Shown: positions 1 to 64,000 of the stretch, in pieces | Layout of the letters: every line of letters begins with the position of its first letter | Numbering within the stretch: the first letter of the stretch is position 1 | Origin: a virus | Taxonomy: Duplodnaviria; Caudoviricetes | Virus record (IMG/VR): IMGVR_UViG_3300035498_000371 | Location: 160,001 to 224,000 of that record | Direction: 5' to 3' (one strand) | DNA length: 64,000 nucleotides | The notes under the pieces: model-generated | Seen by the model: the letters and a program-made list of their open reading frames with translations, nothing else | What the model was told of the DNA's origin: nothing | Database searches by the model: none | Program-made: the position numbers and the translations under genes

Positions 1-882
1 AATTCTCTGACTAAGTCTGATAAAGAGATGGTTAAGAAATATGAGAAAGAGATTCTTCGCAAGACAAATATCGGCAACCTTGAAGTTAAATGGCGCAAGG
101 TAAAAACAAGCCCTATTGAATATATCTCAACAGATGAAGTTAAAGGATTTGAGTCTCTGGAGAAAGAGGCAGCAAATTGGAAAGAGGAAGCTGACGAGAG
201 GTTTAAGTTCTACGCTGGCGTAGAGCCTTCAGAGTTCGAGCAGGAGAATATGGATACGTATTTCGATGATGAGGAAACTCTCCAGGTTAAAGAGATCAAC
301 GGCGGCATCCGTGGTATCTGCAGCTACTTATCAGCATTCGATAAGAAGATGTCTAACGTTACAAAATTCGTAAACAAGATCACTTCTAAGCTTACAAAGC
401 TGGTTAACGAGGCCAACAAAGCAGCTGACCAGAAAGCTAAGGATAAAGCAAGCGATGATGAGATCAAGACAGCTAACCATGTTTATGATATGGCTGTTGC
501 TTATCAGGACGTTACGCTTAAAGATTGCAGCGTAACAATGGATGCTATTAAGATCGAGTACAAGCAGAACAAAGCTGCTTTCATGAAAGCTATTGCAGCT
601 AATGACAAGAAGCTTGAGGAGTCTGCAGTTCTTCTGAATGCTATTGCTGAGGAAGCAGAGCAGGAAGTTGAGGATGTTATTAGTGGTTCTATCAATGACG
701 TTGATTTAACCAATACAAATAACGCTTCTACTAATGTTCTTGATCCTGGCGTATCTAGCGATCCTGATGAGCTTGTATATGCAGATGATCCGGATTATAC
801 TGAAGCAGATACTGCAGGCACTGTAGATACCAACGTAAACAGCAGAGAAGAGTCCGCATTCTTCGGCAAGATGCTGTACTAA
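1..882 (+). CDS. Virion internal head protein paralog (5'-truncated by the window)
   Basis: Frame is open from base 1. SDKEMVKKYEKEILRK matches SDKDFVKKYEKDILRK in the next gene. Contains LEES/REES Glu-type processing-like sites. Confidence 0.6.
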   Translation, partial: NSLTKSDKEMVKKYEKEILRKTNIGNLEVKWRKVKTSPIEYISTDEVKGFESLEKEAANWKEEADERFKFYAGVEPSEFEQENMDTYFDDEETLQVKEINGGIRGICSYLSAFDKKMSNVTKFVNKITSKLTKLVNEANKAADQKAKDKASDDEIKTANHVYDMAVAYQDVTLKDCSVTMDAIKIEYKQNKAAFMKAIAANDKKLEESAVLLNAIAEEAEQEVEDVISGSINDVDLTNTNNASTNVLDPGVSSDPDELVYADDPDYTEADTAGTVDTNVNSREESAFFGKMLY

Positions 883-902
883 TTATAAGGAGGTAAAGAA
901 CT

Positions 903-1940
903 ATGATTTTCGATGCAAACGGAAATGTAGGAGGCAGCTATGGAGCTGTTAATGAAAGCCCATATGAGCTTGGCCTCAGCGGTGCTCTGATGCATGTATA
1001 TGAAACAGAGTGCAATTACAATGCAATGATGAAGGCAGTTGGTCTGTCTGAATTGAAATATTACCAGGAAACCGGCAAAGATCTGTTCTTGAATGAGGCA
1101 GGCGCATTCGGTGGATTCATTGAGAAGGCTAAAGCACTTTTCAAGAAGATCATCGAGAAGATCAAAGCTATCTTCAAGAAGTTCATGGCTAAAGTAAACT
1201 CTTATACGGCATCTGATAAGGATTTCGTTAAGAAGTATGAGAAAGATATTCTTCGTAAAGATATCTCTGATATGGAGTTTACTGGCTATGAAGGATTAAA
1301 GAACGGCTATGTTGATCCGAAGCTAACCTATACCAAGGCAGATGATATTACAAAGAAAACTGTTTCTTTCGATTCTACAGGAGCAACAACGGCTGCTGAT
1401 TCTGATGCTTTGGCTGATCAGATCGAGGCAAACAGAGGTACAATTATCGGCGGTTCTTCTATGACAGAAGCAGAGTTCCGTGATGAGCTTCATGAGAAGT
1501 TGTATGGAGATAAGAGCACATTCGACGTTGATTCCGGTATGGTGCGTACAGCACTTTCTACTATCAAGGATACTTCCAAGACAGTAAAGGATATCGAGAA
1601 AGAGCAGAAAGCTATCGTTACAGCTATTGATAAATATATCAAAGCTCTTGATAAGTGCGCTAATGACTTCAACAAGGAGTTCAACAAAGACGTTAAGTCT
1701 AAGAGTGATGATGAGATTAAGGGTGCTAATAATGGTACTCAGCTCATCAACAATGCGATCGCTGAGCAGAAAGCATTCTCTAACGATATGACTGTTGCTT
1801 TCGGTATGATGTCTCAGGCAGCTAAAGATGCTAACCGTCAGGCTAAGGCTCTTTGCGTTAAGGTTCTTTCTTACAATAAGAAGGAGTCTGCAAGACTGGA
1901 AAGCGGTAGCGATATCTTCAGTAATGTAACATTCGCTTAA
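903..1940 (+). CDS. Virion internal head protein paralog
   Basis: AGGAGG SD. VNES/LNEA sites are followed by the amphipathic helix FIEKAKALFKKIIEKIKAIFKKF, typical of jumbo-phage inner head proteins. Confidence 0.65.
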   Translation: MIFDANGNVGGSYGAVNESPYELGLSGALMHVYETECNYNAMMKAVGLSELKYYQETGKDLFLNEAGAFGGFIEKAKALFKKIIEKIKAIFKKFMAKVNSYTASDKDFVKKYEKDILRKDISDMEFTGYEGLKNGYVDPKLTYTKADDITKKTVSFDSTGATTAADSDALADQIEANRGTIIGGSSMTEAEFRDELHEKLYGDKSTFDVDSGMVRTALSTIKDTSKTVKDIEKEQKAIVTAIDKYIKALDKCANDFNKEFNKDVKSKSDDEIKGANNGTQLINNAIAEQKAFSNDMTVAFGMMSQAAKDANRQAKALCVKVLSYNKKESARLESGSDIFSNVTFA

Positions 1941-1984
1941 TCACAGCAGAGTGTAGGTTGAAATAAAATCATGTATGAAGAAGT

Positions 1985-2019
1985 GTGGAGTGGAGGTTTC
2001 TCCACTCCGCGTTTCTTTT
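1985..2019 (+). terminator. Rho-independent terminator
   Basis: GTGGAGTGGAG-GTTT-CTCCACTCCGC followed by a T-rich tract. Confidence 0.8.
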
Positions 2020-2054
2020 GATTATTATATTTTATGAAAGGGAATGGTATTTAT

Positions 2055-3341
2055 ATGATCTTTAATAGTGGAAAATCGTCAGTAAAAGCTTTAAACGAAG
2101 TATATTTCGGAAAGACTAAAGATATACAGAAGATTGAAGATCAATTAGATAAAGTGAGACAGAAATATATGGGTAAGATAAACCCATTTAAAGTAAACTC
2201 AGATCCAGATGTTTTAGAATTAAATAGATTATTTGAGAAACAGTTTGGATTTGGTACTTTCTGTCTTACTATAATCTCAAGCCCTCAGATTAATGCTTTT
2301 ACAATTCCAATAAGTTACAGATTTGATGTAAGCACTGGAGATAAGGGCGGTAAACTGATGGCTGATACATCAACGTTTAAGTTTAATCCTGCGTATGATT
2401 ATGCTTGCACTTTAACAATCTATACAGGATTATTATTCAATCCTAATTTTACTACAGAAGAAATCATGGCTTGTATATTACATGAGATTGGTCATAATTT
2501 TTATTCTACGTTATATCAAAAGAATGGAGTAATGATTAACATCTATAAAGTATTTGCTTTTATAGAGTATTTAATAAATGGTAATATTGTAGGAATGATT
2601 TCTGGTACAAACTGTTTCGTTGATATACAGAATAAGATTAGGAATGCAATCAATACAAATCCTGTAGCAAGTGATATTGCTGGAGTAATGAAATATATTG
2701 GAGGTATTTTCAATATATTTATCTCTGGAGTTGGATTCATCGCTAAATTACTCTCATTCAATCTGCTTTATTATGTATCTCTTTTAGGCGGTAATAAGAA
2801 AATGCTTAATCCAATGACTTATGTTATACTACCATTGAGATATAGAGATGAGAGAACAGCAGATAACTTCCCTACAATGTATGGATATGGATCAGCGTTA
2901 GCTTCATTAACAAGAAAGTTTGATGAGGCTGGTAATAATACTTCTAAAGTTGTTAATGCTTTAGAAACAGTTCCTGTAATATCTACATTGTATAATATGG
3001 TTCCATTGCCATATATGATTCTTGTTACAGCATTAGATGAGCACCCTACAGGAATTAGTCGTGCCCAAGATCAGTTAACAATGCTTAACGTTGAGTTGGC
3101 TAAATCTGATTTAGATCCTAAAATGAAGAAGTGTATTGAGTCTGATATTAAAGCAATCAATATAGAAATGAATAAATCAATAGATTCTACTAAGGGATTA
3201 TCCGATCCAAACTTAGCTAGGCATCTTTATAACAGAACGCTTTATGAGCTTACGGGAAGCGAAGCTATTAAAGATAAACTTCTTGATGATAAAGTCAAAT
3301 ATGAAGAGTATGATAAAACGTTCTATAGAAATCTGAAATGA
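2055..3341 (+). CDS. Zinc metalloprotease (HEXXH), probably virion-associated
   Basis: INAF motif, ILHEIGH, a downstream ERTADNF, and DEHP...SR give an M48-like layout. Start placed at MIFNS after an SD-like AAAGGGA. Confidence 0.7.
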   Translation: MIFNSGKSSVKALNEVYFGKTKDIQKIEDQLDKVRQKYMGKINPFKVNSDPDVLELNRLFEKQFGFGTFCLTIISSPQINAFTIPISYRFDVSTGDKGGKLMADTSTFKFNPAYDYACTLTIYTGLLFNPNFTTEEIMACILHEIGHNFYSTLYQKNGVMINIYKVFAFIEYLINGNIVGMISGTNCFVDIQNKIRNAINTNPVASDIAGVMKYIGGIFNIFISGVGFIAKLLSFNLLYYVSLLGGNKKMLNPMTYVILPLRYRDERTADNFPTMYGYGSALASLTRKFDEAGNNTSKVVNALETVPVISTLYNMVPLPYMILVTALDEHPTGISRAQDQLTMLNVELAKSDLDPKMKKCIESDIKAINIEMNKSIDSTKGLSDPNLARHLYNRTLYELTGSEAIKDKLLDDKVKYEEYDKTFYRNLK

Positions 3342-3353
3342 TTTAAATCTTAA

Positions 3354-3366
3354 GACATGTAAATAA
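3354..3366 (+). promoter_or_regulatory. Phage promoter ACA-N6-TAA (one of about 19 copies)
   Basis: GACA-TGTAAA-TAA just upstream of the SD of 3393. Confidence 0.7.
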
Positions 3367-3392
3367 ATTATATATGAAGGAGGCATAATAAT

Positions 3393-4532
3393 ATGGATGT
3401 ATGTGGATATACTCCAACAAATACATTAGCAAACGCTACGTTTGATATGCTTAAAATGGATGCTGTAGAAGATCCATTAATCAATGTCAATAAGCTTGCT
3501 ACAATGGATTTTGAGGAGTCATACTTTCTATCAGCTGTAGAATTTGTTAATGAGTGCATGAATGATTATACCACATCCAAGATGGTATTATACAGAAAAA
3601 TATCTGAGAGCACTACTGAAGGAATGGTTCTTGAATCATTCTCTGATTTCTTTACATCTGTAAAGAATATCATTGATAAATTCTTAAAATTTATTAAATC
3701 ATTATTCGAGAGATTCTTAACTACACTGAACAGTCTGGTTAACAGTGATAAGTACCTCAATAAGCATAAGAAAGATCTTGATAATTTCAAGAGTACAGAC
3801 AACTTCACAATGAAGGGATATAAATATACCTTCCAGGATAATATCCCTAGCCCATCTACAGGATTAGAATTCTCTAAAGAATTACTTAGTGGATTATATG
3901 CTAGCTCAGATAAGGGCTATCTTACAGTAGAGGATGTTAAAACCGCTATTGCTAATCTTAATCTTGATGCTGAGTATGATGCTTTCAGAGCTACAGTAAT
4001 CGGTAGAGATGGAGAAACTATTTCTGTAAGTGATTTCTCTGAAGAATTATTCAGAGTATTCAGAAATGATGAGCTTGATACAGAAGATATTGAAGTTGAT
4101 GCTTCTTATGTTCGTCAGGCTAAGGCTCGTTTCTTTGATTATAGCAAGACTAAATCTGCTGTAGAACGTCAGCGTAAAGCAGTAGAGGATAATTATAAAA
4201 AACTAGAGAAACAGGTTAAGGAGATTAGTACCGTTAACGGTAATCTCAATCCTTCAGCATTTATTGAAAGATTGCCTGACTCTACTGGAGCCAATCAGGT
4301 TGATTCTAAATCAATTACAACAAGTGGTTTCTTGAGTGCAGAATTTATGACTCAGGTTGATATTTACGTAAAGAGTAAAGTTGATCAAATTCAGGAATAC
4401 TCTAATATTCATGCTTTAGCATATTCTGCTAAGCTTGATGCAATAAAAGAATCATACAAACAAGATAAAGCAACTCTGTATACTGCATTATCTAAGATTC
4501 AGCGTACAGATAATGCTAGAAAGGAGGCTTAA
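3393..4532 (+). CDS. Virion internal head protein paralog
   Basis: VLES followed by amphipathic helix FFTSVKNIIDKFLKFIKSLF, then SDKYLNKHKKDL; same layout as neighbours. Confidence 0.6.
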   Translation: MDVCGYTPTNTLANATFDMLKMDAVEDPLINVNKLATMDFEESYFLSAVEFVNECMNDYTTSKMVLYRKISESTTEGMVLESFSDFFTSVKNIIDKFLKFIKSLFERFLTTLNSLVNSDKYLNKHKKDLDNFKSTDNFTMKGYKYTFQDNIPSPSTGLEFSKELLSGLYASSDKGYLTVEDVKTAIANLNLDAEYDAFRATVIGRDGETISVSDFSEELFRVFRNDELDTEDIEVDASYVRQAKARFFDYSKTKSAVERQRKAVEDNYKKLEKQVKEISTVNGNLNPSAFIERLPDSTGANQVDSKSITTSGFLSAEFMTQVDIYVKSKVDQIQEYSNIHALAYSAKLDAIKESYKQDKATLYTALSKIQRTDNARKEA

Positions 4533-4537
4533 GAATT

Positions 4538-5995
4538 ATGGTTTTTAATAACAATCCAGATACAATTAATAACAATGGTTTACTTGAGTCTCTTGATATG
4601 GGAAACTCAGTGTACTGTGCAGGTAATACTGCTCATAATTATATTTATGAAGGAGCTTATGAAAGTTATATCCAGAATAAGATTAGTAATGAGCAGAGAT
4701 TAGCAGCAATGATAGATTCTAGAATTTCTACTAAAATCGAGTCCGCCATCGTCCTTGAAGCGAAGGCTGGAGATAAGCTAAAATCGAAATGGAATAAATT
4801 AGTAGAGTTCATCAAGGGTATATGTGCTAAGTTCATGGAAACTATGAGCAACGTACTATTGGATCAGAAAGATTACTTAGAGAAATATAAGGATATTATC
4901 CTTAAGAAGAAACCTAAGGAAGATCTTAAATACTCATACACTGGAGATTATGAGTTAGGTATTCAGCGTCTTATTAAGATCGAGTGTCCTATATTCAATT
5001 ACGCTAATCATAGTGCAGAGCTTAAGCAGGAAGGTGATGGAGCTATCACAACAAAGGTAATGAAAGGTGCTGGAGCGTCTGACTTTACATTTGATGATGG
5101 TGAAACACTTGCTGAGCAGCTAAAGGCATACTTTACTGCTAGTGATAAAGGGCAATCTGAAGGTACATTTTCTAACCTTAATATGACTGATATCTATAAC
5201 TTCTGCTATAATTTCGATCAGATTAAGAAGATCGTAGATAAAGATCAGAAACATCTTGAGCAGTCTACTGCCGCTATTGACGCTGCTATCAAAGAAGAGA
5301 TTCGTAAGAGTGGAGAGAATACTAATACGAATCAGACTGATAATGCTCAACAGCAGACTCAGTCTACTGGAGACAGTGGTGGTGAAAAGAAGGGCGAAGA
5401 AGCAACAGGAGAAAGCTATTCATTGCTGCCAAGAAATAGACGTTCGGTATTAGAGGCTGATGATGCTAATAATACCAATGGCGGTGGCAATGATAATAAA
5501 TCTCAGGGTCTTAAGATTACCGATACTGGCACTACAAAGAACAGTAACGCTGTATCTCAGATGAGCTCTTATGGTAATGATGGTAATAAGAAGAATATTA
5601 CTGACGACGAGGCTAAGAAGAATGCTGATGGTGGCGCTGCTGGTGCAATGCAGGACGCTAACGGTGATCAGAGCGAGGCTATTAATTCTGTTACTAAAAT
5701 GACAGATAAATGGATTAAAGTTTGTAGAGCATTAATCACTTCTAAGCTTACAGCATGTGAGCAGATTTCAAGAGATTATATGGAAATTATAAGAGCGCAT
5801 GTACGTTCTTATGGCGGAAAAGATCTTAAGAATAAAGAAACAGATAAAGCTACACAGACTGCAACCAATTATCGTAAACCATCTAATAATGGTGGTAATG
5901 CTGAGAATAATAATCAGAATACCAACACTAATCAGAATACTAATAATAATCAGGACCAGAACACTAGTGCTGGTGGCAAAAAAAGCAGTCAGTAG
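4538..5995 (+). CDS. Virion internal head protein paralog with N/Q/T-rich linkers
   Basis: VLEA plus amphipathic helix plus DQKDYLEKYKDII; several xxE(S/A) sites. Confidence 0.6.
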   Translation: MVFNNNPDTINNNGLLESLDMGNSVYCAGNTAHNYIYEGAYESYIQNKISNEQRLAAMIDSRISTKIESAIVLEAKAGDKLKSKWNKLVEFIKGICAKFMETMSNVLLDQKDYLEKYKDIILKKKPKEDLKYSYTGDYELGIQRLIKIECPIFNYANHSAELKQEGDGAITTKVMKGAGASDFTFDDGETLAEQLKAYFTASDKGQSEGTFSNLNMTDIYNFCYNFDQIKKIVDKDQKHLEQSTAAIDAAIKEEIRKSGENTNTNQTDNAQQQTQSTGDSGGEKKGEEATGESYSLLPRNRRSVLEADDANNTNGGGNDNKSQGLKITDTGTTKNSNAVSQMSSYGNDGNKKNITDDEAKKNADGGAAGAMQDANGDQSEAINSVTKMTDKWIKVCRALITSKLTACEQISRDYMEIIRAHVRSYGGKDLKNKETDKATQTATNYRKPSNNGGNAENNNQNTNTNQNTNNNQDQNTSAGGKKSSQ

Positions 5996-6088
5996 AAAAG
6001 AAAAAATCAACCGGCAACACCGCGATGGACAGATTAGCAAAACAGTATCGTACAAAATAACAATCAGAAAAATAATAGCAATAAGCAT

Positions 6089-6114
6089 CCCCTCTAGGAA
6101 TTATCCTAGAGGGG
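6089..6114. terminator. Bidirectional terminator between convergent genes
   Basis: CCCCTCTAGG-AATTAT-CCTAGAGGGG. Confidence 0.75.
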
Positions 6115-6120
6115 TATCTT

Positions 6121-7320
6121 TTATCCGATTTTTCTTAGGTTAATTCCACTTGTTAGGATGAATGTTTCGTCTTCTCTTGTGTATACTTCACGCTTTCTAT
6201 ATAATAAGTAATCACCATTATGCTCTTTATATCTATCAATATGATTAACAGAAATTCTTTTATTAATACTAAAAATATTAGTATCTAATCCATTCTTGCC
6301 GATATATACGAATATATTATTATTATTATTATCAGCTTCAATATTCTTAAGCATATTAGTATTATCATTATTAAGTCGTGTTGTATTGGTCTTTTCAGTT
6401 AAATAAGAATTCTGATTTGATAATTCTGCTTTACTCATTCCTGAAGAACTTACAGCCTGGATAGATGATTGAGATTTATTAGCGATAGTATTGTCAAATA
6501 CTTGGGCTTCGGAATAACTAATTGGTATCTCATATACAGCACTGGATGGATTATCTATAAATCCAATATCATAAGCATCATTATCCGTAATTTCTTTAAT
6601 ATTAATAACTACAGAACTATATTTATCTGATGCCGATTGTACCGGTTTGCCACTAGAGCTAATTAAGTAAGTGTAATTGAAATCCTGATAGAATCTATAC
6701 GGCGTGTCATATAGAACTCTATAATCGTTAAGCGATTGAAGAGTTTTATTGATAGAATCTTTAACTGGAAGTAAGAATTGAGTAAATTTCTCACTATTAG
6801 GAATTGGTTCCAATATTAATGGATTAAAATCAGACATTATTGTCTTTACAATCTCTGGCATTGTTACGTTCTTAAGATTAAGCTCTACGGAATTTTTATT
6901 GTTGTTTATATGGTCTAAACAAAGAAGGCCTATAGTAATTGATACATAAGTATTTTCTTTATTCTCTTCCTCTGTAGCATCATTATAATCTATTGTATCA
7001 TTCTGATTAACATCATTAGTCATAAAGTATGTAAACTTCTTCCTGAAACAATTAATCTCCTCTTTAGAATCTGTAAGATCATCATATTTATTTAATGCCA
7101 AAGTGAATAAATTATCATTACAGTTCTTTACCATATGATCTGCTAATGATTTATCTATTTTAAGAGTTAAATACAGTTTAGGCATTACAAGATTATCGTA
7201 ATCATAATCTATGATTAACGATTTAATACATTCATTTTTAATCTTGGTTCCAACACCATCTACGATATTGAGGTATATAAGCTCAATTGTGTATCTATAA
7301 TTAATAATTCTAGTAGCCAT
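6121..7320 (-). CDS. Hypothetical protein, possibly tail/baseplate hub-like structural protein
   Basis: 399-aa ORF with SD and an ACA-N6-TAA promoter (7347-7359, minus). Function inferred only from context and beta-rich pattern. Confidence 0.4.
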   Translation of the reverse strand: MATRIINYRYTIELIYLNIVDGVGTKIKNECIKSLIIDYDYDNLVMPKLYLTLKIDKSLADHMVKNCNDNLFTLALNKYDDLTDSKEEINCFRKKFTYFMTNDVNQNDTIDYNDATEEENKENTYVSITIGLLCLDHINNNKNSVELNLKNVTMPEIVKTIMSDFNPLILEPIPNSEKFTQFLLPVKDSINKTLQSLNDYRVLYDTPYRFYQDFNYTYLISSSGKPVQSASDKYSSVVINIKEITDNDAYDIGFIDNPSSAVYEIPISYSEAQVFDNTIANKSQSSIQAVSSSGMSKAELSNQNSYLTEKTNTTRLNNDNTNMLKNIEADNNNNNIFVYIGKNGLDTNIFSINKRISVNHIDRYKEHNGDYLLYRKREVYTREDETFILTSGINLRKIG

Positions 7321-7424
7321 AATATAACCATTCCTTTCTATTAAATTTACTTGAATGTGGTCAAAATACTTGTTTAACCTTAAAGATGAAACACAATATT
7401 AATATTCGAAAGGAGGCTGATAAT

Positions 7425-10400
7425 ATGCTTTATTTAGAAGACTTGAAGTATATGAAGCTCTACAAAAAGAAGTTTTATGCTCCAATAAATAAGAAGAATA
7501 AGAAGACCGGCTCAGCAATATTATTGCTGACGCCTAATTATGATGCTTCTAAGTTTCTTATGAATAATCCATTCATGATAAACCGTAACGCATTTATATC
7601 ATACTATATTGAAAAGGATATAACGTATACTATAAATCATGAGTCTAAATATCTTGAGATATCTTATCATGATGCTGATACCATAGCACTTAATGAGCAA
7701 GCTGTTTATACAGAATCTACAGATGTTCAAGTTATATCTGAAATGGAAGAAGATTATACTATCAATGAATTGTATTGCAAGCTTGGAGATTCTATGATAT
7801 TCTTCAATGAGTTATATGACGAAACCATTCTTAATGAGAAAGGTGCTTATGCAGAGAAGTACCGTAAGCTGTTATATTACGATCGTATAAGAAATAATCG
7901 TGATGTATTACAGCTCTATAAGAAGATTAAAGAAGATAATCCATGGATAAAGAAAACTTTTATTGATTATAAGAGATATAAGTCTTTCAATCTATTCATA
8001 GATCTTTATTATTACAATCAGATATACCTAGCTAATAACAATTACACTATAATTAAATCAATAGATATGTATTTGGAATTCATTCGTAGATTCCTTACAG
8101 ATAAGAGGATAGATACCGCTGGGTATACGAAGAAGACTATATTCATTCCAGTGAACTTCTGGGGTAAGAAGCCTGGAACTATGGTTTACGATTATAAGAA
8201 TAATTTAAATCCCATATCAATAATCTATAAGAAGCTTAGACTATCTATAGAAGATCTTCATGCTCTTGATGGATTAGAAATGGTATTCTTTGGAAATAAT
8301 GGTTATTTCAAATTCAAGACAGATGATGTAACAAAACAAACTCATACTAAGTTCTTAAGATTCATTAAAGCTCTTGAGGATAATGAGACTATAGATGATT
8401 CAGATGAACCAGATAATTCTCCAGATGGAATTACTACTGAGATTATAGATAAGCTTGACACTAATCGAGGTATTAAAATTCATAATCTTACTGGAAATGC
8501 AGAATCTGAAGAAGAGCAGGAACAACTTAAAGCAGAATTAGTAAAGAGGATAAGCGATGCTTCTAAGACTGCTGCTAACGAAGATGATGTTCTTGATAAT
8601 CTGGAGAATGATGAGTTTGTAAAGAAAGTTATTTCTGACCTTGGAGATGATGCAGAGGATAATATAAAAATATCTGCTGCAAGAGCAACAAGAATTACTA
8701 AAGCTCAAGATAACTTCATGAAGAAGTCTATCAATAATAAATCAGTTAAAGATATGGTTAATGAGTCTAATAAACCAGAAGAATTACCAGAGACTGAATT
8801 ACCGATAGAGACTATAAACGAAGAGTGGAAGCATATGAAAGCTATAAACTTCGAGAAAGAATATGATCTTGACGCTGATATCATCAAGATTCTTAATAGC
8901 CTTAGCGATACCAATAAAGAATATCCAGTATCCATTCTTGATGTAAAGATGGAAGACACGTCTACATCTGAGGATAGTATTTATACTTACACTGTAAAAT
9001 GCGAGGACTATTCTGGTAAAAGATTTACTCTTAAATTTGATATTCCTAAATTTAGGGATAATAGATTTATGAGGCTACGTGGTAATGAGAAGATATTCTC
9101 TATAGAGATGCCTCTTATACCAATATCAAAGACTGATGAAGATACTGTACAGATTGTATCATTCTATAACAAGATCTTTATAGAAAGATATAATACATCT
9201 ACTGGCAAATCTAACCCTGATGCTGCAAGATTTATTAAAGCAATGAATAAATATTCTGGTTCGGATATTAAAGTCAGCGTCGGAGATAATACAAGAATCT
9301 GTAGCAAGTATGAACTACCAATAGATTATGTAGATTTAGCATCAATGTATTCTAAAATTGAATACTCTGCTAAAGGCGGTTTACTCAAAGATAGATTTAC
9401 AATATATTTCAACCAAGATGAATTGAGGAAAGATATTAAGAATCTCAATGAATCTGAAGGTTTGCCAGTTGGTTTGTATAACGATGGTAGAGTAATCTAT
9501 TATGTAGCTAACGAGGATAATACATTTGCTAGCTTCATTAGTGTATTGCTTGGAGATGATTTCTATGAATCATTCAGGTCTCAAGCTAAACCTAAGAAAT
9601 GTACTTACTCAAGAGCAAGTATATTAAATACCAATATCCCTGTAATTACTATACTAGCTCATGACCTTGGCTTAACCAAAGCTATGGATATTGCTGGTAT
9701 AGATTATGATATATCTGAGAAGAGGACGCCTAGAAGTGATGAAGATGATACAATAAAACTCGCTGATGGATTTATCCATTATAAATCAACTTACACTTCT
9801 ATGATGCTTATGAATGGTCTTAAGGATTGTAATATGGAAGACGTTCAAATAACCGAATTAAACTCTAAGATTACTTGGGTTAATATATTGGAGAATTTTG
9901 GTGGTAGAATCAAGTCTGATGGTTTAACAAACTTTAAAGATCTTATGTACGACCCAATTACAGTAGAAGTATCTAGAGATTATAAACTCCCAGATAATTA
10001 CCATGATGCTTTAGTATATGCATCAAATCTCTTAGTGGATAATAAGTTCACAACTCATACTGATATCAGTACTAATAGATATCGTACAAACGAAGTTGTT
10101 GCTGCGCAGTTCTATAGAGTTCTTTCTGATTCATATAAAGAATATGCTCTACAAAATAAGCATGGTCGTAAAGTACCGATGTCTATGAAGCAGTCTGCTG
10201 TAATTGATCTTATTCTTGCACAGAACACTACATCTGATTTATCTGTATTCCAACCATTATTGGAGATTGAAACAAAAAATACGATATCAACCAAGGGTGT
10301 TACTGGAATGAACTCAGAAAGAGCATATAAGATTGATAAGCGTGGTTATGATGATTCGATGGTTAATGTTATAGCTCAGGCTACAGGTTTTGCATCGACC

Positions 10401-11756
10401 GTTGGTGTAAATAGGCAGACTACAATAAACCCTAATATTGTTGGCGGTAGAGGTTATTTTAAGCAATCTGATGAGGAGAATATGAGTGTTACTAATACTT
10501 TATGTATGACTGAGGCTTTATCTCCATTCGTTGTTACATCTGATGATCCATTCAGAAATGATATGACTTTCGTACAGACTGCTAAGCATTCTACACCAAT
10601 AGATTATAGTACTCCTATGCTGGTAACAACTGGAGCTGATGCTGCAATGCCATATTTATGCTCAAATATGTTTGCTGCTAAAGCAAAATCTAAGGGTACG
10701 GTTAAGGAAGTTACTAAAGATTATATGATTATCCAGTATGATAATGGAGAGAAAGATTATATAAATCTTGATGAACAAACTATGAAAAACTCTGATGGTG
10801 GTTTCTATATTTCTCTTCAATTAAAGACTGACCTCAAGGAAGGTTCTAAAGTAAAAGAAGGAGAAGTAGTAGCATACGATAGCAAATCTTTCTCTAAATC
10901 TGTTGGAGATAATAGACAGTTGGCTTATAATATGGGCTGTATGATTAAGGCTGCTGTTATGACTACAGAAGATGGATTTGAGGATTCTGGTAAATGCTCT
11001 GAATGGTTAACAGAGGCGATGTCATCAGACATTGTGGTTATGAAACCTGTAGATCTTCCCCCATCTACCAATATTTTATTCTTAATAAAGAAGGGTACCG
11101 AAGTGAGGGAAGGAGAACCAATCTTAATATTCCAGAATGCATATGATGAAGAAGACGCTAACGTTCTTCTTAAGAATCTTAATAATGAAGATGGAGATGT
11201 ATCAGAGATAGGAAGAAATGTAATCAAGTCTAAGGTTACTGGAGTTATTTCCGATATTAAAATCTATCGTACTTGTGAGATTGATGACCTTTCTGATAGC
11301 TTAAAGAAGATTGTAAAATCTAAAGAATCTGAAATTAATAGGCTTAAGTCTAAGTCTAAAGGAAGTGTTTCAGAGGTTCAGTTTGATTCTACTGAAAAAT
11401 TGCCTCAGAATGGTAAGCTTAAGAACTTAGATGGTGTTCGTATTGAGATATATATGAAATACCATGATCCATTATCTGTTGGTGATAAGATAGTCGTTCT
11501 TAATGCTAATAAGAACGTTCTTATGGACGTCTATGATGACGAAGATGCTCCTTATACCGATTATAGACCTAATGAAGCTATAGATCAGATTACTTCTGCC
11601 AGCTCAATGGATGGTCGTATGATTACTTCTATTATGAAGACTGGAGCGTTGAATAAACTTATGATAGAGTTAGCTAGACATGCTTGTGAAATGAATGGTC
11701 TTAAATGGAAAGATTTGCATGAAATTAGAGAAGACTATCTTAAAAATAACCAATAA
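7425..11756 (+). CDS. Multisubunit RNA polymerase beta subunit, N-terminal part (probably virion RNAP)
   Basis: FVQTAKH, sandwich-barrel motifs AKAKSKGTVKEV and VKEGEVVAY, DGFEDS, VGDKIVVLNANKN, SSMDGRM. Ends before the C-terminal beta regions. AAGGAGG SD before ATG 7425; promoter at 7390-7402. Confidence 0.85.
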   Translation: MLYLEDLKYMKLYKKKFYAPINKKNKKTGSAILLLTPNYDASKFLMNNPFMINRNAFISYYIEKDITYTINHESKYLEISYHDADTIALNEQAVYTESTDVQVISEMEEDYTINELYCKLGDSMIFFNELYDETILNEKGAYAEKYRKLLYYDRIRNNRDVLQLYKKIKEDNPWIKKTFIDYKRYKSFNLFIDLYYYNQIYLANNNYTIIKSIDMYLEFIRRFLTDKRIDTAGYTKKTIFIPVNFWGKKPGTMVYDYKNNLNPISIIYKKLRLSIEDLHALDGLEMVFFGNNGYFKFKTDDVTKQTHTKFLRFIKALEDNETIDDSDEPDNSPDGITTEIIDKLDTNRGIKIHNLTGNAESEEEQEQLKAELVKRISDASKTAANEDDVLDNLENDEFVKKVISDLGDDAEDNIKISAARATRITKAQDNFMKKSINNKSVKDMVNESNKPEELPETELPIETINEEWKHMKAINFEKEYDLDADIIKILNSLSDTNKEYPVSILDVKMEDTSTSEDSIYTYTVKCEDYSGKRFTLKFDIPKFRDNRFMRLRGNEKIFSIEMPLIPISKTDEDTVQIVSFYNKIFIERYNTSTGKSNPDAARFIKAMNKYSGSDIKVSVGDNTRICSKYELPIDYVDLASMYSKIEYSAKGGLLKDRFTIYFNQDELRKDIKNLNESEGLPVGLYNDGRVIYYVANEDNTFASFISVLLGDDFYESFRSQAKPKKCTYSRASILNTNIPVITILAHDLGLTKAMDIAGIDYDISEKRTPRSDEDDTIKLADGFIHYKSTYTSMMLMNGLKDCNMEDVQITELNSKITWVNILENFGGRIKSDGLTNFKDLMYDPITVEVSRDYKLPDNYHDALVYASNLLVDNKFTTHTDISTNRYRTNEVVAAQFYRVLSDSYKEYALQNKHGRKVPMSMKQSAVIDLILAQNTTSDLSVFQPLLEIETKNTISTKGVTGMNSERAYKIDKRGYDDSMVNVIAQATGFASTVGVNRQTTINPNIVGGRGYFKQSDEENMSVTNTLCMTEALSPFVVTSDDPFRNDMTFVQTAKHSTPIDYSTPMLVTTGADAAMPYLCSNMFAAKAKSKGTVKEVTKDYMIIQYDNGEKDYINLDEQTMKNSDGGFYISLQLKTDLKEGSKVKEGEVVAYDSKSFSKSVGDNRQLAYNMGCMIKAAVMTTEDGFEDSGKCSEWLTEAMSSDIVVMKPVDLPPSTNILFLIKKGTEVREGEPILIFQNAYDEEDANVLLKNLNNEDGDVSEIGRNVIKSKVTGVISDIKIYRTCEIDDLSDSLKKIVKSKESEINRLKSKSKGSVSEVQFDSTEKLPQNGKLKNLDGVRIEIYMKYHDPLSVGDKIVVLNANKNVLMDVYDDEDAPYTDYRPNEAIDQITSASSMDGRMITSIMKTGALNKLMIELARHACEMNGLKWKDLHEIREDYLKNNQ

Positions 11757-11837
11757 ATATCAAGAACATAGAAGTAACGTGGATCAAGTTATTAGCCAAC
11801 TTGTAGCGTAAAATATTTTTTATAGGAGGAAACTAAA

Positions 11838-12467
11838 ATGGCTGATATTAAAAAAACTTTGCTTAAAAAGAAAGTTGCTGGCACTGTATATGGTCTTTAC
11901 CCAGAGACCTCTGCGGACATCGTTAAATATGGCGATTCCAGCACAGTCGCAGATGAGTTAGCAAAACTCATTGCTAAGATGGGCAATGGAGACGGAAGTG
12001 TATCTCAGGAGATCGCAGACGCCGTTGAGAAAGCTAAGAAAGAGTTGCTGGGTATTGACGAGACTAATACTCAGATTAACGAAGCTTATGATACATTGCG
12101 TGAGATCGCTGAGTGGATCACATCTGACGAGTCAGGTGCAGCTAAGATCGCTGCTGATGTTGCAGCTGTAACTAAGACTGTAAATGGTGACGGCGAGTCT
12201 GATACAGGTTTAGTTGGTGCTGTTTCTGATCTTAAGGCTGAACTCGATACAGAGGGTACTGGCGTTAAGGCTCGCTTAACAGCTGCTGAGGAGGATATCG
12301 ATGCACTTCAGGCAACAGTCGATACTAAGACTACTGGTCTTACAGACAAGGTTGCTGCATTAGAGGCTTCTTCTACACAGGTTAACGTTGTAGCTAGCGA
12401 CTTCGCTGAGTCTGAGATGAATGACAACGATATCTACTTCGTTGAGCTTGCAGCCTCTGCTTCCTAA
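11838..12467 (+). CDS. Tail-fibre-associated coiled-coil protein
   Basis: N-terminal LYPETSADIV motif, YDTLREIAEWI fibre motif, heptad repeats. Confidence 0.6.
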   Translation: MADIKKTLLKKKVAGTVYGLYPETSADIVKYGDSSTVADELAKLIAKMGNGDGSVSQEIADAVEKAKKELLGIDETNTQINEAYDTLREIAEWITSDESGAAKIAADVAAVTKTVNGDGESDTGLVGAVSDLKAELDTEGTGVKARLTAAEEDIDALQATVDTKTTGLTDKVAALEASSTQVNVVASDFAESEMNDNDIYFVELAASAS

Positions 12468-12573
12468 CTTCCGCTTGGTAAGGTAATCAGAATATAGCAA
12501 ATAAGATTATTCTTAACTAAAAATATCCTCCTAAGATACATTGTCTTAGGAGGATTATAAAGGCGGTGAATGA

Positions 12574-12840
12574 ATGGAAAAAGAGGTAGAACTCAGAAAG
12601 AAAGTGAATGGGTCTGCGTGTACTCTCTATCCAAAAACATCTGCCGAAAATGTTAAATATTCTAGCGACCAATCAGTAGCGGATATTTTATCTGGGATTC
12701 TTGCTGATATTAAACTTATCAAGGAGAATCTTGGTATAACGGAAGAAGTATATGCAAAAGATTCATCTGGCAATGTCTTAGATGACGGAAGTGGAACAAA
12801 TATCGTACTGTTGAGTAAAGCAACAGGCCTCTCCAATTAA
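12574..12840 (+). CDS. Small tail-fibre adaptor-like protein
   Basis: Shares the N-terminal LYPKTSAENV motif with 11838 and 14528. Confidence 0.55.
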   Translation: MEKEVELRKKVNGSACTLYPKTSAENVKYSSDQSVADILSGILADIKLIKENLGITEEVYAKDSSGNVLDDGSGTNIVLLSKATGLSN

Positions 12841-12884
12841 TGAAGAAAATGATACGTTCTATGGTCGATAATAAAGCAGCATAA

Positions 12885-12910
12885 CCCTCTAGGCTTAATT
12901 GCCTAGAGGG
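12885..12910. terminator. Bidirectional terminator
   Basis: CCCTCTAGGC-TTAATT-GCCTAGAGGG between convergent genes. Confidence 0.75.
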
Positions 12911-12923
12911 ATATCTTCTGTTT

Positions 12924-13442
12924 TTATAAGCATACTCTTTTTACATTGGTTAAATCATCATGATTGATGATATCGGTAATCTTATCTACAGTATTGGCGT
13001 CAAGATAATGTAATGATTTAAGATAGACTATAATAGAGCCATGTGGTTCATTCTCTACAGCCCCAATCCATTTATCCCAGTTAGCAGCCTGAAGATCGAT
13101 AAAATCATTATCGTTACCACGTAGATACATTCTACCAATCCATTCTGCTTTACATTGCTTAGATGGATAAACTGTTACATAATCGATACCAGCATCTTCT
13201 AATGCTTTACGAACCTGAATGTGAGATGATACTAAGATTATATCAGCAGTATCAAGATTATCTTTAATATGCTGGATATAATTTGCAGGAAATTCAGGAT
13301 TACGTTCTTTTGTACCGTCTTCATGAATAATCCATGAGAATGAAGAAGAATCAGAGTCTAATACTCTTTTTCCTCTAACGGTATTTGTATAATAAGATTT
13401 ACCACATGCTGGATAAGTGCTAATTACTAAAGCTTTCTTCAT
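12924..13442 (-). CDS. P-loop NTPase / nucleotide-kinase-like protein
   Basis: Walker A-like YPACGKS followed by VLDSDSS. Confidence 0.6.
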   Translation of the reverse strand: MKKALVISTYPACGKSYYTNTVRGKRVLDSDSSSFSWIIHEDGTKERNPEFPANYIQHIKDNLDTADIILVSSHIQVRKALEDAGIDYVTVYPSKQCKAEWIGRMYLRGNDNDFIDLQAANWDKWIGAVENEPHGSIIVYLKSLHYLDANTVDKITDIINHDDLTNVKRVCL

Positions 13443-13456
13443 ATATTTTCCTCCAT

Positions 13457-13909
13457 TTAATTTAGTTTACATACAACAATTTCTATATCCATATCATTGA
13501 ATACGCTATGAATTGCTTGGTAAACATCATCCCATCTTAATCTATCTAAACCACAACCAATGGCTGGCATAGCGACTTTAGTGATGTTATTAAGAAGGCA
13601 TGTCTGCCTCATATGAGATAACGCACCAATTAATGAATATATTGTAGGCTTATCCCAATAATGTATTTTAGTTACCAGATTAAGAACTCTTCCATCTAAT
13701 AAGCAATCTCCATATAGGATCTTATCATAATCATTATGATTAGATAAATAATCGGGATATTTTATCATAAGATTATTCTTGGTATTGAATCTCTTATTGA
13801 ATTCTACAGCGATCCCTCTACCCATACCGAAATCTGCGCTAATGCATTGAGCCAGATAATAATCTTCTGGCATTGAGAATAAATCTCTTATTTCTTCAGT
13901 ATATACCAT
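13457..13909 (-). CDS. Macrodomain protein (Poa1p/TARG1/DarG-like ADP-ribosyl hydrolase)
   Basis: AQCISADFGMGRGIA, NLVTK and AMPAIGCGLDRLRW motifs. Confidence 0.8.
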   Translation of the reverse strand: MVYTEEIRDLFSMPEDYYLAQCISADFGMGRGIAVEFNKRFNTKNNLMIKYPDYLSNHNDYDKILYGDCLLDGRVLNLVTKIHYWDKPTIYSLIGALSHMRQTCLLNNITKVAMPAIGCGLDRLRWDDVYQAIHSVFNDMDIEIVVCKLN

Positions 13910-14361
13910 TATTTATCCTCCTTAGATGGAGTTTTAAGATCTTCTTGCATCTTCTTAATCTGTTCTTCTGTATCAATGCCATCACGTTGGATTATCTGTA
14001 ATATAATTATCTTATTGCCAGCGTTATCCATCTTAACGTTGAAATCAATACTAACGACTGAACGATCATTCATTACAGCAAAATCAATCTCATAGCCAAC
14101 GCTATCGGCTACCATTAATTGTAATGGTAAATTTTTGAATACAACGATAATATTATCGTCATCATTTGTACCATAATTCATAGAATAATCATCAGTTTCG
14201 TCATTAATGAATGTAAGAACTAACCAACGTCTCCCAAAATTGGCAATACGAATAAGAATTTCAACCTCATCTGTTTCTCCATCTAAGCATATTGATCGCG
14301 ATTCCAATAACCTCTTAGACTGTTGAATAAATACTTCTGTAGATAAATCCACTTTACGCAT
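13909..14361 (-). CDS. Hypothetical protein
   Basis: AGGAGG SD; promoter at 14388-14400 (minus); coupled to the macrodomain gene. Confidence 0.5.
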   Translation of the reverse strand: MRKVDLSTEVFIQQSKRLLESRSICLDGETDEVEILIRIANFGRRWLVLTFINDETDDYSMNYGTNDDDNIIVVFKNLPLQLMVADSVGYEIDFAVMNDRSVVSIDFNVKMDNAGNKIIILQIIQRDGIDTEEQIKKMQEDLKTPSKEDK

Positions 14362-14527
14362 AATTAAGACCTCCTAAAAATAAAATTTTACTCAAATGTG
14401 AGGCTTATGTTATTTGAGCAAAATTATCAACCTCTTTGGGTAACATCTAATTAATATCTGAAGGTGGGTCCGTGGAGCCATCCACTCCACAGATATGTAA
14501 AATCTACGAAAGGAAGGTAAAATCGTT

Positions 14528-15019
14528 ATGGCAATTAATAAAGCTACACTTGCAAAAGAGATTGATGGCGTCATTGAGTATATCTATCCAAAAACATCTG
14601 GTGATATAGTCGTGTATGATGAAACTCATAGCGTTAATGCTATGATTCAAAGTCTCTTAGAGAACAAAGTGGACAAGGAAGACAATAAAGGTCTTTCTGA
14701 GTACGACTTCACTAAGACGTACAGAGATAAGCTTGAAGGTATCGCTGCTGGAGCGACTAAAGTTGTTCTTGATAGCGAGTTATCTACAACAAGCGCCAAT
14801 GGTGTACAGAACAAAGTAGTTGCTAGCAGATTTTCTACAGTAGAAGAGAATGTTTCAGCCCTCCAGAAAACTGTTAGTGATCTGAGTAACGACACTGCAA
14901 CCAGTGATTCATTATCGAAGCTTACTGATAGGGTAAGTACTCTTGAATCGTTCAAAAATGACTTAGGAAGCGCTCTTACCGTATCAAACGGTCAGCTCTG
15001 CGCTATCTATGCACAATAA
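14528..15019 (+). CDS. Tail-fibre-associated protein
   Basis: IYPKTSGDIV N-terminal motif; KVDKEDNKGLSEYDFT...KLEGIAAGA and LDSELSTTSANGVQNKVV fibre repeats. Confidence 0.7.
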   Translation: MAINKATLAKEIDGVIEYIYPKTSGDIVVYDETHSVNAMIQSLLENKVDKEDNKGLSEYDFTKTYRDKLEGIAAGATKVVLDSELSTTSANGVQNKVVASRFSTVEENVSALQKTVSDLSNDTATSDSLSKLTDRVSTLESFKNDLGSALTVSNGQLCAIYAQ

Positions 15020-15039
15020 TTTAAAGGAGGAATAAAGAT

Positions 15040-15915
15040 ATGGCTACAACAGTTACAAAACCTATCATCTTAGACGAAACTGGTAACAAGATCGTCGATG
15101 CTATGGGTAACATTGTTACGTCACTTAATGATCTTAAAAAGATCCAGCTGGCTAATAACGCTGGCGCTCACAATGGTCTTTACCGTGGTAAAGACTTATC
15201 AAACACTTACACCGATACAGAGATTTATGATATGATTTCTACAGGAGATCTTTCTGACCTCTATGTAGGTGACTACTTCAAGAAATCTATCACTTCTACC
15301 ATCGGTGGAACAGAAGATATCGATGTTCAGATCGCAGGATTCAACCCTTACTACAACGTTGGAGATACTGCATTGACTCGTAACCATGCAGCCGTTGTCA
15401 CTAAAGACTGCGTTCAGACTTTGGCTCAGATGAATACCACAAACACAACTGTTGGAGGTTACGTTGCTACAGATATGTACAAGACTACATTACCTGCATA
15501 CGCTAACGCTTTACAGCAGGCTATCGGATCTACACACATCATCTCTCGTCGTGCTTTACTTACGACTGGTATTAATAATACAGATCAGTCTGCAGGAATT
15601 GGTACAGGGCGAAGCAATGCATGGTCTTGGTACGATGAATTAGTAGGTATTATGACTGAAGCAGAAGTATACGGAGCACCTGTATTTAGTTCATCAGGAT
15701 ATGATACAGGAGAAGCTTGCATCCAGTTACCTCTCTTTGCGTTGAATCCTTCGTCTAGGGTGGCAGGCAAAGGTAGAAATGGATCAAGACAGTGGTATTG
15801 GTTAAGAAGTATTGCTAATTCCACCTACTTCTGCCACGTCAACTACTATGGCTATGCCATCTACGGCAACGCGTCCGATGCTGGCGGCGTTCGCCTCCGC
15901 TTCCTGATCGGTTAA
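15040..15915 (+). CDS. DGR target protein, C-terminal CLec/DUF6273-like domain; probable receptor-binding protein
   Basis: WYWLRS...GGVRLRF C-terminus contains the VR; tail-fibre context. Confidence 0.9.
   Translation: MATTVTKPIILDETGNKIVDAMGNIVTSLNDLKKIQLANNAGAHNGLYRGKDLSNTYTDTEIYDMISTGDLSDLYVGDYFKKSITSTIGGTEDIDVQIAGFNPYYNVGDTALTRNHAAVVTKDCVQTLAQMNTTNTTVGGYVATDMYKTTLPAYANALQQAIGSTHIISRRALLTTGINNTDQSAGIGTGRSNAWSWYDELVGIMTEAEVYGAPVFSSSGYDTGEACIQLPLFALNPSSRVAGKGRNGSRQWYWLRSIANSTYFCHVNYYGYAIYGNASDAGGVRLRFLIG
15817..15904 (+). repeat. DGR variable repeat (VR) with GC-rich 3' end/IMH
   Basis: 88-bp ungapped match to 17837-17924 with 12 mismatches, all opposite TR A. May extend to 15812 with 3 more A mismatches. 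Confidence 0.97.
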
Positions 15916-15917
15916 TC

Positions 15918-15952
15918 GATGGGCCGTAGCCCCCTCGTGGGGCGTGGCCATC
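15918..15952 (+). promoter_or_regulatory. DGR target-recognition hairpin/cruciform
   Basis: GCCCC-CTCGT-GGGGC core extended by GATG(G)GCC/GGCCATC, immediately 3' of the VR and stop codon. Confidence 0.75.
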
Positions 15953-16943
15953 ACTTAATGGATAAGGAAGGTCTAGCGGAAGGATAAAAGCCGTAGGCTT
16001 ATTTTCGCGCGAAGCGCCCGAAAAAATTTTAGGCCTTCCTAGATGAACCATTTTCGGTAAGTTTAGGAAGGCTTATTTTATCATTTTCGAATTTATAGAC
16101 GCACTATGACCGAGTGATGTGGTTGCTAATTAAAACGTTGATATCGTGGAATTATTGTTGGATTTTTATTTTTGGTTATCATTTTATTTCTTTTTCATGA
16201 CGATATATTTGTATGATTATTTTATCTTTATATGAATTCGTATACTGATAGATGATTCTATATAAATCGTATAAATAATGAATGATTGTATAATAACTAA
16301 TCTTACATGATATAGAATATATTTGATAACTATCTTATATCTTATTTTAAAATAATGAATGATGGTATTTGAATATTAAACGAAGAGTATCTTAGTTCTA
16401 TATACGAAAATATAAGTGGTTAGATTTAAATATAGAATTAATTTTATTTTTTCATTTAATATCACACATTGTGCGGTATGTAAACTATTATTCATCTATC
16501 ATGTAATTAATGCATTTTAAGCATTAAAATAAATCTTATAAAGACTAAATAAGAGATTATTTAGCGATGGATATGGTATCACAATTGATACTAATTAAAT
16601 CCTATATTGTGATAAATATAATTCATTCAAACTAACTCTCTGAACAGATTTAAACTTTCTTTCTAACCTTGGTTACATTTCATAGAAATAAAATTTATTT
16701 GAAAACTGAATAGAGAAAAATGTAACTAAAAGAAATGAAAAATACTAGCAGGGATAAAGTAAAAGAATATTTAATATGCTACTTGTGATTTATTAATCAT
16801 ATTATAAAACGCTGTTGGATAATGTAATAGATCTTAATACTAATGGGCTTATGGATTGTTCTACTGGTCTTATAAATCACATTCAAGAAATAATAACTCT
16901 GGTGTAGATTAGATAAAGATAATGGGTATAATAATAACCGAAA

Positions 16944-16956
16944 TACATTATGGTAA
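16944..16956 (+). promoter_or_regulatory. Phage ACA-N6-TAA promoter upstream of avd-TR-RT
   Basis: TACA-TTATGG-TAA, 26 nt before the avd ATG. Confidence 0.6.
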
Positions 16957-16982
16957 ATTTATATGTATGGAGGCGATGAAAT

Positions 16983-17711
16983 ATGTCTGTTATTAAGAGA
17001 AAGAGAACTAAATCTAATTTACAAGCGCTGTATGATGCACAAAAAATGAGGACTAGCGTTAGCAGATTGATGCTAAAAGACTTCGGTGCGAAACCTAAAG
17101 TGAGAACCGTTGAGGATATTGCTAAGAATTATAAAATGAGTTCAAGAGATGCCGAAAAATATTTAGAGTTGACGAAGAAATATGGAATTACCACGACGTT
17201 GGAAGAGTTTCCATATTGGTTCGTCGATGATCTACGGAGATCGGTGTCGACATGTATGAGGGAGATGGCTGAGCATATTACGATTGCTAATAGTATTTAC
17301 CCAAATAGCATCTATGAATGCGATTTAAGAAGACAACATCAAGACATTGCCATCGGGCAATGCGAATTTTTATTACAAGAGTTGCAATATATAATGAGCG
17401 TAATACCATTGAACGTAAATAAATTGATGCCGTATGTGGAAATGGTTGAAAAAGAGATTGCTTTGCTTAAAGCATGGAGAAAATCCGACAATTCCACCAG
17501 GACAAGAATCATCAATAATGAAATCGAAAAGTATTCGCAGGCTCCACAACTGTTATATCCATATTTGCAATACTCTAATAATTATATTGGCCAATTTAAA
17601 CAACCATTGCAATCATATCCTACAATGGTAGAGCAGCCCATAATGGAAAAGCGTATCATGTGCGTCATAGTTCCAAAGAAATCGCCTTATAAATCTTGTA
17701 GTTCTCATTAG
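16983..17711 (+). CDS. avd: DGR accessory variability determinant (Avd-like) with C-terminal extension
   Basis: MSVIKRKRTKS start, ANSIYP, RRQHQDIAIGQC, EIALLKAWRKSD helical-bundle pattern; lies directly upstream of TR. Confidence 0.85.
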   Translation: MSVIKRKRTKSNLQALYDAQKMRTSVSRLMLKDFGAKPKVRTVEDIAKNYKMSSRDAEKYLELTKKYGITTTLEEFPYWFVDDLRRSVSTCMREMAEHITIANSIYPNSIYECDLRRQHQDIAIGQCEFLLQELQYIMSVIPLNVNKLMPYVEMVEKEIALLKAWRKSDNSTRTRIINNEIEKYSQAPQLLYPYLQYSNNYIGQFKQPLQSYPTMVEQPIMEKRIMCVIVPKKSPYKSCSSH

Positions 17712-17836
17712 AGAGCGAATGTTGTTATTGTTGTAAGTACTACTGCGCGTATGCAGATTGGTATGAATTCGAACATTACTGTGATGGATTTACTAGCTCC
17801 ACTTCCATCGTTGTTACAGGGATTCAACTTGTTAAA

Positions 17837-17924
17837 AATTCCACCAACTTCTGCAACGTCAACAACAATGGCAATGCCAACTACAACAACGCGTCCAATG
17901 CTAACGGCGTTCGCCTCCGATTCC
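17837..17924 (+). repeat. DGR template repeat (TR)
   Basis: AAC/AAT-rich copy of the VR (12 AAY codons in the VR frame), located between avd and RT. Confidence 0.97.
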
Positions 17925-18110
17925 ATTTTGCGGTACTACGAGTAGAAGTCTCTGAATGGAGCTTCGATACCGTAACTCGGAAGGAAGTTGAGTCCTGTCC
18001 GCAAGGCGAATTTATAATATGATGCTATTTTGATACGTCACAGTGGCTATTACATATTAGCGGGAGTGGTCACTAGATCACTCCGCATATCTTATGCACT
18101 GCTATACGAA
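17925..18110 (+). ncRNA. DGR RNA spacer (structured region 3' of TR)
   Basis: Stems CGGTA/TACCG, GAAGTCTC/GAGCTTC, and GCGG(G)AGTGGTC/GATCACTCCGC (18060-18086). Confidence 0.55.
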
Positions 18111-18126
18111 TGGAGGGTAATTATGA

Positions 18127-19272
18127 TTGATAGAACTGATAACAGACGCTAACCATTTGCATGAATCCTTCTTGAAATGCAAGCAGGGTACTGACTGGAA
18201 GGAGTCTGTACAACGGGCTAGCCTGAATGAATTGAAAAATATTTATCATAAACAGAAAAGCCTGCAAGAACATGCTTATAGTCAGATGCCTTTCTATGAG
18301 TTTAATATAATGGAACGTGGTAAAGAGCGTCATATAAGATCGCTTCATATTACTGACCGTATGGTTCAGAGATGTGTATGCGATTTTATACTATTACCAG
18401 AACTATCAAAATATCTTATTTATGATAACGGAGCATCTCTCCGTGATAAAGGAATTGGATTTACAAGAGATAGATTGCACCAGCATCTATGGAATTATTA
18501 CTGCAATTATGGCCCTGAAGGATATATTCTATTGATCGATTTTCGTAAGTTCTTCGATAATATCGATCATGAGCTTCTATTAGAAGCAATAAAGAAAAAG
18601 ATCAAAGATCCAGAAGTGATTGAACTAATCACTTATCTGGTAAGTACTTTTGCTATAGATGTATCTTACTTGTCTGAAGAGCAGTATGAAGAGTTCAAGA
18701 GTGAAATATTTGACTCGATGTCTTATGAGCCATATCATGAAAGAACTGGAGAGAAGTTGTTGTATAAATCCCTTGGAATGGGTAGTCAGATATCTCAAAT
18801 TTCTGGTATTTATTATCCAACTCCTATAGATAATTACTGTAAAATTGTTCAGGGTTGCAAGTATTATGGAAGATATATGGATGATACTTATATCATTCAT
18901 CATGATAAAGAATATTTAGTTTGGTTATTGGAACAGATTAAGTCTATCTGTTGGGATTTAAGGATTTATATAAATCTTAATAAAACACAAATCCAAAAAT
19001 TGGATCATTTCACCTATCTTAAAGTGAAGTATACTATGACCGATACCGGTAAAGTTATTAAGAGAGTAGCGAGCGACTCTGTTACAAGAGAGCGTCAGAA
19101 ACTTAAGACTTTTAGAAATCTTTTATTAGATGGATATATGACGATTGATGAAATCATTAATCAATATAAGTCTTGGAGAGGTGGAATATTACATCTTGAT
19201 TCATATAGAACCATTCAGAATATGGACGCCATATTTCTGGAATTATTCGGTATAAACATCGAACATGTTTAG
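18127..19272 (+). CDS. DGR reverse transcriptase
   Basis: ERGKER, DRMVQR, IDFRKFFDNIDH, LGMGSQISQ (DGR GxxxSQ) and YGRYMDD; no maturase or endonuclease domain; TTG start. Confidence 0.95.
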   Translation: MIELITDANHLHESFLKCKQGTDWKESVQRASLNELKNIYHKQKSLQEHAYSQMPFYEFNIMERGKERHIRSLHITDRMVQRCVCDFILLPELSKYLIYDNGASLRDKGIGFTRDRLHQHLWNYYCNYGPEGYILLIDFRKFFDNIDHELLLEAIKKKIKDPEVIELITYLVSTFAIDVSYLSEEQYEEFKSEIFDSMSYEPYHERTGEKLLYKSLGMGSQISQISGIYYPTPIDNYCKIVQGCKYYGRYMDDTYIIHHDKEYLVWLLEQIKSICWDLRIYINLNKTQIQKLDHFTYLKVKYTMTDTGKVIKRVASDSVTRERQKLKTFRNLLLDGYMTIDEIINQYKSWRGGILHLDSYRTIQNMDAIFLELFGINIEHV

Positions 19273-19299
19273 TAAATACTTTAAAGGAGGTAATTAACA

Positions 19300-19611
19300 A
19301 TGGATAAGAAAATTACTTATACTATTGCATTTGCTGATGGAGCATCATTCGGTCCCGCCGAGCTTAACGGCAACAACTATGTTGTTTCTGGCGATGTAAG
19401 CGATGCTGTAAACGCAGCAAGTAAAAAATCTGTAACTGTAGACGGCAGTGATGGATCACATGTAGAGTTCAAGAATGCTACTGTAAACGCAAACGTAGTT
19501 GGCGGCGATACATATCTCTTTATCGAAGAGGAATCTGAGTCTAAGAGATATGAAGACTCCGTAGAGGCTCGTTTAACGTATCTTGAAATGATGATTGGAG
19601 GTACAGAATAA
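19300..19611 (+). CDS. Small tail-associated protein (XkdW-like position)
   Basis: AGGAGG SD; ELNGNNY motif; coupled to the XkdX gene. Confidence 0.55.
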   Translation: MDKKITYTIAFADGASFGPAELNGNNYVVSGDVSDAVNAASKKSVTVDGSDGSHVEFKNATVNANVVGGDTYLFIEEESESKRYEDSVEARLTYLEMMIGGTE

Positions 19612-19748
19612 TGAGTAAATTCGAGAAAGTACAGTATTTCTATGATAGAGAACTGTGGACAATCAGTCAGGTTAAAGATGCTGTTGCTAAGGGATGGATT
19701 ACAGCAGCTCAGTACAAAACAATCACTGGAGAGAAATACGAGGCATAG
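19611..19748 (+). CDS. xkdX: XkdX family protein (45 aa, not in the ORF track)
   Basis: MSKFEKVQYFYDRELWTISQVKDAVAKGWITAAQYKTITGEKYEA; TAATG overlap with the previous gene. Confidence 0.85.
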   Translation: MSKFEKVQYFYDRELWTISQVKDAVAKGWITAAQYKTITGEKYEA

Positions 19749-19786
19749 TTCTCATATTGCAGTGAAATAATTAAAATGCGATGAAT

Positions 19787-19822
19787 GCGGGAGTGCTTAA
19801 TTGCACTCCCGTGTTTATTTTG
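19787..19822 (+). terminator. Rho-independent terminator
   Basis: GCGGGAGTGC-TTAATT-GCACTCCCGT plus T tract. Confidence 0.8.
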
Positions 19823-19878
19823 TAAAATAAATAGATTAAGACTTTTTAATAAATAATATAGTTAGGAGGTCTTATTTT

Positions 19879-20766
19879 ATGATTACTTGTACTGAAAGCG
19901 GTAAAGGTTTTACTAAAGGTGATATGTATCTTAAAAGTACTATCGAACGTATTCTTACAGAAGGATGTCTTGATGAGAATCCAAGACCTAAATACAAAGA
20001 TGGAGTTCCGGCTCATACATTATCGGTTAACCATGAGATGCAGACTTATGATCTTGCTAATGGAGAATCTGGGTTTACTACACTAAGACCGGTATCTTTA
20101 AAGAGTGCTATTGGGGAGATCTTATGGATCTATCAGGATCAGTCTAATGATCTTGATTTACTTAAAGATAAGTATGGAATTACATGGTGGGATGAATGGG
20201 ATATTGGAAATCGCACCATTGGTTCATGCTATGGTGAAACTATAAGAAGACATGACCTCATGAATAATCTTCTTGAAGGAATCAAGAATGATCCAGATGG
20301 GCGTAGACACATTATCACAATGTGGCAGGTTGATGATTTCAAAGATAAGCATGGATTAAAACCTTGCTGCTATCAGACAGTATGGAATGTACGTCATGGT
20401 AAAGATGGAGTTACATACTTAGATATGTGCATGTTCCAGAGATCATCTGATTTTCTTGTATCTGGAACTATCAATTGTTTACAGTATACAGCATTATTGT
20501 ATATGGTTGCTGGACATTTTGGTTATACTCCAGGAAGGTTTACTTGGTATAACGCCAATGTACAGATTTACGATCGTCACCAGGAACAGGCTAATATCTT
20601 ATTAGAAAGAGAGCCGATTATATTTGATACTGGTAAACATCCTCATTTTGAGGTTGAACCTAAGAATTTCTACGACTATACTGTAGATGATATCAAAATC
20701 ATTGGTTATCCAATGAAAGAAGTTAAAGAAAAGAATCCTCAGCTTAAATTTGATCTTGGTATTTAA
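19879..20766 (+). CDS. thyA: Thymidylate synthase
   Basis: EILW, PDGRRHI, LKPCC, QRSSDF, QIYDRH motifs. Confidence 0.95.
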   Translation: MITCTESGKGFTKGDMYLKSTIERILTEGCLDENPRPKYKDGVPAHTLSVNHEMQTYDLANGESGFTTLRPVSLKSAIGEILWIYQDQSNDLDLLKDKYGITWWDEWDIGNRTIGSCYGETIRRHDLMNNLLEGIKNDPDGRRHIITMWQVDDFKDKHGLKPCCYQTVWNVRHGKDGVTYLDMCMFQRSSDFLVSGTINCLQYTALLYMVAGHFGYTPGRFTWYNANVQIYDRHQEQANILLEREPIIFDTGKHPHFEVEPKNFYDYTVDDIKIIGYPMKEVKEKNPQLKFDLGI

Positions 20767-20825
20767 TCATCAAAAGAGGGTTACAATTCAGTAACCCTCT
20801 TCTTTAATTTGAAAGGAGAGTATTT

Positions 20826-21791
20826 ATGGGCTTATTTAATATTCTTAAAGATAAACTTAGAGTTACAAATGAAAATAACGTCATAGAAGACGATACAAAG
20901 CTATATACACAAGTAATTTATAATACGTTCAATAATTTTGTTGTATTAATATCTTATTCTAGCGATTATGCTACTCAGGTAGTAGAATTTCTTGATGCTT
21001 GTAATACAGCAGGATTGAAATTTATTACAATGCAATCTTCTTATGAATCAGACAGAGATGAAGAAGATAATGAAGAAGAACAGAAAGAAGAAGAGTTTGC
21101 TATCCGTCCAGAGAAAATACAACATCAGAGGCAATATATAGTTCTTTCTGGAAATATTCATACTTACTCTGGAATCTATAGTTGCATTGATGCTCTTTCT
21201 AATGATATTCTTCTTGCAGTTCAGGATGATATTTATAATAACTGCAGTTCTACATATTTCAATGAGCATATCAAGAATGGAGTATTGAACTTCAATGAGT
21301 TTAAGTATAGAAAGATTGCTCCTCAATATGATAAAGAAATCTCTTTAGAGACAACGTATTATAAAGAGACTTTATTGTTTAATAATCCTAGAGCAATTAT
21401 GTCTAAATTACCATCTGGATTTATGGAGAAGGACATTCTTCAGATTATCAGAATTCATAAACTAAACGATGATTATGGATTCTCAATGCTTAAACTGCTA
21501 AAAGATCAATACGATTCCAATAAATGCGACGATCATTTCATAAAAGATTTCTCAGATGTATACTCTATGGTAATTGGAGATATAACAGAGGAAAAGATTC
21601 ATAGGCTTTTATTTATGCCTAAATACACACTTCAGGATGATGATATATTTATCGGTGATGTAGATGATGAAAGATTAGATGATATCTTCAGGCAGCATTA
21701 TGATAAATTTACTGGAGTGACTGACGATTCATTAAACTATATGGATATAGATGAGATCTTAAAGGAGGGAGAGGAAAATGGCAACGGATAA
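20826..21791 (+). CDS. Hypothetical protein
   Basis: 321-aa ORF with SD; no motif recognised. Confidence 0.5.
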   Translation: MGLFNILKDKLRVTNENNVIEDDTKLYTQVIYNTFNNFVVLISYSSDYATQVVEFLDACNTAGLKFITMQSSYESDRDEEDNEEEQKEEEFAIRPEKIQHQRQYIVLSGNIHTYSGIYSCIDALSNDILLAVQDDIYNNCSSTYFNEHIKNGVLNFNEFKYRKIAPQYDKEISLETTYYKETLLFNNPRAIMSKLPSGFMEKDILQIIRIHKLNDDYGFSMLKLLKDQYDSNKCDDHFIKDFSDVYSMVIGDITEEKIHRLLFMPKYTLQDDDIFIGDVDDERLDDIFRQHYDKFTGVTDDSLNYMDIDEILKEGEENGNG

Positions 21792-22392
21792 TATAGATAT
21801 AGATGATGTATGTAGTAAATTCGACTCGTATTTCGTTGCAGAAAAACAGAATCAGATTGATAAAAGATATAGGGCATCTTCTGATATAATATTCTCTGAT
21901 GGTAAATTTGATCATCATATTAATTCTGAAGGATATATTGTGATAGAGAATGTAAGAGATGCTAATTATCTTATATTTACCGATCAAACCGGAGATGTAA
22001 GATTAATTATATACCAGAATACGCCGTCATTTAAGTTTAAAGATATTATTGACAGATGTAATCAAATTAGAGAAACCACTGGGGAAATTAAATCTGAAGA
22101 TAAGAATGATAATTCTGATATAAAGATATCTGAAAGGCTCATAGATATCAACACGTTTGTATGCCCAACGTGCAATGGTAAAATGACTTTAATTAAGCCT
22201 AAAAGTACCAGTGAAACTATAGTTGCATATTGCAAGAAATGTAATATAGAATATGTATTAGTCCCGTCAAAGTATTACGTTATAAAAGCCCAAAAACAGT
22301 TCTATAATTCCACCAATGAAAGACATACTATGGTGGAAAATATCATATCAAAGAAAGGAAGTAATAAAAATGAGCGAAGTAATAAGAATTAA
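21778..22392 (+). CDS. Zinc-ribbon-containing hypothetical protein
   Basis: CPTC...CKKC. Confidence 0.55.
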
Positions 22393-22831
22393 GTATTTTG
22401 GAGATCAGGAACCAATCGAGAAAATTCCTAATGGAGATTGGATTGATCTTCGTGCGGCAGAAGACGTTGCAATTCCTGAGAAGGAGTTTAAATTAATCCC
22501 TCTTGGAGTGGCAATGCAGTTACCTGTTGGGTATGAGGCGCATATCGCACCTAGAAGTTCTACGTTTAAGAAATGGGGAATCATTCAGACTAACTCTGTA
22601 GGAGTAGTCGATGAATCATACTGTGGGGATAATGATCAGTGGTTTATGCCAGCTTTCTGTTTGCGTGGGGATTATGTAAACGATAACGGAGAACACTTCT
22701 CTTGCATCCATAAAGGCGATAGAATTTGCCAGTTCAGAATTGTTAAGAAACAGCCTGAAGTAGAATTCGAAACTGTTAACGTACTCGGTAATGAGGATCG
22801 TGGAGGTATTGGCTCTACAGGAACCAACTAG
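22370..22831 (+). CDS. dut: Trimeric dUTPase
   Basis: [34 protein letters not shown] motifs. Confidence 0.95.
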
Positions 22832-22843
22832 GAGGGTACAGAT

Positions 22844-22951
22844 ATGTCATTTTTGAAATTCTATTTCATATTTATGATCATACAATGCATATTAAACTCA
22901 ATAGCAAATTTAATAGATGAGGAGGAGAAGCACAATGATAATAAAGCCTAA
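22844..22951 (+). CDS. Small hydrophobic peptide (35 aa)
   Basis: AGGAGG SD; MSFLKFYFIFMIIQCILNSIANLIDEEEKHNDNKA; overlaps the next start. Confidence 0.4.
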   Translation: MSFLKFYFIFMIIQCILNSIANLIDEEEKHNDNKA

Positions 22952-23891
22952 GAAGAATGGAGTATTCTATTCATTTAAAAATGATGAGGCTGCTGATAAT
23001 GCTATTAATGTAATTATCTTAGCATCTCTTCATGGAGATGAAGTTGTAGCATCATTGATTGCTCATAATATTATAAACTTCTTCTCATTCTCTAATATGC
23101 CTAGAACTATCAGGAATATTATAGTTTATCCGTTCGTTAATGTTGCTGGTATAAGAAATCATACTAGGGAATCATATGCCCCAACAGCAAATCTTAACGA
23201 TGCTTGGCAGACTGTAGATTATAGAAATGCGATTAAAACTTTAATCGATGGGATGTGTGGAGAAGGAGGAACAACTCCAACTATTGTGATTGATATCCAC
23301 AATTCTCCTAATATATTTCCATGCATTGTAATGGAATCTACAGATCCCAATAATGATAAGATTGAAAATCTTATGAAGAAATACAATGAGCAATGCGCTA
23401 TACCTAACGGAATAGCAATGTGTAAACGGCATACTGATATAGAAACAGTTAAATCATACGTTAACAACTCATACCCAGATAATGCATTTGGTATAACATT
23501 CGAATGCTCTGGTATGAAATTGGTAAACGATAATTATATTTTATTCTGTAGCGACAAGATTACAAGTTTTATAAGATTCGTATCAGAGAATTTCAATAAG
23601 TATATTGATGGACCTGATAAGGATTTTGTTTCTATGGATTTAGCAATTAATCTTGTTGCACCATCAAGCGGCGTTATTGAATATTCTCCTTTCAAAGATC
23701 CTCAGGCTGTTGTTGCTGGTAATGAATATCATAATGGAGAAACTATAGCAACTATAATAGACTTAAGAAATTACGTTCCTGTAGGTGTAGTTACAGCACC
23801 ATCTGATGGAAGACTGATATGCATGAACGATAATGTTTATGTATCTGGAGGAGAATGCTTCGGCATGTTTCAACCAACGATTATAGATTAG
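22935..23891 (+). CDS. M14 family (AstE/AspA-like) zinc carboxypeptidase/deacylase
   Basis: SLHGDE, PFVNVAG, IDIHN, TFEC; C-terminal barrel-sandwich APSSG...APSDG. Confidence 0.75.
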   Translation: MIIKPKKNGVFYSFKNDEAADNAINVIILASLHGDEVVASLIAHNIINFFSFSNMPRTIRNIIVYPFVNVAGIRNHTRESYAPTANLNDAWQTVDYRNAIKTLIDGMCGEGGTTPTIVIDIHNSPNIFPCIVMESTDPNNDKIENLMKKYNEQCAIPNGIAMCKRHTDIETVKSYVNNSYPDNAFGITFECSGMKLVNDNYILFCSDKITSFIRFVSENFNKYIDGPDKDFVSMDLAINLVAPSSGVIEYSPFKDPQAVVAGNEYHNGETIATIIDLRNYVPVGVVTAPSDGRLICMNDNVYVSGGECFGMFQPTIID

Positions 23892-23940
23892 GTATTTGAT
23901 CACTTCCGGCAACATTTAGGTAATCAAGGAGGTGATCTAG

Positions 23941-24735
23941 ATGATAAATACCGAATTTATAAATAAGGTAGAAAATGTATATACAGATGGCGGGAAATCT
24001 ACTATTAAGGTTAAGAATGCTCCATATTATGATGGAGAGCAATACGATCTTGATGATCCAAAAGATTTCAAGCATTTTATTGATGACCTTAAAAGAATTG
24101 TTCGTAATTCATTTGAGTATCGTTGGTTAGTTGGTTATTTAAAAGAGACTGATGGGATGGATGAATGTAGTGTTCTAGAAAATGTTACTTCTAGAGATAA
24201 TTCTGGGGTTAAAATAGAATTACATCATTCTCCATTCACATTAGAAGACATATGCTTAGCTGTAGTAAAGAAACGTATAGCCAATAATGAAGATATGAAT
24301 ATTAACGCTTGCGCTTACGAAGTTATGTATAATCATTATCTGAAATGGATTGGTTTGATTCCTTTATCTTCAACAGTACATGAGCTAGTTCATAATGCAT
24401 ACTTTTTCGTTCCAGTAGATAGAGTGTTTGGAGATTATAAGCCATTTAAAGAATCATACTATAATTATATCGATCCAGCAGTATTGGATGCTATAGATAA
24501 TGCTGAACAGGCTACAGAAGATTATGATGATTCTCAAATGCAAATCTTCAATAATCATAGAATTTACGTTGATACAGAGGATTATGATAATCAACGATTC
24601 AGCGATCTTCGTCCAGCGATTACAAATAGAATCGATGAGATAAAAAGTGGCACTCAAGCTCATATTCCAGAGGATAAACAACAGTCTAAAGTGATGTGTT
24701 ATATTGTAGATAATAGAAAACCAAGAACATTTTGA
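23941..24735 (+). CDS. HNH-like jumbo-phage protein (paralog of 35076-35738)
   Basis: IELHH...LSSTVHELVH; promoter at 23911-23923. Confidence 0.5.
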   Translation: MINTEFINKVENVYTDGGKSTIKVKNAPYYDGEQYDLDDPKDFKHFIDDLKRIVRNSFEYRWLVGYLKETDGMDECSVLENVTSRDNSGVKIELHHSPFTLEDICLAVVKKRIANNEDMNINACAYEVMYNHYLKWIGLIPLSSTVHELVHNAYFFVPVDRVFGDYKPFKESYYNYIDPAVLDAIDNAEQATEDYDDSQMQIFNNHRIYVDTEDYDNQRFSDLRPAITNRIDEIKSGTQAHIPEDKQQSKVMCYIVDNRKPRTF

Positions 24736-24763
24736 TAAGAAATTAAGAAGGAGGTACTTAATT

Positions 24764-25357
24764 ATGCTTTTTAAAGATCCTATAACTTTATTAGCAGAAT
24801 GTGCTGCTGCCGATATTGGTAGAAGTACTGAAACTGCTGTAACAGAATCTCAGATCATTTCTACATATGCATCTATAGAGGAAGCCAGCGAGGAAGTTAT
24901 CTATGCTCCTGAGATGGTTCCTGTAGTCAAGGTAGGAAATGATTTCTTAACAGAAATGCAATATCTTGCTCCATATATTCAGAACAACGGAATCTCTTCT
25001 GTTGCTGAAGCTTTGGATAATATTGCAGAAGCAAATAATCTTCCACCTAAGTCTGTTGGTTTATTGGTAGAGTCTCAGGAATGTGTAACCAAGATGATCG
25101 ATGAAGCTTTAGATAAATCTAAGGTTGCAGGAAGTAAAGTGCTTGGTAAGATTAAGAAGGGCGAAGGTCTTATCGATAAGCTTACTAAAGGCGGCTATAA
25201 GGTTAAGAAAAAGAAGTCTGTAAAAGAAGGTAAGGGATGCGATAATTGCCCTAAATCCAGCAAAAATGAAGAGGGTGTCGATACAGGAAGCCAGGCACCT
25301 GGAGAAAACGTTGATGATACATCGGATACAGATAGCGATGCAGCACCAACAACGTAA
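24764..25357 (+). CDS. Probable virion head protein
   Basis: MLF start, LLAE/LVES Glu sites, promoter at 24726-24738. Confidence 0.45.
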   Translation: MLFKDPITLLAECAAADIGRSTETAVTESQIISTYASIEEASEEVIYAPEMVPVVKVGNDFLTEMQYLAPYIQNNGISSVAEALDNIAEANNLPPKSVGLLVESQECVTKMIDEALDKSKVAGSKVLGKIKKGEGLIDKLTKGGYKVKKKKSVKEGKGCDNCPKSSKNEEGVDTGSQAPGENVDDTSDTDSDAAPTT

Positions 25358-25597
25358 AGTTAACATGTGGTTTATAAAATAAATTAACGGGTGTGGTTAA
25401 TTCCACACCTGTTTAATTTTGTTAATAATAATATATTATAGATATAGCACAAATAAGATGAGATTATAAATCATCTAAAACTTATTAATAATCATTTTAA
25501 GGAGGAATCAATATGAAGAAGTGATTTAATTTTGAAGCAACTAATAAAAATATTTCGTTATAGGTTCTACAAAATCTATGAAAGGAGAAGAGTTAAA

Positions 25598-26263
25598 ATG
25601 AGTGATACATTAGAAATTTGCACAGATGCGTCCATTAGGACGTTTGAAAACGGTAGGGTTTTTGGATGCGCTGGAGCATTATGTATTAATACTGGAGAAT
25701 CAGAATATGTTATAAGTCAGGATACGACTAATAACAGATCTGAATTGCTTGGAATATATCTGGGAATTAGATTAGCTGAGAAGATTTATCTTAACAACCC
25801 AGATGCATATGATGAAATAAAACTGTATTCCGATAGTCAATTCGGCATATTCGGTTTAACAAGATGGATGGACGCTTGGTTAGAAAGAAGCGATCCGAAT
25901 GGCATCTTGTATGGCACCAATAACAAACCTGTGAAAAATCAGGAATTGTTTAAAGCAATAATCACATATCTTACCACTCATAATATGAGGGTAAAAATGT
26001 TGCATCAGTCAGGGCATGTATCTTTAGGAAATACTAAAAAATTAGCTGAGGCAAACGCGGTATTTTTAAACTCTAATGGTTACTTATTAAGACCGGAGGA
26101 GATATATAAAATATCGTATTATAACGACATCGTTGATAGGACTAGCAGAGACAAATTACAATACGTTAATCCGAATGATTATCCCGTAATGGATTATTCT
26201 GAAAATTATAACGTTATGTGCAGTTATGTAATCCCAGCAAATTATAAAGAATATGTTTGCTAG
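25598..26263 (+). CDS. rnhA: Ribonuclease H
   Basis: CTDAS, TNNRSEL, YSDSQF, PVKNQEL, QSGH, YNDIVD. Confidence 0.9.
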   Translation: MSDTLEICTDASIRTFENGRVFGCAGALCINTGESEYVISQDTTNNRSELLGIYLGIRLAEKIYLNNPDAYDEIKLYSDSQFGIFGLTRWMDAWLERSDPNGILYGTNNKPVKNQELFKAIITYLTTHNMRVKMLHQSGHVSLGNTKKLAEANAVFLNSNGYLLRPEEIYKISYYNDIVDRTSRDKLQYVNPNDYPVMDYSENYNVMCSYVIPANYKEYVC

Positions 26264-26278
26264 GAAGGAGTAGATCAT

Positions 26279-27403
26279 ATGAATTTATACGGCACAATTC
26301 AAAATGGAGGATTCGGTACCAATGCACCAATGCAATATGGTGCCGGATTTAACCCATATTATGGAGGAATGGCACCACCGCCTCGATATCAGACGATGGG
26401 GAACATGGTTCCTTTAGGTGGAGGAGTGAACGTATATAATACAGTTCAACCACAACAGCAGCAATATAATAATGGAATGGTATTTCAACCAATACCACAA
26501 CAATATTATCAGCAACCGCAATATCAATCTCCATTTGGTGGGGATTATAATAATCCATATGCAACGACATTCGCTGCATATAGACAGCAACAACAAATTG
26601 GGTATCCGCAACAATTTAGTGGTAATTTTGGGTATCCTGGAGGCGGAATGTATGGAGGATATAATCCAAACTTCTATGTGTCTCCAATGTATAGACAACA
26701 ACAAATACAGCAGCTTAAATCAATGGATAAATTGAAATATGAAATAGCTGCAGGATTTAAAGGCAAATCTATTGATATGGAGAAATTAGATCAAGCTCTT
26801 GAAGCTAGATATAATCCTTCTAGTCAATATGAAAAAATGTCTGAAGAAGAAAGGAGTAATTTAAACAATTGGAATACTTTAGTACAGATGTCTCAAATGG
26901 CTAATAATCCATATTTAGAGACAGGTGGTAGAAGTATAGCAAGAATGATGATAGAGCAATCAGCAAATTATCATAGAGAGCTAGATAATCATTCTTTATT
27001 TGAATTCTTGCAGAACGACTTATGGAAACTTCAGAGAGAATATTGGATAGCTCAGAATATTAGTAGAGGATATAACAGAAATCTATCAAGCACTTATGAT
27101 AGTAAAGAATATAATGAGTTATTAAAACTACACAACTCAGCTAATCCATATATTGATCAAATACTTAACGATTCTAGGTATGATAATAATCTATATGATG
27201 AAGAGTTAGGTATGAGTCTTGCATTCGATCCTGAAAAGAGAAAGATGCAGATAACAAGAAAACCATTGCCAACGTATATTTCATCAGAAGAAACTCAACG
27301 ACGGCGACACGAGTGGACAAATCTTATACTAAACGGCATTTACAATAAGACCCCACAACAAACCGATAGTGGTGGAGGAGGTGGCGGTAATGTCCAGAGT
27401 TAG
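26279..27403 (+). CDS. Protein with Q/Y/G/N/P-rich low-complexity N-terminus
   Basis: First ~145 aa nearly lack charged residues; helical C-terminal half. Confidence 0.6.
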   Translation: MNLYGTIQNGGFGTNAPMQYGAGFNPYYGGMAPPPRYQTMGNMVPLGGGVNVYNTVQPQQQQYNNGMVFQPIPQQYYQQPQYQSPFGGDYNNPYATTFAAYRQQQQIGYPQQFSGNFGYPGGGMYGGYNPNFYVSPMYRQQQIQQLKSMDKLKYEIAAGFKGKSIDMEKLDQALEARYNPSSQYEKMSEEERSNLNNWNTLVQMSQMANNPYLETGGRSIARMMIEQSANYHRELDNHSLFEFLQNDLWKLQREYWIAQNISRGYNRNLSSTYDSKEYNELLKLHNSANPYIDQILNDSRYDNNLYDEELGMSLAFDPEKRKMQITRKPLPTYISSEETQRRRHEWTNLILNGIYNKTPQQTDSGGGGGGNVQS

Positions 27404-29258
27404 TTTAATAGAGAAGTTATATGTAAAACGTAAAAGCGCTTTTGAGTTTGACTATGATGCATTAATGGCACCACCAATATTAAGTATATTAAGCATTACC
27501 GATGTAGGAGATCTTAATCGTATTGCTACGAGTCTTAAATATAGTGGTAATATGGATAAAAAATATAAACTGATAGATGAAGTGATGACAAGGAGGGGAT
27601 TTAGAAAAGCCCATTGTGGAACTAATAGAGTAGTTTATAATTTCTTAGAGCTACCAACGTTTGTAGCCAAGGTAGCATTAGATAGAGTAGGAATGACAGA
27701 TAGCCCAGCGGAATTTAAGAATCAAGAATTCTTCAAACCATTTTGCTGTAAGATATTTGAAACAGATCCTACAGGGACGATAGCGTTTGTAGAACGTGTA
27801 AATCCAATATCTTCGAGGGAAGAATTTCTCTCAGTAGCAGATGATATATTTAATCTGCTTATTACCAAAGTAATTGGTAAATATGTTGTGGATGATTTAG
27901 GTTCAGATACGTATATGAATTTTGGTATTAGACAATTATCAGGAGGATGTACATTTGGACCAGTCATAATTGACTTTCCATATGCGTATGAATTAGATGG
28001 AGCCAAACTTATGTGCGCTAGAGATATAGACACTCCGTTTGGTAAAATAAAATGTGGAGGTGAAATAGATTATGATGCAGGTTTCAACCATCTAGTTTGT
28101 AGTAAATGTGGTAAAGTCTATACTGCAATGGATCTTAAGAAGAAAGATTGTAGTGTAATCATGTTTGGAAAAAATAAGGAGGATTACAGAATGAGAACTA
28201 AAGTAGTTAGTGGCGACAAAGTTATACTTGACTCTGGCAGGGAAAGTGAAACTTATATTACTCAGGAAGAGTATTCTACTATTAATAATAATGGTAGATT
28301 GGAGGCTGGTAATATTTATCCTGTAAAGAAAGTTATAAAGAAAAAGTATAAGTCGGCAGAACAGAAGCGCAGAGATTTCCATACAGAGCTTCAGAAAAAG
28401 CATTTTAAGGAAGTAAAGGCAAATGAGATAACAAAGCCTATCCATGTAGCCAATCCAGTGAATTATGAACCTGAGACAGAAGATATGGAATATGGTACAA
28501 TAATTTCGGGTAAGGTTGTACCAGCGAGCAATATTACAAAAGAGATCGAGGAGAAAATACTACCAGAGCTCGATCAGAATTATGAACCATCAACACCGGT
28601 AGTTCCGGTTAATGATGAAGAGAAATCTGTTGTAGCAGAGGAGGACAACAGTCAGCAAGAAGAAATATCGCCAGAGATGGAAGCATTCGCTAAAGGGTAT
28701 GAGGATGAACTCCATAGAAGTATTGATGATGCTGATACAGATACTGCTACCAACGAGGGTACTGAAAATGAAGCGGAACAGTCTGATGATGCTGTAAAAA
28801 ACAGTACTGAAGATGATCAATCTACGGAATCAGAATATACAGATGATGAAGATCCTAGTGATAATTCAGAATACTTAGCAGAGCAGGCAGCTTCTATCGC
28901 TGAAGAATTAATCAATAACGCAGACTCAAGCATTGAGGCCAATGAGGAAATACAGTCTGAGGAACAGGTTAATAATGACGTAGATCTTAGCAATATAACA
29001 ACCGAAATGGTTGGTTCTGCTGTAGAGTCAGATTATCAGGATTATTCTAATTATATTCCTCCAGAAGAAGAGGAAGAAGAAAACACCGATGAAGAGGATT
29101 ATATAGATCCAAAATATGCGGATGAAATAGAGAAGTTTAATAGAACTTCTTCTAAGAAAAAGAATAAGAAAGATAAGAAACCATCAGCGAGAAACATCAG
29201 AAAGCATTCTAGTAGATATGCTGGGTATGGCGAAGATGACGATATGTCAGAGTACTAA
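27390..29258 (+). CDS. Protein-kinase-like protein with zinc ribbon and acidic tail
   Basis: GTNRVVY, VAKVA, AEF, VERV, DDLG..NFG, IIDF; CGG...CSKC; D/E-rich C-terminal half. Confidence 0.65.
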   Translation: MSRVSLIEKLYVKRKSAFEFDYDALMAPPILSILSITDVGDLNRIATSLKYSGNMDKKYKLIDEVMTRRGFRKAHCGTNRVVYNFLELPTFVAKVALDRVGMTDSPAEFKNQEFFKPFCCKIFETDPTGTIAFVERVNPISSREEFLSVADDIFNLLITKVIGKYVVDDLGSDTYMNFGIRQLSGGCTFGPVIIDFPYAYELDGAKLMCARDIDTPFGKIKCGGEIDYDAGFNHLVCSKCGKVYTAMDLKKKDCSVIMFGKNKEDYRMRTKVVSGDKVILDSGRESETYITQEEYSTINNNGRLEAGNIYPVKKVIKKKYKSAEQKRRDFHTELQKKHFKEVKANEITKPIHVANPVNYEPETEDMEYGTIISGKVVPASNITKEIEEKILPELDQNYEPSTPVVPVNDEEKSVVAEEDNSQQEEISPEMEAFAKGYEDELHRSIDDADTDTATNEGTENEAEQSDDAVKNSTEDDQSTESEYTDDEDPSDNSEYLAEQAASIAEELINNADSSIEANEEIQSEEQVNNDVDLSNITTEMVGSAVESDYQDYSNYIPPEEEEEENTDEEDYIDPKYADEIEKFNRTSSKKKNKKDKKPSARNIRKHSSRYAGYGEDDDMSEY

Positions 29259-29328
29259 AATAATGCACGGGGGAATTTAGTTTCCCTCGTGCTTATTTAT
29301 ATTTTTTATTTTAAGGAGGAACTAAATA

Positions 29329-29907
29329 ATGATGACAAACAGAGAGTTGCCAGTAAAAGGAGAAATATTCAAGCATTTTAAAGGTAATCTTTATCAGATT
29401 ATTGATATTGCTTTACACACCGAGACTGGAGAATACATGGTAGTTTATAAAGCTCTGTACGGAGATGGCGATGTTTATGTAAGACCATTCGAAATGTTTA
29501 TGAGCGAAGTAGATCATGATAAATATCCAGAAGTCACCCAGAAATATAGATTAGAAAGAGTATTTGACAAGAAGAAAGTTTATCCTGTTATTACATTGTG
29601 CGGTTCTACCAAGTTCAAGGATGTATTTGAAGAGCAGCGTAAGAAACTTTCTCTTGAAGGTTATGTAGTTATCTCTTTAGGAACATTCGAGCATTCTGGA
29701 GATAAAGAGGTATGGGAAGGAAAGCCTGAGGGTACTTATACCGAAACAAAGAATATGATTGACGATATGCATTATCAGAAGATAGATATGGCTGATAAGA
29801 TAATGGTTATTAATGTCGGCGGATATATAGGCGAATCTACAGCTAAAGAAATTGAGTATGCTAAACTCACCGGAAAGGATATATTATATCTTGAAGAAAG
29901 GAGTTGA
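29329..29907 (+). CDS. DUF1653 domain fused to a nucleoside-deoxyribosyltransferase-like (DUF4406-like) domain
   Basis: KHFKGNLY...[15 protein letters not shown]...VRPFEMF, then ITLCGS...KIDMAD...[14 protein letters not shown]. Confidence 0.7.
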
Positions 29908-29913
29908 TCAATT

Positions 29914-30582
29914 ATGTTCAACGGTCATACAATGACAGTGATAACTGATTTGAATTTAATAGCAGATCAAATCAATAATATTGATTTCGTTACAGTGGCA
30001 GCAATTACTGGAAGTGGGAATTATCCAAATCATCCAAATATTTATAATGCCAGCATTCTTATGCCACCAACAGAGATCCTTATGGCTTGGTCAGATGGTA
30101 ATGATTTGATTATGCAGAATGAATATCCTGCATACTTGAATTGTAAAGAGCCAGATGATATGATTGTTGCTCTTATAGCAGCAATGACGAAAAAGAATAT
30201 TGTCTTATATATTCCTATGGATGAATTCATGGTATATGGAGAAATGCTACTTAACCATATTTATTATACGTATGGAATTACGTGTAATTTTGGTAATGCT
30301 ATATTTAGCGTTAATCCATCTAAGATTCCATTCATTATCAGTAAATTCTATCTGATAGACGTAATGACTCCAGATGATTATTTAGCAATGTACCCGCCAA
30401 ATCAACCATTACCGCAGTTTGTTATTAACAAGCTTGCAATGGATTTACGTCCATTTGCTGGACCAGCAACATTTGTTGATTATGAAATCTATTTTAATAA
30501 TCTTAATATGCAGAAAGGTCAACAGCAAACTGGACCAGTAAATATGGTTAATATGGTAAGAACGGTAGGCGATAAACAATGA
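29914..30582 (+). CDS. Hypothetical protein
   Basis: ORF with SD; weakly similar layout to the next gene. Confidence 0.5.
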   Translation: MFNGHTMTVITDLNLIADQINNIDFVTVAAITGSGNYPNHPNIYNASILMPPTEILMAWSDGNDLIMQNEYPAYLNCKEPDDMIVALIAAMTKKNIVLYIPMDEFMVYGEMLLNHIYYTYGITCNFGNAIFSVNPSKIPFIISKFYLIDVMTPDDYLAMYPPNQPLPQFVINKLAMDLRPFAGPATFVDYEIYFNNLNMQKGQQQTGPVNMVNMVRTVGDKQ

Positions 30583-31106
30583 TTGTATTTACAGACAAAA
30601 TAGAATTAGTTCAAGTGCTCTCCCAGGTTCATCCTGGGAGGCAAATTATTATAATGAACTTATCGTCATATAAGAGTGGCTACTATGATATAACACCGCT
30701 GATTACTAATATATCTCCTATTAATAATACTCAGATGCCAGCATATGAATTCGTTGATTCTATAAGCTTTGATATGCAATATGCAGCAGCATTGGAAAAC
30801 AATTTTACCATGTATCAGTGTATGATGCAGATGGTTGTTAGATCCTATGAAGGCTATATAGTTGTAGTGCTTGTTTATAGAGATCCATATAGGGATGCAA
30901 TTATGGAATCTTTAATTAAGTATATACAGCAAAAATATGGTCATAACTGTTGGGTGGTAGAAGACATAGATGATTTAATGTACATTAAAGACGAATCATT
31001 TACTCCAATGGGTATTAAATACATCGATGATGATATAACGAGATATAATGATCTATATTCTAAAGGTCAAGTACCAGCATTGTTAGAGCCAATTAATATG
31101 GAGTAG
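30579..31106 (+). CDS. Hypothetical protein
   Basis: ATGA overlap with the previous gene; followed by a hairpin. Confidence 0.5.
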   Translation: MIVFTDKIELVQVLSQVHPGRQIIIMNLSSYKSGYYDITPLITNISPINNTQMPAYEFVDSISFDMQYAAALENNFTMYQCMMQMVVRSYEGYIVVVLVYRDPYRDAIMESLIKYIQQKYGHNCWVVEDIDDLMYIKDESFTPMGIKYIDDDITRYNDLYSKGQVPALLEPINME

Positions 31107-31182
31107 GAAATCCTACTCCATATATCTTTTGGATTATATATTATAATTTTGTAAGAGTAAATAGAAATGGAGGTAATAAAAT

Positions 31183-31794
31183 ATGTTTACATCTCTTATT
31201 ATTAATGATAAGGCTTATTTCTGTACTGATGAGATTAAGCCAGGAACAAACTTAATGGTTTGTGTTGCTAAAGGAAAAGAAGACGATTACATTATGATGC
31301 AGGCTAGTAATGACGAGGATAATAATGTAATCATGGCATTTAGTTCTAAGGAATATGCCAACAGGGTGCTTAATGAAGTTAATGCAGTTTATGAGGAAAT
31401 AATAGAAGTTAATATGACTAATATGAATACTCCTGCGAGGATTATTGTAGATATTGATACTCAGAACGATAAGGGTTCTGCCATCATTCAATGTATCTAT
31501 AATGAGATCCATAATAATGATGAATATGCTGCAGCTTACTACGAGAATGCATCTTTGTTTGCTACAGTAATGGGACCAATATTGGCAACAAGGTACGATG
31601 ATGAAGCAGAAACAGCGAAGACTATAGTAAATACCGTCTATAGCTTCTGCTTAATGTATTCAAATATCGTTGGTTCTATTGCTAAAGATGTAAATCCAGA
31701 ACAGATTGATGGATTAATTAAGCAGTTTGAAGCAATGGAGTCATCTAAGGAAGAAGGAATGGAAGATGATGAAGACGACAGTGAAACAGATTAA
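31183..31794 (+). CDS. Hypothetical protein
   Basis: GGAGG SD; TATATTAT upstream (31137-31144). Confidence 0.5.
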   Translation: MFTSLIINDKAYFCTDEIKPGTNLMVCVAKGKEDDYIMMQASNDEDNNVIMAFSSKEYANRVLNEVNAVYEEIIEVNMTNMNTPARIIVDIDTQNDKGSAIIQCIYNEIHNNDEYAAAYYENASLFATVMGPILATRYDDEAETAKTIVNTVYSFCLMYSNIVGSIAKDVNPEQIDGLIKQFEAMESSKEEGMEDDEDDSETD

Positions 31795-32167
31795 TATTTT
31801 AGACAAAGTCTTAGATAAAGAATATTGGTCATATATGTCTGAAAGGTTTTATTACACTGGGCACATGTATCATGGTTCGCCATTTGAAAGTGATGATAAT
31901 TGTGGGACATGTGACGGTGCTAGATGTGAAACCTGTAAGAAGGTTATAATACCAGCAGGGATTGAATGCTCTGTTGAATCCGATGAATTACTGCAGATAG
32001 TAATAGATCTTGGTATGCCGGAGGATATTGCTCAGAGTGCAGTATTTGACGATTTCTATAATTCTAGAAAGACAGGATTGGATATACACTTTCCAACATG
32101 GCAGGAGTTCAAAGAAAAATATCCTGAGAAGTATGAGGAAGTTGTAAAAGCTGTTGGTAAAAATTAG
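31766..32167 (+). CDS. Cys-rich hypothetical protein
   Basis: CGTCDGARCETC; followed by a terminator hairpin. Confidence 0.5.
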   Translation: MMKTTVKQINILDKVLDKEYWSYMSERFYYTGHMYHGSPFESDDNCGTCDGARCETCKKVIIPAGIECSVESDELLQIVIDLGMPEDIAQSAVFDDFYNSRKTGLDIHFPTWQEFKEKYPEKYEEVVKAVGKN

Positions 32168-32257
32168 CCTATAGGCGGAGATTATTCTCCGCCTAAATTT
32201 TTTGTCGTAAATAGGCCTCTTGGAAACATTGATATAAATGAAAGGAGGTTAAACCAT

Positions 32258-32947
32258 ATGATAACCCAAAATGAATTGGACAAGATTGTCCAAAGACTAC
32301 AAAATAACGAAGAAGTTTATTTGTATTATGCAGCTCATTGTGTTGAACTGCGGGAAGGCATACTGGATGAAACTATATATAAGTCAGTTAATAGGTTTAG
32401 ACCTATAAAAGTAAAAATCACTGGAGTGCAAAATGCTTATTTTGAATTATTAAGATTCTTAGAGCACCCACAAGATTTCCATACTGAAACTGAGGAAGAG
32501 TATTACGACGTTAATACAAAATATATTCATTATTATACGGTACCGAATACTCTAGGTCCATATCCTAAAACATTTACTGCTATGATGCCATCCATCGTTT
32601 ATGGATACAGAAGAAAACTATACTATAAAGATGGAACTTCTAAAGAGTTTAATGACCCATCACCAGTAGTGCCAATATACACCAATAATCCAGAATACGG
32701 AGATTACACATCTACTACATTAAGTTCTGCATTAGATAATGGATCTCTAGACTGGAAATATATGAAAGTTGAAGATCCGATAGAAGATGATGGAATATTG
32801 TATTATTATATTACGTCAGACTATTATATATTGGATATAGAAAACTTTCCAAGAACTGAGAAACCATTAATAAATACAAAACAAAAATGTGCTTATTTTT
32901 TAAACTTATGCGATTGTCTTAGCTATATAAAGCAATTGGAGGCTTAA
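32258..32947 (+). CDS. Hypothetical protein
   Basis: AAGGAGG SD; promoter at 32225-32237. Confidence 0.5.
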   Translation: MITQNELDKIVQRLQNNEEVYLYYAAHCVELREGILDETIYKSVNRFRPIKVKITGVQNAYFELLRFLEHPQDFHTETEEEYYDVNTKYIHYYTVPNTLGPYPKTFTAMMPSIVYGYRRKLYYKDGTSKEFNDPSPVVPIYTNNPEYGDYTSTTLSSALDNGSLDWKYMKVEDPIEDDGILYYYITSDYYILDIENFPRTEKPLINTKQKCAYFLNLCDCLSYIKQLEA

Positions 32948-32949
32948 TC

Positions 32950-33126
32950 ATGTTTAGTGCAATTTGCCCATACTGTAATGGGGTTAACGTACTAATGGAT
33001 AAAAACATAGATGAGTTATACAAAAACAAATCAACCTTTCTTAGATGCAACTCATGTAATGAAATATTTATCGTTAAAGTAACAGATGGCGAGCATAGAT
33101 TTATTAGAGAGGAGCAGTGTAAATAA
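32950..33126 (+). CDS. Small zinc-ribbon protein (58 aa)
   Basis: GGAGG SD; CPYC...CNSC; TAATG overlap with folA. Confidence 0.55.
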   Translation: MFSAICPYCNGVNVLMDKNIDELYKNKSTFLRCNSCNEIFIVKVTDGEHRFIREEQCK

Positions 33127-33611
33127 TGAAAGCTATAGTAGCAGTTGATAAAAATTGGTCAATTGGAAAAGATAATCAACTATTGTTTAAGATACCTGAA
33201 GATATGAAATTCTTTAGAAATCTTACTACAGGAAATATTGTTGTTATGGGTAGTAAAACATTTGAATCTATTGGTAAACCATTACCAAATAGAGTAAATA
33301 TGATTCTTACTAGATTGCCAAGAAAGTATGGCGATATAGAGAATGTGGAAGCATATAGTAAAGATGATATGGAAAGGATTCTTAGATTAGAGAAACATGT
33401 ACCTATCTTTATAATCGGTGGAGAATCAGTATATAACTTATTTATTGATGAAGTGGATGAGATTTACGTTACGAAGCTTGAGAAAGAATATGATGCCGAT
33501 AAGCACTTTATTAATCTAGAGGCAGACCATCGGTTCAAAAAAGCTGAAGATCTTCAAAATGGTGAATATGAAGGTTCTAAGTTTACCATTTCACGTTGGA
33601 TTAGAGCTTAA
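33126..33611 (+). CDS. folA: Dihydrofolate reductase
   Basis: IVAVD, IGKDN, EDMKFF, VMGSKTFESIGKPLPNR, IIGG. Confidence 0.95.
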   Translation: MKAIVAVDKNWSIGKDNQLLFKIPEDMKFFRNLTTGNIVVMGSKTFESIGKPLPNRVNMILTRLPRKYGDIENVEAYSKDDMERILRLEKHVPIFIIGGESVYNLFIDEVDEIYVTKLEKEYDADKHFINLEADHRFKKAEDLQNGEYEGSKFTISRWIRA

Positions 33612-33658
33612 AATTTTTATTGGCGATATATTATATTAGTAATGAAAGGAGGTTAAGT

Positions 33659-34480
33659 ATGAATAAATCAAAAGAATTATATGAATATATAAATTATACA
33701 GCAGATATTTCATATTTGACTAATACATTCATTACTGAATATGATATATCGAAAGCCAATATTAATGTATTATATCTTAAAGGAGTTATAGATAAACCAA
33801 CGTATGATTACCTGTATCAATCAGAACGTATGGTAAGGCAGAAATTTGTTGGTATGCTTCAAAGAGATAATAAAGAAGTAACAAAAGCTTTACAATCTGG
33901 AATTATAGAAGCTAAAAAAGCTTTATTTGAAGCAAATGATATTCAAGATCATGAAATATTAATGATTCTTAATGATGCAGTTTTTGTGATTAATAGACAA
34001 TTACAGAACACAAACTTCGGCATGATTCAATTCATGCCAAAAAATATTTATACATCTTTCTATAGAGTGAATACTCCAATATGCAAAATGGATATGCTCT
34101 ATTATTATAGTAATATCAATAAAGAAGAATATCTTGATATAAAAGGATTATCTGATAATGTATTACCATTGCATGAAAATGCATTCTATCAAGCATTAAA
34201 AGATATATTCTATTCTGTACAAATAGATGGAGTTGAAGTAGCAATGAGGATGCTAAAAGATATCTATATGCAGTATATAAATCTTCAGCTTCCAGTAGAG
34301 TATTATAGAAAGTTTGATAATGAATCTCAATATCATTTCAAATTATTCAGTCGTCTCTCTACTGGTTATACGATATCTCAGATAGATGATAGTATAAAAC
34401 CAATGCTTGATATTACTTATAATTTACAAATCTTATTAGAGATTCAAAAGATTTTAGTATCATTATATTTCAATAGATAA
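33659..34480 (+). CDS. Small family-B DNA polymerase-like subunit (palm only)
   Basis: EYDISKAN (motif A-like) and ILNDAVF (motif C-like); no exonuclease domain. Confidence 0.5.
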   Translation: MNKSKELYEYINYTADISYLTNTFITEYDISKANINVLYLKGVIDKPTYDYLYQSERMVRQKFVGMLQRDNKEVTKALQSGIIEAKKALFEANDIQDHEILMILNDAVFVINRQLQNTNFGMIQFMPKNIYTSFYRVNTPICKMDMLYYYSNINKEEYLDIKGLSDNVLPLHENAFYQALKDIFYSVQIDGVEVAMRMLKDIYMQYINLQLPVEYYRKFDNESQYHFKLFSRLSTGYTISQIDDSIKPMLDITYNLQILLEIQKILVSLYFNR

Positions 34481-34506
34481 AGAGAGTAGGGATATCCCTA
34501 CTCTCT
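34481..34506. terminator. Bidirectional terminator
   Basis: Perfect palindrome AGAGAGTAGGGATATCCCTACTCTCT between convergent genes. Confidence 0.75.
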
Positions 34507-34527
34507 ATTTCTTGTGTTAATTATTTT

Positions 34528-34980
34528 TTATTCTGCTTTAGCATTTCCGCCATTTTGTGTATTGAAATCAATTACAAACTGAGTTATAACCAGATAAATA
34601 TGCTGACCTAAAAATTTACCAATATAATCAGTATTGTAAATATATGATAATTTGGTAAGCAACGTAGGCGATAACTGTTCTGGTATTTCGTTTTGAATTG
34701 TTTCTATCATTTCCTTTTCCATCTTCGAGTTAATATAATAAATACTCTTAGATGTAATATTAAGTATTGTATAGATATTCAGAGCATCCATAATGATGTA
34801 ATCAAGATGATTAAGAATCTCATCCTCCTTATATTCTACAGTCATTATTGGCTGCATAGATTCAAGTCTATTCTTTTCTTTTAGTTGTGTTATTAGAGTA
34901 TTTAGCAGTCCAACTATAGCTATAGCGATTATAGCAAAAAAGCAAATAATAATGATTCCAATTATTGTGTAAGTATTCAT
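34528..34980 (-). CDS. Membrane-anchored hypothetical protein
   Basis: GGAGG SD before MNTYTII; N-terminal TM helix. Confidence 0.55.
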   Translation of the reverse strand: MNTYTIIGIIIICFFAIIAIAIVGLLNTLITQLKEKNRLESMQPIMTVEYKEDEILNHLDYIIMDALNIYTILNITSKSIYYINSKMEKEMIETIQNEIPEQLSPTLLTKLSYIYNTDYIGKFLGQHIYLVITQFVIDFNTQNGGNAKAE

Positions 34981-35075
34981 GTGAATTCCTCCGTTTTTTA
35001 TTTTTTTAATATAAAGTTCCCGAAACATTACAAATTAAAAGGAAGGGTGAGATTTCTCTCACCCTTTTCTTTTTT

Positions 35076-35738
35076 TTAAGCTACATAAATTTGCTGTTGC
35101 GGTTGAGGCATTCCATAATAAATACCATTATATCTCTGCCAGCTTATAATGCTATCTCTAGCTTGAATAAGCATTGGATTGTATGAGCCTCCATATTGAG
35201 CTTCCTGTTTAATCTGTAACAGTATAGTGAATGATATATCAAGAGTCATACCATCTAGATAATTCATAATGAAGTATTCAGGAAATCCCCAACATTGAGT
35301 TGTAGATATAAAATCTGCAGGGTTTGCATGATGCATTTGATGCTGAGTTTTTGATAGCATAATTACATCTAACCAATGATTTCTATGAGCCCATTCTAAG
35401 TGTTGTACTACATCAAATGTGGTGCAATATCCTACAGTATTTAGAAGATGCTCTGTAATCATTATTGTAGCTTGCTTTAGTGTAGGAAGATTATGATGCA
35501 TTTCTATGGTAGCCATATCTGACGTAATGGCTGGCATATTTTGATCTCTATCTAATCCTAAACCCATTACAAATGATTTGTAATCTTTATAGAATCTAAG
35601 TTTCCTAAAATTGTTTTCACAAGAATATATAAATCTTGAATATATATCCGTATCGATTAATGTATCCCTGGTTTGAGCAAAGTATATTGCATTGGGATGA
35701 TCTGGAGAATCAATCATAGGGTTTACAGGTCTATCCAT
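35076..35738 (-). CDS. HNH-like jumbo-phage protein (paralog of 23941-24735)
   Basis: IEMHH...LSKTQHQMHH; promoter at 35757-35769 (minus). Confidence 0.5.
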   Translation of the reverse strand: MDRPVNPMIDSPDHPNAIYFAQTRDTLIDTDIYSRFIYSCENNFRKLRFYKDYKSFVMGLGLDRDQNMPAITSDMATIEMHHNLPTLKQATIMITEHLLNTVGYCTTFDVVQHLEWAHRNHWLDVIMLSKTQHQMHHANPADFISTTQCWGFPEYFIMNYLDGMTLDISFTILLQIKQEAQYGGSYNPMLIQARDSIISWQRYNGIYYGMPQPQQQIYVA

Positions 35739-35827
35739 AAAATCACCTCCTATTTATTATACTAATGTTTCGCCCTTTATAATGAAGCTTTTAAGATTAT
35801 TCTATTAGGAGAAAGGAATGATGCTTT

Positions 35828-36004
35828 ATGTATAAAAGAGATGAAGTTCTTGAAGAAATTCATGATGAAGAAGGAAGATTAATATATCAAAGAATGAGCG
35901 ATGGTTATATTGAAAGAAATACTTATGCAGCAAATGGTAAACTAATCAAACAAGATATCACATATTCAAATGGCATTCGTGAAGTAGAGCATTATAAAGG
36001 GTAA
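35828..36004 (+). CDS. Small YD/RHS-repeat-like protein (58 aa)
   Basis: AAAGGA SD; HDEEGRLI and YAANGKLI repeats. Confidence 0.45.
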   Translation: MYKRDEVLEEIHDEEGRLIYQRMSDGYIERNTYAANGKLIKQDITYSNGIREVEHYKG

Positions 36005-36054
36005 AAATTCTATATCTGCACATACTAATAATTCTAAACAAGTAAAGGAGGGAT

Positions 36055-39000
36055 ATGGGCATGTATATTCCTGAAAAGACGTATACGGATAATCCATTCG
36101 TAGATAACGTATTATATTATGCTAAGATCTTAGCATTGAACTGCGTTATTAAGGATGAAGATGAAGCTTTATCGTATGAAACGGAAGCATCTTTAAGCAA
36201 CGGGAATACGCTTATAGCTTGCGTTGAAGGTCGAGCTACATATGAATTATTCCCCACAATTCCAAAAGAGATTTTGGAAAAATATATTCCTATAAAAAGT
36301 AATATTGATCTTTATGTAGAAGACGTTGATGCTCTTGAAACATATTTTAGAACTTTCACTGATTATGAAAGAGTTAATTTATTTAGAAAAATATCAAATC
36401 TTGCAAGAACTATTTATATTGATCATTATGACGTAATGATGCATTATCTTACTAATATAGATGATACATGGATTGATGATAATAAACCTTTATATGAGTC
36501 TTGCTTAACTAAATCTGCTACATATAAAGATTTATTTGATCAAATTCCCACAGAGACGATGAAAAGAATCGTAAAGCAATATCTTAATAATTATAACAAC
36601 TCAGATATCAATGATATGGTATCATCTCTTGATGCATTTCAAGAATATATTGATTCCAGAATTGATAGCACAATAGATACGGAGCTCGATAATATTACAA
36701 GCGCTATGACAGCAGTATTTATTAGTCATTATGAAATGATGATTGAGCGTGGATATGTATCTAAATCTCATAATAAATGGTATGAGTTTATCGCTTATGA
36801 ATCAGTCTATAACAAATGCAAGACTGGCAATTCATCTTACTCTGAATTATATCCATTATTCCCGGCAGATGAATTATTAGATTCATTATATTCTGTTATC
36901 GGGCAAACAACTGTAGATTCATTTCAGTTGTATGACGGGTTAGATATTCTTGAAGAGTACTTTAATTCATACTCATTAGATCCCGAGCAGGAAAAAGCAG
37001 ACTTATCTTCTAATATGATGAAGAAATATGTAGAATGCTATAATCCTATGATAAATAAAGACATCTATGAGAAATGCAAAGCATCTCAAGTAGATTATTG
37101 GTATCTCAGCGATTATATGCCTAAAGAAACACTTAAAGTTATTCTAAATACTTTTATAGATGAAATTACCAATATAGAAGCGTATGAGAAATCTAAGAAT
37201 ATGCTTAACGAGTATTTAGCATCCATCTCTCAGGATAAGAGAACTGAAATTAAGAAGAGTATCACTAATGATATGATGGAATGGTATCCAAACAACTATA
37301 CTGAGCTTAATAAGTATTATAGAGCTCTTATGGGACAACCACCATTAGATGATAATGGAGAACCTATGGAAGATACTCTTAAAAGGACATATAATTCCAC
37401 CACAAAGAGTTTCATTGATTTTGGAACTAGATTTACTTCCATTATCCCAGCTACAGCTTACCCTGAGTCACATTGGGATCAAGCATTATGTGATTTCGAT
37501 GATTACGATATCAGTATCTTGGAAGAGTATGGAATTCTTGAGCAGTATATTGCTGTATGTAAAGATAATAATACTAATGATATTGATGGTAGATATGATT
37601 ATTTTAATCATCTTGGAGCTGACGCTTTGGATGTGTATACTTGCAGAAAGGCACAGAAATTTCAATTAATGTATGTGCCAGACGTAGATGATACAGATGC
37701 TAAAAAGAAGTTTGTAGATATCTATACAGTAAATAGGGATTATATAATTAGAACAGTCTACGCAGATGGGTATAAGTATCAGTCTGATTATTACGACAAA
37801 TTTATGATTATATTTATTCTCTTAAATACGATCATGGATATGCTAGTTCATATTCCTGAATATATCATTGATAGAGAAGTATTTGATGCTAGATGCATAA
37901 GCTATATGTTTGAGGCATTTGGCATTCCATACTACTCTGAGATTCCATTAAAATATCAGAGAGCGATGCTTAAAAATCTTAATACATTAATCAAGTACAA
38001 ATCAAGTACGAAGAATATGATAGATATTTGTAGTATATTTGGATTTGATGATGTAAAGGTATTCAACTATTACTTATTCAAATCTAGAAATACTTCTTTA
38101 GATACTGGAGAGTACGTGCTTGAAGAGAATAATGATATTTCATATAATATAGATGAATTATACATCAAGAATTCTGATGGTGATTTCTCTGACTATAATG
38201 GGAATCATTATTCTAAACTTACTGATTATAAAGATTATGATGAATCCTATCATATAAAAACTATAAGCGTCCAAGAAGATGACGGAACTATAAAACAGAA
38301 AGTTATTATGAATAACGACGTAGATTACTACGTTAGAGATCCAGATGATAACGATAACTTCTTGAGTGTAAAAGATTTGGATTATTTCACATCAATTAAA
38401 GCAAGCACTCAACCTGCAACTCTTAAATTTATTAGAGTTCCTATAGGAGAAAGTCTTACTACTTATAAGAATGATCCTAATTATATTGACGGTTATGATG
38501 AAATTGTAACTGCTGATGAAGGTGATACATGGGACGGAGGGCTTGAACACGACGCTTTAGCTCAGAAGATTCTTGATTATGAGTTTAATGCAGTAAAATC
38601 TAAATACATCTCAATAGAAACTGTAACAGAAATGACTGAATTAGCGTTTCAGGTATCATATTTCTACAATATGCTTTTCGATAACTTCTATTCGGAAGAT
38701 AATCTTACTGTAGAGGTAGCAAGTATTAAGACAGGGCATAAGTTCCGTTTTATGGACATCGTATGCTATCTGTTTGCTTTGATGTATTTGTATGATGGAT
38801 TAGAGGATAATATCATGTATTCTCCAACCCAAATATTGTACGTTAAAGGCTACAACTTCAGTGAGTGCGCTAATGAAGTACTAAAAGACCAAAAATACTT
38901 CCAGCAGACAGATGAAGACTCTGGAGAACCATTAGCTGACGATAAGAAATATAATGTATTTAGCATTAATGATAGAATTGCTGAAGACGGATATGATTAT

Positions 39001-41910
39001 CATGAAGCATTCGAAAACTACAGAATAACAGCATTTAATCTTGGCGCTGATATAGATGAATTAGAGAAATGGCTTAATGATAACTGTCAGATGTCTTTAG
39101 AAGATTTTGTTGTTGATGATTCATTAACTGAGTTTAGTCAGGTTATTACATTGAGATCATTCTTCTCTCTTAATAATTCTTATTACCAGAAAGATATCTT
39201 CAAACAGAATCTGTTACCATTACAATACAACCAGAATATAAACTATGCTTTCGGATATAAATTATTCCGTAAATCATTAATTGGAGATATAGAGTCTGTT
39301 ATTCATGGTTTCATTACTACAGATGATGGAATGATGGCTGAATTGATAGATGATAATTCCAATGAAGTTTATATCATGGATTATACCCAATATATTATAT
39401 TCAATGGTAAGAAGATAACTCCTTATTACCAATATACTCGTCAGAGTAATGGTGATTATTACATGAGTTCATCTCAACCATATATGAAATATAGAAATGG
39501 TTATGAACGCATATTTGATAATGATATTAATATCATAAGAAATAGAGATCAGAAATGCGTATTTGCTGCAGATCATTTCTATAGGAAAGTCAATGGTATT
39601 ATAGAAGAAATTACTGAAGATAAATACTTCATGGATGATCCATATGAGCCAGGAAAAAGAATACTCTTATTCGGCGAGTATTATATTTACGATGAAAATG
39701 AATGGAAATTAAATCCTAATAACTGTTACGTTGCAGTTGTAAAGAATGGTGAAGTAAGTTACGTTTTGTTAAAAGATGTAGAAGATACTGACGATATAAT
39801 GGTATCTGAGGAAGATTGCTTTATCAGGCATTCAGATGGCCATTTCATAAGATTATCTGATACAGATTACTACGTAAGATCAGAAGATGGTAACTCATTT
39901 GTTCTTAATGAAGAAGAATGTTTCGTTATAGCAGATAGAGAAACTGAATGGTTTGACCCTGCAGCAAATCCTAGAGTTTATTATATGAAACTCAGTAGCT
40001 ACTATGATGAAAATAGTAGTATTATTATCAATACTACTTATTTCGTTAAAGATAAGGATGGAAATTTCATTCCTGAAAGTGAATTAATTCATCCTACAAC
40101 GTGCTATTATATAAATCCTGATACTGGAACTTATTCTTTGGTTATAGAGCATATTGCTGTATATGAAGATTATACAGAGCCATTCAATATAACAAACGTT
40201 CTTATATTACAAGAGGATAATACTTACAATGAGTTAATCCCAGATGATAAAAATTATATCTTAGTAACGAATCCTAATAGAGTATTTACTTATAATAGTG
40301 ATACCAGATATGGATTAGCTTTAAATAAATTAGCATCATATGATGATACATCAACAATGATTGTTGTATTCAATAGATACCTTGATGAAACAACATCGTC
40401 TGATTCATTTACAGATGAAGATTCTGTATATAATCCTGAAGTTACAGATAAAGTATGGGACGAGAATGATTATTTCTATGAAGATCCATCTTATGATCCA
40501 GATAATGCTGTTGGTATGAATGGCGAGAATAAATGGTATTACACAAAACCAGATTCCACGACTATTCAATCCACTGAAGAAAATAGTGAATCAACTAAGA
40601 TTGGTTCTGGCTTCTATCTTGAGGCTACTTCATATATTGGAGATACTGAACTAGAATATGGTTCAAGATATTATATGTCTTTCGATGTAGAGACAAACTT
40701 CAATGGAAGAGTTCAGATTAGCAATGAGGTCGATCAAGATTGCGTTAAAGAAACTGATAGAGAATATCAAGTATTTAAAGAAACAGCCATTCATGTTAAC
40801 CAAGTATTTACAGCAAATAATAAAATACATCCTGCAATAAAATTCTTAATATATTGCTATGATGAATTTCCAATTCATATTGGAGATTATATCGTGGTAA
40901 AGAATATTAAGTTTATGAAATCCTATAGTGATAATTTTATAGCTCAAGATATTCCTTCGTACGAAAAGCTTCAAGAACTTTATAATACGAATAAAGCTAT
41001 ATATAATTATATTACAACAAAAATGGCAGAATGCAGTGATTATGATACTTACCAAATCTATAAGAAGCTGTATGATTCTCTTATGACTTCTGAGTATAAT
41101 AAAGAAGCATTCAAGATAGGAGATAATCAATATGCTAAAACATACACTGATTTCTTAGAGACTAGAGACGCTGTATTGTATGAGAAATTGAAGTATTTTA
41201 AATCATTAGATACTGAAACAATGCAGAAAGAAATAGCTGATAATATTGTTGAAGTAACGTATGCTATTGATGAATATATTGATACTTACAGTTATGGATA
41301 TTTATATTCATATTTCCCTGCAGTATCTGCTAATTTCATTCAGCAGTATATTTCAAAGGTTATTAATTTCTTTAAATCTTGGAAAGTTCATCTTCTTGGT
41401 ATTAATACGATATATAAATTTGACTCTAAGATGGAGAATACAATTAAAGTACTTGAAGATCAAGAATATGAAGTAACGCTTGATGATACAAAACATAATG
41501 TCTTTATATATGATAACGTTAAAATAAATCCTATAGATGCTCTAAGTCCTAGCGGAGAAAAATATACAGATCTCTTTCCAGATCTAGTAAGATTTGTACT
41601 GGATAGGAAAGAATTCTGTAGACCTCATGATAGAGTTAGAGTAATATCTAAAGTTGAAAATAGAATCAGAATTACTGATAATTACGAGAATATGCATATT
41701 ATATTTAACAATGATGATATTCAGGTTACTGATTCAAATGGTGAACTTATAATTAAAAGTGAAAGTGCAGGATTCCAGGAAGTAAACGAGAATGAACTTC
41801 TTATGACTACAGATGTTACAGAAGATCAGGTTAACGCTTCTCAGATCATTGACGAGATTAATCACTTTTCTAAAGATATCTTTGAATGGAGGGAATTTGA
41901 AAATGAATGA
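36055..41910 (+). CDS. Large virion structural protein, probable baseplate wedge
   Basis: 1951 aa; FGIPYY...LIKYKSSTKNMIDICSIFG resembles the P2 gpI/T4 gp7-like wedge motif; promoter at 36019-36031. Confidence 0.6.
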   Translation: MGMYIPEKTYTDNPFVDNVLYYAKILALNCVIKDEDEALSYETEASLSNGNTLIACVEGRATYELFPTIPKEILEKYIPIKSNIDLYVEDVDALETYFRTFTDYERVNLFRKISNLARTIYIDHYDVMMHYLTNIDDTWIDDNKPLYESCLTKSATYKDLFDQIPTETMKRIVKQYLNNYNNSDINDMVSSLDAFQEYIDSRIDSTIDTELDNITSAMTAVFISHYEMMIERGYVSKSHNKWYEFIAYESVYNKCKTGNSSYSELYPLFPADELLDSLYSVIGQTTVDSFQLYDGLDILEEYFNSYSLDPEQEKADLSSNMMKKYVECYNPMINKDIYEKCKASQVDYWYLSDYMPKETLKVILNTFIDEITNIEAYEKSKNMLNEYLASISQDKRTEIKKSITNDMMEWYPNNYTELNKYYRALMGQPPLDDNGEPMEDTLKRTYNSTTKSFIDFGTRFTSIIPATAYPESHWDQALCDFDDYDISILEEYGILEQYIAVCKDNNTNDIDGRYDYFNHLGADALDVYTCRKAQKFQLMYVPDVDDTDAKKKFVDIYTVNRDYIIRTVYADGYKYQSDYYDKFMIIFILLNTIMDMLVHIPEYIIDREVFDARCISYMFEAFGIPYYSEIPLKYQRAMLKNLNTLIKYKSSTKNMIDICSIFGFDDVKVFNYYLFKSRNTSLDTGEYVLEENNDISYNIDELYIKNSDGDFSDYNGNHYSKLTDYKDYDESYHIKTISVQEDDGTIKQKVIMNNDVDYYVRDPDDNDNFLSVKDLDYFTSIKASTQPATLKFIRVPIGESLTTYKNDPNYIDGYDEIVTADEGDTWDGGLEHDALAQKILDYEFNAVKSKYISIETVTEMTELAFQVSYFYNMLFDNFYSEDNLTVEVASIKTGHKFRFMDIVCYLFALMYLYDGLEDNIMYSPTQILYVKGYNFSECANEVLKDQKYFQQTDEDSGEPLADDKKYNVFSINDRIAEDGYDYHEAFENYRITAFNLGADIDELEKWLNDNCQMSLEDFVVDDSLTEFSQVITLRSFFSLNNSYYQKDIFKQNLLPLQYNQNINYAFGYKLFRKSLIGDIESVIHGFITTDDGMMAELIDDNSNEVYIMDYTQYIIFNGKKITPYYQYTRQSNGDYYMSSSQPYMKYRNGYERIFDNDINIIRNRDQKCVFAADHFYRKVNGIIEEITEDKYFMDDPYEPGKRILLFGEYYIYDENEWKLNPNNCYVAVVKNGEVSYVLLKDVEDTDDIMVSEEDCFIRHSDGHFIRLSDTDYYVRSEDGNSFVLNEEECFVIADRETEWFDPAANPRVYYMKLSSYYDENSSIIINTTYFVKDKDGNFIPESELIHPTTCYYINPDTGTYSLVIEHIAVYEDYTEPFNITNVLILQEDNTYNELIPDDKNYILVTNPNRVFTYNSDTRYGLALNKLASYDDTSTMIVVFNRYLDETTSSDSFTDEDSVYNPEVTDKVWDENDYFYEDPSYDPDNAVGMNGENKWYYTKPDSTTIQSTEENSESTKIGSGFYLEATSYIGDTELEYGSRYYMSFDVETNFNGRVQISNEVDQDCVKETDREYQVFKETAIHVNQVFTANNKIHPAIKFLIYCYDEFPIHIGDYIVVKNIKFMKSYSDNFIAQDIPSYEKLQELYNTNKAIYNYITTKMAECSDYDTYQIYKKLYDSLMTSEYNKEAFKIGDNQYAKTYTDFLETRDAVLYEKLKYFKSLDTETMQKEIADNIVEVTYAIDEYIDTYSYGYLYSYFPAVSANFIQQYISKVINFFKSWKVHLLGINTIYKFDSKMENTIKVLEDQEYEVTLDDTKHNVFIYDNVKINPIDALSPSGEKYTDLFPDLVRFVLDRKEFCRPHDRVRVISKVENRIRITDNYENMHIIFNNDDIQVTDSNGELIIKSESAGFQEVNENELLMTTDVTEDQVNASQIIDEINHFSKDIFEWREFENE

Positions 41911-42856
41911 ATTCAGATACTATACAGATAGAGCACGAATAAATGAAGATCATGCTATTAAGTATGATAAGAATGGAAATCTTCGTGTTTCTTCTGAGCT
42001 TAAATTCTATAATGATGAGACTGGAGAGATGATTTGGGAACCACTGCATAATAGAACTGTTATTGCAGGATCTGCTCTTATGGCAATGAAGTTATTTGAG
42101 CTTGATCGTAGTTGCCTGAATAATACTCCGACCTATGATACTGAACTTGAATTAGATGATGCTGCTACGGCATCTTCTTATCCATCCATTACTGTTAAAG
42201 ATAGTAATGGTTTTGTTGTTGGCTCTGTTCCTGATGAATCACAGAGAATGATTATTGGTTTCTGTGTGGGTCAAGGTGGAGCAGGATTAGACATTTCTGA
42301 TACATTTGACGTTGATTATGCAAGCTGGATTGATCCAGATTCATTGGTGCCATTTATGTATCCATTGCAGTCGGCAGATGATGTAGATGAATCAATCTAT
42401 AAGGGAAAAAAGAATATTCTTCTTTCTAATGGACAAACTAGAACTGCTTATTATTTTAAGGAATTTTCTAATTCTCCTACAATGGTGCAGAATTATATCT
42501 CAACTACAGGAAATTTTGCTGATACTGTAACTTCAGCAAATGTTTATAAGAATAAGACTATGGCTAATAAAGCTCAGACCTATGTAGAATTACATCTTAA
42601 AATCACAAAGAGTGATTGTAGGGACTTCTTTATAGCCCATAAAGGTTTAGCTAATGCTAAAATCAATCAGTTATCATTAGTTAGCGGTTGGAGAAGAACG
42701 GTAGAAAAGACTAAGCTTGATAGCGATGGTAATACAAGAACTAAAAGCATCGAAGTATTTACCGATATCCGTCCTTTCTCTATGATTAATATACCAACTG
42801 AAATCTTAAGCGATCCTGAGAAATCGGTAAGTTGCGTTTATACATTATATTTCTAA
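41903..42856 (+). CDS. Baseplate/tail-fibre attachment structural protein
   Basis: Coupled to the wedge gene; HNRTVIAG...GFCVGQGG...INQLSL...VYTLYF layout. Confidence 0.55.
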   Translation: MNEFRYYTDRARINEDHAIKYDKNGNLRVSSELKFYNDETGEMIWEPLHNRTVIAGSALMAMKLFELDRSCLNNTPTYDTELELDDAATASSYPSITVKDSNGFVVGSVPDESQRMIIGFCVGQGGAGLDISDTFDVDYASWIDPDSLVPFMYPLQSADDVDESIYKGKKNILLSNGQTRTAYYFKEFSNSPTMVQNYISTTGNFADTVTSANVYKNKTMANKAQTYVELHLKITKSDCRDFFIAHKGLANAKINQLSLVSGWRRTVEKTKLDSDGNTRTKSIEVFTDIRPFSMINIPTEILSDPEKSVSCVYTLYF

Positions 42857-42917
42857 AAACAAAAAGATTTAGGGGTAGGGATAATTCCCTACCTCTATTT
42901 CTTGTAATTGATATTTA

Positions 42918-44363
42918 TTATAAATATAACGCTTCGAAGATTATTACATCACCCTCAGTGGTAGGATTAAATAAAGTAATCTTCTCATCTTTGGTATTTA
43001 TAGAATAATCAAGATCTTCAAATAATCTTAATCCATTCTTATATACCGTAATACAAGCTCCAAGCTCATACTGCATTCCGCAGTAGCAGATTTCTTTTTC
43101 GCTTTCCAATGCCTTATAAACCCATCTACCAGTTCTTAGCTGAGATATATCGGTAGTCATAAGATAAACTTTTCTCTCTTCTTTACACCACATAAATCTA
43201 GCGATTTTTCCAGATGGTAAGCCTTTAGTAAGATCTTTTCCTCTAGCATCTACTATAGGAACGTTAGTTATAGAACCACCATTGTATGCTATCAATGCAG
43301 CAGCATCAAATCTCTTAGCTGTTCCTATAAGAACGTTGCACATGAAATAATCATATTCAATGATATTCTTAGAAGAATCAATATGAATAAAATTATCATA
43401 CTCGCTGATGTCGATATTATATGATGCATTATCAACGTTATGATCAACCATGTTAAGCATCTCTAAATAAAGATTATATAATCCTTTAGAAGTTGCTACA
43501 GCAGTTTCATCAGTATTAGTGAAGCTATCGGAAACTTTCTCTAATCTGGATATCGGTATTGATTTCATGGATATATTCTTTCCATCCATATACTGATATT
43601 TTACATCTTCATATGCTTTAGCGTTATATGTGAATATAAAATCAATTTGGTCGTTGCTACCAATCTCTTCAAGATTTAACGTTAATAAACCATAAGTAAA
43701 GTTATTATCATCATCCAGTACTGGACCAATGAAATATTCTTCAGATGTAAGATACCTACTGTTATATCTTATTTCTACATCGTCCATATAGTTCTCAAAT
43801 GGGTATAAGAACTTATAGCTCTTGGTATCTTTCTTGGTATAAATAGTTTGTCTGTTTATAGCCAGTCTAGTGATTTCATTATATTGGTCTTGGAATGATT
43901 TGCCATTCTTAAAGAATACGTTATCGGCAAATGTTATTGGCAGAATTACTCTACCTTCAGCATCTCTTAATAATGTATTTACTGCCGAGTCATCAAAGAG
44001 TTTATAACTATCTCTGGCATAATCAAATAAACCATAATTTTCAGGATATAAAAATCTTTTATAGATATAATTGATAACGTCTTTTAAAGTGGATGGATCA
44101 TCAACACCCTCTAATGATATCTCAAACTGGTCTACGTTAAATTTTGCTGCTGGTAAAGCTTTAGCAACAATCATCTCTGTAAGATCTATAAGTTTTGTAG
44201 GATCGTTTGAACTTGCAATATACATATGGTACGTTTCTGTACCAGTATTACCAAAATCAATAATAAGCTCATCTGTCTGAGCATTCTCTCTTTGGCTATA
44301 TGCTAATGGTCGTAATGGTATTCGACCGTGTTCAAACTGGTCTTTATTGTTATTAGAAGCCAT
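42918..44363 (-). CDS. Tail-fibre/baseplate protein
   Basis: ILPITFADNV adaptor motif, VATSKGL fibre motif, VYKNGLRL...DY Ig-like repeat. Confidence 0.55.
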   Translation of the reverse strand: MASNNNKDQFEHGRIPLRPLAYSQRENAQTDELIIDFGNTGTETYHMYIASSNDPTKLIDLTEMIVAKALPAAKFNVDQFEISLEGVDDPSTLKDVINYIYKRFLYPENYGLFDYARDSYKLFDDSAVNTLLRDAEGRVILPITFADNVFFKNGKSFQDQYNEITRLAINRQTIYTKKDTKSYKFLYPFENYMDDVEIRYNSRYLTSEEYFIGPVLDDDNNFTYGLLTLNLEEIGSNDQIDFIFTYNAKAYEDVKYQYMDGKNISMKSIPISRLEKVSDSFTNTDETAVATSKGLYNLYLEMLNMVDHNVDNASYNIDISEYDNFIHIDSSKNIIEYDYFMCNVLIGTAKRFDAAALIAYNGGSITNVPIVDARGKDLTKGLPSGKIARFMWCKEERKVYLMTTDISQLRTGRWVYKALESEKEICYCGMQYELGACITVYKNGLRLFEDLDYSINTKDEKITLFNPTTEGDVIIFEALYL

Positions 44364-44483
44364 AAAATAAAACCTCCTTTAATATTTATTACCATGATGT
44401 TTCCCCAATTCGATATTTAAGGCTAACAGATAAATAATGTATTATACATTAAAAAATTTATTTTCTTAAGGAGGAAACCAATT

Positions 44484-45143
44484 ATGGGAATATTTAGAAA
44501 AAAGAATAAGGCCCCGACGCATACGGTAGCCGAGAGAGAAGCGGAAAAATATAATCATCGTCAGGAAAAGTATGATGATGAACTCAGAAAAGTAGAGCAG
44601 AAAACCACATTTAAGACAAAGCTCAGCAGACTTAAATTTCCTACATATACTAAGAATCTTGTAGCAATTATAATCCTAATCTGTTTGATCGATTTACAAA
44701 TTACTTATATCTTAGCATTTATGGATAAAGTACAAATTGCTGAAGAGCTCAGTAAGCAGCTTTGTACTACGATCCTGGGGGTTGCTTTCGTATATATGGT
44801 TAGAGCTTACTTTGATTCTAAAGCAGAGCACAATAATAATAAAGAAACTGTAGATGACAATAAAATTAAAAAAGAATTAGATACTCTTGTTAATTCTAAA
44901 CTATCAAGCGTTATTCAGGACTTCGCAGATAATGTCGGAGTTGAATTTCCACTTAATGAGATTCTTAATAGCACTACAGGGTCATTAGATGATGAAGTTC
45001 CAGTAAATGATGAAATTCCAGATGAAGAAGAACCAAACGTAAATATTATTTCTGCTGAAATCGATGCTGATTCTATGGATGTTTCTAAACCAATAAATGA
45101 TAGTATAGAAGAGAAGTCAGATAATACTAATGAAACAAATTAA
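44484..45143 (+). CDS. Two-TM membrane protein (holin-like)
   Basis: TMs LVAIIILICLIDLQITYILAF and TILGVAFVYMV; adjacent to a holin. Confidence 0.5.
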   Translation: MGIFRKKNKAPTHTVAEREAEKYNHRQEKYDDELRKVEQKTTFKTKLSRLKFPTYTKNLVAIIILICLIDLQITYILAFMDKVQIAEELSKQLCTTILGVAFVYMVRAYFDSKAEHNNNKETVDDNKIKKELDTLVNSKLSSVIQDFADNVGVEFPLNEILNSTTGSLDDEVPVNDEIPDEEEPNVNIISAEIDADSMDVSKPINDSIEEKSDNTNETN

Positions 45144-45173
45144 TAACCATATTATTTAAGGAGGTAATAAGCT

Positions 45174-45629
45174 ATGAATGGAAACCTTATTGTAGACATT
45201 GTTGTTATTGTATTGATCGTAGGTTCTTACTTATTCGGTAAGTATGTAACTCCTAACCTTTCTGATGAGGCTAAAACCCTTATCGAGAATGGTGCTGCTG
45301 AATTCTCCCTAATAGCAAACTTTGCAGATAAGTTTGTTGTATGGGCTCGGGAGTTCATGAAAGACAGCAAAGGCAGTGAAAAGATGGAAGAAGTTGTAAA
45401 ACAGCTAGAGCAGATTGCAGAAAAATACAATATTACAATGACAGAAGACCAGCTAAAGGCAATAGCCCAGACTGCTTATGAAAACATGATTGGTACTACT
45501 AAGAGCGCTGAAGAGGTTGCTAATCAAACCATACAAGCAATTGTAGTAGAAAAGCAGACTGCTGTTGATCCTTCTGTTGATAACATTGAAATGCTCGACG
45601 AGAGCACTAAAGTAATCAAAGAAGATTAA
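45174..45629 (+). CDS. Phage holin, LL-H-like
   Basis: N-terminal TM; FVVWAREF...KGSEKMEEV...ITMTEDQLKAIAQTAYENM. Confidence 0.7.
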   Translation: MNGNLIVDIVVIVLIVGSYLFGKYVTPNLSDEAKTLIENGAAEFSLIANFADKFVVWAREFMKDSKGSEKMEEVVKQLEQIAEKYNITMTEDQLKAIAQTAYENMIGTTKSAEEVANQTIQAIVVEKQTAVDPSVDNIEMLDESTKVIKED

Positions 45630-45706
45630 CACAAAATGGGGGTGCGGGAGTCCGCACCCTCTAATATTTTGACATTATAGTAAATCAGATTAAGGAGGTG
45701 GAAATT

Positions 45707-46243
45707 ATGGCTGATTTTAATATGGGCCCTTTTAAGCCTAATCCTAAAGGTAAATATGATCCTAGCGCAAAGTATAAATACTTTGACTCTGTAGAATTTG
45801 ACGGAGGATGGTATTTGAATATTAACAGGGATGAAGTTGATGGGATTTCCTGTATAGGAATTCTTCCTGAAGGACAAGCGGAATCAGAGTTATATTGGAT
45901 GTGTTTATGCCGTAGGGGAAATGATGGTAAATCACCAGATGCTTATTTACCTTTTATAACTATAGATGAAACTGGAATATGGGATTACTCCTTATCAGAT
46001 AAAGCTATAGTTCCTAAAGAGCTAGATATTAAGCTTACGATAAATAACGCCTATGATGGGTGCTGTGGTATTATCGTTACAGATAATGCTAATTTAGAGT
46101 TGCCCGATAATAGTGATTGCTCTATTGACTTCGGTTATATTGATGCTGGAGCCAACCAATATTATATGTATACATTTATTTGTATGCCATATGGAGAGGA
46201 ATTGAAGTTCTTATGGAATAGGACGGTGATGAATAATGGGTGA
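45707..46243 (+). CDS. Virion/tail-associated protein
   Basis: KGKYDPSAKYKYFDSVEFDGGWY fibre-type motif; promoter at 45671-45683. Confidence 0.5.
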   Translation: MADFNMGPFKPNPKGKYDPSAKYKYFDSVEFDGGWYLNINRDEVDGISCIGILPEGQAESELYWMCLCRRGNDGKSPDAYLPFITIDETGIWDYSLSDKAIVPKELDIKLTINNAYDGCCGIIVTDNANLELPDNSDCSIDFGYIDAGANQYYMYTFICMPYGEELKFLWNRTVMNNG

Positions 46244-47306
46244 ATTTGGTATGCCTATAACACATATTATTCATAACTCTAACCACATTAGATTCATGAG
46301 AAAAGCTATCATTAATCATCCTGAAGATATAATTGATCATCCTGGCTTAATTAAATTTCCTAAAAAATTTAGAGATTTAGAGGCAGGGATTCATAGAGTA
46401 GTATTCGAAAAGTATCCCACTAAGGTCTTTTACTTTAACATGTATTGCAATTGTGGGTCGAATGAGCTTGTGATTATAGATAATATAAACTATGCTCATT
46501 TTGTTACAGGAGTTGGCGCTTATCCAATTCTTCTTTATGAAGAAACAACTGCTGATGATTATTATATCATGAATAATACTCTTAATGATTATTTAAATCT
46601 TCTTATGGTTGATGGGGAAACTAGCATTACTTATTCTAATGAGGATAAGAGCATAGATCTTAATAACCCATGCAGTTTAGCTGCGGTAGATTCTTTGACA
46701 GTTGAGACATCTAATGGGAATGACAACAAAAATGACAAACAAATATTTAATTTACGGCACGAATTAAGATCTCTACCAGATGGTAGAAAAGACTTATTTG
46801 TGCTGGATGCAGAAAACGAGAGAGCATATATCTTATACAAGGTAGGTCACACTACCATAACCGGAATGGAAGAAATTACTAAAGTCGACTCATTCTCAAA
46901 TGATTTATATTCAGTATATTTCATTAAGAATGATAATGTAATAAAAACTGATAATCCTGAATCATTGATTTGCACACACTTCAAGAGTATTCAGTATGAT
47001 AAGTTTAGGAGATTAGAGTTTAACCAAAACTCTATTTGCATATCTTATGATGAATGGAGAGGAAGAGGATTCTATATTAAGATTTCTAATGAGATAGCAC
47101 CAACCCTTGATAGCTTTATTCAGTTTGTCAATGGCAATCTGTTTATGACTAATAAATTAGAAGTGATGTTCCCGTTAGTAAAATCATACCAAACTAATGT
47201 ATTACTTGATGAGTACCATGTAAGAACCTTTTTCGACAAAACAAAACTAAAGCTTCAGGGTTCCAAAGATCTTCCTACTTATTTCTTTAAAACAACGTTC
47301 AAGTAA
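46236..47306 (+). CDS. Probable tail structural protein
   Basis: ELRSLPDGRKD motif seen in Firmicute phage tail proteins; coupled to the previous gene. Confidence 0.45.
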   Translation: MGEFGMPITHIIHNSNHIRFMRKAIINHPEDIIDHPGLIKFPKKFRDLEAGIHRVVFEKYPTKVFYFNMYCNCGSNELVIIDNINYAHFVTGVGAYPILLYEETTADDYYIMNNTLNDYLNLLMVDGETSITYSNEDKSIDLNNPCSLAAVDSLTVETSNGNDNKNDKQIFNLRHELRSLPDGRKDLFVLDAENERAYILYKVGHTTITGMEEITKVDSFSNDLYSVYFIKNDNVIKTDNPESLICTHFKSIQYDKFRRLEFNQNSICISYDEWRGRGFYIKISNEIAPTLDSFIQFVNGNLFMTNKLEVMFPLVKSYQTNVLLDEYHVRTFFDKTKLKLQGSKDLPTYFFKTTFK

Positions 47307-47348
47307 CTTATATTGAAACGATGCCATTTGTAAGGAGGAATGTAAAAA

Positions 47349-48140
47349 ATGGAATCACATATTATTTTTATAATTTTAAGTTGCATTATAACAATTATAG
47401 CTCTCGTTATCGCCGTATTTATTATCCTTGGACTGGATAAGAAAAATTCAAATAAACTAAAAGAATCTACGCAGAAAGATATGAATCAAATCCGTGATGA
47501 AATCATCAAAATGGAGCAGCGATTTGTTGAAGAGATTCAGGGACTAGCTCTACAGCAAGAAGAGCATAATTCGAGTGCAAGAAAGAAGGACAGAGATCTA
47601 TTTAATACCTTCGTAAAACTTCGTGATTCGATTAAAGAGAACTGCATGAATACTATGCACGATACTAAGGCATGTAGATTGGCTGTATATTTATTGCATA
47701 ATGGTAGTAGTTCAACTCATGGTGTAAGATTCTTCAAAATGTCTTGCATTTGTGAGAAAGTTGCAATTGGTAGTGGGATTAGAGAACAGTCAATAGAGCA
47801 TTCCAACATTCCTATCAACCTGTTTGATGATATGGTTGAAAAACTTATAAACGATGGGAAATATATTATTGTAAATGACGATGAATTAAATAATCGTAAT
47901 TGTAGAATATTTATATCTGCTCAAAAAATTAAATATTCTCAAGCTGTTGCTATATTCGATCTGAATAACAATATACTTGGGTTTGTACTTGCAGAGATGG
48001 ATCATCCTTACGATAGGGATATAGCTCTACAGGAAAAAGAAAAGATTGATGTTTTTGTAAATCAGCTGGTACCAATACTATCATATTCGGAATATGTTGA
48101 AACAGCAATAGAAAGGCAAGAGGATGCGCAGCACGAATAG
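47349..48140 (+). CDS. TM-coiled-coil-GAF-like protein
   Basis: N-terminal TM, coiled coil, ACRLAVYLLHNG...AIFDLNNNILGFVLAE. Confidence 0.55.
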   Translation: MESHIIFIILSCIITIIALVIAVFIILGLDKKNSNKLKESTQKDMNQIRDEIIKMEQRFVEEIQGLALQQEEHNSSARKKDRDLFNTFVKLRDSIKENCMNTMHDTKACRLAVYLLHNGSSSTHGVRFFKMSCICEKVAIGSGIREQSIEHSNIPINLFDDMVEKLINDGKYIIVNDDELNNRNCRIFISAQKIKYSQAVAIFDLNNNILGFVLAEMDHPYDRDIALQEKEKIDVFVNQLVPILSYSEYVETAIERQEDAQHE

Positions 48141-48215
48141 TGCTGTGCTCCTTTGTTTTGATTTGACATTCTGGAAGACATTTTAGTAAAATTTACTCTA
48201 TGGAGGTGTTATGTA

Positions 48216-49472
48216 ATGGCTATTATATATAGAATAAACAATAGTGACGATACAGATAAGCAAGTACCATCTAAGGCTTATGTGGATAGTATCGCTAAGC
48301 AAATTCTTGATGTTATTGTAGAGCACAATAATAATTCTTCTGCTCATGATTCATTAATCAAGATTAAGAATTATAGCGTTGATACTAAGTCTTGTACAGT
48401 AGAAGATTTTCCATCTTTAGTATCAGATGAACCACAAGAGATTACTCCTGAGGATATTAAAACTGATGCTAACAATGGATTCATTTCTCAGGCTACGCTT
48501 ATGTCATTAAAAGAGAAACCTACTCTTCTTGAAGTTAAGCAGATGGTAAATAATGCTAAAGAAGATGTTGCATCAACAATGCAGTCTAGATTCGATGAAA
48601 TGCTTAATGCTCAGGATGCTATGGAAAAGATTAAAATCTTAATAAATGCAATAAAAGAAGATAGTACTTTAAACAGCCTTCTTCAATCTATTGCAGATAA
48701 GACAGATAATAGTATTTTTGAAGAGCATATTAAAGACGAGATGCATCTTACATCTAATGACAGAAAAGCATTAAATGTGTTAATCCAATTATCTAGATTA
48801 GGATTTGCTGATTGGAATGCCACTGCTGATGATATTAATTTTATACAGAATAAACCTACAAAGCTTCCTGCAGATGGTGGTAATGCAGATAGTGTTGGAG
48901 GATATACTGCAGATAAATTAATTAATAAATCCTCATCTGATCTTGTAATTGGTATAGATAATGGAAGGTACAGTCCATCTCAGGTTGATTTGTTGATTGA
49001 ATCTGATTATTCTAATCTTACTGAAGTGGCAGAATTCATATCAAACAAATTCTGTGGCAAGATCGATCTGCGCCCAGGATATTATCCTTTCAAGGCTCTT
49101 ACCATATGCTACGATAGATCTGTAAAGGATTACGATACAATTATTACTGGTGCTGGTAATAATACAGTAATTCATAATTGCGAGAATTTTATCGTAAATC
49201 AGCGAGTAAAATTAAAAGAGATTTGTTTCGAGTCCTCAGACGTCCATATTGGGTCTAACTGTAACATTGAAGGATGCGAATTTAGCGATTGTAATATATA
49301 TCTAGAGGCCTCGGTGTCGACTACCATCACAAACTGCTATTTTAAAGATTGCACATTCATATTCATCGCTAATTGTACGAGCAATATTATATCTTATAAT
49401 CGTTTACTTAACGTCCAAGGATTTAAATATATCGGAAAGAATAATATTATCGCCAATAATATTACATTATAA
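48216..49472 (+). CDS. Tail fibre/spike with C-terminal beta-helix
   Basis: SKAYVD, HNNNSSAH, ADWN..FIQNKP, ADGGNADSVGG, LRPGYY, ITGAG, and parallel beta-helix repeats. Confidence 0.65.
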   Translation: MAIIYRINNSDDTDKQVPSKAYVDSIAKQILDVIVEHNNNSSAHDSLIKIKNYSVDTKSCTVEDFPSLVSDEPQEITPEDIKTDANNGFISQATLMSLKEKPTLLEVKQMVNNAKEDVASTMQSRFDEMLNAQDAMEKIKILINAIKEDSTLNSLLQSIADKTDNSIFEEHIKDEMHLTSNDRKALNVLIQLSRLGFADWNATADDINFIQNKPTKLPADGGNADSVGGYTADKLINKSSSDLVIGIDNGRYSPSQVDLLIESDYSNLTEVAEFISNKFCGKIDLRPGYYPFKALTICYDRSVKDYDTIITGAGNNTVIHNCENFIVNQRVKLKEICFESSDVHIGSNCNIEGCEFSDCNIYLEASVSTTITNCYFKDCTFIFIANCTSNIISYNRLLNVQGFKYIGKNNIIANNITL

Positions 49473-49494
49473 AAGCAAAAGATACAGCAGAACC

Positions 49495-50847
49495 CTAAAT
49501 ATGGGTTCTGCTAGTATTTGTGTCTAATTCATCAATATGCTTTATTGTTTCCATAATATAACCATTATCACAGTATATTCCGATAACAAGAACTTGATTG
49601 GTTAATTTACGATTTACATGCATGATTAAATTATTCCAATCAAATGTATAACCACATTCTTCTGCATCATTAAACACTTTGAAGTTCATGAACAGGTAAG
49701 GATTCAAACTCATATCAAGAGTATATTTAATTACTCTTTCTATATCAGTTCTATCAAACTGCTCTTTGAAATCTATATCGATTTCTGTTCCTAAATCTGT
49801 TTCATCGACTTCATACTGGACTGGTTCTGTGGTGATCATCTTCCAATGATTCTCATCCTCTGTAGGAACATCAGTCTTGGCTGATTGCATTATGCAAATA
49901 TAATGCTTATTAGGATCTATAGGAGCTGCTTTATGAATCCAATTCTGTTCCTGCTGAGAATAATAAGTATAGCAATACGGAGCAGTCATTTCTATGGTTA
50001 CTCCAAAATCTATATTATAATTAGTCATAAGCATATCCTGACGCTCACCATCATCTCCGTTAGGAAAATCAGATTTAATATGAGCTACACAATCTGGTAC
50101 TTTGATGAAATATTCATTATTTCCTGTAGAGCATCTTAGCTTATATAAGAATGGAATTAATGAATGAGAATTAAGATATTTAAGCATTTCTGAACTATCT
50201 ATTGGAGTTCCATCATCATACATCTTAATGCCATTATCGAATGCTATCTGAGATATTATTCTCTTTGGTACATGGACATCTAAAGATAATTCTCTGGTCT
50301 CTGTCATGCCAGCACGATGCTTAAATTTGATGAATTCCATCATATCTAACTCTTCAGCTTTAGTATCAAGTCTTATTTTATAAGTAAACTGCATTAAGAT
50401 AGTCTTAAACTGAATCTGTAGATGCAATCCTCTATTATGGCGAACATCTTCGAAGAATGTGCCTTCCATTCTACTTCTTCTCATCATCATATTAAGCTCT
50501 GGATTAGTATCAATCCATTCTCTATTATGAGACATATCTATCGTAGGGATTATGGCAAGCAAAGGATTAGAATGCTTCAATTGAGCATTAATATCTGAAA
50601 ACTTCCTAAATTCATCAAATGTATGCGATCCTTCAACATAAACTGAATTAAAATAATGATCTCCAAATTTCTCTAAGAACCATTCTTTAGCAAACTCCGT
50701 ACAAATAGAATAGGATGAATATTGTGATGGCAGAGTAACGCTAGATAATAAAGTTCTTTCTGTAAACTTTTTATTTAAATCATCTGGAGTTATTGGTCGT
50801 AATCCTTTAACATCAGAAGCATTAAAAGACTTAAATTCCTGAGACAT
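49495..50847 (-). CDS. Hypothetical, probable virion structural protein
   Basis: 450 aa; promoter at 50871-50883 (minus). Confidence 0.4.
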   Translation of the reverse strand: MSQEFKSFNASDVKGLRPITPDDLNKKFTERTLLSSVTLPSQYSSYSICTEFAKEWFLEKFGDHYFNSVYVEGSHTFDEFRKFSDINAQLKHSNPLLAIIPTIDMSHNREWIDTNPELNMMMRRSRMEGTFFEDVRHNRGLHLQIQFKTILMQFTYKIRLDTKAEELDMMEFIKFKHRAGMTETRELSLDVHVPKRIISQIAFDNGIKMYDDGTPIDSSEMLKYLNSHSLIPFLYKLRCSTGNNEYFIKVPDCVAHIKSDFPNGDDGERQDMLMTNYNIDFGVTIEMTAPYCYTYYSQQEQNWIHKAAPIDPNKHYICIMQSAKTDVPTEDENHWKMITTEPVQYEVDETDLGTEIDIDFKEQFDRTDIERVIKYTLDMSLNPYLFMNFKVFNDAEECGYTFDWNNLIMHVNRKLTNQVLVIGIYCDNGYIMETIKHIDELDTNTSRTHI

Positions 50848-50917
50848 AATTATTCACATCCTTTCTGGTTTTAATTTTATGTCTTTCGACAACAAAAAAA
50901 TAATATATTAAGAAACA

Positions 50918-50940
50918 CGGTAACCCATAATGGGTTACCG
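50918..50940. terminator. Terminator hairpin
   Basis: CGGTAACCCA-TAA-TGGGTTACCG downstream of minus-strand gene 50952. Confidence 0.7.
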
Positions 50941-50951
50941 CTATATGTTTT

Positions 50952-51224
50952 TTATAATACTGCTCTGCTTAAGAGAGTAATTCTATCTGACGTGTGTTCA
51001 AGCAGCTCCCAAAACATTCCAATTTTAGGATCTGGTTTGTCATTTAATACCTCTTCGTTAGCCACAATATAGAGCCAGAATAATGTAGCATTTTCGTTAT
51101 CTTGCTCTATAAATTTAATAGTTCCCTCGTTTGTTATTCCTGGATCAACTTGGTCTACAATTTCAACCACGTCTCCAACTCTCCAATCAATTTGTTCAAA
51201 TACGTATTCTCCTATAGGTGCCAT
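50952..51224 (-). CDS. Small SH3/KOW-like hypothetical protein
   Basis: WRVGDVVEI...GTIKFI; AAGGAG SD. Confidence 0.45.
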   Translation of the reverse strand: MAPIGEYVFEQIDWRVGDVVEIVDQVDPGITNEGTIKFIEQDNENATLFWLYIVANEEVLNDKPDPKIGMFWELLEHTSDRITLLSRAVL

Positions 51225-51238
51225 ATTTCATTCTCCTT

Positions 51239-51676
51239 TCACATTTTAAATATCCATTTTCCGCCGTCTTCAATATTTACTTGCGTTAATGATTTTCCCG
51301 ACGCATGTGAAATTTTTAATAGCTCCATCATGTTCTCGTTTATCATAAATGCTCGTAGTTTACTTTCATCGAAAACAGCTATGTCTATTGATACTACTAT
51401 TTCATCTTCTGGTATTTCTATCACTGTAGTATTATGGCATTCATAATAACCAATGAATCTATCTGATAAAACAAGACTTGTTTGATTGAAATCATGTGGA
51501 TAATTAAATAAGCATTTTATTGCTCTTTTATATGCCGTATCTGGTCTGAGAAATTCTAAATTTGTATCTATATCAAAATAAACCAAATCGTCAGACGATA
51601 ATGAGAACCCAGTCATATTTGTATTATCATCTGTAACTTCCACATAACTTATAACAATTTTTGGAATATCATTCAT
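51239..51676 (-). CDS. Hypothetical protein
   Basis: AAGGAG SD. Confidence 0.5.
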   Translation of the reverse strand: MNDIPKIVISYVEVTDDNTNMTGFSLSSDDLVYFDIDTNLEFLRPDTAYKRAIKCLFNYPHDFNQTSLVLSDRFIGYYECHNTTVIEIPEDEIVVSIDIAVFDESKLRAFMINENMMELLKISHASGKSLTQVNIEDGGKWIFKM

Positions 51677-51753
51677 TTTAAATACTCCTTTCGCAAAATA
51701 TAAGGGAGCACTTTAGTAGCGCTCCCTCATACTTATATATTTGGGTCGAGATT

Positions 51754-52227
51754 TTATTTCTTACGCTTATGACCATTATCAACGATCTTGCACATCTGTA
51801 CAGTATCATCGATAACTGCTCCTGCTAAATGAGCCTGAGCAAATGTCATGTAATCAAGCATCATAAGCATATTATGAAACTCATTTGTAGCATAGAGCTT
51901 TGCAGCATACTCATTATTACGATGAATATTATAAAGCATCTCAGATGTATTATCTGGAAGTGAACCTGCATATTCGCCTTCGCTCTCCCACATATCGCTT
52001 GTAAGATACTGGAAGTTTGGCATTGCAGGATCTCTCTCTACTACATTCGTTGGTAGCCGTTGTTCTTCTGCATCGTCATCTACTAATGTAGGATCATCAA
52101 CCTCAAATGTTCCATCACCTAAAGCTTTGACTGATGCATTAGGATCGAACTCGCTAAGTAATTCAGCGAGTTTACCTGCTGTCCCTGTTTTTGTTTCGTT
52201 GTTTGGCGCAATTATAAGTTTTGCCAT
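51754..52227 (-). CDS. Hypothetical protein with C-terminal VQMCKIVD tag
   Basis: SD; lies directly downstream of the RNAP beta' gene. Confidence 0.5.
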   Translation of the reverse strand: MAKLIIAPNNETKTGTAGKLAELLSEFDPNASVKALGDGTFEVDDPTLVDDDAEEQRLPTNVVERDPAMPNFQYLTSDMWESEGEYAGSLPDNTSEMLYNIHRNNEYAAKLYATNEFHNMLMMLDYMTFAQAHLAGAVIDDTVQMCKIVDNGHKRKK

Positions 52228-52244
52228 ATTTCATTCTCCTTTCG

Positions 52245-52469
52245 TTATTCAATTGCCTGAAGCATTTTGATTCTCTCAACTTGCTCAGGCGTATATTCGC
52301 AAAGCGATTTTAACGCATTTGCGTTTATGATTACATCTCTTGAAAATAGCATATCTGAATTGCATCTGCCATCATTTCGAGATATAAACATCCGTCTTGG
52401 CGATAGCACATTATTTGCTATCCTAATAAAGTCCTGATTATACAGGTAGAGAATATTTAAAGTATCTCC
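52245..52469 (-). CDS. RNAP beta' N-terminal subunit, exon 3
   Basis: Starts GGA GAT (GDTLNIL), completing ADFD|GD; later LSPRRM. Confidence 0.9.
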   Translation of the reverse strand, partial: GDTLNILYLYNQDFIRIANNVLSPRRMFISRNDGRCNSDMLFSRDVIINANALKSLCEYTPEQVERIKMLQAIE

Positions 52470-52923
52470 CAACTCATTCACTAGGGTCGTTAATCCTAGC
52501 AGTTCTCTTATGAACTTCTTCGGTTTTTCTCCGAATGTTTAGATCATATCTTCATCCTTAGCTTTACCTATTAGGATGCCTTCCACTTCGATTTAAAGGA
52601 TTTTCACCTACTCACTTGAGCCCTACTCCTGTTGCGCTTATTTTTTATGCTGCTTGAGCGCCCTCCCACGGGGATGATCGTTGAACTTTATTTTAGTATA
52701 ATTTATTTATACTAAAACCTTAGATGCTGATTGTACATTGTTAATAGGCCTTAGCACCAATTATTTTACAATTGGCTTTTATTTCAGCATAGCCCATCTC
52801 TGTACTTTGTTTCTATCTTTCGATTCTCATGTATAATAATGAGCACCAGAGCATTAGTACTTCCCAGCAATTCAAAAGGAAAGCTCGCACTATATTATCT
52901 ATAATACGAGGACAGATTTGTTT
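52470..52923 (-). ncRNA. Group I intron (ORF-less, 454 nt) inside the catalytic ADFDGD motif
   Basis: Exon ends in U (GAT), intron ends in G; P7 GAUCAU/AUGAUC; removal restores ADFDGD in frame. Confidence 0.92.
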
Positions 52924-53301
52924 ATCGAAATCTGCAGCTAATATCTTTAATATGAGCAATGATACAGACATTGTATAATCCATATTAATACCCACAACAT
53001 GAACCGCTAATACGCCGCCATACGATATGGTCGGATTTCTATTTATCAGTACCGGTAGTCCATTTTCTGAATCTTTGATTAAACCATCTATAATATCATA
53101 GACAGCCTGATCATTACCTGTAATCTGTGCTTTAAACCACTTCTTATATGCTTCTGCATAAGTAATATTATAACTTCTTACGAGTATATTTATAATTACC
53201 TGCTGAAGCAATTCACATAATCCATGGAATGGTAATTTTACCTGATCGCATTGAAGCGATACATCTTGCTTAATAACAGATCTGCTACTAAATGCATACC
53301 T
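52924..53301 (-). CDS. RNAP beta' N-terminal subunit, exon 2
   Basis: RYAFSSRSVI...LINRNPTI...AADFD (126 codons). Confidence 0.9.
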
Positions 53302-53754
53302 CGGTTTCTTCACATAGGTCGTTAATCTATGCAGTTCTCTTATGAACTTCTTCGGTTTTTCTCCGAATGTCGAGACTATATCTTCATCCTTAGCTTTACC
53401 TATTAGGATGCTTAACCACTTCGATTTAAAGGATTCTCACCTACTCACTTGAGCCCTACTCCTATAGACGAATTTCACGTCCCATATGGGGATAGTCGTT
53501 GAACTTTATCTCTGCATGAATATATTTAAATCATACTTATGAGATCTTAGCTGCTGATTATACATTGTTAATAGACCTTAGCACTAAGTATGTATGATAT
53601 TATACTTAGCTTTTATTTCAGCATAGCCCATCTCTGTACTTTGTTTCTATCTTTCGATTCTTATATTTCTATAAGCTCCAGAGCATTAGCACTTCCCAGC
53701 AATTCAATTAAGTTTAATTCTCAATATTCCTATTGAAAATGGGCTAATCATATA
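53302..53754 (-). ncRNA. Group I intron (ORF-less, 453 nt)
   Basis: P1 GGGU|UA...UAGCCC with U-G at the splice site; P7 GACUAU/AUAGUC; terminal G; joins AIGG|RYAF. Confidence 0.92.
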
Positions 53755-54747
53755 ACCCCCTATAGCAGATCTTATATCGCCTCTTTTCTTAGCAAGCATC
53801 TCTTTAATTTCAAGATAGACGCTATTTAACTGATACTGAATATCATAGAGAATGCTAAGTTTCTCTTTCTTTTTGTTATCCATACGAAGCTTATCTTTGT
53901 TGCATCTATAAACAAGATTAGCAAGCATATTAAACTGCTCATTACAAGCCTCATACTTCAATGAACCATCATCGATTCTAGATGGTCTTAACAGACTGGA
54001 ATATACAGAAATGGTATGCGTAAATGTGATAGGTCTCATAGCCATAAGATCATCATAATATAATTTTTTCTGCGGATATTTAGATAGATAGAACGCTAAA
54101 ATTTCCTCATACCTTTCCTTAAATTCCATTAATCCAATTCCCTTAAACGGTTCATCTTTTTTTGTCGATATCGTAGGAATAATAGCTCCATTAGAATCTA
54201 CATCAACTATAGGTTCAATAATCCTATTAAGCCTAGCAGCTCCTATAAAGCCTTCGAGGGTACGATAAATATTAGGGTGAATGATCCAATATTTGTCTTT
54301 AAGAACAAGATAACCAGTGATGGAAATATCATCACCTACATATCTAACTCTAGATTCACATACGTCACACCATTCACCATGGTTAATAGACCCTCTCTTG
54401 ATACCACAATTGCAACGATACAATCCATTAAATGAATCTACATCGGTAATTGAGTTTGAACCATAACGATAAGAATAAATACCATCCTGGTTCTTGATGT
54501 CTTTCTTGATACCTCTTGGAGCAGAGATTATAAATCCCTTACCAGATTTGATATCATCGGCTCTTCTCTGATCAAGATTGATTCGATTCAGATAAGTCTG
54601 AAACTCATAATCGTCGCTGTATGGATACGTTAGTACGATATTCATACTATCTTCTTCTAACGCTTCTTTACCAGCGGTATAGATGGGCGCCGAATTACCC
54701 TGACGCTCAGCTTGCGTCTTAGGTAACATTTTGTTGCTATCATCCAT
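53755..54747 (-). CDS. RNAP beta' N-terminal subunit, exon 1 (spliced product 531 aa; probably non-virion RNAP)
   Basis: Zn-binding YRCNCG...CDVC, LRPS, KRGDIRSAIGG. Confidence 0.9.
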
Positions 54748-54800
54748 GTATTAAACCTCCTTGCTGTAAAATTGTTAATATATGAATGTATTCTGGCTAA

Positions 54801-55298
54801 TTATTTTCTAGAAAGCTCATTAGCCATATTGAACACTTTCATTCCATTACGGTTTATCGGTGATATAAATACCTTAGAAAACTCTAACTGGGTATAGAAA
54901 GATAAATCAATGAATCCTGCGTCCATAAGAATCTTTGATTGTCTGTCGATTACCTCATCGAATGGCAATTCTTTCTTACCAATCTTTTCTTCCTCTGATA
55001 CTTCTTCCGCCTTCTCATAATAGAATTCACTTCTAGGAAATTCTTCAAATGATACATAAGCCTGAGCTATTACTACAATACCATTTTCGATAGAACTCCT
55101 CATAAGTAATTCAACCTGCTCTTTAATTACCTTCGGGTCGTTGTTGAAATTATACGGATCAATGCTTACTAAAACAGCATTCTCCAATCCAACCGTTTTC
55201 ATAACTCCAAAAATATCCTGGACTCTGAATGGATAATTGTTAATTTCTTTAGAATCTGGATTTTCCGTAACTCTCCATAAGTTAGCTTTTAAATGCAT
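54801..55298 (-). CDS. Hypothetical protein
   Basis: GGAGG SD; 165 aa. Confidence 0.5.
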   Translation of the reverse strand: MHLKANLWRVTENPDSKEINNYPFRVQDIFGVMKTVGLENAVLVSIDPYNFNNDPKVIKEQVELLMRSSIENGIVVIAQAYVSFEEFPRSEFYYEKAEEVSEEEKIGKKELPFDEVIDRQSKILMDAGFIDLSFYTQLEFSKVFISPINRNGMKVFNMANELSRK

Positions 55299-55368
55299 AA
55301 TGCTTTACCTCCATTTATTTTATATTATAGCTTGCACTACACTTTTATATTATATTATTTCAAATAGA

Positions 55369-55397
55369 ATTACCGGTAGGAATAACCTACCGGTAAT
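55369..55397. terminator. Terminator hairpin after nrdG
   Basis: ATTACCGGTAGG-AATAA-CCTACCGGTAAT. Confidence 0.7.
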
Positions 55398-55401
55398 ATT
55401 T

Positions 55402-55905
55402 TTATGAAGTATATAATTGTATTTCTCCAGATGATAGAGTTGCTTTAACATCTATAACTCTCTGATTTGTGCTGCCAGCCCATTTATATTTTTGATCTAA
55501 TAATTCTTTTACAAATGGACCATCAACTACAACATCGCATAATTCAACGATTTCTCGACGTTTATCATTTTGCTGAATTGATTCCCATGTATATCCTGTA
55601 TAGAGCCATATGGTCTTTTCAGGATATGCGGTTCGTACTAATGAGACAAGAAATTTAATGCCATCAAGATTGAATTCATGAAGCGGGTCGCCTCCAGAGA
55701 ATGTTATGCCGTCTATATAGTCATTATTTAAGCACTCTAATATCTCATCCAACGCATCAGTGTCAAATTTAACTCCTGAGTTCGGATCATGGGTCTGAGG
55801 GTTATGACATTCTGGGCAATTATGAGTGCAGCCAGATACAAATAATACTACTCTCAGCCCATCTCCATTTCTCATATCCTCATGCATTATCGTATGATAA
55901 TTCAT
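55402..55905 (-). CDS. nrdG: Anaerobic RNR activating enzyme
   Basis: NGDGLRVVLFVSGCTHNCPECHN, FSGGDP, YTGY, VDGPF, GSTNQR. Confidence 0.95.
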   Translation of the reverse strand: MNYHTIMHEDMRNGDGLRVVLFVSGCTHNCPECHNPQTHDPNSGVKFDTDALDEILECLNNDYIDGITFSGGDPLHEFNLDGIKFLVSLVRTAYPEKTIWLYTGYTWESIQQNDKRREIVELCDVVVDGPFVKELLDQKYKWAGSTNQRVIDVKATLSSGEIQLYTS

Positions 55906-55922
55906 AATACTATCACCTGCCT

Positions 55923-56288
55923 TTATGTGTATGATCTGGAAATTCTCTCTATACAATCTGCTGGAGAACTCCCATCCCATAAAGGAGCTCTTTCGAGCTC
56001 CTTACATTTAAATTTATCCCAGTATTCCATTTGATAATGGTAAGTTGCTTGTCCTTCAGGAGTACTGATGCCTACAATGAAATATCCATCATACATGCTT
56101 CCATCGCTATGCTGTTTAGATTTCCAGGAGTTGGCGCTATAAACGTTTACTAACGCTGCAAATAGAACCATTCTATGATAATATAATTCTTTGAAAGTAT
56201 GATCTCCATCTGATACATTATCAAAATTGTCTTGAGTTTTCATTATATGGATATTTCTATCCATCAAAGTTTGATCTACCATATTCAC
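55923..56288 (-). CDS. WDGH-like phage protein
   Basis: SDGDHTFKELYYHR, WKSKQH, GQATYHY, PLWDG. Confidence 0.65.
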   Translation of the reverse strand: MNMVDQTLMDRNIHIMKTQDNFDNVSDGDHTFKELYYHRMVLFAALVNVYSANSWKSKQHSDGSMYDGYFIVGISTPEGQATYHYQMEYWDKFKCKELERAPLWDGSSPADCIERISRSYT

Positions 56289-56306
56289 TTTCTCCCACTT
56301 ATCTAT

Positions 56307-57170
56307 TTACATAGATACTCTTTCTGATATTTCTGCTAACTTACCTTCATTGTACCTGCTCTTATTCTTGATTCTGGTATATCCGATATAGCCATTCATT
56401 CTGTCTATAATGGTTAGATTAGTACTACCACATTTAGGGCATACTTTCATCTCTACCTGTTCATGACCGCAGTCTTCGCAATAGCAAAGCTCAAGATTAC
56501 AACCTTCGTAGAAACCATAACGCATCGCTCTTCTAACAATAGTCTTCTGAGCTTTAGCATTGTAATCAATCGGATAACGACAGTATTGAATTTTACCGCC
56601 ATTAAACAAATCCCAGAATCTACGTTCATAATCCTGTTTCTGAATAGGGGTAATATTCTCCCACACACCACAATGGAACGAATTAGACATATATGCATGA
56701 TCTGTAACTCCTTCTACATCGCCAAACATATCTCTGAACTGGGTAACCTGTAAGGAACATAATTGTTCTCCAGGTGTAGCATAGGTAGCGTATAGAACGC
56801 CATCTTCTTTTTTAAACTGCTCTTCTTTCTTGTTTATATATTCCATTACTTCTAATGCAAACTGCCCATCTTCTATAATAGATTTTCCATTATATAATTG
56901 CTGCAATTCATTTAAACCTACTATACCAAATGAAACAGTCATTGGTTTGAGAAGATCTTTAATCTTTTCATCGGCTTTTAAATGACCGCCAAGACATCCG
57001 CCCTGCATAAACATCATTGGATTTGTACTGGCAACTTTATTGCCAAAATAATCTATAGTTTTAAGATGTAATTTTCTAATAAGCTCCAAATAATAATCAA
57101 GAACTTCATAGAAATCTTTTCCTTCTTTTCTTGCTTTAGCAAGAATCATTGATAAGTGTAGAGAAATTGC
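56307..57170 (-). CDS. nrdD: Class III ribonucleotide reductase, exon 3
   Basis: AISLHL, YATPGE, SNSFH, CEDC...CPKC, glycyl-radical loop RMNGYIG. Confidence 0.93.
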   Translation of the reverse strand, partial: AISLHLSMILAKARKEGKDFYEVLDYYLELIRKLHLKTIDYFGNKVASTNPMMFMQGGCLGGHLKADEKIKDLLKPMTVSFGIVGLNELQQLYNGKSIIEDGQFALEVMEYINKKEEQFKKEDGVLYATYATPGEQLCSLQVTQFRDMFGDVEGVTDHAYMSNSFHCGVWENITPIQKQDYERRFWDLFNGGKIQYCRYPIDYNAKAQKTIVRRAMRYGFYEGCNLELCYCEDCGHEQVEMKVCPKCGSTNLTIIDRMNGYIGYTRIKNKSRYNEGKLAEISERVSM

Positions 57171-58152
57171 CTGAATTAACAATTTCAACAGACTATATCA
57201 TATGCTGTTATAACTTATGTATACCATATCTTATAGCAGACACCCTCGCGCTTCCCCAAATGCAATTAAGCAACCAAAGAATTTCGTCTTTGTGGTACTT
57301 TACTCTGTTACTGGGGATTATTTCTCAATAATCCTTACCATTTCAATAGTCGTTTGACTTCCTTGAATTATTGTATAATTATATCTATCGTATTCAGATC
57401 TTTTTCTAATTCCAGATATTGCGTTATGTTTAATCATATATTCTGGAGCGCCTATATCTATCAAAAAATCTTTTATAGAATCATAGATTTTATAAATACC
57501 AGTTTCTGAATCATATATTCTTATTCGTTTTGGATTTCCTCCAATAAAGTTACCATTTAATATAGCGCTATGTATATTTTCTTTTTGTGTAACCTGCCTT
57601 AAATTTGATATATGATTATTTGACGGATTTGCATCTATATGATCAATTACGAGGCCTTGAGATAATGGCTCTTCTCCCCATGCACTATAAACTAATCTAT
57701 GTACAGAATGATGTATTTTATCTGGACCTTATATTCTTCTATAACCTCCAGGAAGAAGTTCTTGTTTCATTAAGAATATTTTCTTTATAGTTATATTATC
57801 ATCGTCATAATATGCTTGTGTTATTTGTCCATCCATACTAGCATAATAATTATCAAGATAAGTTGATCTGAATATTTTTCCATTAATTGTAAATTGTCTT
57901 CTTACGATATAAATATTATTCATTGGTCGATACCTCCTTCATAGCTTAAAATACTGTTACCGACCATATATAATTCAAGTTTAGCACAGGATTGTTATTA
58001 TAGCTACACTTAAACTATAATAGTTTCCCCTGTTAGCACACTTATTAAATAACCATTTCCTGTTATATACTGAACGTTAAGCGCACACCCTAGATTTCTA
58101 GGTTCACGAGGTTTTCATCTACGTATCACTACGCAGCGGGGCACATATTTCT
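57171..58152 (-). mobile_element. Group I intron (982 nt) carrying an HNH gene
   Basis: P1 GGGU|A...UGCCC; R AAGUCAAACGACUAU; S GAUAUAGUCUG; terminal G; joins FNLG|AISL. Confidence 0.92.
57318..57923 (-). pseudogene. Intron-encoded HNH homing endonuclease with one in-frame TAA (57729-57731)
   Basis: AAGGAGG SD; the same frame resumes with VHRLV...VIDHIDANPSNNHISNLRQVTQKEN and stops at 57318. Confidence 0.85.
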
Positions 58153-58248
58153 ACCCAAATTGAATCTTCCTTCATATACAGGATAATCATCTTTATCTGC
58201 TGGTTCCATACCTCCACGTACATACCATGGAGATAAAGATGCTCTACA
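58153..58248 (-). CDS. nrdD: Class III RNR, 96-nt exon 2
   Basis: CRASLSPWYVRGGMEPADKDDYPVYEGRFNLG; not called in this frame by the ORF track. Confidence 0.92.
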
Positions 58249-58646
58249 CAACTCGTATGAATATTTCTATTCTGGTTAACGAGCCTGACTATATCTTCGC
58301 TCCGGTAGCTCACACCATCAACACGCTTCGCACTTCGCTACAGTGTATCTCTGCAGCTACGATACTCTCTTCGTGCAATATAAAATTGCCTTATTCTTTA
58401 TTAAAAATAAAGTTACATTTATTGATTTTTCTAGTCGATTGACTTTCCATTATTCATTATTATAATTAATCAGCCAATAATTATAATACCAAACAATAGC
58501 TTAGCACAGGATTGACTTCAACTTTACTTGGTCAGCTTTCCCTGTTAGCACACTTATTAAATAACCATTTCCTGTTATAAACTTTAGCGTTAAGCGCACA
58601 CCCGTTTACAAGACGGTTCACGAAGTTTTACATGAGCAATAGTTTT
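58249..58646 (-). ncRNA. Group I intron (ORF-less, 398 nt) in the MG|CR active-site motif
   Basis: P1 AUGGGU/GCUCAU; R AAGUCAAUCGACUAG; S AAGAUAUAGUCAG; terminal G. Confidence 0.92.
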
Positions 58647-59831
58647 ACCCATTAAGCTTATAGGAGTTTTATATTTCTTATACATGGAAGGAATATACCC
58701 CTCCCCCGTTAGACTGATATAGTCCGGATACATGGTCTTTCTACTACACTCTAGCGCCAAATCGAATAAATATTCGAATTCTTTTCCTTCACCATGTAAT
58801 TCTTCATTATAGAAGAATGATAATTTAGGGAATAATACAGGTTTTTTGAATCCTTCTTTACCCTGACCTTCCATACGAACCTTAAGAATCGATTCAATTG
58901 CAATGATGCCAAATTTAGAAGTGTCTAATCCAAAACTACATGCAATGAATGGATAATCGCCTCTAGAAGATCCTACAGTATTGAATCTCATTTCCCATGA
59001 TTGGAAGCCTTGTTCCATATCTCTTCTAACTTTCTTGGTAGCATATATATCTGCCGATTCTTCATTGTAAATGCCACCGCAATCTTCTACGATATTCTTA
59101 TATTCGTCAAGATATTTATTGTAACTCTTTTCTGCATATGGAACCACAAGACTATCGACTCTTGGAATTGTAAATCCGCCATACTGTTGAGATGCAGTAG
59201 ATAAAGTTACATCACTTACCACATCAAATAATACATCCAATGTTTTTGGCTCGTTATACCAAACATTACCCATTTCAAATCCGCCAGTAACAATACCATG
59301 GATATCAGCGAGACAACAGTTCAGGCCATCGAGTCTATCCTTCATATCATGAATATAAATATACCCATCGTTAGCAGCCTGTAATTCTTCTTTATTTAAG
59401 AAGAATTTTCTATATAACTCTTTATTGAGTTTTCCATAAATTAATGATCTCTGAGTTGAGATCATAGAGCTATCAGTATTGGCATTTGATACATCTCCTA
59501 TATATCTAATACTTTGAGATTTCTGGTATACTGAATCTAGCATAGCGCAAAAATCTGTTTTATAATTTCTGTAATCCCTATAACTTTTGCTAATCTCTGG
59601 ATCTATCTTATCCAGCGCCAATTCAGCAAATATATGCATTTGGGCAATTGGTATTTTACCATCATTATCGTCAGCGTATTCTTTTGCCATAGAACTTACT
59701 GATTGCTCAATAAAACTAACTTCATCATCTGTTAGCTTATGCATACACCTTCCTGCAGATTTTCCGACAGCGACAACGACTTTATTGATATCAAAGTCTT
59801 GCTCAGTACCATCTTTTTTGATTACAACCAT
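58647..59831 (-). CDS. nrdD: Class III RNR, exon 1 (spliced product 714 aa)
   Basis: ATP cone VIKKDG, YIYIHD, NCCL, QQYGG, FPKL, YPD, SLMG. Confidence 0.93.
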
Positions 59832-60044
59832 ATATCTTTACCTCCTTAAAATATAATTAAAATTTAGTTCTGGATTATTGACTTGTTGAGGTGAATTGCA
59901 TATCTTGATATAAAATGTATTTTATCTTACCATTTTAATTTATTGCTTATATAAAGAGAAACACTATAAAATAAAGCATTATGCTTAAATTTTATGGCGA
60001 AAGACATGTAAATAATTCTAATTAATTTAAGGAGGCGTAGAAAT

Positions 60045-61262
60045 ATGAGCAAAGTAAGAAAAGCAAGAGTTATAGATAATCCTAAAGACGTTCAAGAGAT
60101 CGTTAATATTTCTTATGAAGAAGCATGTGAGAAAGATATCGTTATGAGATACTTTGGAAACTTTGGGAAGGGCTCTAGATTCAACCCATATGATATTATC
60201 GTTATACCGAAAGGTAAGTATGGTAAAACAAAGAAAAACAAAAATGAATTCACAACCACAGTTGGGTTGTGGATATTTAATAAGTCTTTCATTGAACCGT
60301 TTTCCGATATTATCGGCTATATTAATGAGCCTGTTACAGCAGACAAATATGAAGAGATTAACCAGGAGCTTTCATATGCTAGATTAGAGGATAAGATTTC
60401 TCTAGAAGATCTTAAGAATTTTATAGTTCAGTCTCAGATTCTTATGAGTTGCTGTTCGGCAATAGCTCCATCTCATACAGAGATTATGTTTAGCATGAAT
60501 ACAGATATAGATAGGAAGAAGAGAGAATTAGAGAAGAAGTATGAAAAAGAGTTAGCAGCAAAAGATCTTAATGCTGCTAAAGCAATGGAAGATGAATTAA
60601 TAGACTATGCTAAGGATTTAATGAAAGATGATCCTGCAGTAGATATGTTTAATTCTGGAGCTCGTTCCTCTTGGGGAAACAATTTCAAGAATATGTATGT
60701 ATGCCGTGGACCAATTCATCTTACAGATGGCTCATATGATATTGTAACTTCATCTTACATGGATGGGCTAGATCCAAAAGATTTTGCTAAAGTAAATGAT
60801 GCAGCTGTTGGTGGTCCATATTCTAGATCAAGAAAGACCCAAGATGGTGGTTATAAAGAGAAACAGTTTACAAATGCTACTCAGCATATTAAAGTTCTTC
60901 CTGCAGGTAGCGATTGTGGCACTAAGAGATATATTAACGTTACTCTTACTAATAAGAATATTAAAGATTGGATGTACTGTTTTGTAATCGGCAATAACGG
61001 AAATCTTACAGAAATTACATCAGAAAACAAAGATAAATTTATTGGTAAGACTGTAAAGATGAGATTCTCCAGCATGTGCGCCAATAAGAAAGATGGAGCT
61101 ATATGTGAAAAATGTATGGGCTCATTATACAACCGTATTGGTATTACCAATGTGGGTTTAGGTACAATGATAATGATGAGCCAGACCAAAAATGCCGCCA
61201 TGCGGCGCTTCCACGATTCGAGTCTTAAACTTAACTCATTAGACCCAGATGACATATTCTAA
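60045..61262 (+). CDS. RNAP beta' C-terminal subunit (probably virion RNAP)
   Basis: SGARSS, RGP, SYMDGL, bridge helix KTQDGGY, DCGT, RFSSMC..ICEKCMG, trigger-loop MRRFH; promoter at 60003-60015. Confidence 0.88.
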   Translation: MSKVRKARVIDNPKDVQEIVNISYEEACEKDIVMRYFGNFGKGSRFNPYDIIVIPKGKYGKTKKNKNEFTTTVGLWIFNKSFIEPFSDIIGYINEPVTADKYEEINQELSYARLEDKISLEDLKNFIVQSQILMSCCSAIAPSHTEIMFSMNTDIDRKKRELEKKYEKELAAKDLNAAKAMEDELIDYAKDLMKDDPAVDMFNSGARSSWGNNFKNMYVCRGPIHLTDGSYDIVTSSYMDGLDPKDFAKVNDAAVGGPYSRSRKTQDGGYKEKQFTNATQHIKVLPAGSDCGTKRYINVTLTNKNIKDWMYCFVIGNNGNLTEITSENKDKFIGKTVKMRFSSMCANKKDGAICEKCMGSLYNRIGITNVGLGTMIMMSQTKNAAMRRFHDSSLKLNSLDPDDIF

Positions 61263-61397
61263 TTAAGCCTATTACGTGCAATTACAAAAATTCAACTAAA
61301 TTATAATCTTTACTAATAATGTTTGTACTGCATTATTTATGTTTTTTACTTAATACATAAACATATTTATTAAATTTAAATATGGAGGTTATAATTT

Positions 61398-62345
61398 ATG
61401 AAAAGATCTAAAGATCCTTACGAGAAAAGATTTTTTGGAGTTGCTAGTAGAGGTAACCCAAGACCATATACTCGGCGAGAATATAATGCATGGTATTGTA
61501 TGGTCCGCAGATGCTATTATCCAAAAGATAAATCATATAAATCATATGGTGCAAAAGGAGTTCGTGTATGCGATAGATGGTTATGCCTTGAATATTTTTT
61601 GGAAGATATTCAAAAATTACCAAATTATAAAAAATTTATTACCACTGGAGAATATAATCTGGATAAGGATATGAAGCAAATTAATAAATTATCTTCAGAA
61701 ATAGTTTATTCTCCGGAAGTATGCCAATTTATACCAAGGATACAAAATTCTAAAATGAATTCATTGCATAAAGAAGAATTAGAAAATAAAAGTAGCATAT
61801 ATTATGGTGTAACAAAAACAAGAACTGGTAATTTTACATCCTGCATATATAAAGATAGCACAAGATACTTTCTTGGAACTTATGATGATGAAATAGCTGC
61901 AGCAACAGTATATAACTACGTGGAAAAACAATGCGCTTATTATCCAAAGCTTAATTTAGGTATTCCAAAAATGGATATTAATGATGCATTTTCTCATTTG
62001 GTAGGTATAAAATGCCCTACGTTCCCTCCAAATTTTAATGCTACGTGTTTGGATATAAATATCCAAAAACAAAATCCATATTTCGGAGTTAGTATTCTTG
62101 GAGAAGATAGATATAGAGCCATATATGCCATAAATGGCAAAGCAATAAATATAGGAGTGTTTGATTCTGTCGAGGCTGCAGCTAATGCACATAATTATTA
62201 CGTAAATCATTATAACCCAAATGGTTTAATAAATAAGGTCGCATATATGACTCCAGCAACATGGTTATCTCATAAAACTACCAGTAAGAATAACGTTCAA
62301 ATGTGTTCAATGGTTAAACGCCAAATGTGCACTATTATAGATTAA
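61398..62345 (+). CDS. Free-standing HNH-like endonuclease with two AP2 DNA-binding domains
   Basis: WYCMVRRC..YGAKGVRVCDRW..LDKD..YSPEVC; two AP2 repeats YYGV...LGTYDDEIAAATVYN and YFGV...IGVFDSVEAAANAHN. Confidence 0.8.
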   Translation: MKRSKDPYEKRFFGVASRGNPRPYTRREYNAWYCMVRRCYYPKDKSYKSYGAKGVRVCDRWLCLEYFLEDIQKLPNYKKFITTGEYNLDKDMKQINKLSSEIVYSPEVCQFIPRIQNSKMNSLHKEELENKSSIYYGVTKTRTGNFTSCIYKDSTRYFLGTYDDEIAAATVYNYVEKQCAYYPKLNLGIPKMDINDAFSHLVGIKCPTFPPNFNATCLDINIQKQNPYFGVSILGEDRYRAIYAINGKAINIGVFDSVEAAANAHNYYVNHYNPNGLINKVAYMTPATWLSHKTTSKNNVQMCSMVKRQMCTIID

Positions 62346-62364
62346 GAAAGGAGATTTTGATATT

Positions 62365-63222
62365 ATGAACTATATCGAGTCACAATTTAATGAATTAGGC
62401 GAAATTTACGATTCTTATGTTTCTCAGACTACGCATTCTGATGCAGATAGAGTCGCTTTTATAAATAATGCTTATAATAAGATTAATCTTATTAGTAAGA
62501 TTATCTCTATGGCTGCAAATGGAATAAAAATAGAAGATCAAATATCTATTCCAGAAGAACCTAAGGTTGAAGAGAAACCTAATAAAGTAGCATCGTCTGA
62601 TATGGCAGCATTAATGGGAGGAGTAGAACCAGATAATGAATCTGATACACAAGAAACTTTAGATGAAGAATCTGTAACTAATGAGCAACCAGCAATATCA
62701 GATGAAGTTAAAGAAGAAACAGCAAAATTTATAAGCCAGACTGAAAAGCTGGTTAATTCTATTAAGGAACGTATAGTAACGGATCAGAATGATTCTAATA
62801 AATCTGAAGAAGAGATTGCTCAAGCTGATGCTGAGAAAGCAAGGAAAGCTCAAGAAGCTGAAGAGTTTATTGATTCTTATGCCGATTGCGATATTGAAGA
62901 AATCTTTATCGAAGAATTTATGTCTTGGGGCGTAAGTCCTACATATGCTGGGTGTAAGAATATTATTAAACTCATTGATCTTTGTGAGAATAATCATGAA
63001 ATTAATAGAAATTCAGATATCGAAACTATTCTGTACGAACTATCAAACGAGTGCGGTATTACTTTAACGCAGCTTACTAAAAATCTTAAATTTATTATAT
63101 CTAAAGCAGACTTCTCTAAGTCTAAATTTATACCAATACTTTCTAAAATAAACGTTACTGTAGAAATATTGTTGAAAGAATTCATTGATTTTTGTGCATT
63201 TGAGGAAGAAACAGAAGAATAA
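62365..63222 (+). CDS. Protein with divergent C-terminal Spo0A-effector-like domain
   Basis: WGVSPTYAGCKNI...ILYELSNECGITLTQLTKNLKFII echoes the Spo0A_C pattern GVPAHIKGYLYL...[24 protein letters not shown]. Confidence 0.45.
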   Translation: MNYIESQFNELGEIYDSYVSQTTHSDADRVAFINNAYNKINLISKIISMAANGIKIEDQISIPEEPKVEEKPNKVASSDMAALMGGVEPDNESDTQETLDEESVTNEQPAISDEVKEETAKFISQTEKLVNSIKERIVTDQNDSNKSEEEIAQADAEKARKAQEAEEFIDSYADCDIEEIFIEEFMSWGVSPTYAGCKNIIKLIDLCENNHEINRNSDIETILYELSNECGITLTQLTKNLKFIISKADFSKSKFIPILSKINVTVEILLKEFIDFCAFEEETEE

Positions 63223-63335
63223 GAATGATACTGGGTATGGGTATTTTCCCATACCCTTTATTACATTTAAATAATGGAATAAGTTAATTATTTTATATCC
63301 TATTAAAGTTCTATTATTAAGAGAGGGTGAAAGCT

Positions 63336-63926
63336 ATGAGAAAACCTGTGAGATTAAAAGGTGAGCCACTGGATACTTATCTCCAGCGAGCTTGTAGGGC
63401 TCTTTTTAATGGCGGACACAATATCAATGAGATAGCCACAAAAATGAAAGTTACAAATACGGAAGTATTTAATGCTATCCACGACGATATGCATTTTGTA
63501 ACTAAAGATGAAGAGAAACTTATCCAATCTCTTTATTTAGATGGCATACCGGTAAGATTAATTGCTAAACAAATTGGTGTTAGTGAATACACTGTTAGAA
63601 AGAGACTTAACGGTAAAGAAAACGCATACGATGCATATGACAATGGTGAACACATGCCAGACGTTGATCTTGAAACTATAAAGAAATTATACACTGAAGA
63701 GCACAAATCCACTAAAGCAATAGCAAGCATTCTTGACGTTTCAGAACATCGTGTACGTTATAGGCTTGAAAAGTGCGGTTTATATTCGCACTCTGGCGTT
63801 AAACCTGTAACAAAACGTGAAATTGCTAAATTCAATAAACTATATAAAGACGGATTGTCGCTGGCTCAAATCGCAAAGAAATGCAATAGAAATCGTAATA
63901 CGGTTTCTAGATATATCAAAAAATGA
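63336..63926 (+). CDS. Multi-helix-turn-helix DNA-binding protein
   Basis: Four HTH repeats (INEIATKM, VRLIAKQIGVS, TKAIASILDVS, LAQIAKKCNRN); promoter at 63262-63274. Confidence 0.75.
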   Translation: MRKPVRLKGEPLDTYLQRACRALFNGGHNINEIATKMKVTNTEVFNAIHDDMHFVTKDEEKLIQSLYLDGIPVRLIAKQIGVSEYTVRKRLNGKENAYDAYDNGEHMPDVDLETIKKLYTEEHKSTKAIASILDVSEHRVRYRLEKCGLYSHSGVKPVTKREIAKFNKLYKDGLSLAQIAKKCNRNRNTVSRYIKK

Positions 63927-64000
63927 AATGGACGCCCGATACCGTATTTGGTATCGGGCTTCATGTTGCTCACAAAATATAGTAAGAAAGGAGGTATATG

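Follow-up and report, generated by a model that had tools for sequence, protein, structure and literature searches.

Does a jumbo phage that encodes its own RNA polymerases (RNAPs) carry a complete diversity-generating retroelement (DGR), and is that element still at work? The question was raised by a cassette in a 64,000-nucleotide stretch of an IMG/VR virus record (IMGVR_UViG_3300035498_000371, positions 160,001 to 224,000; hereafter the window), in which a first-pass annotation had recognized a complete DGR within a dual-RNAP jumbo phage. Every component was found (Table 1), and we hold with high confidence that this is a canonical, currently active DGR in a virulent-looking, ~239 kb jumbo phage of the AR9/PBS1/MarsHill type with virion and non-virion multisubunit RNAPs. 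The element itself is an ordinary DGR; what is new is the RNAP-encoding jumbo lineage as its host, together with the long tagged Avd tail described below.

Table 1. Features of the DGR cassette and adjoining genes, in coordinates of the window.
Feature	Position	Strand	Description
163-aa ORF directly upstream of target gene 1	14528..15019	+	sister syntenic gene 165 aa
DGR target gene 1	15040..15915	+	291 aa (P0001); VR at C-terminus
VR1	15812..15904	+	variable repeat
IMH-like VR 3' end	15885..15904	+	GC-rich, A-free core CGGCGTTCGCCTCCG; fixed C at 15900, where TR has A
Hairpin 3' of VR1	15921..15949	+	GC-rich; loop CTCGT
Terminator-like GC hairpin	16006..16020		GCGCGAAGCGC, flanked by T and A runs; closes target gene
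ORF-free AT-rich stretch	16021..16982		~1 kb, 27.5% GC, from target gene to avd
avd	16983..17711	+	242 aa (P0003); predicted four-helix bundle, internal insertion, disordered C-terminal tail of ~55 aa
MCVIV peptide in Avd tail	17658..17672	+	matches the phage's proteome-wide terminal tag
TR	17832..17924	+	template repeat; 12 AAY codons and one AAA in VR frame
Spacer RNA (Sp-like), structured	17921..18061	+	starts by pairing the last 4 nt of TR
DGR RT	18127..19272	+	reverse transcriptase, 381 aa; TTG start; GGAGGG Shine-Dalgarno 11 nt upstream
103-aa ORF 3' of RT	19300..19611	+	kept in sister phage (104 aa)
xkdX homologue	19611..19748	+	45 aa; PF09693, E 5e-17

The repeat pair described earlier proved exact: the core of VR1 (15817-15904) matches the TR (17837-17924) over 88 nt without a gap, and all 12 mismatches lie at TR adenines. 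The repeat grows by 5 nt on its 5' side, through TT and then GCT in the VR versus AAA in the TR, to give a 93-nt TR whose 30 adenines carry 15/15 mismatches (hypergeometric P ~2e-9), an adenine-only signature far beyond chance. The earlier count of AAY codons in the TR agreed with ours except for the additional AAA, and the VR1 mismatches occupied positions 1 and 2 of AAY codons with the single exception of a position 3 change (CGA to CGC) at 15900. A single ORF of 64 aa overlaps the TR and lacks a family match, and we regard the TR as non-coding. A search of the whole genome for more VRs revealed a second one, overlooked by the first-pass annotation, on the same contig 77 kb upstream and outside the window; its differences from the TR are again confined to TR adenines (18/18), and TR positions 17834-17924 are common to both VRs.

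The GC-rich VR 3' end and the downstream hairpin that had been reported were both located, the former without A. The CGC codon at 15900 was identical across VR1, VR2, and nine VRs of a sister phage despite being synonymous with the CGA of the TR, which places this position outside the transferred tract, and from the sequence pattern we take the C/A difference to be that between IMH and IMH*. The VR1 hairpin, with a DNA fold of -12.2 kcal/mol (z -2.6), is the counterpart of the target-site hairpin/cruciform of BPP-1, and equivalent structures, each with a CTTGT loop, stand downstream of VR2 (z -6.4) and of the VR in the sister phage (z -5.4). Conservation with the sister phage extends ~180 nt past the VR, a tract that includes the terminator-like hairpin. 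Beyond this hairpin, the gap between target and avd is not conserved (~660 nt in the sister) and contained no ORF of at least 50 aa and no Rfam match; it is presumably a promoter or regulatory region for avd-TR-RT.

The claim that avd is present was borne out by a match to PHROG 3206 ('Avd protein of DGR', E 7e-7, residues 70-174) and by an Avd-like AF2 model of four long helices, in which residues 191-242 had pLDDT < 50; searches of Pfam and NCBIfam gave no match. Foldseek matched this model with high probability to 2gsc and 2rld, both of which we take to be four-helix proteins resembling Avd, and to 8ub7_B, which is the second chain in the BPP-1 DGR RNP and presumably its Avd. In an alignment with 11 Avds adjoining related RTs, the motifs ANSIYP, RR..Q..AI, and LLKGWRKSDN were conserved. 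For the spacer, RNAalifold on nine jumbo and non-jumbo relatives gave 28 pairs, 19 of them with compensatory changes, and an invariant hairpin with a GNRA-type loop; this structured spacer is part of the DGR RNA. The RT contains both annotated motifs, GSQISQ and YMDD, and matched RVT_1 (E 4e-12) and phrog_1423 (E 4e-63), with 8ub7 ('DGR ribonucleoprotein reverse transcriptase', E 4e-8), which we assume to be the BPP-1 bRT, as its best PDB sequence match. Assignment to the group II intron, retron, or DRT types was rejected, as the scores fell well short of the NCBIfam cut-offs.

At 242 aa, the Avd is longer than its counterparts in non-jumbo relatives (~180 aa; 177-195 aa), and its tail carries an MCxIV peptide of the kind that sits on the ends of many DNA/RNA enzymes of this phage. 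The motif MC.[IVYM][VI] occurs 15 times in the phage proteome, and 11 of the 15 occurrences lie at most 25 aa from a terminus versus 2.5 expected (binomial P 2e-6); in the sister Avd the peptide is conserved as VMCVIV. The long tagged tail is new for DGRs. It also bears on whether the cassette arose through chimeric assembly or was recently acquired from a small siphophage of Clostridia, as might be suspected from the nearest deposited RTs, which belong to 39-55-kb phages of Roseburia, Acutalibacter, and Faecalibacterium, and from the VR and TR, which form GC-rich islands within an AT-rich genome. We judge such an origin to be extremely improbable, as the Avd bears the phage's own terminal tag, the same contig carries VR2 at a distance of 77 kb, and the GC content of the RT gene (33.2%, with GC3 30.6%) matches that of the genome (33.9%). 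Moreover, at least 10 independent assemblies of the sister phage show the arrangement RNAP beta ... target, avd, TR, RT, xkdX, thyA, dUTPase, RNase H, and the same cassette order is found on another contig of the same phage (L043). Since independent assemblies share identical flanks and TR, the contig is not chimeric, and the concern over the cassette edges that accompanied the first annotation can be set aside.

That annotation had also suggested recent activity, a claim now backed by population data. In other assemblies of the same phage, target 1 varies only at residues 263-282, which correspond to TR AAY codons. Variants P0244 and P0246 compared with P0001, and P0247-P0249 compared with the second target (P0002), differ only in VR codons, apart from 3 stray differences that the five variants together show beyond the VR; the chance of 10/10 differences falling within 13 of 291 codons is ~3e-16. 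In the sister phage, whose RT is 80% identical to that of the window, nine assemblies contained nine different VRs, all differing at TR-A sites, together with an identical TR and 0-1 mismatches over 2.7 kb of flanks, and 32 protein variants fell within one 90% cluster. Based on these VR-codon-restricted variants and the nine sister VRs in identical flanks, we concluded that the DGR is active in nature. In principle, long-standing variation could account for what distinguishes the assemblies, but the identical flanks argue against this. A relic, in which the RT or Avd is dead and the VR/TR differences and inter-assembly variants stem from past activity, seems very unlikely to us. The variation was seen between assemblies rather than in within-sample reads, and the Avd is atypically long and without a Pfam or NCBIfam match, both of which would suit a relic, but a dead element would gain non-A changes and freeze one VR. 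Neither VR has a single non-A difference, independent assemblies have identical flanks, all nine sister assemblies have different VRs, and all DGR ORFs are intact, with the RT catalytic motifs present.

Target 1 consists of an N-terminal helix followed by a DUF6273-type domain, which its AF2 model (pLDDT 91.7) predicts to have a C-type-lectin fold, and its homologues carry PF19789. By VIA-align, the model matched the N-terminal domain of the T. ramosa IgA peptidase (Z 14.2), the Lcl C-terminal domain (Z 7.1), the Treponema DGR variable protein TvpA (Z 6.5), and many CTLDs (Z ~5), and BFVD matches included 'Receptor Binding Protein', 'Tail-collar fiber', and DUF6273 proteins with TM up to 0.80. 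Located beside the cassette and next to xkdX, a small gene that typically adjoins Firmicutes phage tail-fibre genes, target 1 is most likely a receptor-binding tip, and adsorption would be the function under selection. The cassette had been placed between fibre genes and xkdX; the latter was confirmed, with matches also in contigs L043 and L053, whereas the upstream fibre genes are weakly indicated by a fibritin-like match (E 1e-3). The 163-aa ORF upstream, with weak PHROG matches only and a 165-aa syntenic gene in all sister loci, is possibly a fibre or adaptor partner.

Target 2 (299 aa) passed the DUF6273 gathering score, and its Cys-rich N-terminal region of ~120 aa is unrelated to target 1. 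An RtcB RNA ligase is encoded two genes downstream on the same strand, a NUMOD4 HNH gene and an RNAP beta' fragment lie upstream on the opposite strand, and no orthologue was found outside the phage's own species. Its remoteness from the cassette, this setting, which recalls the tRNA-ligase-adjacent layout in Quimbyvirus (PMC8008677), and its unshared N-terminal region would suit an intracellular or secreted binding protein for phage-host conflict, comparable to the proposal for the second Quimbyvirus target, rather than a virion receptor-binding protein. We consider this a tenable but not the favored reading, given that structural genes are scattered in jumbo phages and position is thus weak evidence, that both targets diversify a domain of the DUF6273 type, and that target 2 contains no signal or functional domain pointing elsewhere.

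The jumbo size and dual RNAPs attributed to the phage were upheld by a genome of 238,843 bp, with ends near-identical over 151 nt, and by matches to two beta and two beta' genes. These RNAPs are closest to Staphylococcus MarsHill and the Bacillus AR9/PBS1 group (31% identity, E 5e-115 for the virion beta homologue); the genome also has a second beta gene of the non-virion kind, HNH endonucleases, and homologues of tubulin and of a giant virion protein. The phage encodes both ThyA and dUTPase, a gene content that would argue against AR9-type uracil DNA. Three further, more distant jumbo relatives (220-244 kb) have A-signature DGRs and homologous RNAP beta. A search of the whole 239-kb genome for tyrosine integrases, resolvases, and serine recombinases found none, and solely from this absence we infer a lytic lifestyle. 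PBS1/AR9-type phages are known for pseudolysogeny and carrier states, and tubulin homologues in some Firmicutes phages also serve plasmid-prophage segregation. The absence of an integrase is, moreover, compatible with plasmid-like maintenance, and the phage might persist episomally or through a carrier state and diversify during long-term carriage as temperate DGR phages do. We find this unlikely, the genome architecture being of the virulent multisubunit RNAP jumbo phage type and lacking recombinases of either family. A DGR in a lytic jumbo phage had been called unusual on the grounds that retrohoming must occur within one infection cycle. The unusual AR9/MarsHill-type host stands, but lytic-phage DGRs do have precedent in the lytic Bacteroides phages Bacuni_F1/F2/F4 (PMC8143477), which weakens the argument from a single infection cycle.

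By analogy with BPP-1, the avd-TR-Sp-RT unit would be transcribed from the AT-rich region upstream of avd, presumably by a phage RNAP, and an Avd-RT complex would bind the structured TR-Sp RNA and produce cDNA with miscopied TR adenines. This cDNA would then replace the VR in two genes, marked by the A-free GC-rich IMH-like end and the hairpin that follows it, the second of them 77 kb away and bearing the same lectin-like domain. Each AAY codon could become any of 15 residues, with at least 10^14 variants possible per target. In this manner the DGR would keep rewriting the tips of two lectin-like proteins.

The prototype BPP-1 (mtd-avd-TR-Sp-brt) shares with our element the order target, avd, TR, spacer, RT, adenine-specific mutagenesis, a VR at the C-terminus of a C-type-lectin-fold protein, a GC-rich IMH-like VR end followed by a hairpin, and structured RNA 3' of the TR. 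BPP-1 is, however, a 42-kb temperate podovirus rather than a 239-kb integrase-free phage with its own RNAPs, its target domain is of the Mtd rather than the DUF6273 type, and its hairpin loop is GAAA instead of 5 nt (CTYGT). Unlike BPP-1, our phage has two targets, one of them 77 kb off, ~1 kb of non-coding DNA between target and avd, and a 242-aa Avd that contains an internal insertion and ends in a tagged, disordered tail.

Both lytic-phage and two-target DGRs have already been published. Quimbyvirus (PMC8008677), Bacuni_F1/F2/F4 (PMC8143477), and our phage each combine one TR with a cassette-side and a remote target, the latter in a non-structural neighbourhood (beside a tRNA ligase in Quimbyvirus, RtcB here). 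Those are Bacteroidota phages of ~40-75 kb without their own RNAPs, and the Quimbyvirus RT requires frameshifts (PMC8008677). The AR9/PBS1/MarsHill-type Firmicutes phages resemble ours in size (>200 kb), virion and second beta, HNH endonucleases, and giant virion protein, but the cultured members are without a DGR; MarsHill has a retron-like RT without Avd, TR, or VR (bioRxiv 10.1101/2020.12.14.422802), and a survey of 224 jumbo phages reported no DGR-type FGS lectin domains (PMC7824862).

The DGRs of Clostridia siphophages (Roseburia phage Shimadzu, Acutalibacter phage Fontainebleau, Faecalibacterium phages Taranis and Lagaffe-type, and IMG/VR contigs L009-L022) have RTs of the same clade as ours (28-57% identity), the same Avd subfamily with its internal insertion, the same Sp RNA structure, and DUF6273-type targets, and the TR is 82% identical to a segment of Fontainebleau. 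Their genomes are 20-70 kb and many are temperate, in contrast to the multisubunit RNAP jumbo phage described here, and where their cassettes are compact (VR-TR ~780 nt, Avd 177-195 aa), the cassette of our phage is expanded and its Avd extended.

The repeat search of the window returned a single ungapped direct repeat of 88 nt, between 15817-15904 and 17837-17924 (86% identity), in which each of the 12 mismatches was an adenine in the downstream copy. Homology continued for another 5 nt in the 5' direction (TT, then GCT versus AAA), and the full 93-nt pair of variable repeat (VR1) and template repeat (TR) differed at 15 positions, all among the 30 adenines of the TR (hypergeometric P ~2e-9). 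The adenine-only repeat described in the first-pass annotation of this diversity-generating retroelement (DGR) is thereby confirmed and lengthened, and its count of 12 AAY codons also held: in the frame of the target ORF the TR contained these 12 and one AAA codon. Fourteen of the VR1 differences fell at codon positions 1 or 2, the remaining one being a change from CGA to CGC. When the whole 238,843-bp contig was scanned for sites agreeing with the TR at non-adenine positions, exactly three were found, namely the TR, VR1, and a second repeat (VR2) at the 3' end of another ORF, the only further VR that the genome-wide hunt proposed earlier brought to light. All 18 differences between VR2 and the TR were at adenines, with none at other bases (P ~2e-9 or lower for the adenine-only bias in both VRs), and the 13 positions at which VR1 and VR2 were unlike were TR adenines without exception. 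The window TR is thus the one serving target 2, and the coordinates of all features are collected in the table.

Features of the DGR and its genome (positions are those of the window unless marked genome)
Feature	Position	Remarks
ORF of target 1 (P0001)	15040-15915	291 aa
VR1	15812-15904	
avd	16983-17711	242 aa; PHROG 3206 'Avd protein of DGR', E 7e-7, residues 70-174
TR	17832-17924	
Spacer RNA	17921-18061	downstream of TR
RT	18127-19272	TTG start, GGAGGG before it; GSQISQ and YMDD
Target 2 (P0002)	genome 98324-99223 (L005:8324-9223)	299 aa; 77 kb upstream of the window
VR2	genome 99110-99200	3' end of target 2 ORF
Hairpin after VR2	genome ~99218-99255	strong
Three small genes	12924-14361	minus strand; between RNAP beta gene and DGR module
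Thymidylate synthase	19879-20766	E 2e-55
dUTPase	~22316-22831	
Rpb2_6 matches	genome 25408-26181; genome 171082-171621	latter in window ORF 7386-11756
Rpb1_2 matches	genome 212924-213301; genome 95389-95511	
Tubulin/PhuZ-like ORF	genome 20431-20904	frame of 399 aa; PF00091, 35.6 bits, above cut-off
MC.[IVYM][VI] sites	17658-17672 (Avd); 24700-24714; 26216-26230	others at ORF ends across the genome

At the 3' side both VRs shared one terminal stretch that is free of A and rich in GC, CGGCGTTCGCCTCCG, and downstream of each came a GC-rich hairpin whose loop, CTYGT, is 5 nt long (z -2.6 for VR1, -6.4 for VR2, and -5.4 in a related sister phage), so that the GC-rich end and downstream hairpin reported at VR1 recur at VR2 and at the sister VR. 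An IMH-type role for these elements is inferred. The CGA of the TR was CGC in VR1, in VR2, and in nine VRs of the sister phage, that is, in all 11 VRs examined, although any base at this position would be synonymous. On this ground we read CGA/CGC as a fixed IMH/IMH* difference marking the 3' limit of information transfer and not as a product of mutagenesis.

The reverse transcriptase (RT) matched RVT_1 and phrog_1423 (E 4e-63), and its top relative in the PDB was 8ub7, which we take to be the DGR reverse transcriptase (bRT) of phage BPP-1. Assignment to a group II intron, a retron, or a DRT enzyme was rejected, with scores far below the NCBIfam cut-offs and a genomic context that also spoke against it, and the earlier call of a DGR-type RT with its two motifs stands. 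Immediately downstream of the TR lies a structured spacer RNA, common to nine related elements, whose folding begins by pairing the last four bases of the TR; 19 of its 28 predicted pairs showed compensatory changes among the nine. It is the counterpart of the spacer (Sp) region of BPP-1. An Rfam scan of 14000-20000 returned nothing meaningful. In the 1-kb gap between target 1 and avd, a hairpin resembling a terminator and some 180 nt of conserved sequence were seen, the remainder being unconserved, and no further element was found.

The Avd protein had no match among the Pfam, NCBIfam, and PDB sequence profiles, and we place it in the Avd family on its PHROG 3206 match, its alignment, and its fold. 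It aligned with the small genes preceding related RTs, sharing the motifs ANSIYP, RR..Q..AI, and LLKGWRKSDN. Its AlphaFold model consisted of four long helices with a small inserted subdomain at residues ~35-77 and, beginning near residue 190, a tail in which pLDDT was below 50, and a Foldseek search with this model returned 2gsc, 2rld, and 8ub7 chain B with probabilities of 0.9-1.0 and weak E-values. The first two are presumably Avd-like four-helix proteins, and the last, the second chain of the BPP-1 DGR RNP, we assume to be Avd itself. The avd gene that had been proposed beside the TR is borne out by these motifs and the four-helix model together with the PHROG match.

For target 1, the AlphaFold (AF2) model had a pLDDT of 91.7, and C-type lectin-like folds dominated the matches in an exhaustive structural comparison, among them the C-terminal domain of Legionella Lcl (Z 7.1) and, from Treponema, the established DGR variable protein TvpA (Z 6.5). 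The highest score was obtained with the IgA peptidase of Thomasclavelia ramosa, in its N-terminal domain (PDB 9qa6, residues 32-283; Z 14.2, 179 aligned residues), so a solved example of the DUF6273-type phage-tip fold exists in a surface protease of a gut bacterium. Among predicted viral structures, the model matched entries called receptor-binding protein, tail-collar fibre, or DUF6273, the highest TM being 0.80. Target 2 scored 25.1 against DUF6273, above the Pfam gathering cut-off of 23.5, and in both proteins the VR sits at the C-terminus of a C-type-lectin-like fold, as judged from the target 1 model and the target 2 score. The two targets both matched phrog_21980 and had only their C-terminal ~180 residues in common (30% identity), the N-terminal ~120 residues of target 2 being Cys-rich and without relation to target 1.

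The neighbourhood of target 1 agreed in part with the first-pass placement of the cassette between fibre genes and xkdX. On the 3' side, past the DGR genes, a 103-aa gene is followed by an xkdX homologue (E 5e-17), but the genes upstream gave marginal fibre-like matches only, so that the xkdX side of that placement stood and the fibre side found weak support. In Firmicutes phages xkdX adjoins tail-fibre genes, and from the modelled fold and these neighbours a receptor-binding role for target 1 seems likely. Upstream of target 2, on the opposite strand, are a NUMOD4 HNH endonuclease gene and a fragment of RNAP beta', and a gene for RtcB ligase lies two genes downstream. The protein collection yielded only the target's own cluster and two 190-aa DUF6273 proteins, with no target 2 orthologue outside this species.

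We judged activity across assemblies, using protein clusters at 90% identity and nine sister assemblies from different runs. The P0001 cluster contained two other full-length sequences from other assemblies of the same phage: P0246 differed from P0001 at 10 residues, all within 263-282, and P0244 likewise at 10, eight of them within 266-282. Every VR-located difference in these two variants fell on an AAY codon of the TR, and the chance of 10 of 10 differences lying within the 13 variable codons is ~3e-16. For target 2, three variants (P0247-P0249) differed from P0002 only within residues 263-286, bar one residue in one variant. The sister phage, whose RT is 80% identical, was present on no fewer than 24 contigs, the longest of them 246 kb. 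In its nine assemblies the TR was identical throughout (9/9) and 2.7 kb of flanking DNA showed 0-1 differences, yet nine distinct VRs were present, differing at TR adenines except for one base beyond the 3' end of the repeat in one assembly. The sister target protein cluster had 32 members, and the 15 listed were all distinct, in the same codons. This pattern is as expected of a working DGR and, read from the sequences, shows both targets as being rewritten, which upholds the earlier suggestion of recent activity. Such abundant natural VR variants (32 in one cluster, and 9/9 assemblies distinct) make the system a good population-genetic model. Four runs containing 6-10% of the words (Logan contigs, labelled freshwater metagenome) yielded scattered 151-nt pieces, 97-100% alike with none over VR1, and are uninformative on VR variation or habitat.

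A chimeric assembly joined at the edges of the cassette, which had been named as a possible source of error, was looked for and rejected. The same order (RNAP beta, ..., a 165-aa gene, target, avd, TR, RT, a 104-aa gene, xkdX, thyA, dUTPase, RNase H) recurred in the independent sister assemblies, a second contig of the same phage (L043) begins just past VR1, the GC content of the RT gene (33.2%) matches that of the genome (33.9%), and VR2 is on the same contig.

The window comprises bases 160001-224000 of this single contig, the ends of which (1-151 and 238693-238843) are identical bar one base. Because of these near-identical 151-nt ends the assembly is probably circular and complete, though the IMG/VR entry describes a linear sequence of 76% completeness. 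Two beta and two beta' gene matches were found, in agreement with the initial description of a dual-RNAP jumbo phage. Over ~950 residues the beta protein of the window shared 31% identity (E 5e-115) with the 'viral RNA polymerase beta subunit' of the Staphylococcus jumbo phages SA1, MarsHill, and Madawaska, and it also matched Listeria phage LPJP1, the Bacillus PBS1/AR9 group and, more weakly, ~300 phiKZ-like records; the other beta gene resembled, at the nucleotide level, the gene annotated as 'non-viral RNAP beta' in phage Machias. A 1951-aa ORF matched AR9/PBS1 virion proteins. Neither a tyrosine integrase (PF00589) nor a serine recombinase (PF00239) was matched anywhere in the genome, and judged on this missing integration module the phage would be classed as virulent.

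Several other genes deserve mention. Thymidylate synthase and dUTPase genes follow directly after the DGR module. Phages of the AR9/PBS1 type use uracil DNA, and ThyA together with dUTPase would argue against dU-DNA here, which is unexpected in a relative of these phages; a dUMP-modifying activity is another possibility for the ThyA homologue. The tubulin homologue raises the question of a nucleus-like or spindle structure. Among the three small genes preceding the DGR module, one matched PHROG 335 'phosphatase' (E 5e-24), its sister counterpart having a faint Macro-domain match, and an ADP-ribose-related counter-defence could be encoded there.

More distant jumbo relatives were represented by three viral contigs, G001-G003, of 220, 244, and 229 kb (CheckV 93-100%), with RTs 52-56% identical to that of the window and an RNAP beta homologue 31% identical. 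Their TR/VR pairs had 20, 16, and 11 differences, all at adenines. In G002, a second lectin-type gene (L007:7397-8758), ending in ...RPYWLIG, is situated between the active target and avd. No match to the TR was seen in the C-terminal region of this gene (28 non-A mismatches in 80 nt), which could be a paralogue that has decayed or was never targeted. Cassettes of the same clade on 20-70-kb contigs were compact, with ~780 nt from VR to TR. An RT tree, built to ask whether the jumbo-phage DGRs had a single origin, placed the window clade and the G001-G003 clade together in a polytomy that also took in RTs of short contigs lacking a known genome size; the 210-kb contig carrying P0102 is possibly of bacterial origin. 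In a comparison with 50,697 deposited phage genomes, the RTs closest to that of the window came from phages of Roseburia, Acutalibacter, and Faecalibacterium with genomes of 39-55 kb, and no RT homologue at E 1e-20 or better occurred in records above 60 kb. Acutalibacter phage Fontainebleau has a segment that is 82% identical to the TR. The nearest RTs and the likeness of the TR to this segment point to hosts of the Clostridia type, with siphophage DGRs as the putative source of the cassette.

One feature of possible mechanistic importance is the extended, tagged Avd. All five jumbo genomes encode an Avd with a C-terminal extension (242-298 aa), and on 20-70-kb contigs the Avds that accompany RTs of the same clade have 177-195 aa. 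In the filtered ORF set the motif MC.[IVYM][VI] occurred 15 times, 11 of them no more than 25 residues from a terminus against 2.5 expected (P 2e-6), and Avd bears it as KRIMCVIVPKK, 12 residues from its C-terminus and within the disordered segment of the model. The sister-phage Avd retains VMCVIV and a terminal PYKSCSS despite its indel-rich tail. Given the terminal enrichment, the location in a disordered tail, and the retention in the sister phage, we regard the tag on Avd as real and conserved. Besides Avd, the bearers include an RNase H-region ORF, HNH-type ORFs, the protein at genome 116-835, and helicase-type enzymes. The whole G003 genome yielded no convincing proteome-wide terminal counterpart of its own Avd tail (MYEIIV / FVDN), which limits this sharing by Avd to the window phage and its sister.

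For the tag we hypothesize a function, and for the DGR complex a docking to the phage DNA machinery. That the DGR is wired into this machinery by an Avd tail that recruits the Avd-RT-RNA complex to replicating phage DNA is a tentative proposal, which we consider rather improbable as it stands. If it were true, replication would be coupled both to the synthesis of cDNA and to the replacement of the VR, all in one lytic cycle, and the step of DGR retrohoming at which cDNA is integrated, not yet settled, would become naturally accessible to study. The tagged tail suggests a concrete connection between a DGR and a replisome-type hub that could be tested. The mechanism of DGRs is known almost entirely from one temperate phage, BPP-1, and here a DGR works in a phage with its own transcription and replication apparatus and without integration genes, so a phage RNAP probably transcribes the DGR RNA, and the DNA on which retrohoming must act is that of the phage during its replication.

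By every criterion that can be tested the element is a DGR, retrohoming itself being ascribed to it by likeness to known DGRs, and the concept of a DGR is unchanged by it. DGRs are, to our knowledge, the only natural targeted protein hypermutation known in prokaryotes and their viruses. The first-pass annotation had called a DGR in a presumably lytic jumbo phage unusual. This needs qualifying for the lytic lifestyle, since DGRs of lytic phages have been published for the Bacteroides Bacuni phages (PMC8143477), but it stands for jumbo phages encoding multisubunit RNAPs, for which no DGR was found in the searchable literature. DGRs with two targets have likewise been described (PMC8008677, PMC8143477), and the target 2 and RtcB layout recalls Quimbyvirus, in which a second, non-structural DGR target lies beside a tRNA ligase (PMC8008677). 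A survey of 224 jumbo phages recorded no DGR-type FGS lectin domains (PMC7824862), and the RT of AR9-like Staphylococcus phages is retron-like, without Avd, TR, or VR (bioRxiv 10.1101/2020.12.14.422802). The large IMG/VR-based DGR catalogues probably contain these contigs without comment. Cultured members of the AR9/MarsHill type are without a DGR, and the at least five genomes of 220-246 kb with adenine-signature DGRs constitute a new host lineage, extending DGRs to AR9/MarsHill-type jumbo phages.

Follow-up and report, generated by a model that had tools for sequence, protein, structure and literature searches.

Two ORF-less group I introns in a phage RNA polymerase β′ gene, probably members of a recombining multi-copy intron family

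RESULTS

Three exons of a probable β′ gene

The window, by which we mean the whole stretch of 64,000 nt that was analysed, belongs to a 239-kb phage genome. On its minus strand we observed three open reading frames (ORFs) and two intervening sequences, in the order exon 1, intron 1, exon 2, intron 2 and exon 3 (Table 1). The coordinates and the lengths (453 and 454 nt, minus strand) given in a preliminary description of this locus all held.

Table 1. Positions in the window of the exons, introns, guides and helices discussed in the text
Feature	Positions	Strand	Description
Shine-Dalgarno AAGGAGG	54762-54756	-	Ahead of the exon 1 ATG
Exon 1	53755..54747	-	331 codons; ATG at 54747; ends ...RSAIGG; last nucleotide U
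Intron 1	53302..53754	-	453 nt; ORF-less group I; phase 0; at AIGG|RY; final G = 53302
Intron 1 internal guide GCCC	53741..53744	-	Intron nt 11-14; pairs with exon GGGU; U(-1).G11 at the splice site
Intron 1 P7 5′ strand GACUAU	53492..53497	-	Pairs with 53374-53379
Intron 1 P7 3′ strand AUAGUC	53374..53379	-	Pairs with 53492-53497
Exon 2	52924..53301	-	126 codons (378 nt); RYAFSSRSVI ... LINRNPTISYGG ... LAADFD
Intron 2	52470..52923	-	454 nt; ORF-less group I; phase 0; at ADFD|GD; final G = 52470
Intron 2 probable guide G11 U12 C13	52911..52913	-	Would pair with exon GAU, with U(-1).G11; read from the sequence
Intron 2 P7 5′ strand GAUCAU	52674..52679	-	Pairs with 52542-52547
Intron 2 P7 3′ strand AUGAUC	52542..52547	-	Pairs with 52674-52679
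Intron 2 P9.2 stem-loop (GCUAGG...CCUAGU)	52482..52498	-	Six clustered compensatory bases differ from the 98% identical sibling copy
Exon 3	52245..52469	-	74 codons + TAA; GDTLNILYLYN...; contiguous with exon 2 in orthologues; aligns to AR9 g270 exon 2

Exon 1, which has matches in the orthologues L011–L019, matched positions 47–290 of the PHROG profile phrog_2987 ('RNA polymerase beta subunit'), and exon 2 carried the profile match on over positions 293–420, the profile being continuous over junction 1. Exon 2 corresponds to Rpb1 domain 2 (Pfam PF00623, E = 9.6e-8) and holds the first two Asp of the Mg-binding triad; its closest solved structure is the β′ subunit of the AR9 non-virion RNA polymerase (nvRNAP; 7S00/7S01 chain d, E = 1e-15). 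Exon 3 is the source of the third Asp of DFDGD and of the C-terminus of this N-terminal half of β′. A tblastn search with exon 3 alone against isolate phages gave no matches. The predicted spliced product of 531 aa has the features of an AR9-type nvRNAP β′ N-terminal half, namely Rpb1 domain 2, NRxPT, (N)ADFDGD and an end soon after the DPBB/catalytic loop, since it stops 74 aa past DFD|GD, like AR9 g270.

The positions of both introns were fixed by comparison with orthologues. In six intron-less orthologues (L012–L016 and L019; 40–88% aa identity), the equivalents of the exons are exactly contiguous at both sites, which places the junctions GGGGGT|AGGTAT and TTCGAT|GGAGAT at the codon level and bears out the AIGG|RY and ADFD|GD sites that had been proposed, the second intron splitting the catalytic DFD|GD. 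The empty site 2 of L015 matches the flanks of intron 2 over 20 nt. Precise removal of the introns gives a continuous conserved reading frame, as judged from the six orthologues and from the continuity of the profile at junction 1. At both sites, the last nucleotide of the 5′ exon is U and that of the intron is G. Neither intron contains a sense-strand ORF of its own of ≥40 aa, nor does either encode a homing endonuclease, and they do not qualify as mobile introns with their own endonuclease.

The 531-aa protein, with an intact NRNPT segment and the DFDGD Mg-binding loop, is encoded only by mRNA from which both introns have been spliced. Both splicing events are thus required for an intact β′ N-terminal half; the preliminary description had named them as a requirement for active RNAP. 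We also considered that the interruptions stay unspliced, the three ORFs being fragments of a decaying pseudogene or separately translated pieces. Splicing is indeed inferred, and the annotation of Staphylococcus phage Machias makes a short CDS of the equivalent interrupted gene. But exons 2 and 3 lack credible starts or ribosome sites of their own, the exon boundaries agree to the codon with the intron-less orthologues, the intervening sequences show the conservation and covariation of group I ribozymes, and a break between DFD and GD would abolish the Mg site. We regard this possibility as hardly credible.

Group I ribozyme core

Next, we compared the introns with the Rfam group I model, RF00028. 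Both matched the full model with P1–P9 in order, intron 1 at 32.5 bits (E = 8e-6) and intron 2 at 24.9 bits (E = 1.5e-3). The curated gathering score of RF00028 is 50 bits; introns 1 and 2 were seen only with E-value filters, and Rfam at the gathering threshold gave no matches over the whole window. Two other members of the same intron family, L070b and L070d, pass the gathering score (53.3 and 51.9 bits), and since introns 1 and 2 lie below it, their group I membership rests on homology to such members. The low scores are mainly due to insertions of ∼100 nt in P5 and ∼70 nt at P7.1/P7.2, which the model takes as inserts. Matches to mir-1302, snoR35 and the TMV pseudoknot in the Rfam search were dismissed as chance, the mir-1302 match being the AT-rich P6 hairpin of intron 2.

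We then assessed the fold by covariation in an alignment of 21 family sequences. In this alignment 96.8% of the cells were paired, against 30–43% in controls with the partners slid, and compensatory changes on both sides were found in 42 of the 62 pairs; none of 500 shuffles reached the observed values. The core helices P3–P9, including the P3/P7 pseudoknot, were backed by covariation, with P7 100% paired among the 21 sequences. Between P7 and P3′, where introns of subgroup IA2 (Twort/T4 td type) have the extra helices P7.1/P7.2, lie ∼70–85 nt with several hairpins, one of which (helix 9) covaries. The minimum free energy (MFE) z-scores were −1.25 for intron 1 and −4.2 for intron 2; for ribozymes with a pseudoknot MFE tests the fold poorly, and as the intron 1 value is uninformative, covariation was used instead. 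At the DNA level, the family is 72–76% similar to introns of Twort-like and K-like staphylococcal phages, and both introns appear IA2-like.

Each intron is expected to form the P3–P9 core with the P3/P7 pseudoknot. The conserved G-C pair of P7 would bind free guanosine, with cleavage after the exon U paired with G11 of the guide; the terminal G would next enter this pocket, and exon ligation would follow.

Guide sequences and the weak P1 of intron 2

The internal guide sequences differ between the two introns, each fitting its own site, in agreement with the preliminary description. In intron 1, P1 is extended by the pairs U1-A10 and A2-U9, and this canonical P1 (GGGU|UA...UAGCCC) is the MFE fold of the exon together with the 5′ end of the intron. 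Its geometry and its GCC(C) guide are common to most family members.

In intron 2, the G at position 11 is in the family-typical place, and a UCU (52916–52914) next to the probable guide could pair with GGA of the 3′ exon as P10. The canonical P1 has only three exon pairs (G-C, A-U and U.G), and its extension is mismatched. A competing helix of 8 bp, between the exon (52935–52928; −12 to −5) and the intron (52919–52912; +5 to +12), is present in the MFE and in all near-optimal folds of the 5′ junction and leaves the splice-site U in an 8-nt loop. The combination of a weak P1 and a competing helix makes efficient self-splicing of intron 2 less certain, and its splicing might depend on a chaperone or on a change of conformation. 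We also asked by reasoning whether other junctions could place the canonical U.G within the 8-bp helix; these give no in-frame DFDGD.

One could go further and suppose that self-splicing of intron 2 by way of a canonical P1 does not occur at all. The 8-bp helix would then be a regulatory trap, by which splicing and with it the production of nvRNAP would depend on a chaperone, a helicase or ribosome transit, or else intron 2 would be a crippled, poorly splicing copy. The folds of its 5′ junction, with a canonical alternative limited to three exon pairs, point this way, as does a similar competing hairpin in the L018 intron of the same motif. On the other hand, the gene is an essential one, and intron 2 is retained in the sibling phage at 97.8% identity; the core of the intron is fully compensated; its 3+3 guide (UCUGUC vs GAU|GGA) is contiguous and at the family-typical position; and the competing helix is partly a by-product of the repeated GAU codons of DFDGD. 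Such a state of intron 2 therefore seems unlikely to us.

Recurrent compensated changes in P7

P7 differs between the introns by two compensated pairs, and its strands are at the positions first described for them. The change had been presented as a special event in a near-invariant helix, a view that does not survive comparison with the family: the swap arises five times on the family tree, the variant is present in at least 11 other viral-contig introns, and the guanosine-binding G-C pair is spared. This first pair and the neighbouring A-U were unchanged in all 21 sequences. In a first tree intron 2 paired with L058b; this grouping was gone after the P7 columns were removed, indicating that convergence in P7 was its cause.

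We also considered whether, in genes with several introns, a single intron is set apart by the P7 variant as insulation. As a rule this fails: L022, L025 and L032 each contain three canonical introns, and in L110 two variant introns lie ∼1 kb apart.

A recombining family rather than a private pair

The phage genome contains at least six copies of the intron family; besides the pair, they lie in the genes of topoisomerase II and DNA polymerase B, in a second β′ gene and in one more gene. Two copies elsewhere in the genome hold HNH-type ORFs of 262 and 273 aa. Copies differ in presence between close relatives: two DNA-polymerase introns of the sibling contig L032 are absent here.

The preliminary description had called the introns near-identical twins. 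They are 79.9% identical over the core, so that 'near-identical' is too strong, and the long identical blocks that they share are conserved family-wide. Intron 1 is slightly closer to two other copies, with 82.8% identity to a DNA-polymerase intron of the sibling (L032b) and 80.6% to the topoisomerase intron of its own genome. The intron phylogeny, proposed as a check, gave the topology (intron 2,(intron 1, L032b)); forcing introns 1 and 2 as sisters gave an AU p of 0.55, by which their exclusive sisterhood is neither shown nor rejected, and recombination blurs any such tree. The identity profiles are mosaic, segments of an intron differing in their nearest relative. Over P7–P7.1, intron 1 is 100% identical to the topoisomerase intron and only 67% to intron 2. 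The P9.2 stem-loop gives another example, the sibling copy of intron 2 having P9.2 in the form of intron 1 and the family. Patch gene conversion among the copies is visible.

These observations bear on the proposal of intragenic transposition with retargeting, according to which one intron was duplicated within the β′ gene, changes in P1 and the guide retargeted the copy, and the double change in P7 came later and privately. It is consistent with several facts: the nearest relative of intron 2 overall is intron 1; an extended P8 is common only to introns 1, 2 and L032b, which form a clade at 85/93 support; the sisterhood constraint was not rejected; and the exon-binding guides, at the same intron position, are one base apart (GCCC vs GUCC). 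Against it, intron 1 is nearer to L032b and to its own topoisomerase intron, the nearest relatives change segment by segment, and 80% identity implies an old split. The P7 variant, being found again at different sites and in different phages, could have come by recombination. A duplication within the gene is thus possible, though we doubt it.

The explanation that we prefer, and hold as a whole to be highly probable, is that a single gene at this locus, made of three exons and two ORF-less group I introns, encodes the β′ N-terminal half of a non-virion multisubunit RNA polymerase of the AR9/PBS1 type, and that these introns are not a private duplicate pair but members of a recombining multi-copy family. 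Copies of this family lie at conserved motifs, mostly after a Gly GGU codon that matches the GCC(C) guide, swap segments by recombination or gene conversion, and are gained and lost between phage strains that are 98–99% identical. The ORF-less copies may move by recombination during co-infection, through endonucleases supplied in trans or by reverse splicing.

Across phages, five intron insertion points fall within a span of ∼15 nt in the catalytic motif. Spread of the ORF-less members by reverse splicing, combined with a two-state P7 acting as a neutral or insulating toggle, is a joint reading that we judge quite improbable. If reverse splicing were true, a guide of 3–4 nt would suffice, GCC(C) for the Gly (G)GGU and, by a one-base change, GUC for the Asp GAU, and this would explain the five insertion positions in the 15 nt encoding (A)DFDGD of related jumbo phages. 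If the toggle were true, CU/AG versus UC/GA would limit mispairing between sibling introns in one pre-mRNA.

DISCUSSION

An intron in this catalytic motif was already known, being annotated in Bacillus phage AR9. GenBank (KU878088) describes AR9 g270 as the N-terminus of nvRNAP β′ by a join annotation with an HNH gene. The gene is an orthologue, with 36% aa identity over exon 2, and has a group I intron inside the same motif, with the P7 of intron 1 (GACUAU/AUAGUC), shared J8/7 motifs and a canonical P1 whose GCC guide follows a GGU codon. AR9 differs in having a single intron, located 3 nt further downstream (DYDG|D vs ADFD|GD here), and none at the site equivalent to AIGG|RY; its intron carries an HNH ORF (homing endonuclease g271), and the core is only ∼62% identical.

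In PhiPA3, gp210 has a group I intron in the β-subunit gene of the virion RNAP, right after conserved aspartates of the catalytic region. The intron carries a nicking HNH endonuclease, which is active and has been shown to play a part in competition between phages (Birkholz et al. 2024, PMC11620839). The likeness lies in a group I intron within a multisubunit RNAP gene of a jumbo phage; the subunit (β), the enzyme (virion RNAP), the lineage (Chimalliviridae) and the HNH endonuclease set it apart from the ORF-less introns described here. The statement that introns occur in jumbo-phage RNAP genes is thus upheld by AR9 and PhiPA3; it had also named phiKZ, for which we found no record of an RNAP-gene intron in the phage itself.

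Several ORF-less group I introns in one phage gene are described for orf142 of Twort (introns I1–I3; Landthaler & Shub 1999), where, as summarised in PMC10136302, two of the introns are highly similar IA2 ribozymes separated by an exon of 23 nt and exon skipping was shown. In this, orf142 is a precedent for similar IA2 introns in one gene. Both phages have such a gene and, in the case of Twort too, a genome rich in introns; the host gene is another one, and the exon between the similar introns is 23 nt in Twort versus 378 nt here.

The introns fit a known pattern because they come from a recombining family of which the genome has at least six copies, and none of these findings overturns current understanding. 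For annotation, the gene looks like three orphan ORFs and is liable to be overlooked or taken for a pseudogene; for Staphylococcus phage Machias, GenBank already has the equivalent interrupted gene in truncated form. For the phage, production of its non-virion RNAP would depend on two ribozyme reactions, one of them within the Mg-binding loop. Of wider use are the data that surround the two introns: family copies that vary between 98–99% identical phages, five insertion points within one catalytic motif and a two-state P7 whose fully compensated swap recurs may together serve for studying the movement and co-evolution of group I introns that lack an endonuclease.

Organisation and junctions of the split β′ gene

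The source IMG/VR record spans 238,843 bp (∼76% complete), and the window corresponds to its bases 160001–224000. In this stretch, the gene for the N-terminal half of the nvRNAP β′ subunit is divided into three exons by intron 1 (i1) and intron 2 (i2), and no ORF was found inside either intron. Exons 1 and 2 match consecutive parts of phrog_2987 (profile positions 47–290 and 293–420), exon 2 also matches Pfam RNA_pol_Rpb1_2, and the closest solved structure is the AR9 non-virion RNAP β′ subunit (7S00/7S01). By tblastn, the gene groups with g270 of AR9/PBS1, which carries the annotation nvRNAP β′ N-terminus, and with its counterparts in jumbo phages of staphylococci, Listeria and Yersinia.

Using exon 1 as the query against viral contigs, we obtained nine related loci. 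The equivalents of the three exons are contiguous to the base in six intron-less loci (L012, L013, L014, L015, L016 and L019; 40–88% aa identity), and in L015 an identical 12 + 8 nt flanks site 2 with no insert, so that the junctions first proposed, AIGG|RY and ADFD|GD, are correct. The sibling contig L011 (99% identical) has both i1 and i2, at 99.1% and 97.8% identity. At both sites U is the last base of the 5′ exon and G the last base of the intron; shifted junctions still encoding DFDGD were excluded by the nucleotides at the intron ends. As exon 2 is in frame, its skipping would yield an in-frame, inactive product. Exon skipping has been described for Twort orf142, where two of three introns are similar IA2 ribozymes (PMC10136302).

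Coordinates of the β′ gene parts, family introns and related insertions (vertical bars mark insertion points; G000, whole phage record)
Feature	Sequence	Position	Strand	Description
Exon 1	window	starts 54747	minus	331 codons to ...RSAIGG; AAGGAGG ribosome site ahead of start
Intron 1	window	53754–53302	minus	453 nt; phase 0
P7, intron 1	window	53492–53497, 53374–53379		GACUAU/AUAGUC
Exon 2	window	between i1 and i2	minus	RYAFSSRSVI...LINRNPTISYGG...LAADFD; 126 whole codons
Intron 2	window	52923–52470	minus	454 nt; phase 0; ADFD|GD
P7, intron 2	window	52674–52679, 52542–52547		GAUCAU/AUGAUC
Exon 3	window	ends 52245 (TAA stop)	minus	begins GDTLNILYLYN...
Family intron	G000	8682–9097	+	topoisomerase II/GyrB-like gene, RYKGLG|EM
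Family intron	G000	59658–60200		DNA polymerase B gene
Family intron	G000	86701–87919	+	gene at ..SEYD|KYEA..; 273-aa HNH-type ORF inside
Family intron	G000, outside window	95660–96901	minus	second β′-like gene (..MGADYDGDQV..), after ..IISRYP; 262-aa HNH-type ORF inside
L032a	L032 (IMGVR_UViG_3300043102_000019)	2978–3376		ORF-less; DNA polymerase gene, exons 98–99% identical to G000
L032b	L032	5661–6064		as L032a
Intron pair	L058 (IMGVR_UViG_3300045594_000116)	1782–2692	minus	family introns at LINRN|PT and AAD|FDGD; ∼135-nt exon between
Intron	L018			one nt downstream of the L058 AAD|FDGD point
Intron	Machias (Staphylococcus phage, MW349128, L122)	∼2170–2540		MG|ADYDGD; unannotated ORF-less group I intron, ∼360 nt
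Intron	AR9			DYDG|D

Group I fold and the two states of P7

Rfam RF00028 aligns to both introns across the entire model, at 32.5 bits for i1 (E = 8e-6) and 24.9 bits for i2 (E = 1.5e-3). Long P5 and P7.1/P7.2 inserts keep these scores under the 50-bit cut-off; two shorter relatives exceed it. We aligned 21 ORF-less family members (alignment A2) and added P7 as a pseudoknot to the RNAalifold structure, which comprises P2, P3, P4, P5, P5a, P5b, a P7.x hairpin, P9, P9.1 and P9.2. With P7 included, 96.8% of the cells were paired, compared with 30–43% when partners were slid; both-sided changes occurred in 42 of 62 pairs, and none of 500 shuffles reached the observed values. Between i1 and i2, compensated differences lie in P3, P7 and P9.2.

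The P7 strands of the two introns are located and read exactly as in the preliminary description. From i1 to i2 the third and fourth pairs are exchanged (C-G, U-A to U-A, C-G) by four transitions that retain pyrimidine 5′ and purine 3′, and a G.U intermediate is available to each swapped pair. In all 21 aligned introns, the G-C pair that binds guanosine and the A-U after it are unchanged. The variant P7 is present in 5 of these 21, and on a tree built without P7 columns its distribution over six carriers requires five changes. Scanning viral contigs for the 5′ strand of the variant recovered at least 11 more introns with an exactly compensated 3′ strand, and both states occur at one common homing site (...LLRG|). 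No half-changed P7 was seen among the introns examined. The double compensatory change is real, but, being recurrent on the tree and in these further introns, it is not private to i2.

The P1 of i1 has the textbook form, GGGU|UA...UAGCCC with U(-1).G11. Across the family the guide G lies at about intron nt 11, and the commonest guide, GCC(C), stands opposite an exon whose terminal (G)GGU is usually a conserved Gly codon. In i2, G11-U12-C13 is opposite GAU and the adjacent UCU is able to pair with GGA of the 3′ exon; therefore, ligated GAU|GGA matches UCUGUC contiguously. This P1 (GAU/GUC) is predicted to be weak: in all low-energy folds at the 5′ junction, exon −12..−5 is paired with intron +5..+12 and the splice site is looped. 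It is the one real anomaly of the pair.

A mosaic intron family

Core identity is 79.9% for i1–i2, 80.6% for i1 and the topoisomerase copy, and 82.8% for i1 and L032b, from the DNA polymerase gene of a sibling phage. The tree without P7 columns gave (i2,(i1,L032b)) with support 85/93; constraining i1 and i2 as sisters was not rejected (AU p = 0.55), and all three have an extended P8 in common. Over P7–P7.1, where i1 and i2 are only 67% identical, i1 equals the topoisomerase copy, and over the final ∼100 columns it equals L032b; the topoisomerase and polymerase introns have common segments of 54/55 and 27/27 nt. The P9.2 of i2 (52482–52498) differs from that of L011 (7250–7266) by six clustered, fully compensatory changes, the rest being 98–99% identical, and the L011 copy of i2 has an i1-type P9.2. 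This patch suggests gene conversion between intron copies. From the mosaic identity profiles and the P9.2 patch, the long identical blocks would represent a family-conserved core plus conversion tracts. The same-motif L018 intron is only 64–67% identical to either i1 or i2, and this comparison does not show the refuting pattern named in the preliminary description (each intron closer to same-site introns of distant phages than to its twin). A single intragenic duplication, as originally suggested, is possible, but it is not the best description, as i1 is closer to L032b and the topoisomerase copy and the profiles are mosaic.

Counterparts of L032a and L032b are missing from G000 (sites 56312 and 58594–58596), and therefore intron presence varies among near-identical strains. 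Many related viral contigs, among them L022, L025/L034, L056, L064 and L070, carry three to five family introns per 3–6 kb, and several multi-intron contigs have one homing site in common, after ...SATNKAKAASLLRG|.

We also observed that nrdD (anaerobic ribonucleotide reductase) is interrupted on the minus strand by a gap (window 57189–58589) between ORFs 58590–59831 and 56307–57188. The gap has the same group I P7 motifs as the family (AACGACUAU at 57354 and GAUAUAGUCU at 57199). This intron was undetected by Rfam (E ≤ 0.1) and by the family HMM, and is too divergent for the family profile. An NrdG-type activase ORF with a CxxxCxxC radical-SAM motif (55402–55980, minus) adjoins the split gene.

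The catalytic motif as an insertion hotspot

As judged from the compared loci, the catalytic motif of nvRNAP β′ N-terminal genes appears to be an intron insertion hotspot. AR9 g270 provides the earlier known intron within this motif. In GenBank, the Machias gene is a short CDS ending ...AGMGYKGSLSL*, and its exon really resumes at YDGDTLNII. Of the L058 pair, one intron shows P7 in its canonical state and the second in the variant state. Introns are absent from the nvRNAP β′ N-terminal genes of BpSp, MarsHill and LPJP1, and among the loci examined, site 1 is filled only in the studied phage and L011.

Introns at catalytic residues are the rule in phage essential genes (PMC12908238), and introns in jumbo-phage RNAP genes were already known, as the preliminary description stated; examples are those of AR9 g270 and of the PhiPA3 vRNAP β gene (PMC11620839). 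The i1/i2 observation itself is confirmed and its earlier interpretation partly supported; it is valuable for the family-level dynamics and the odd P1 of i2, rather than for the existence of the pair.
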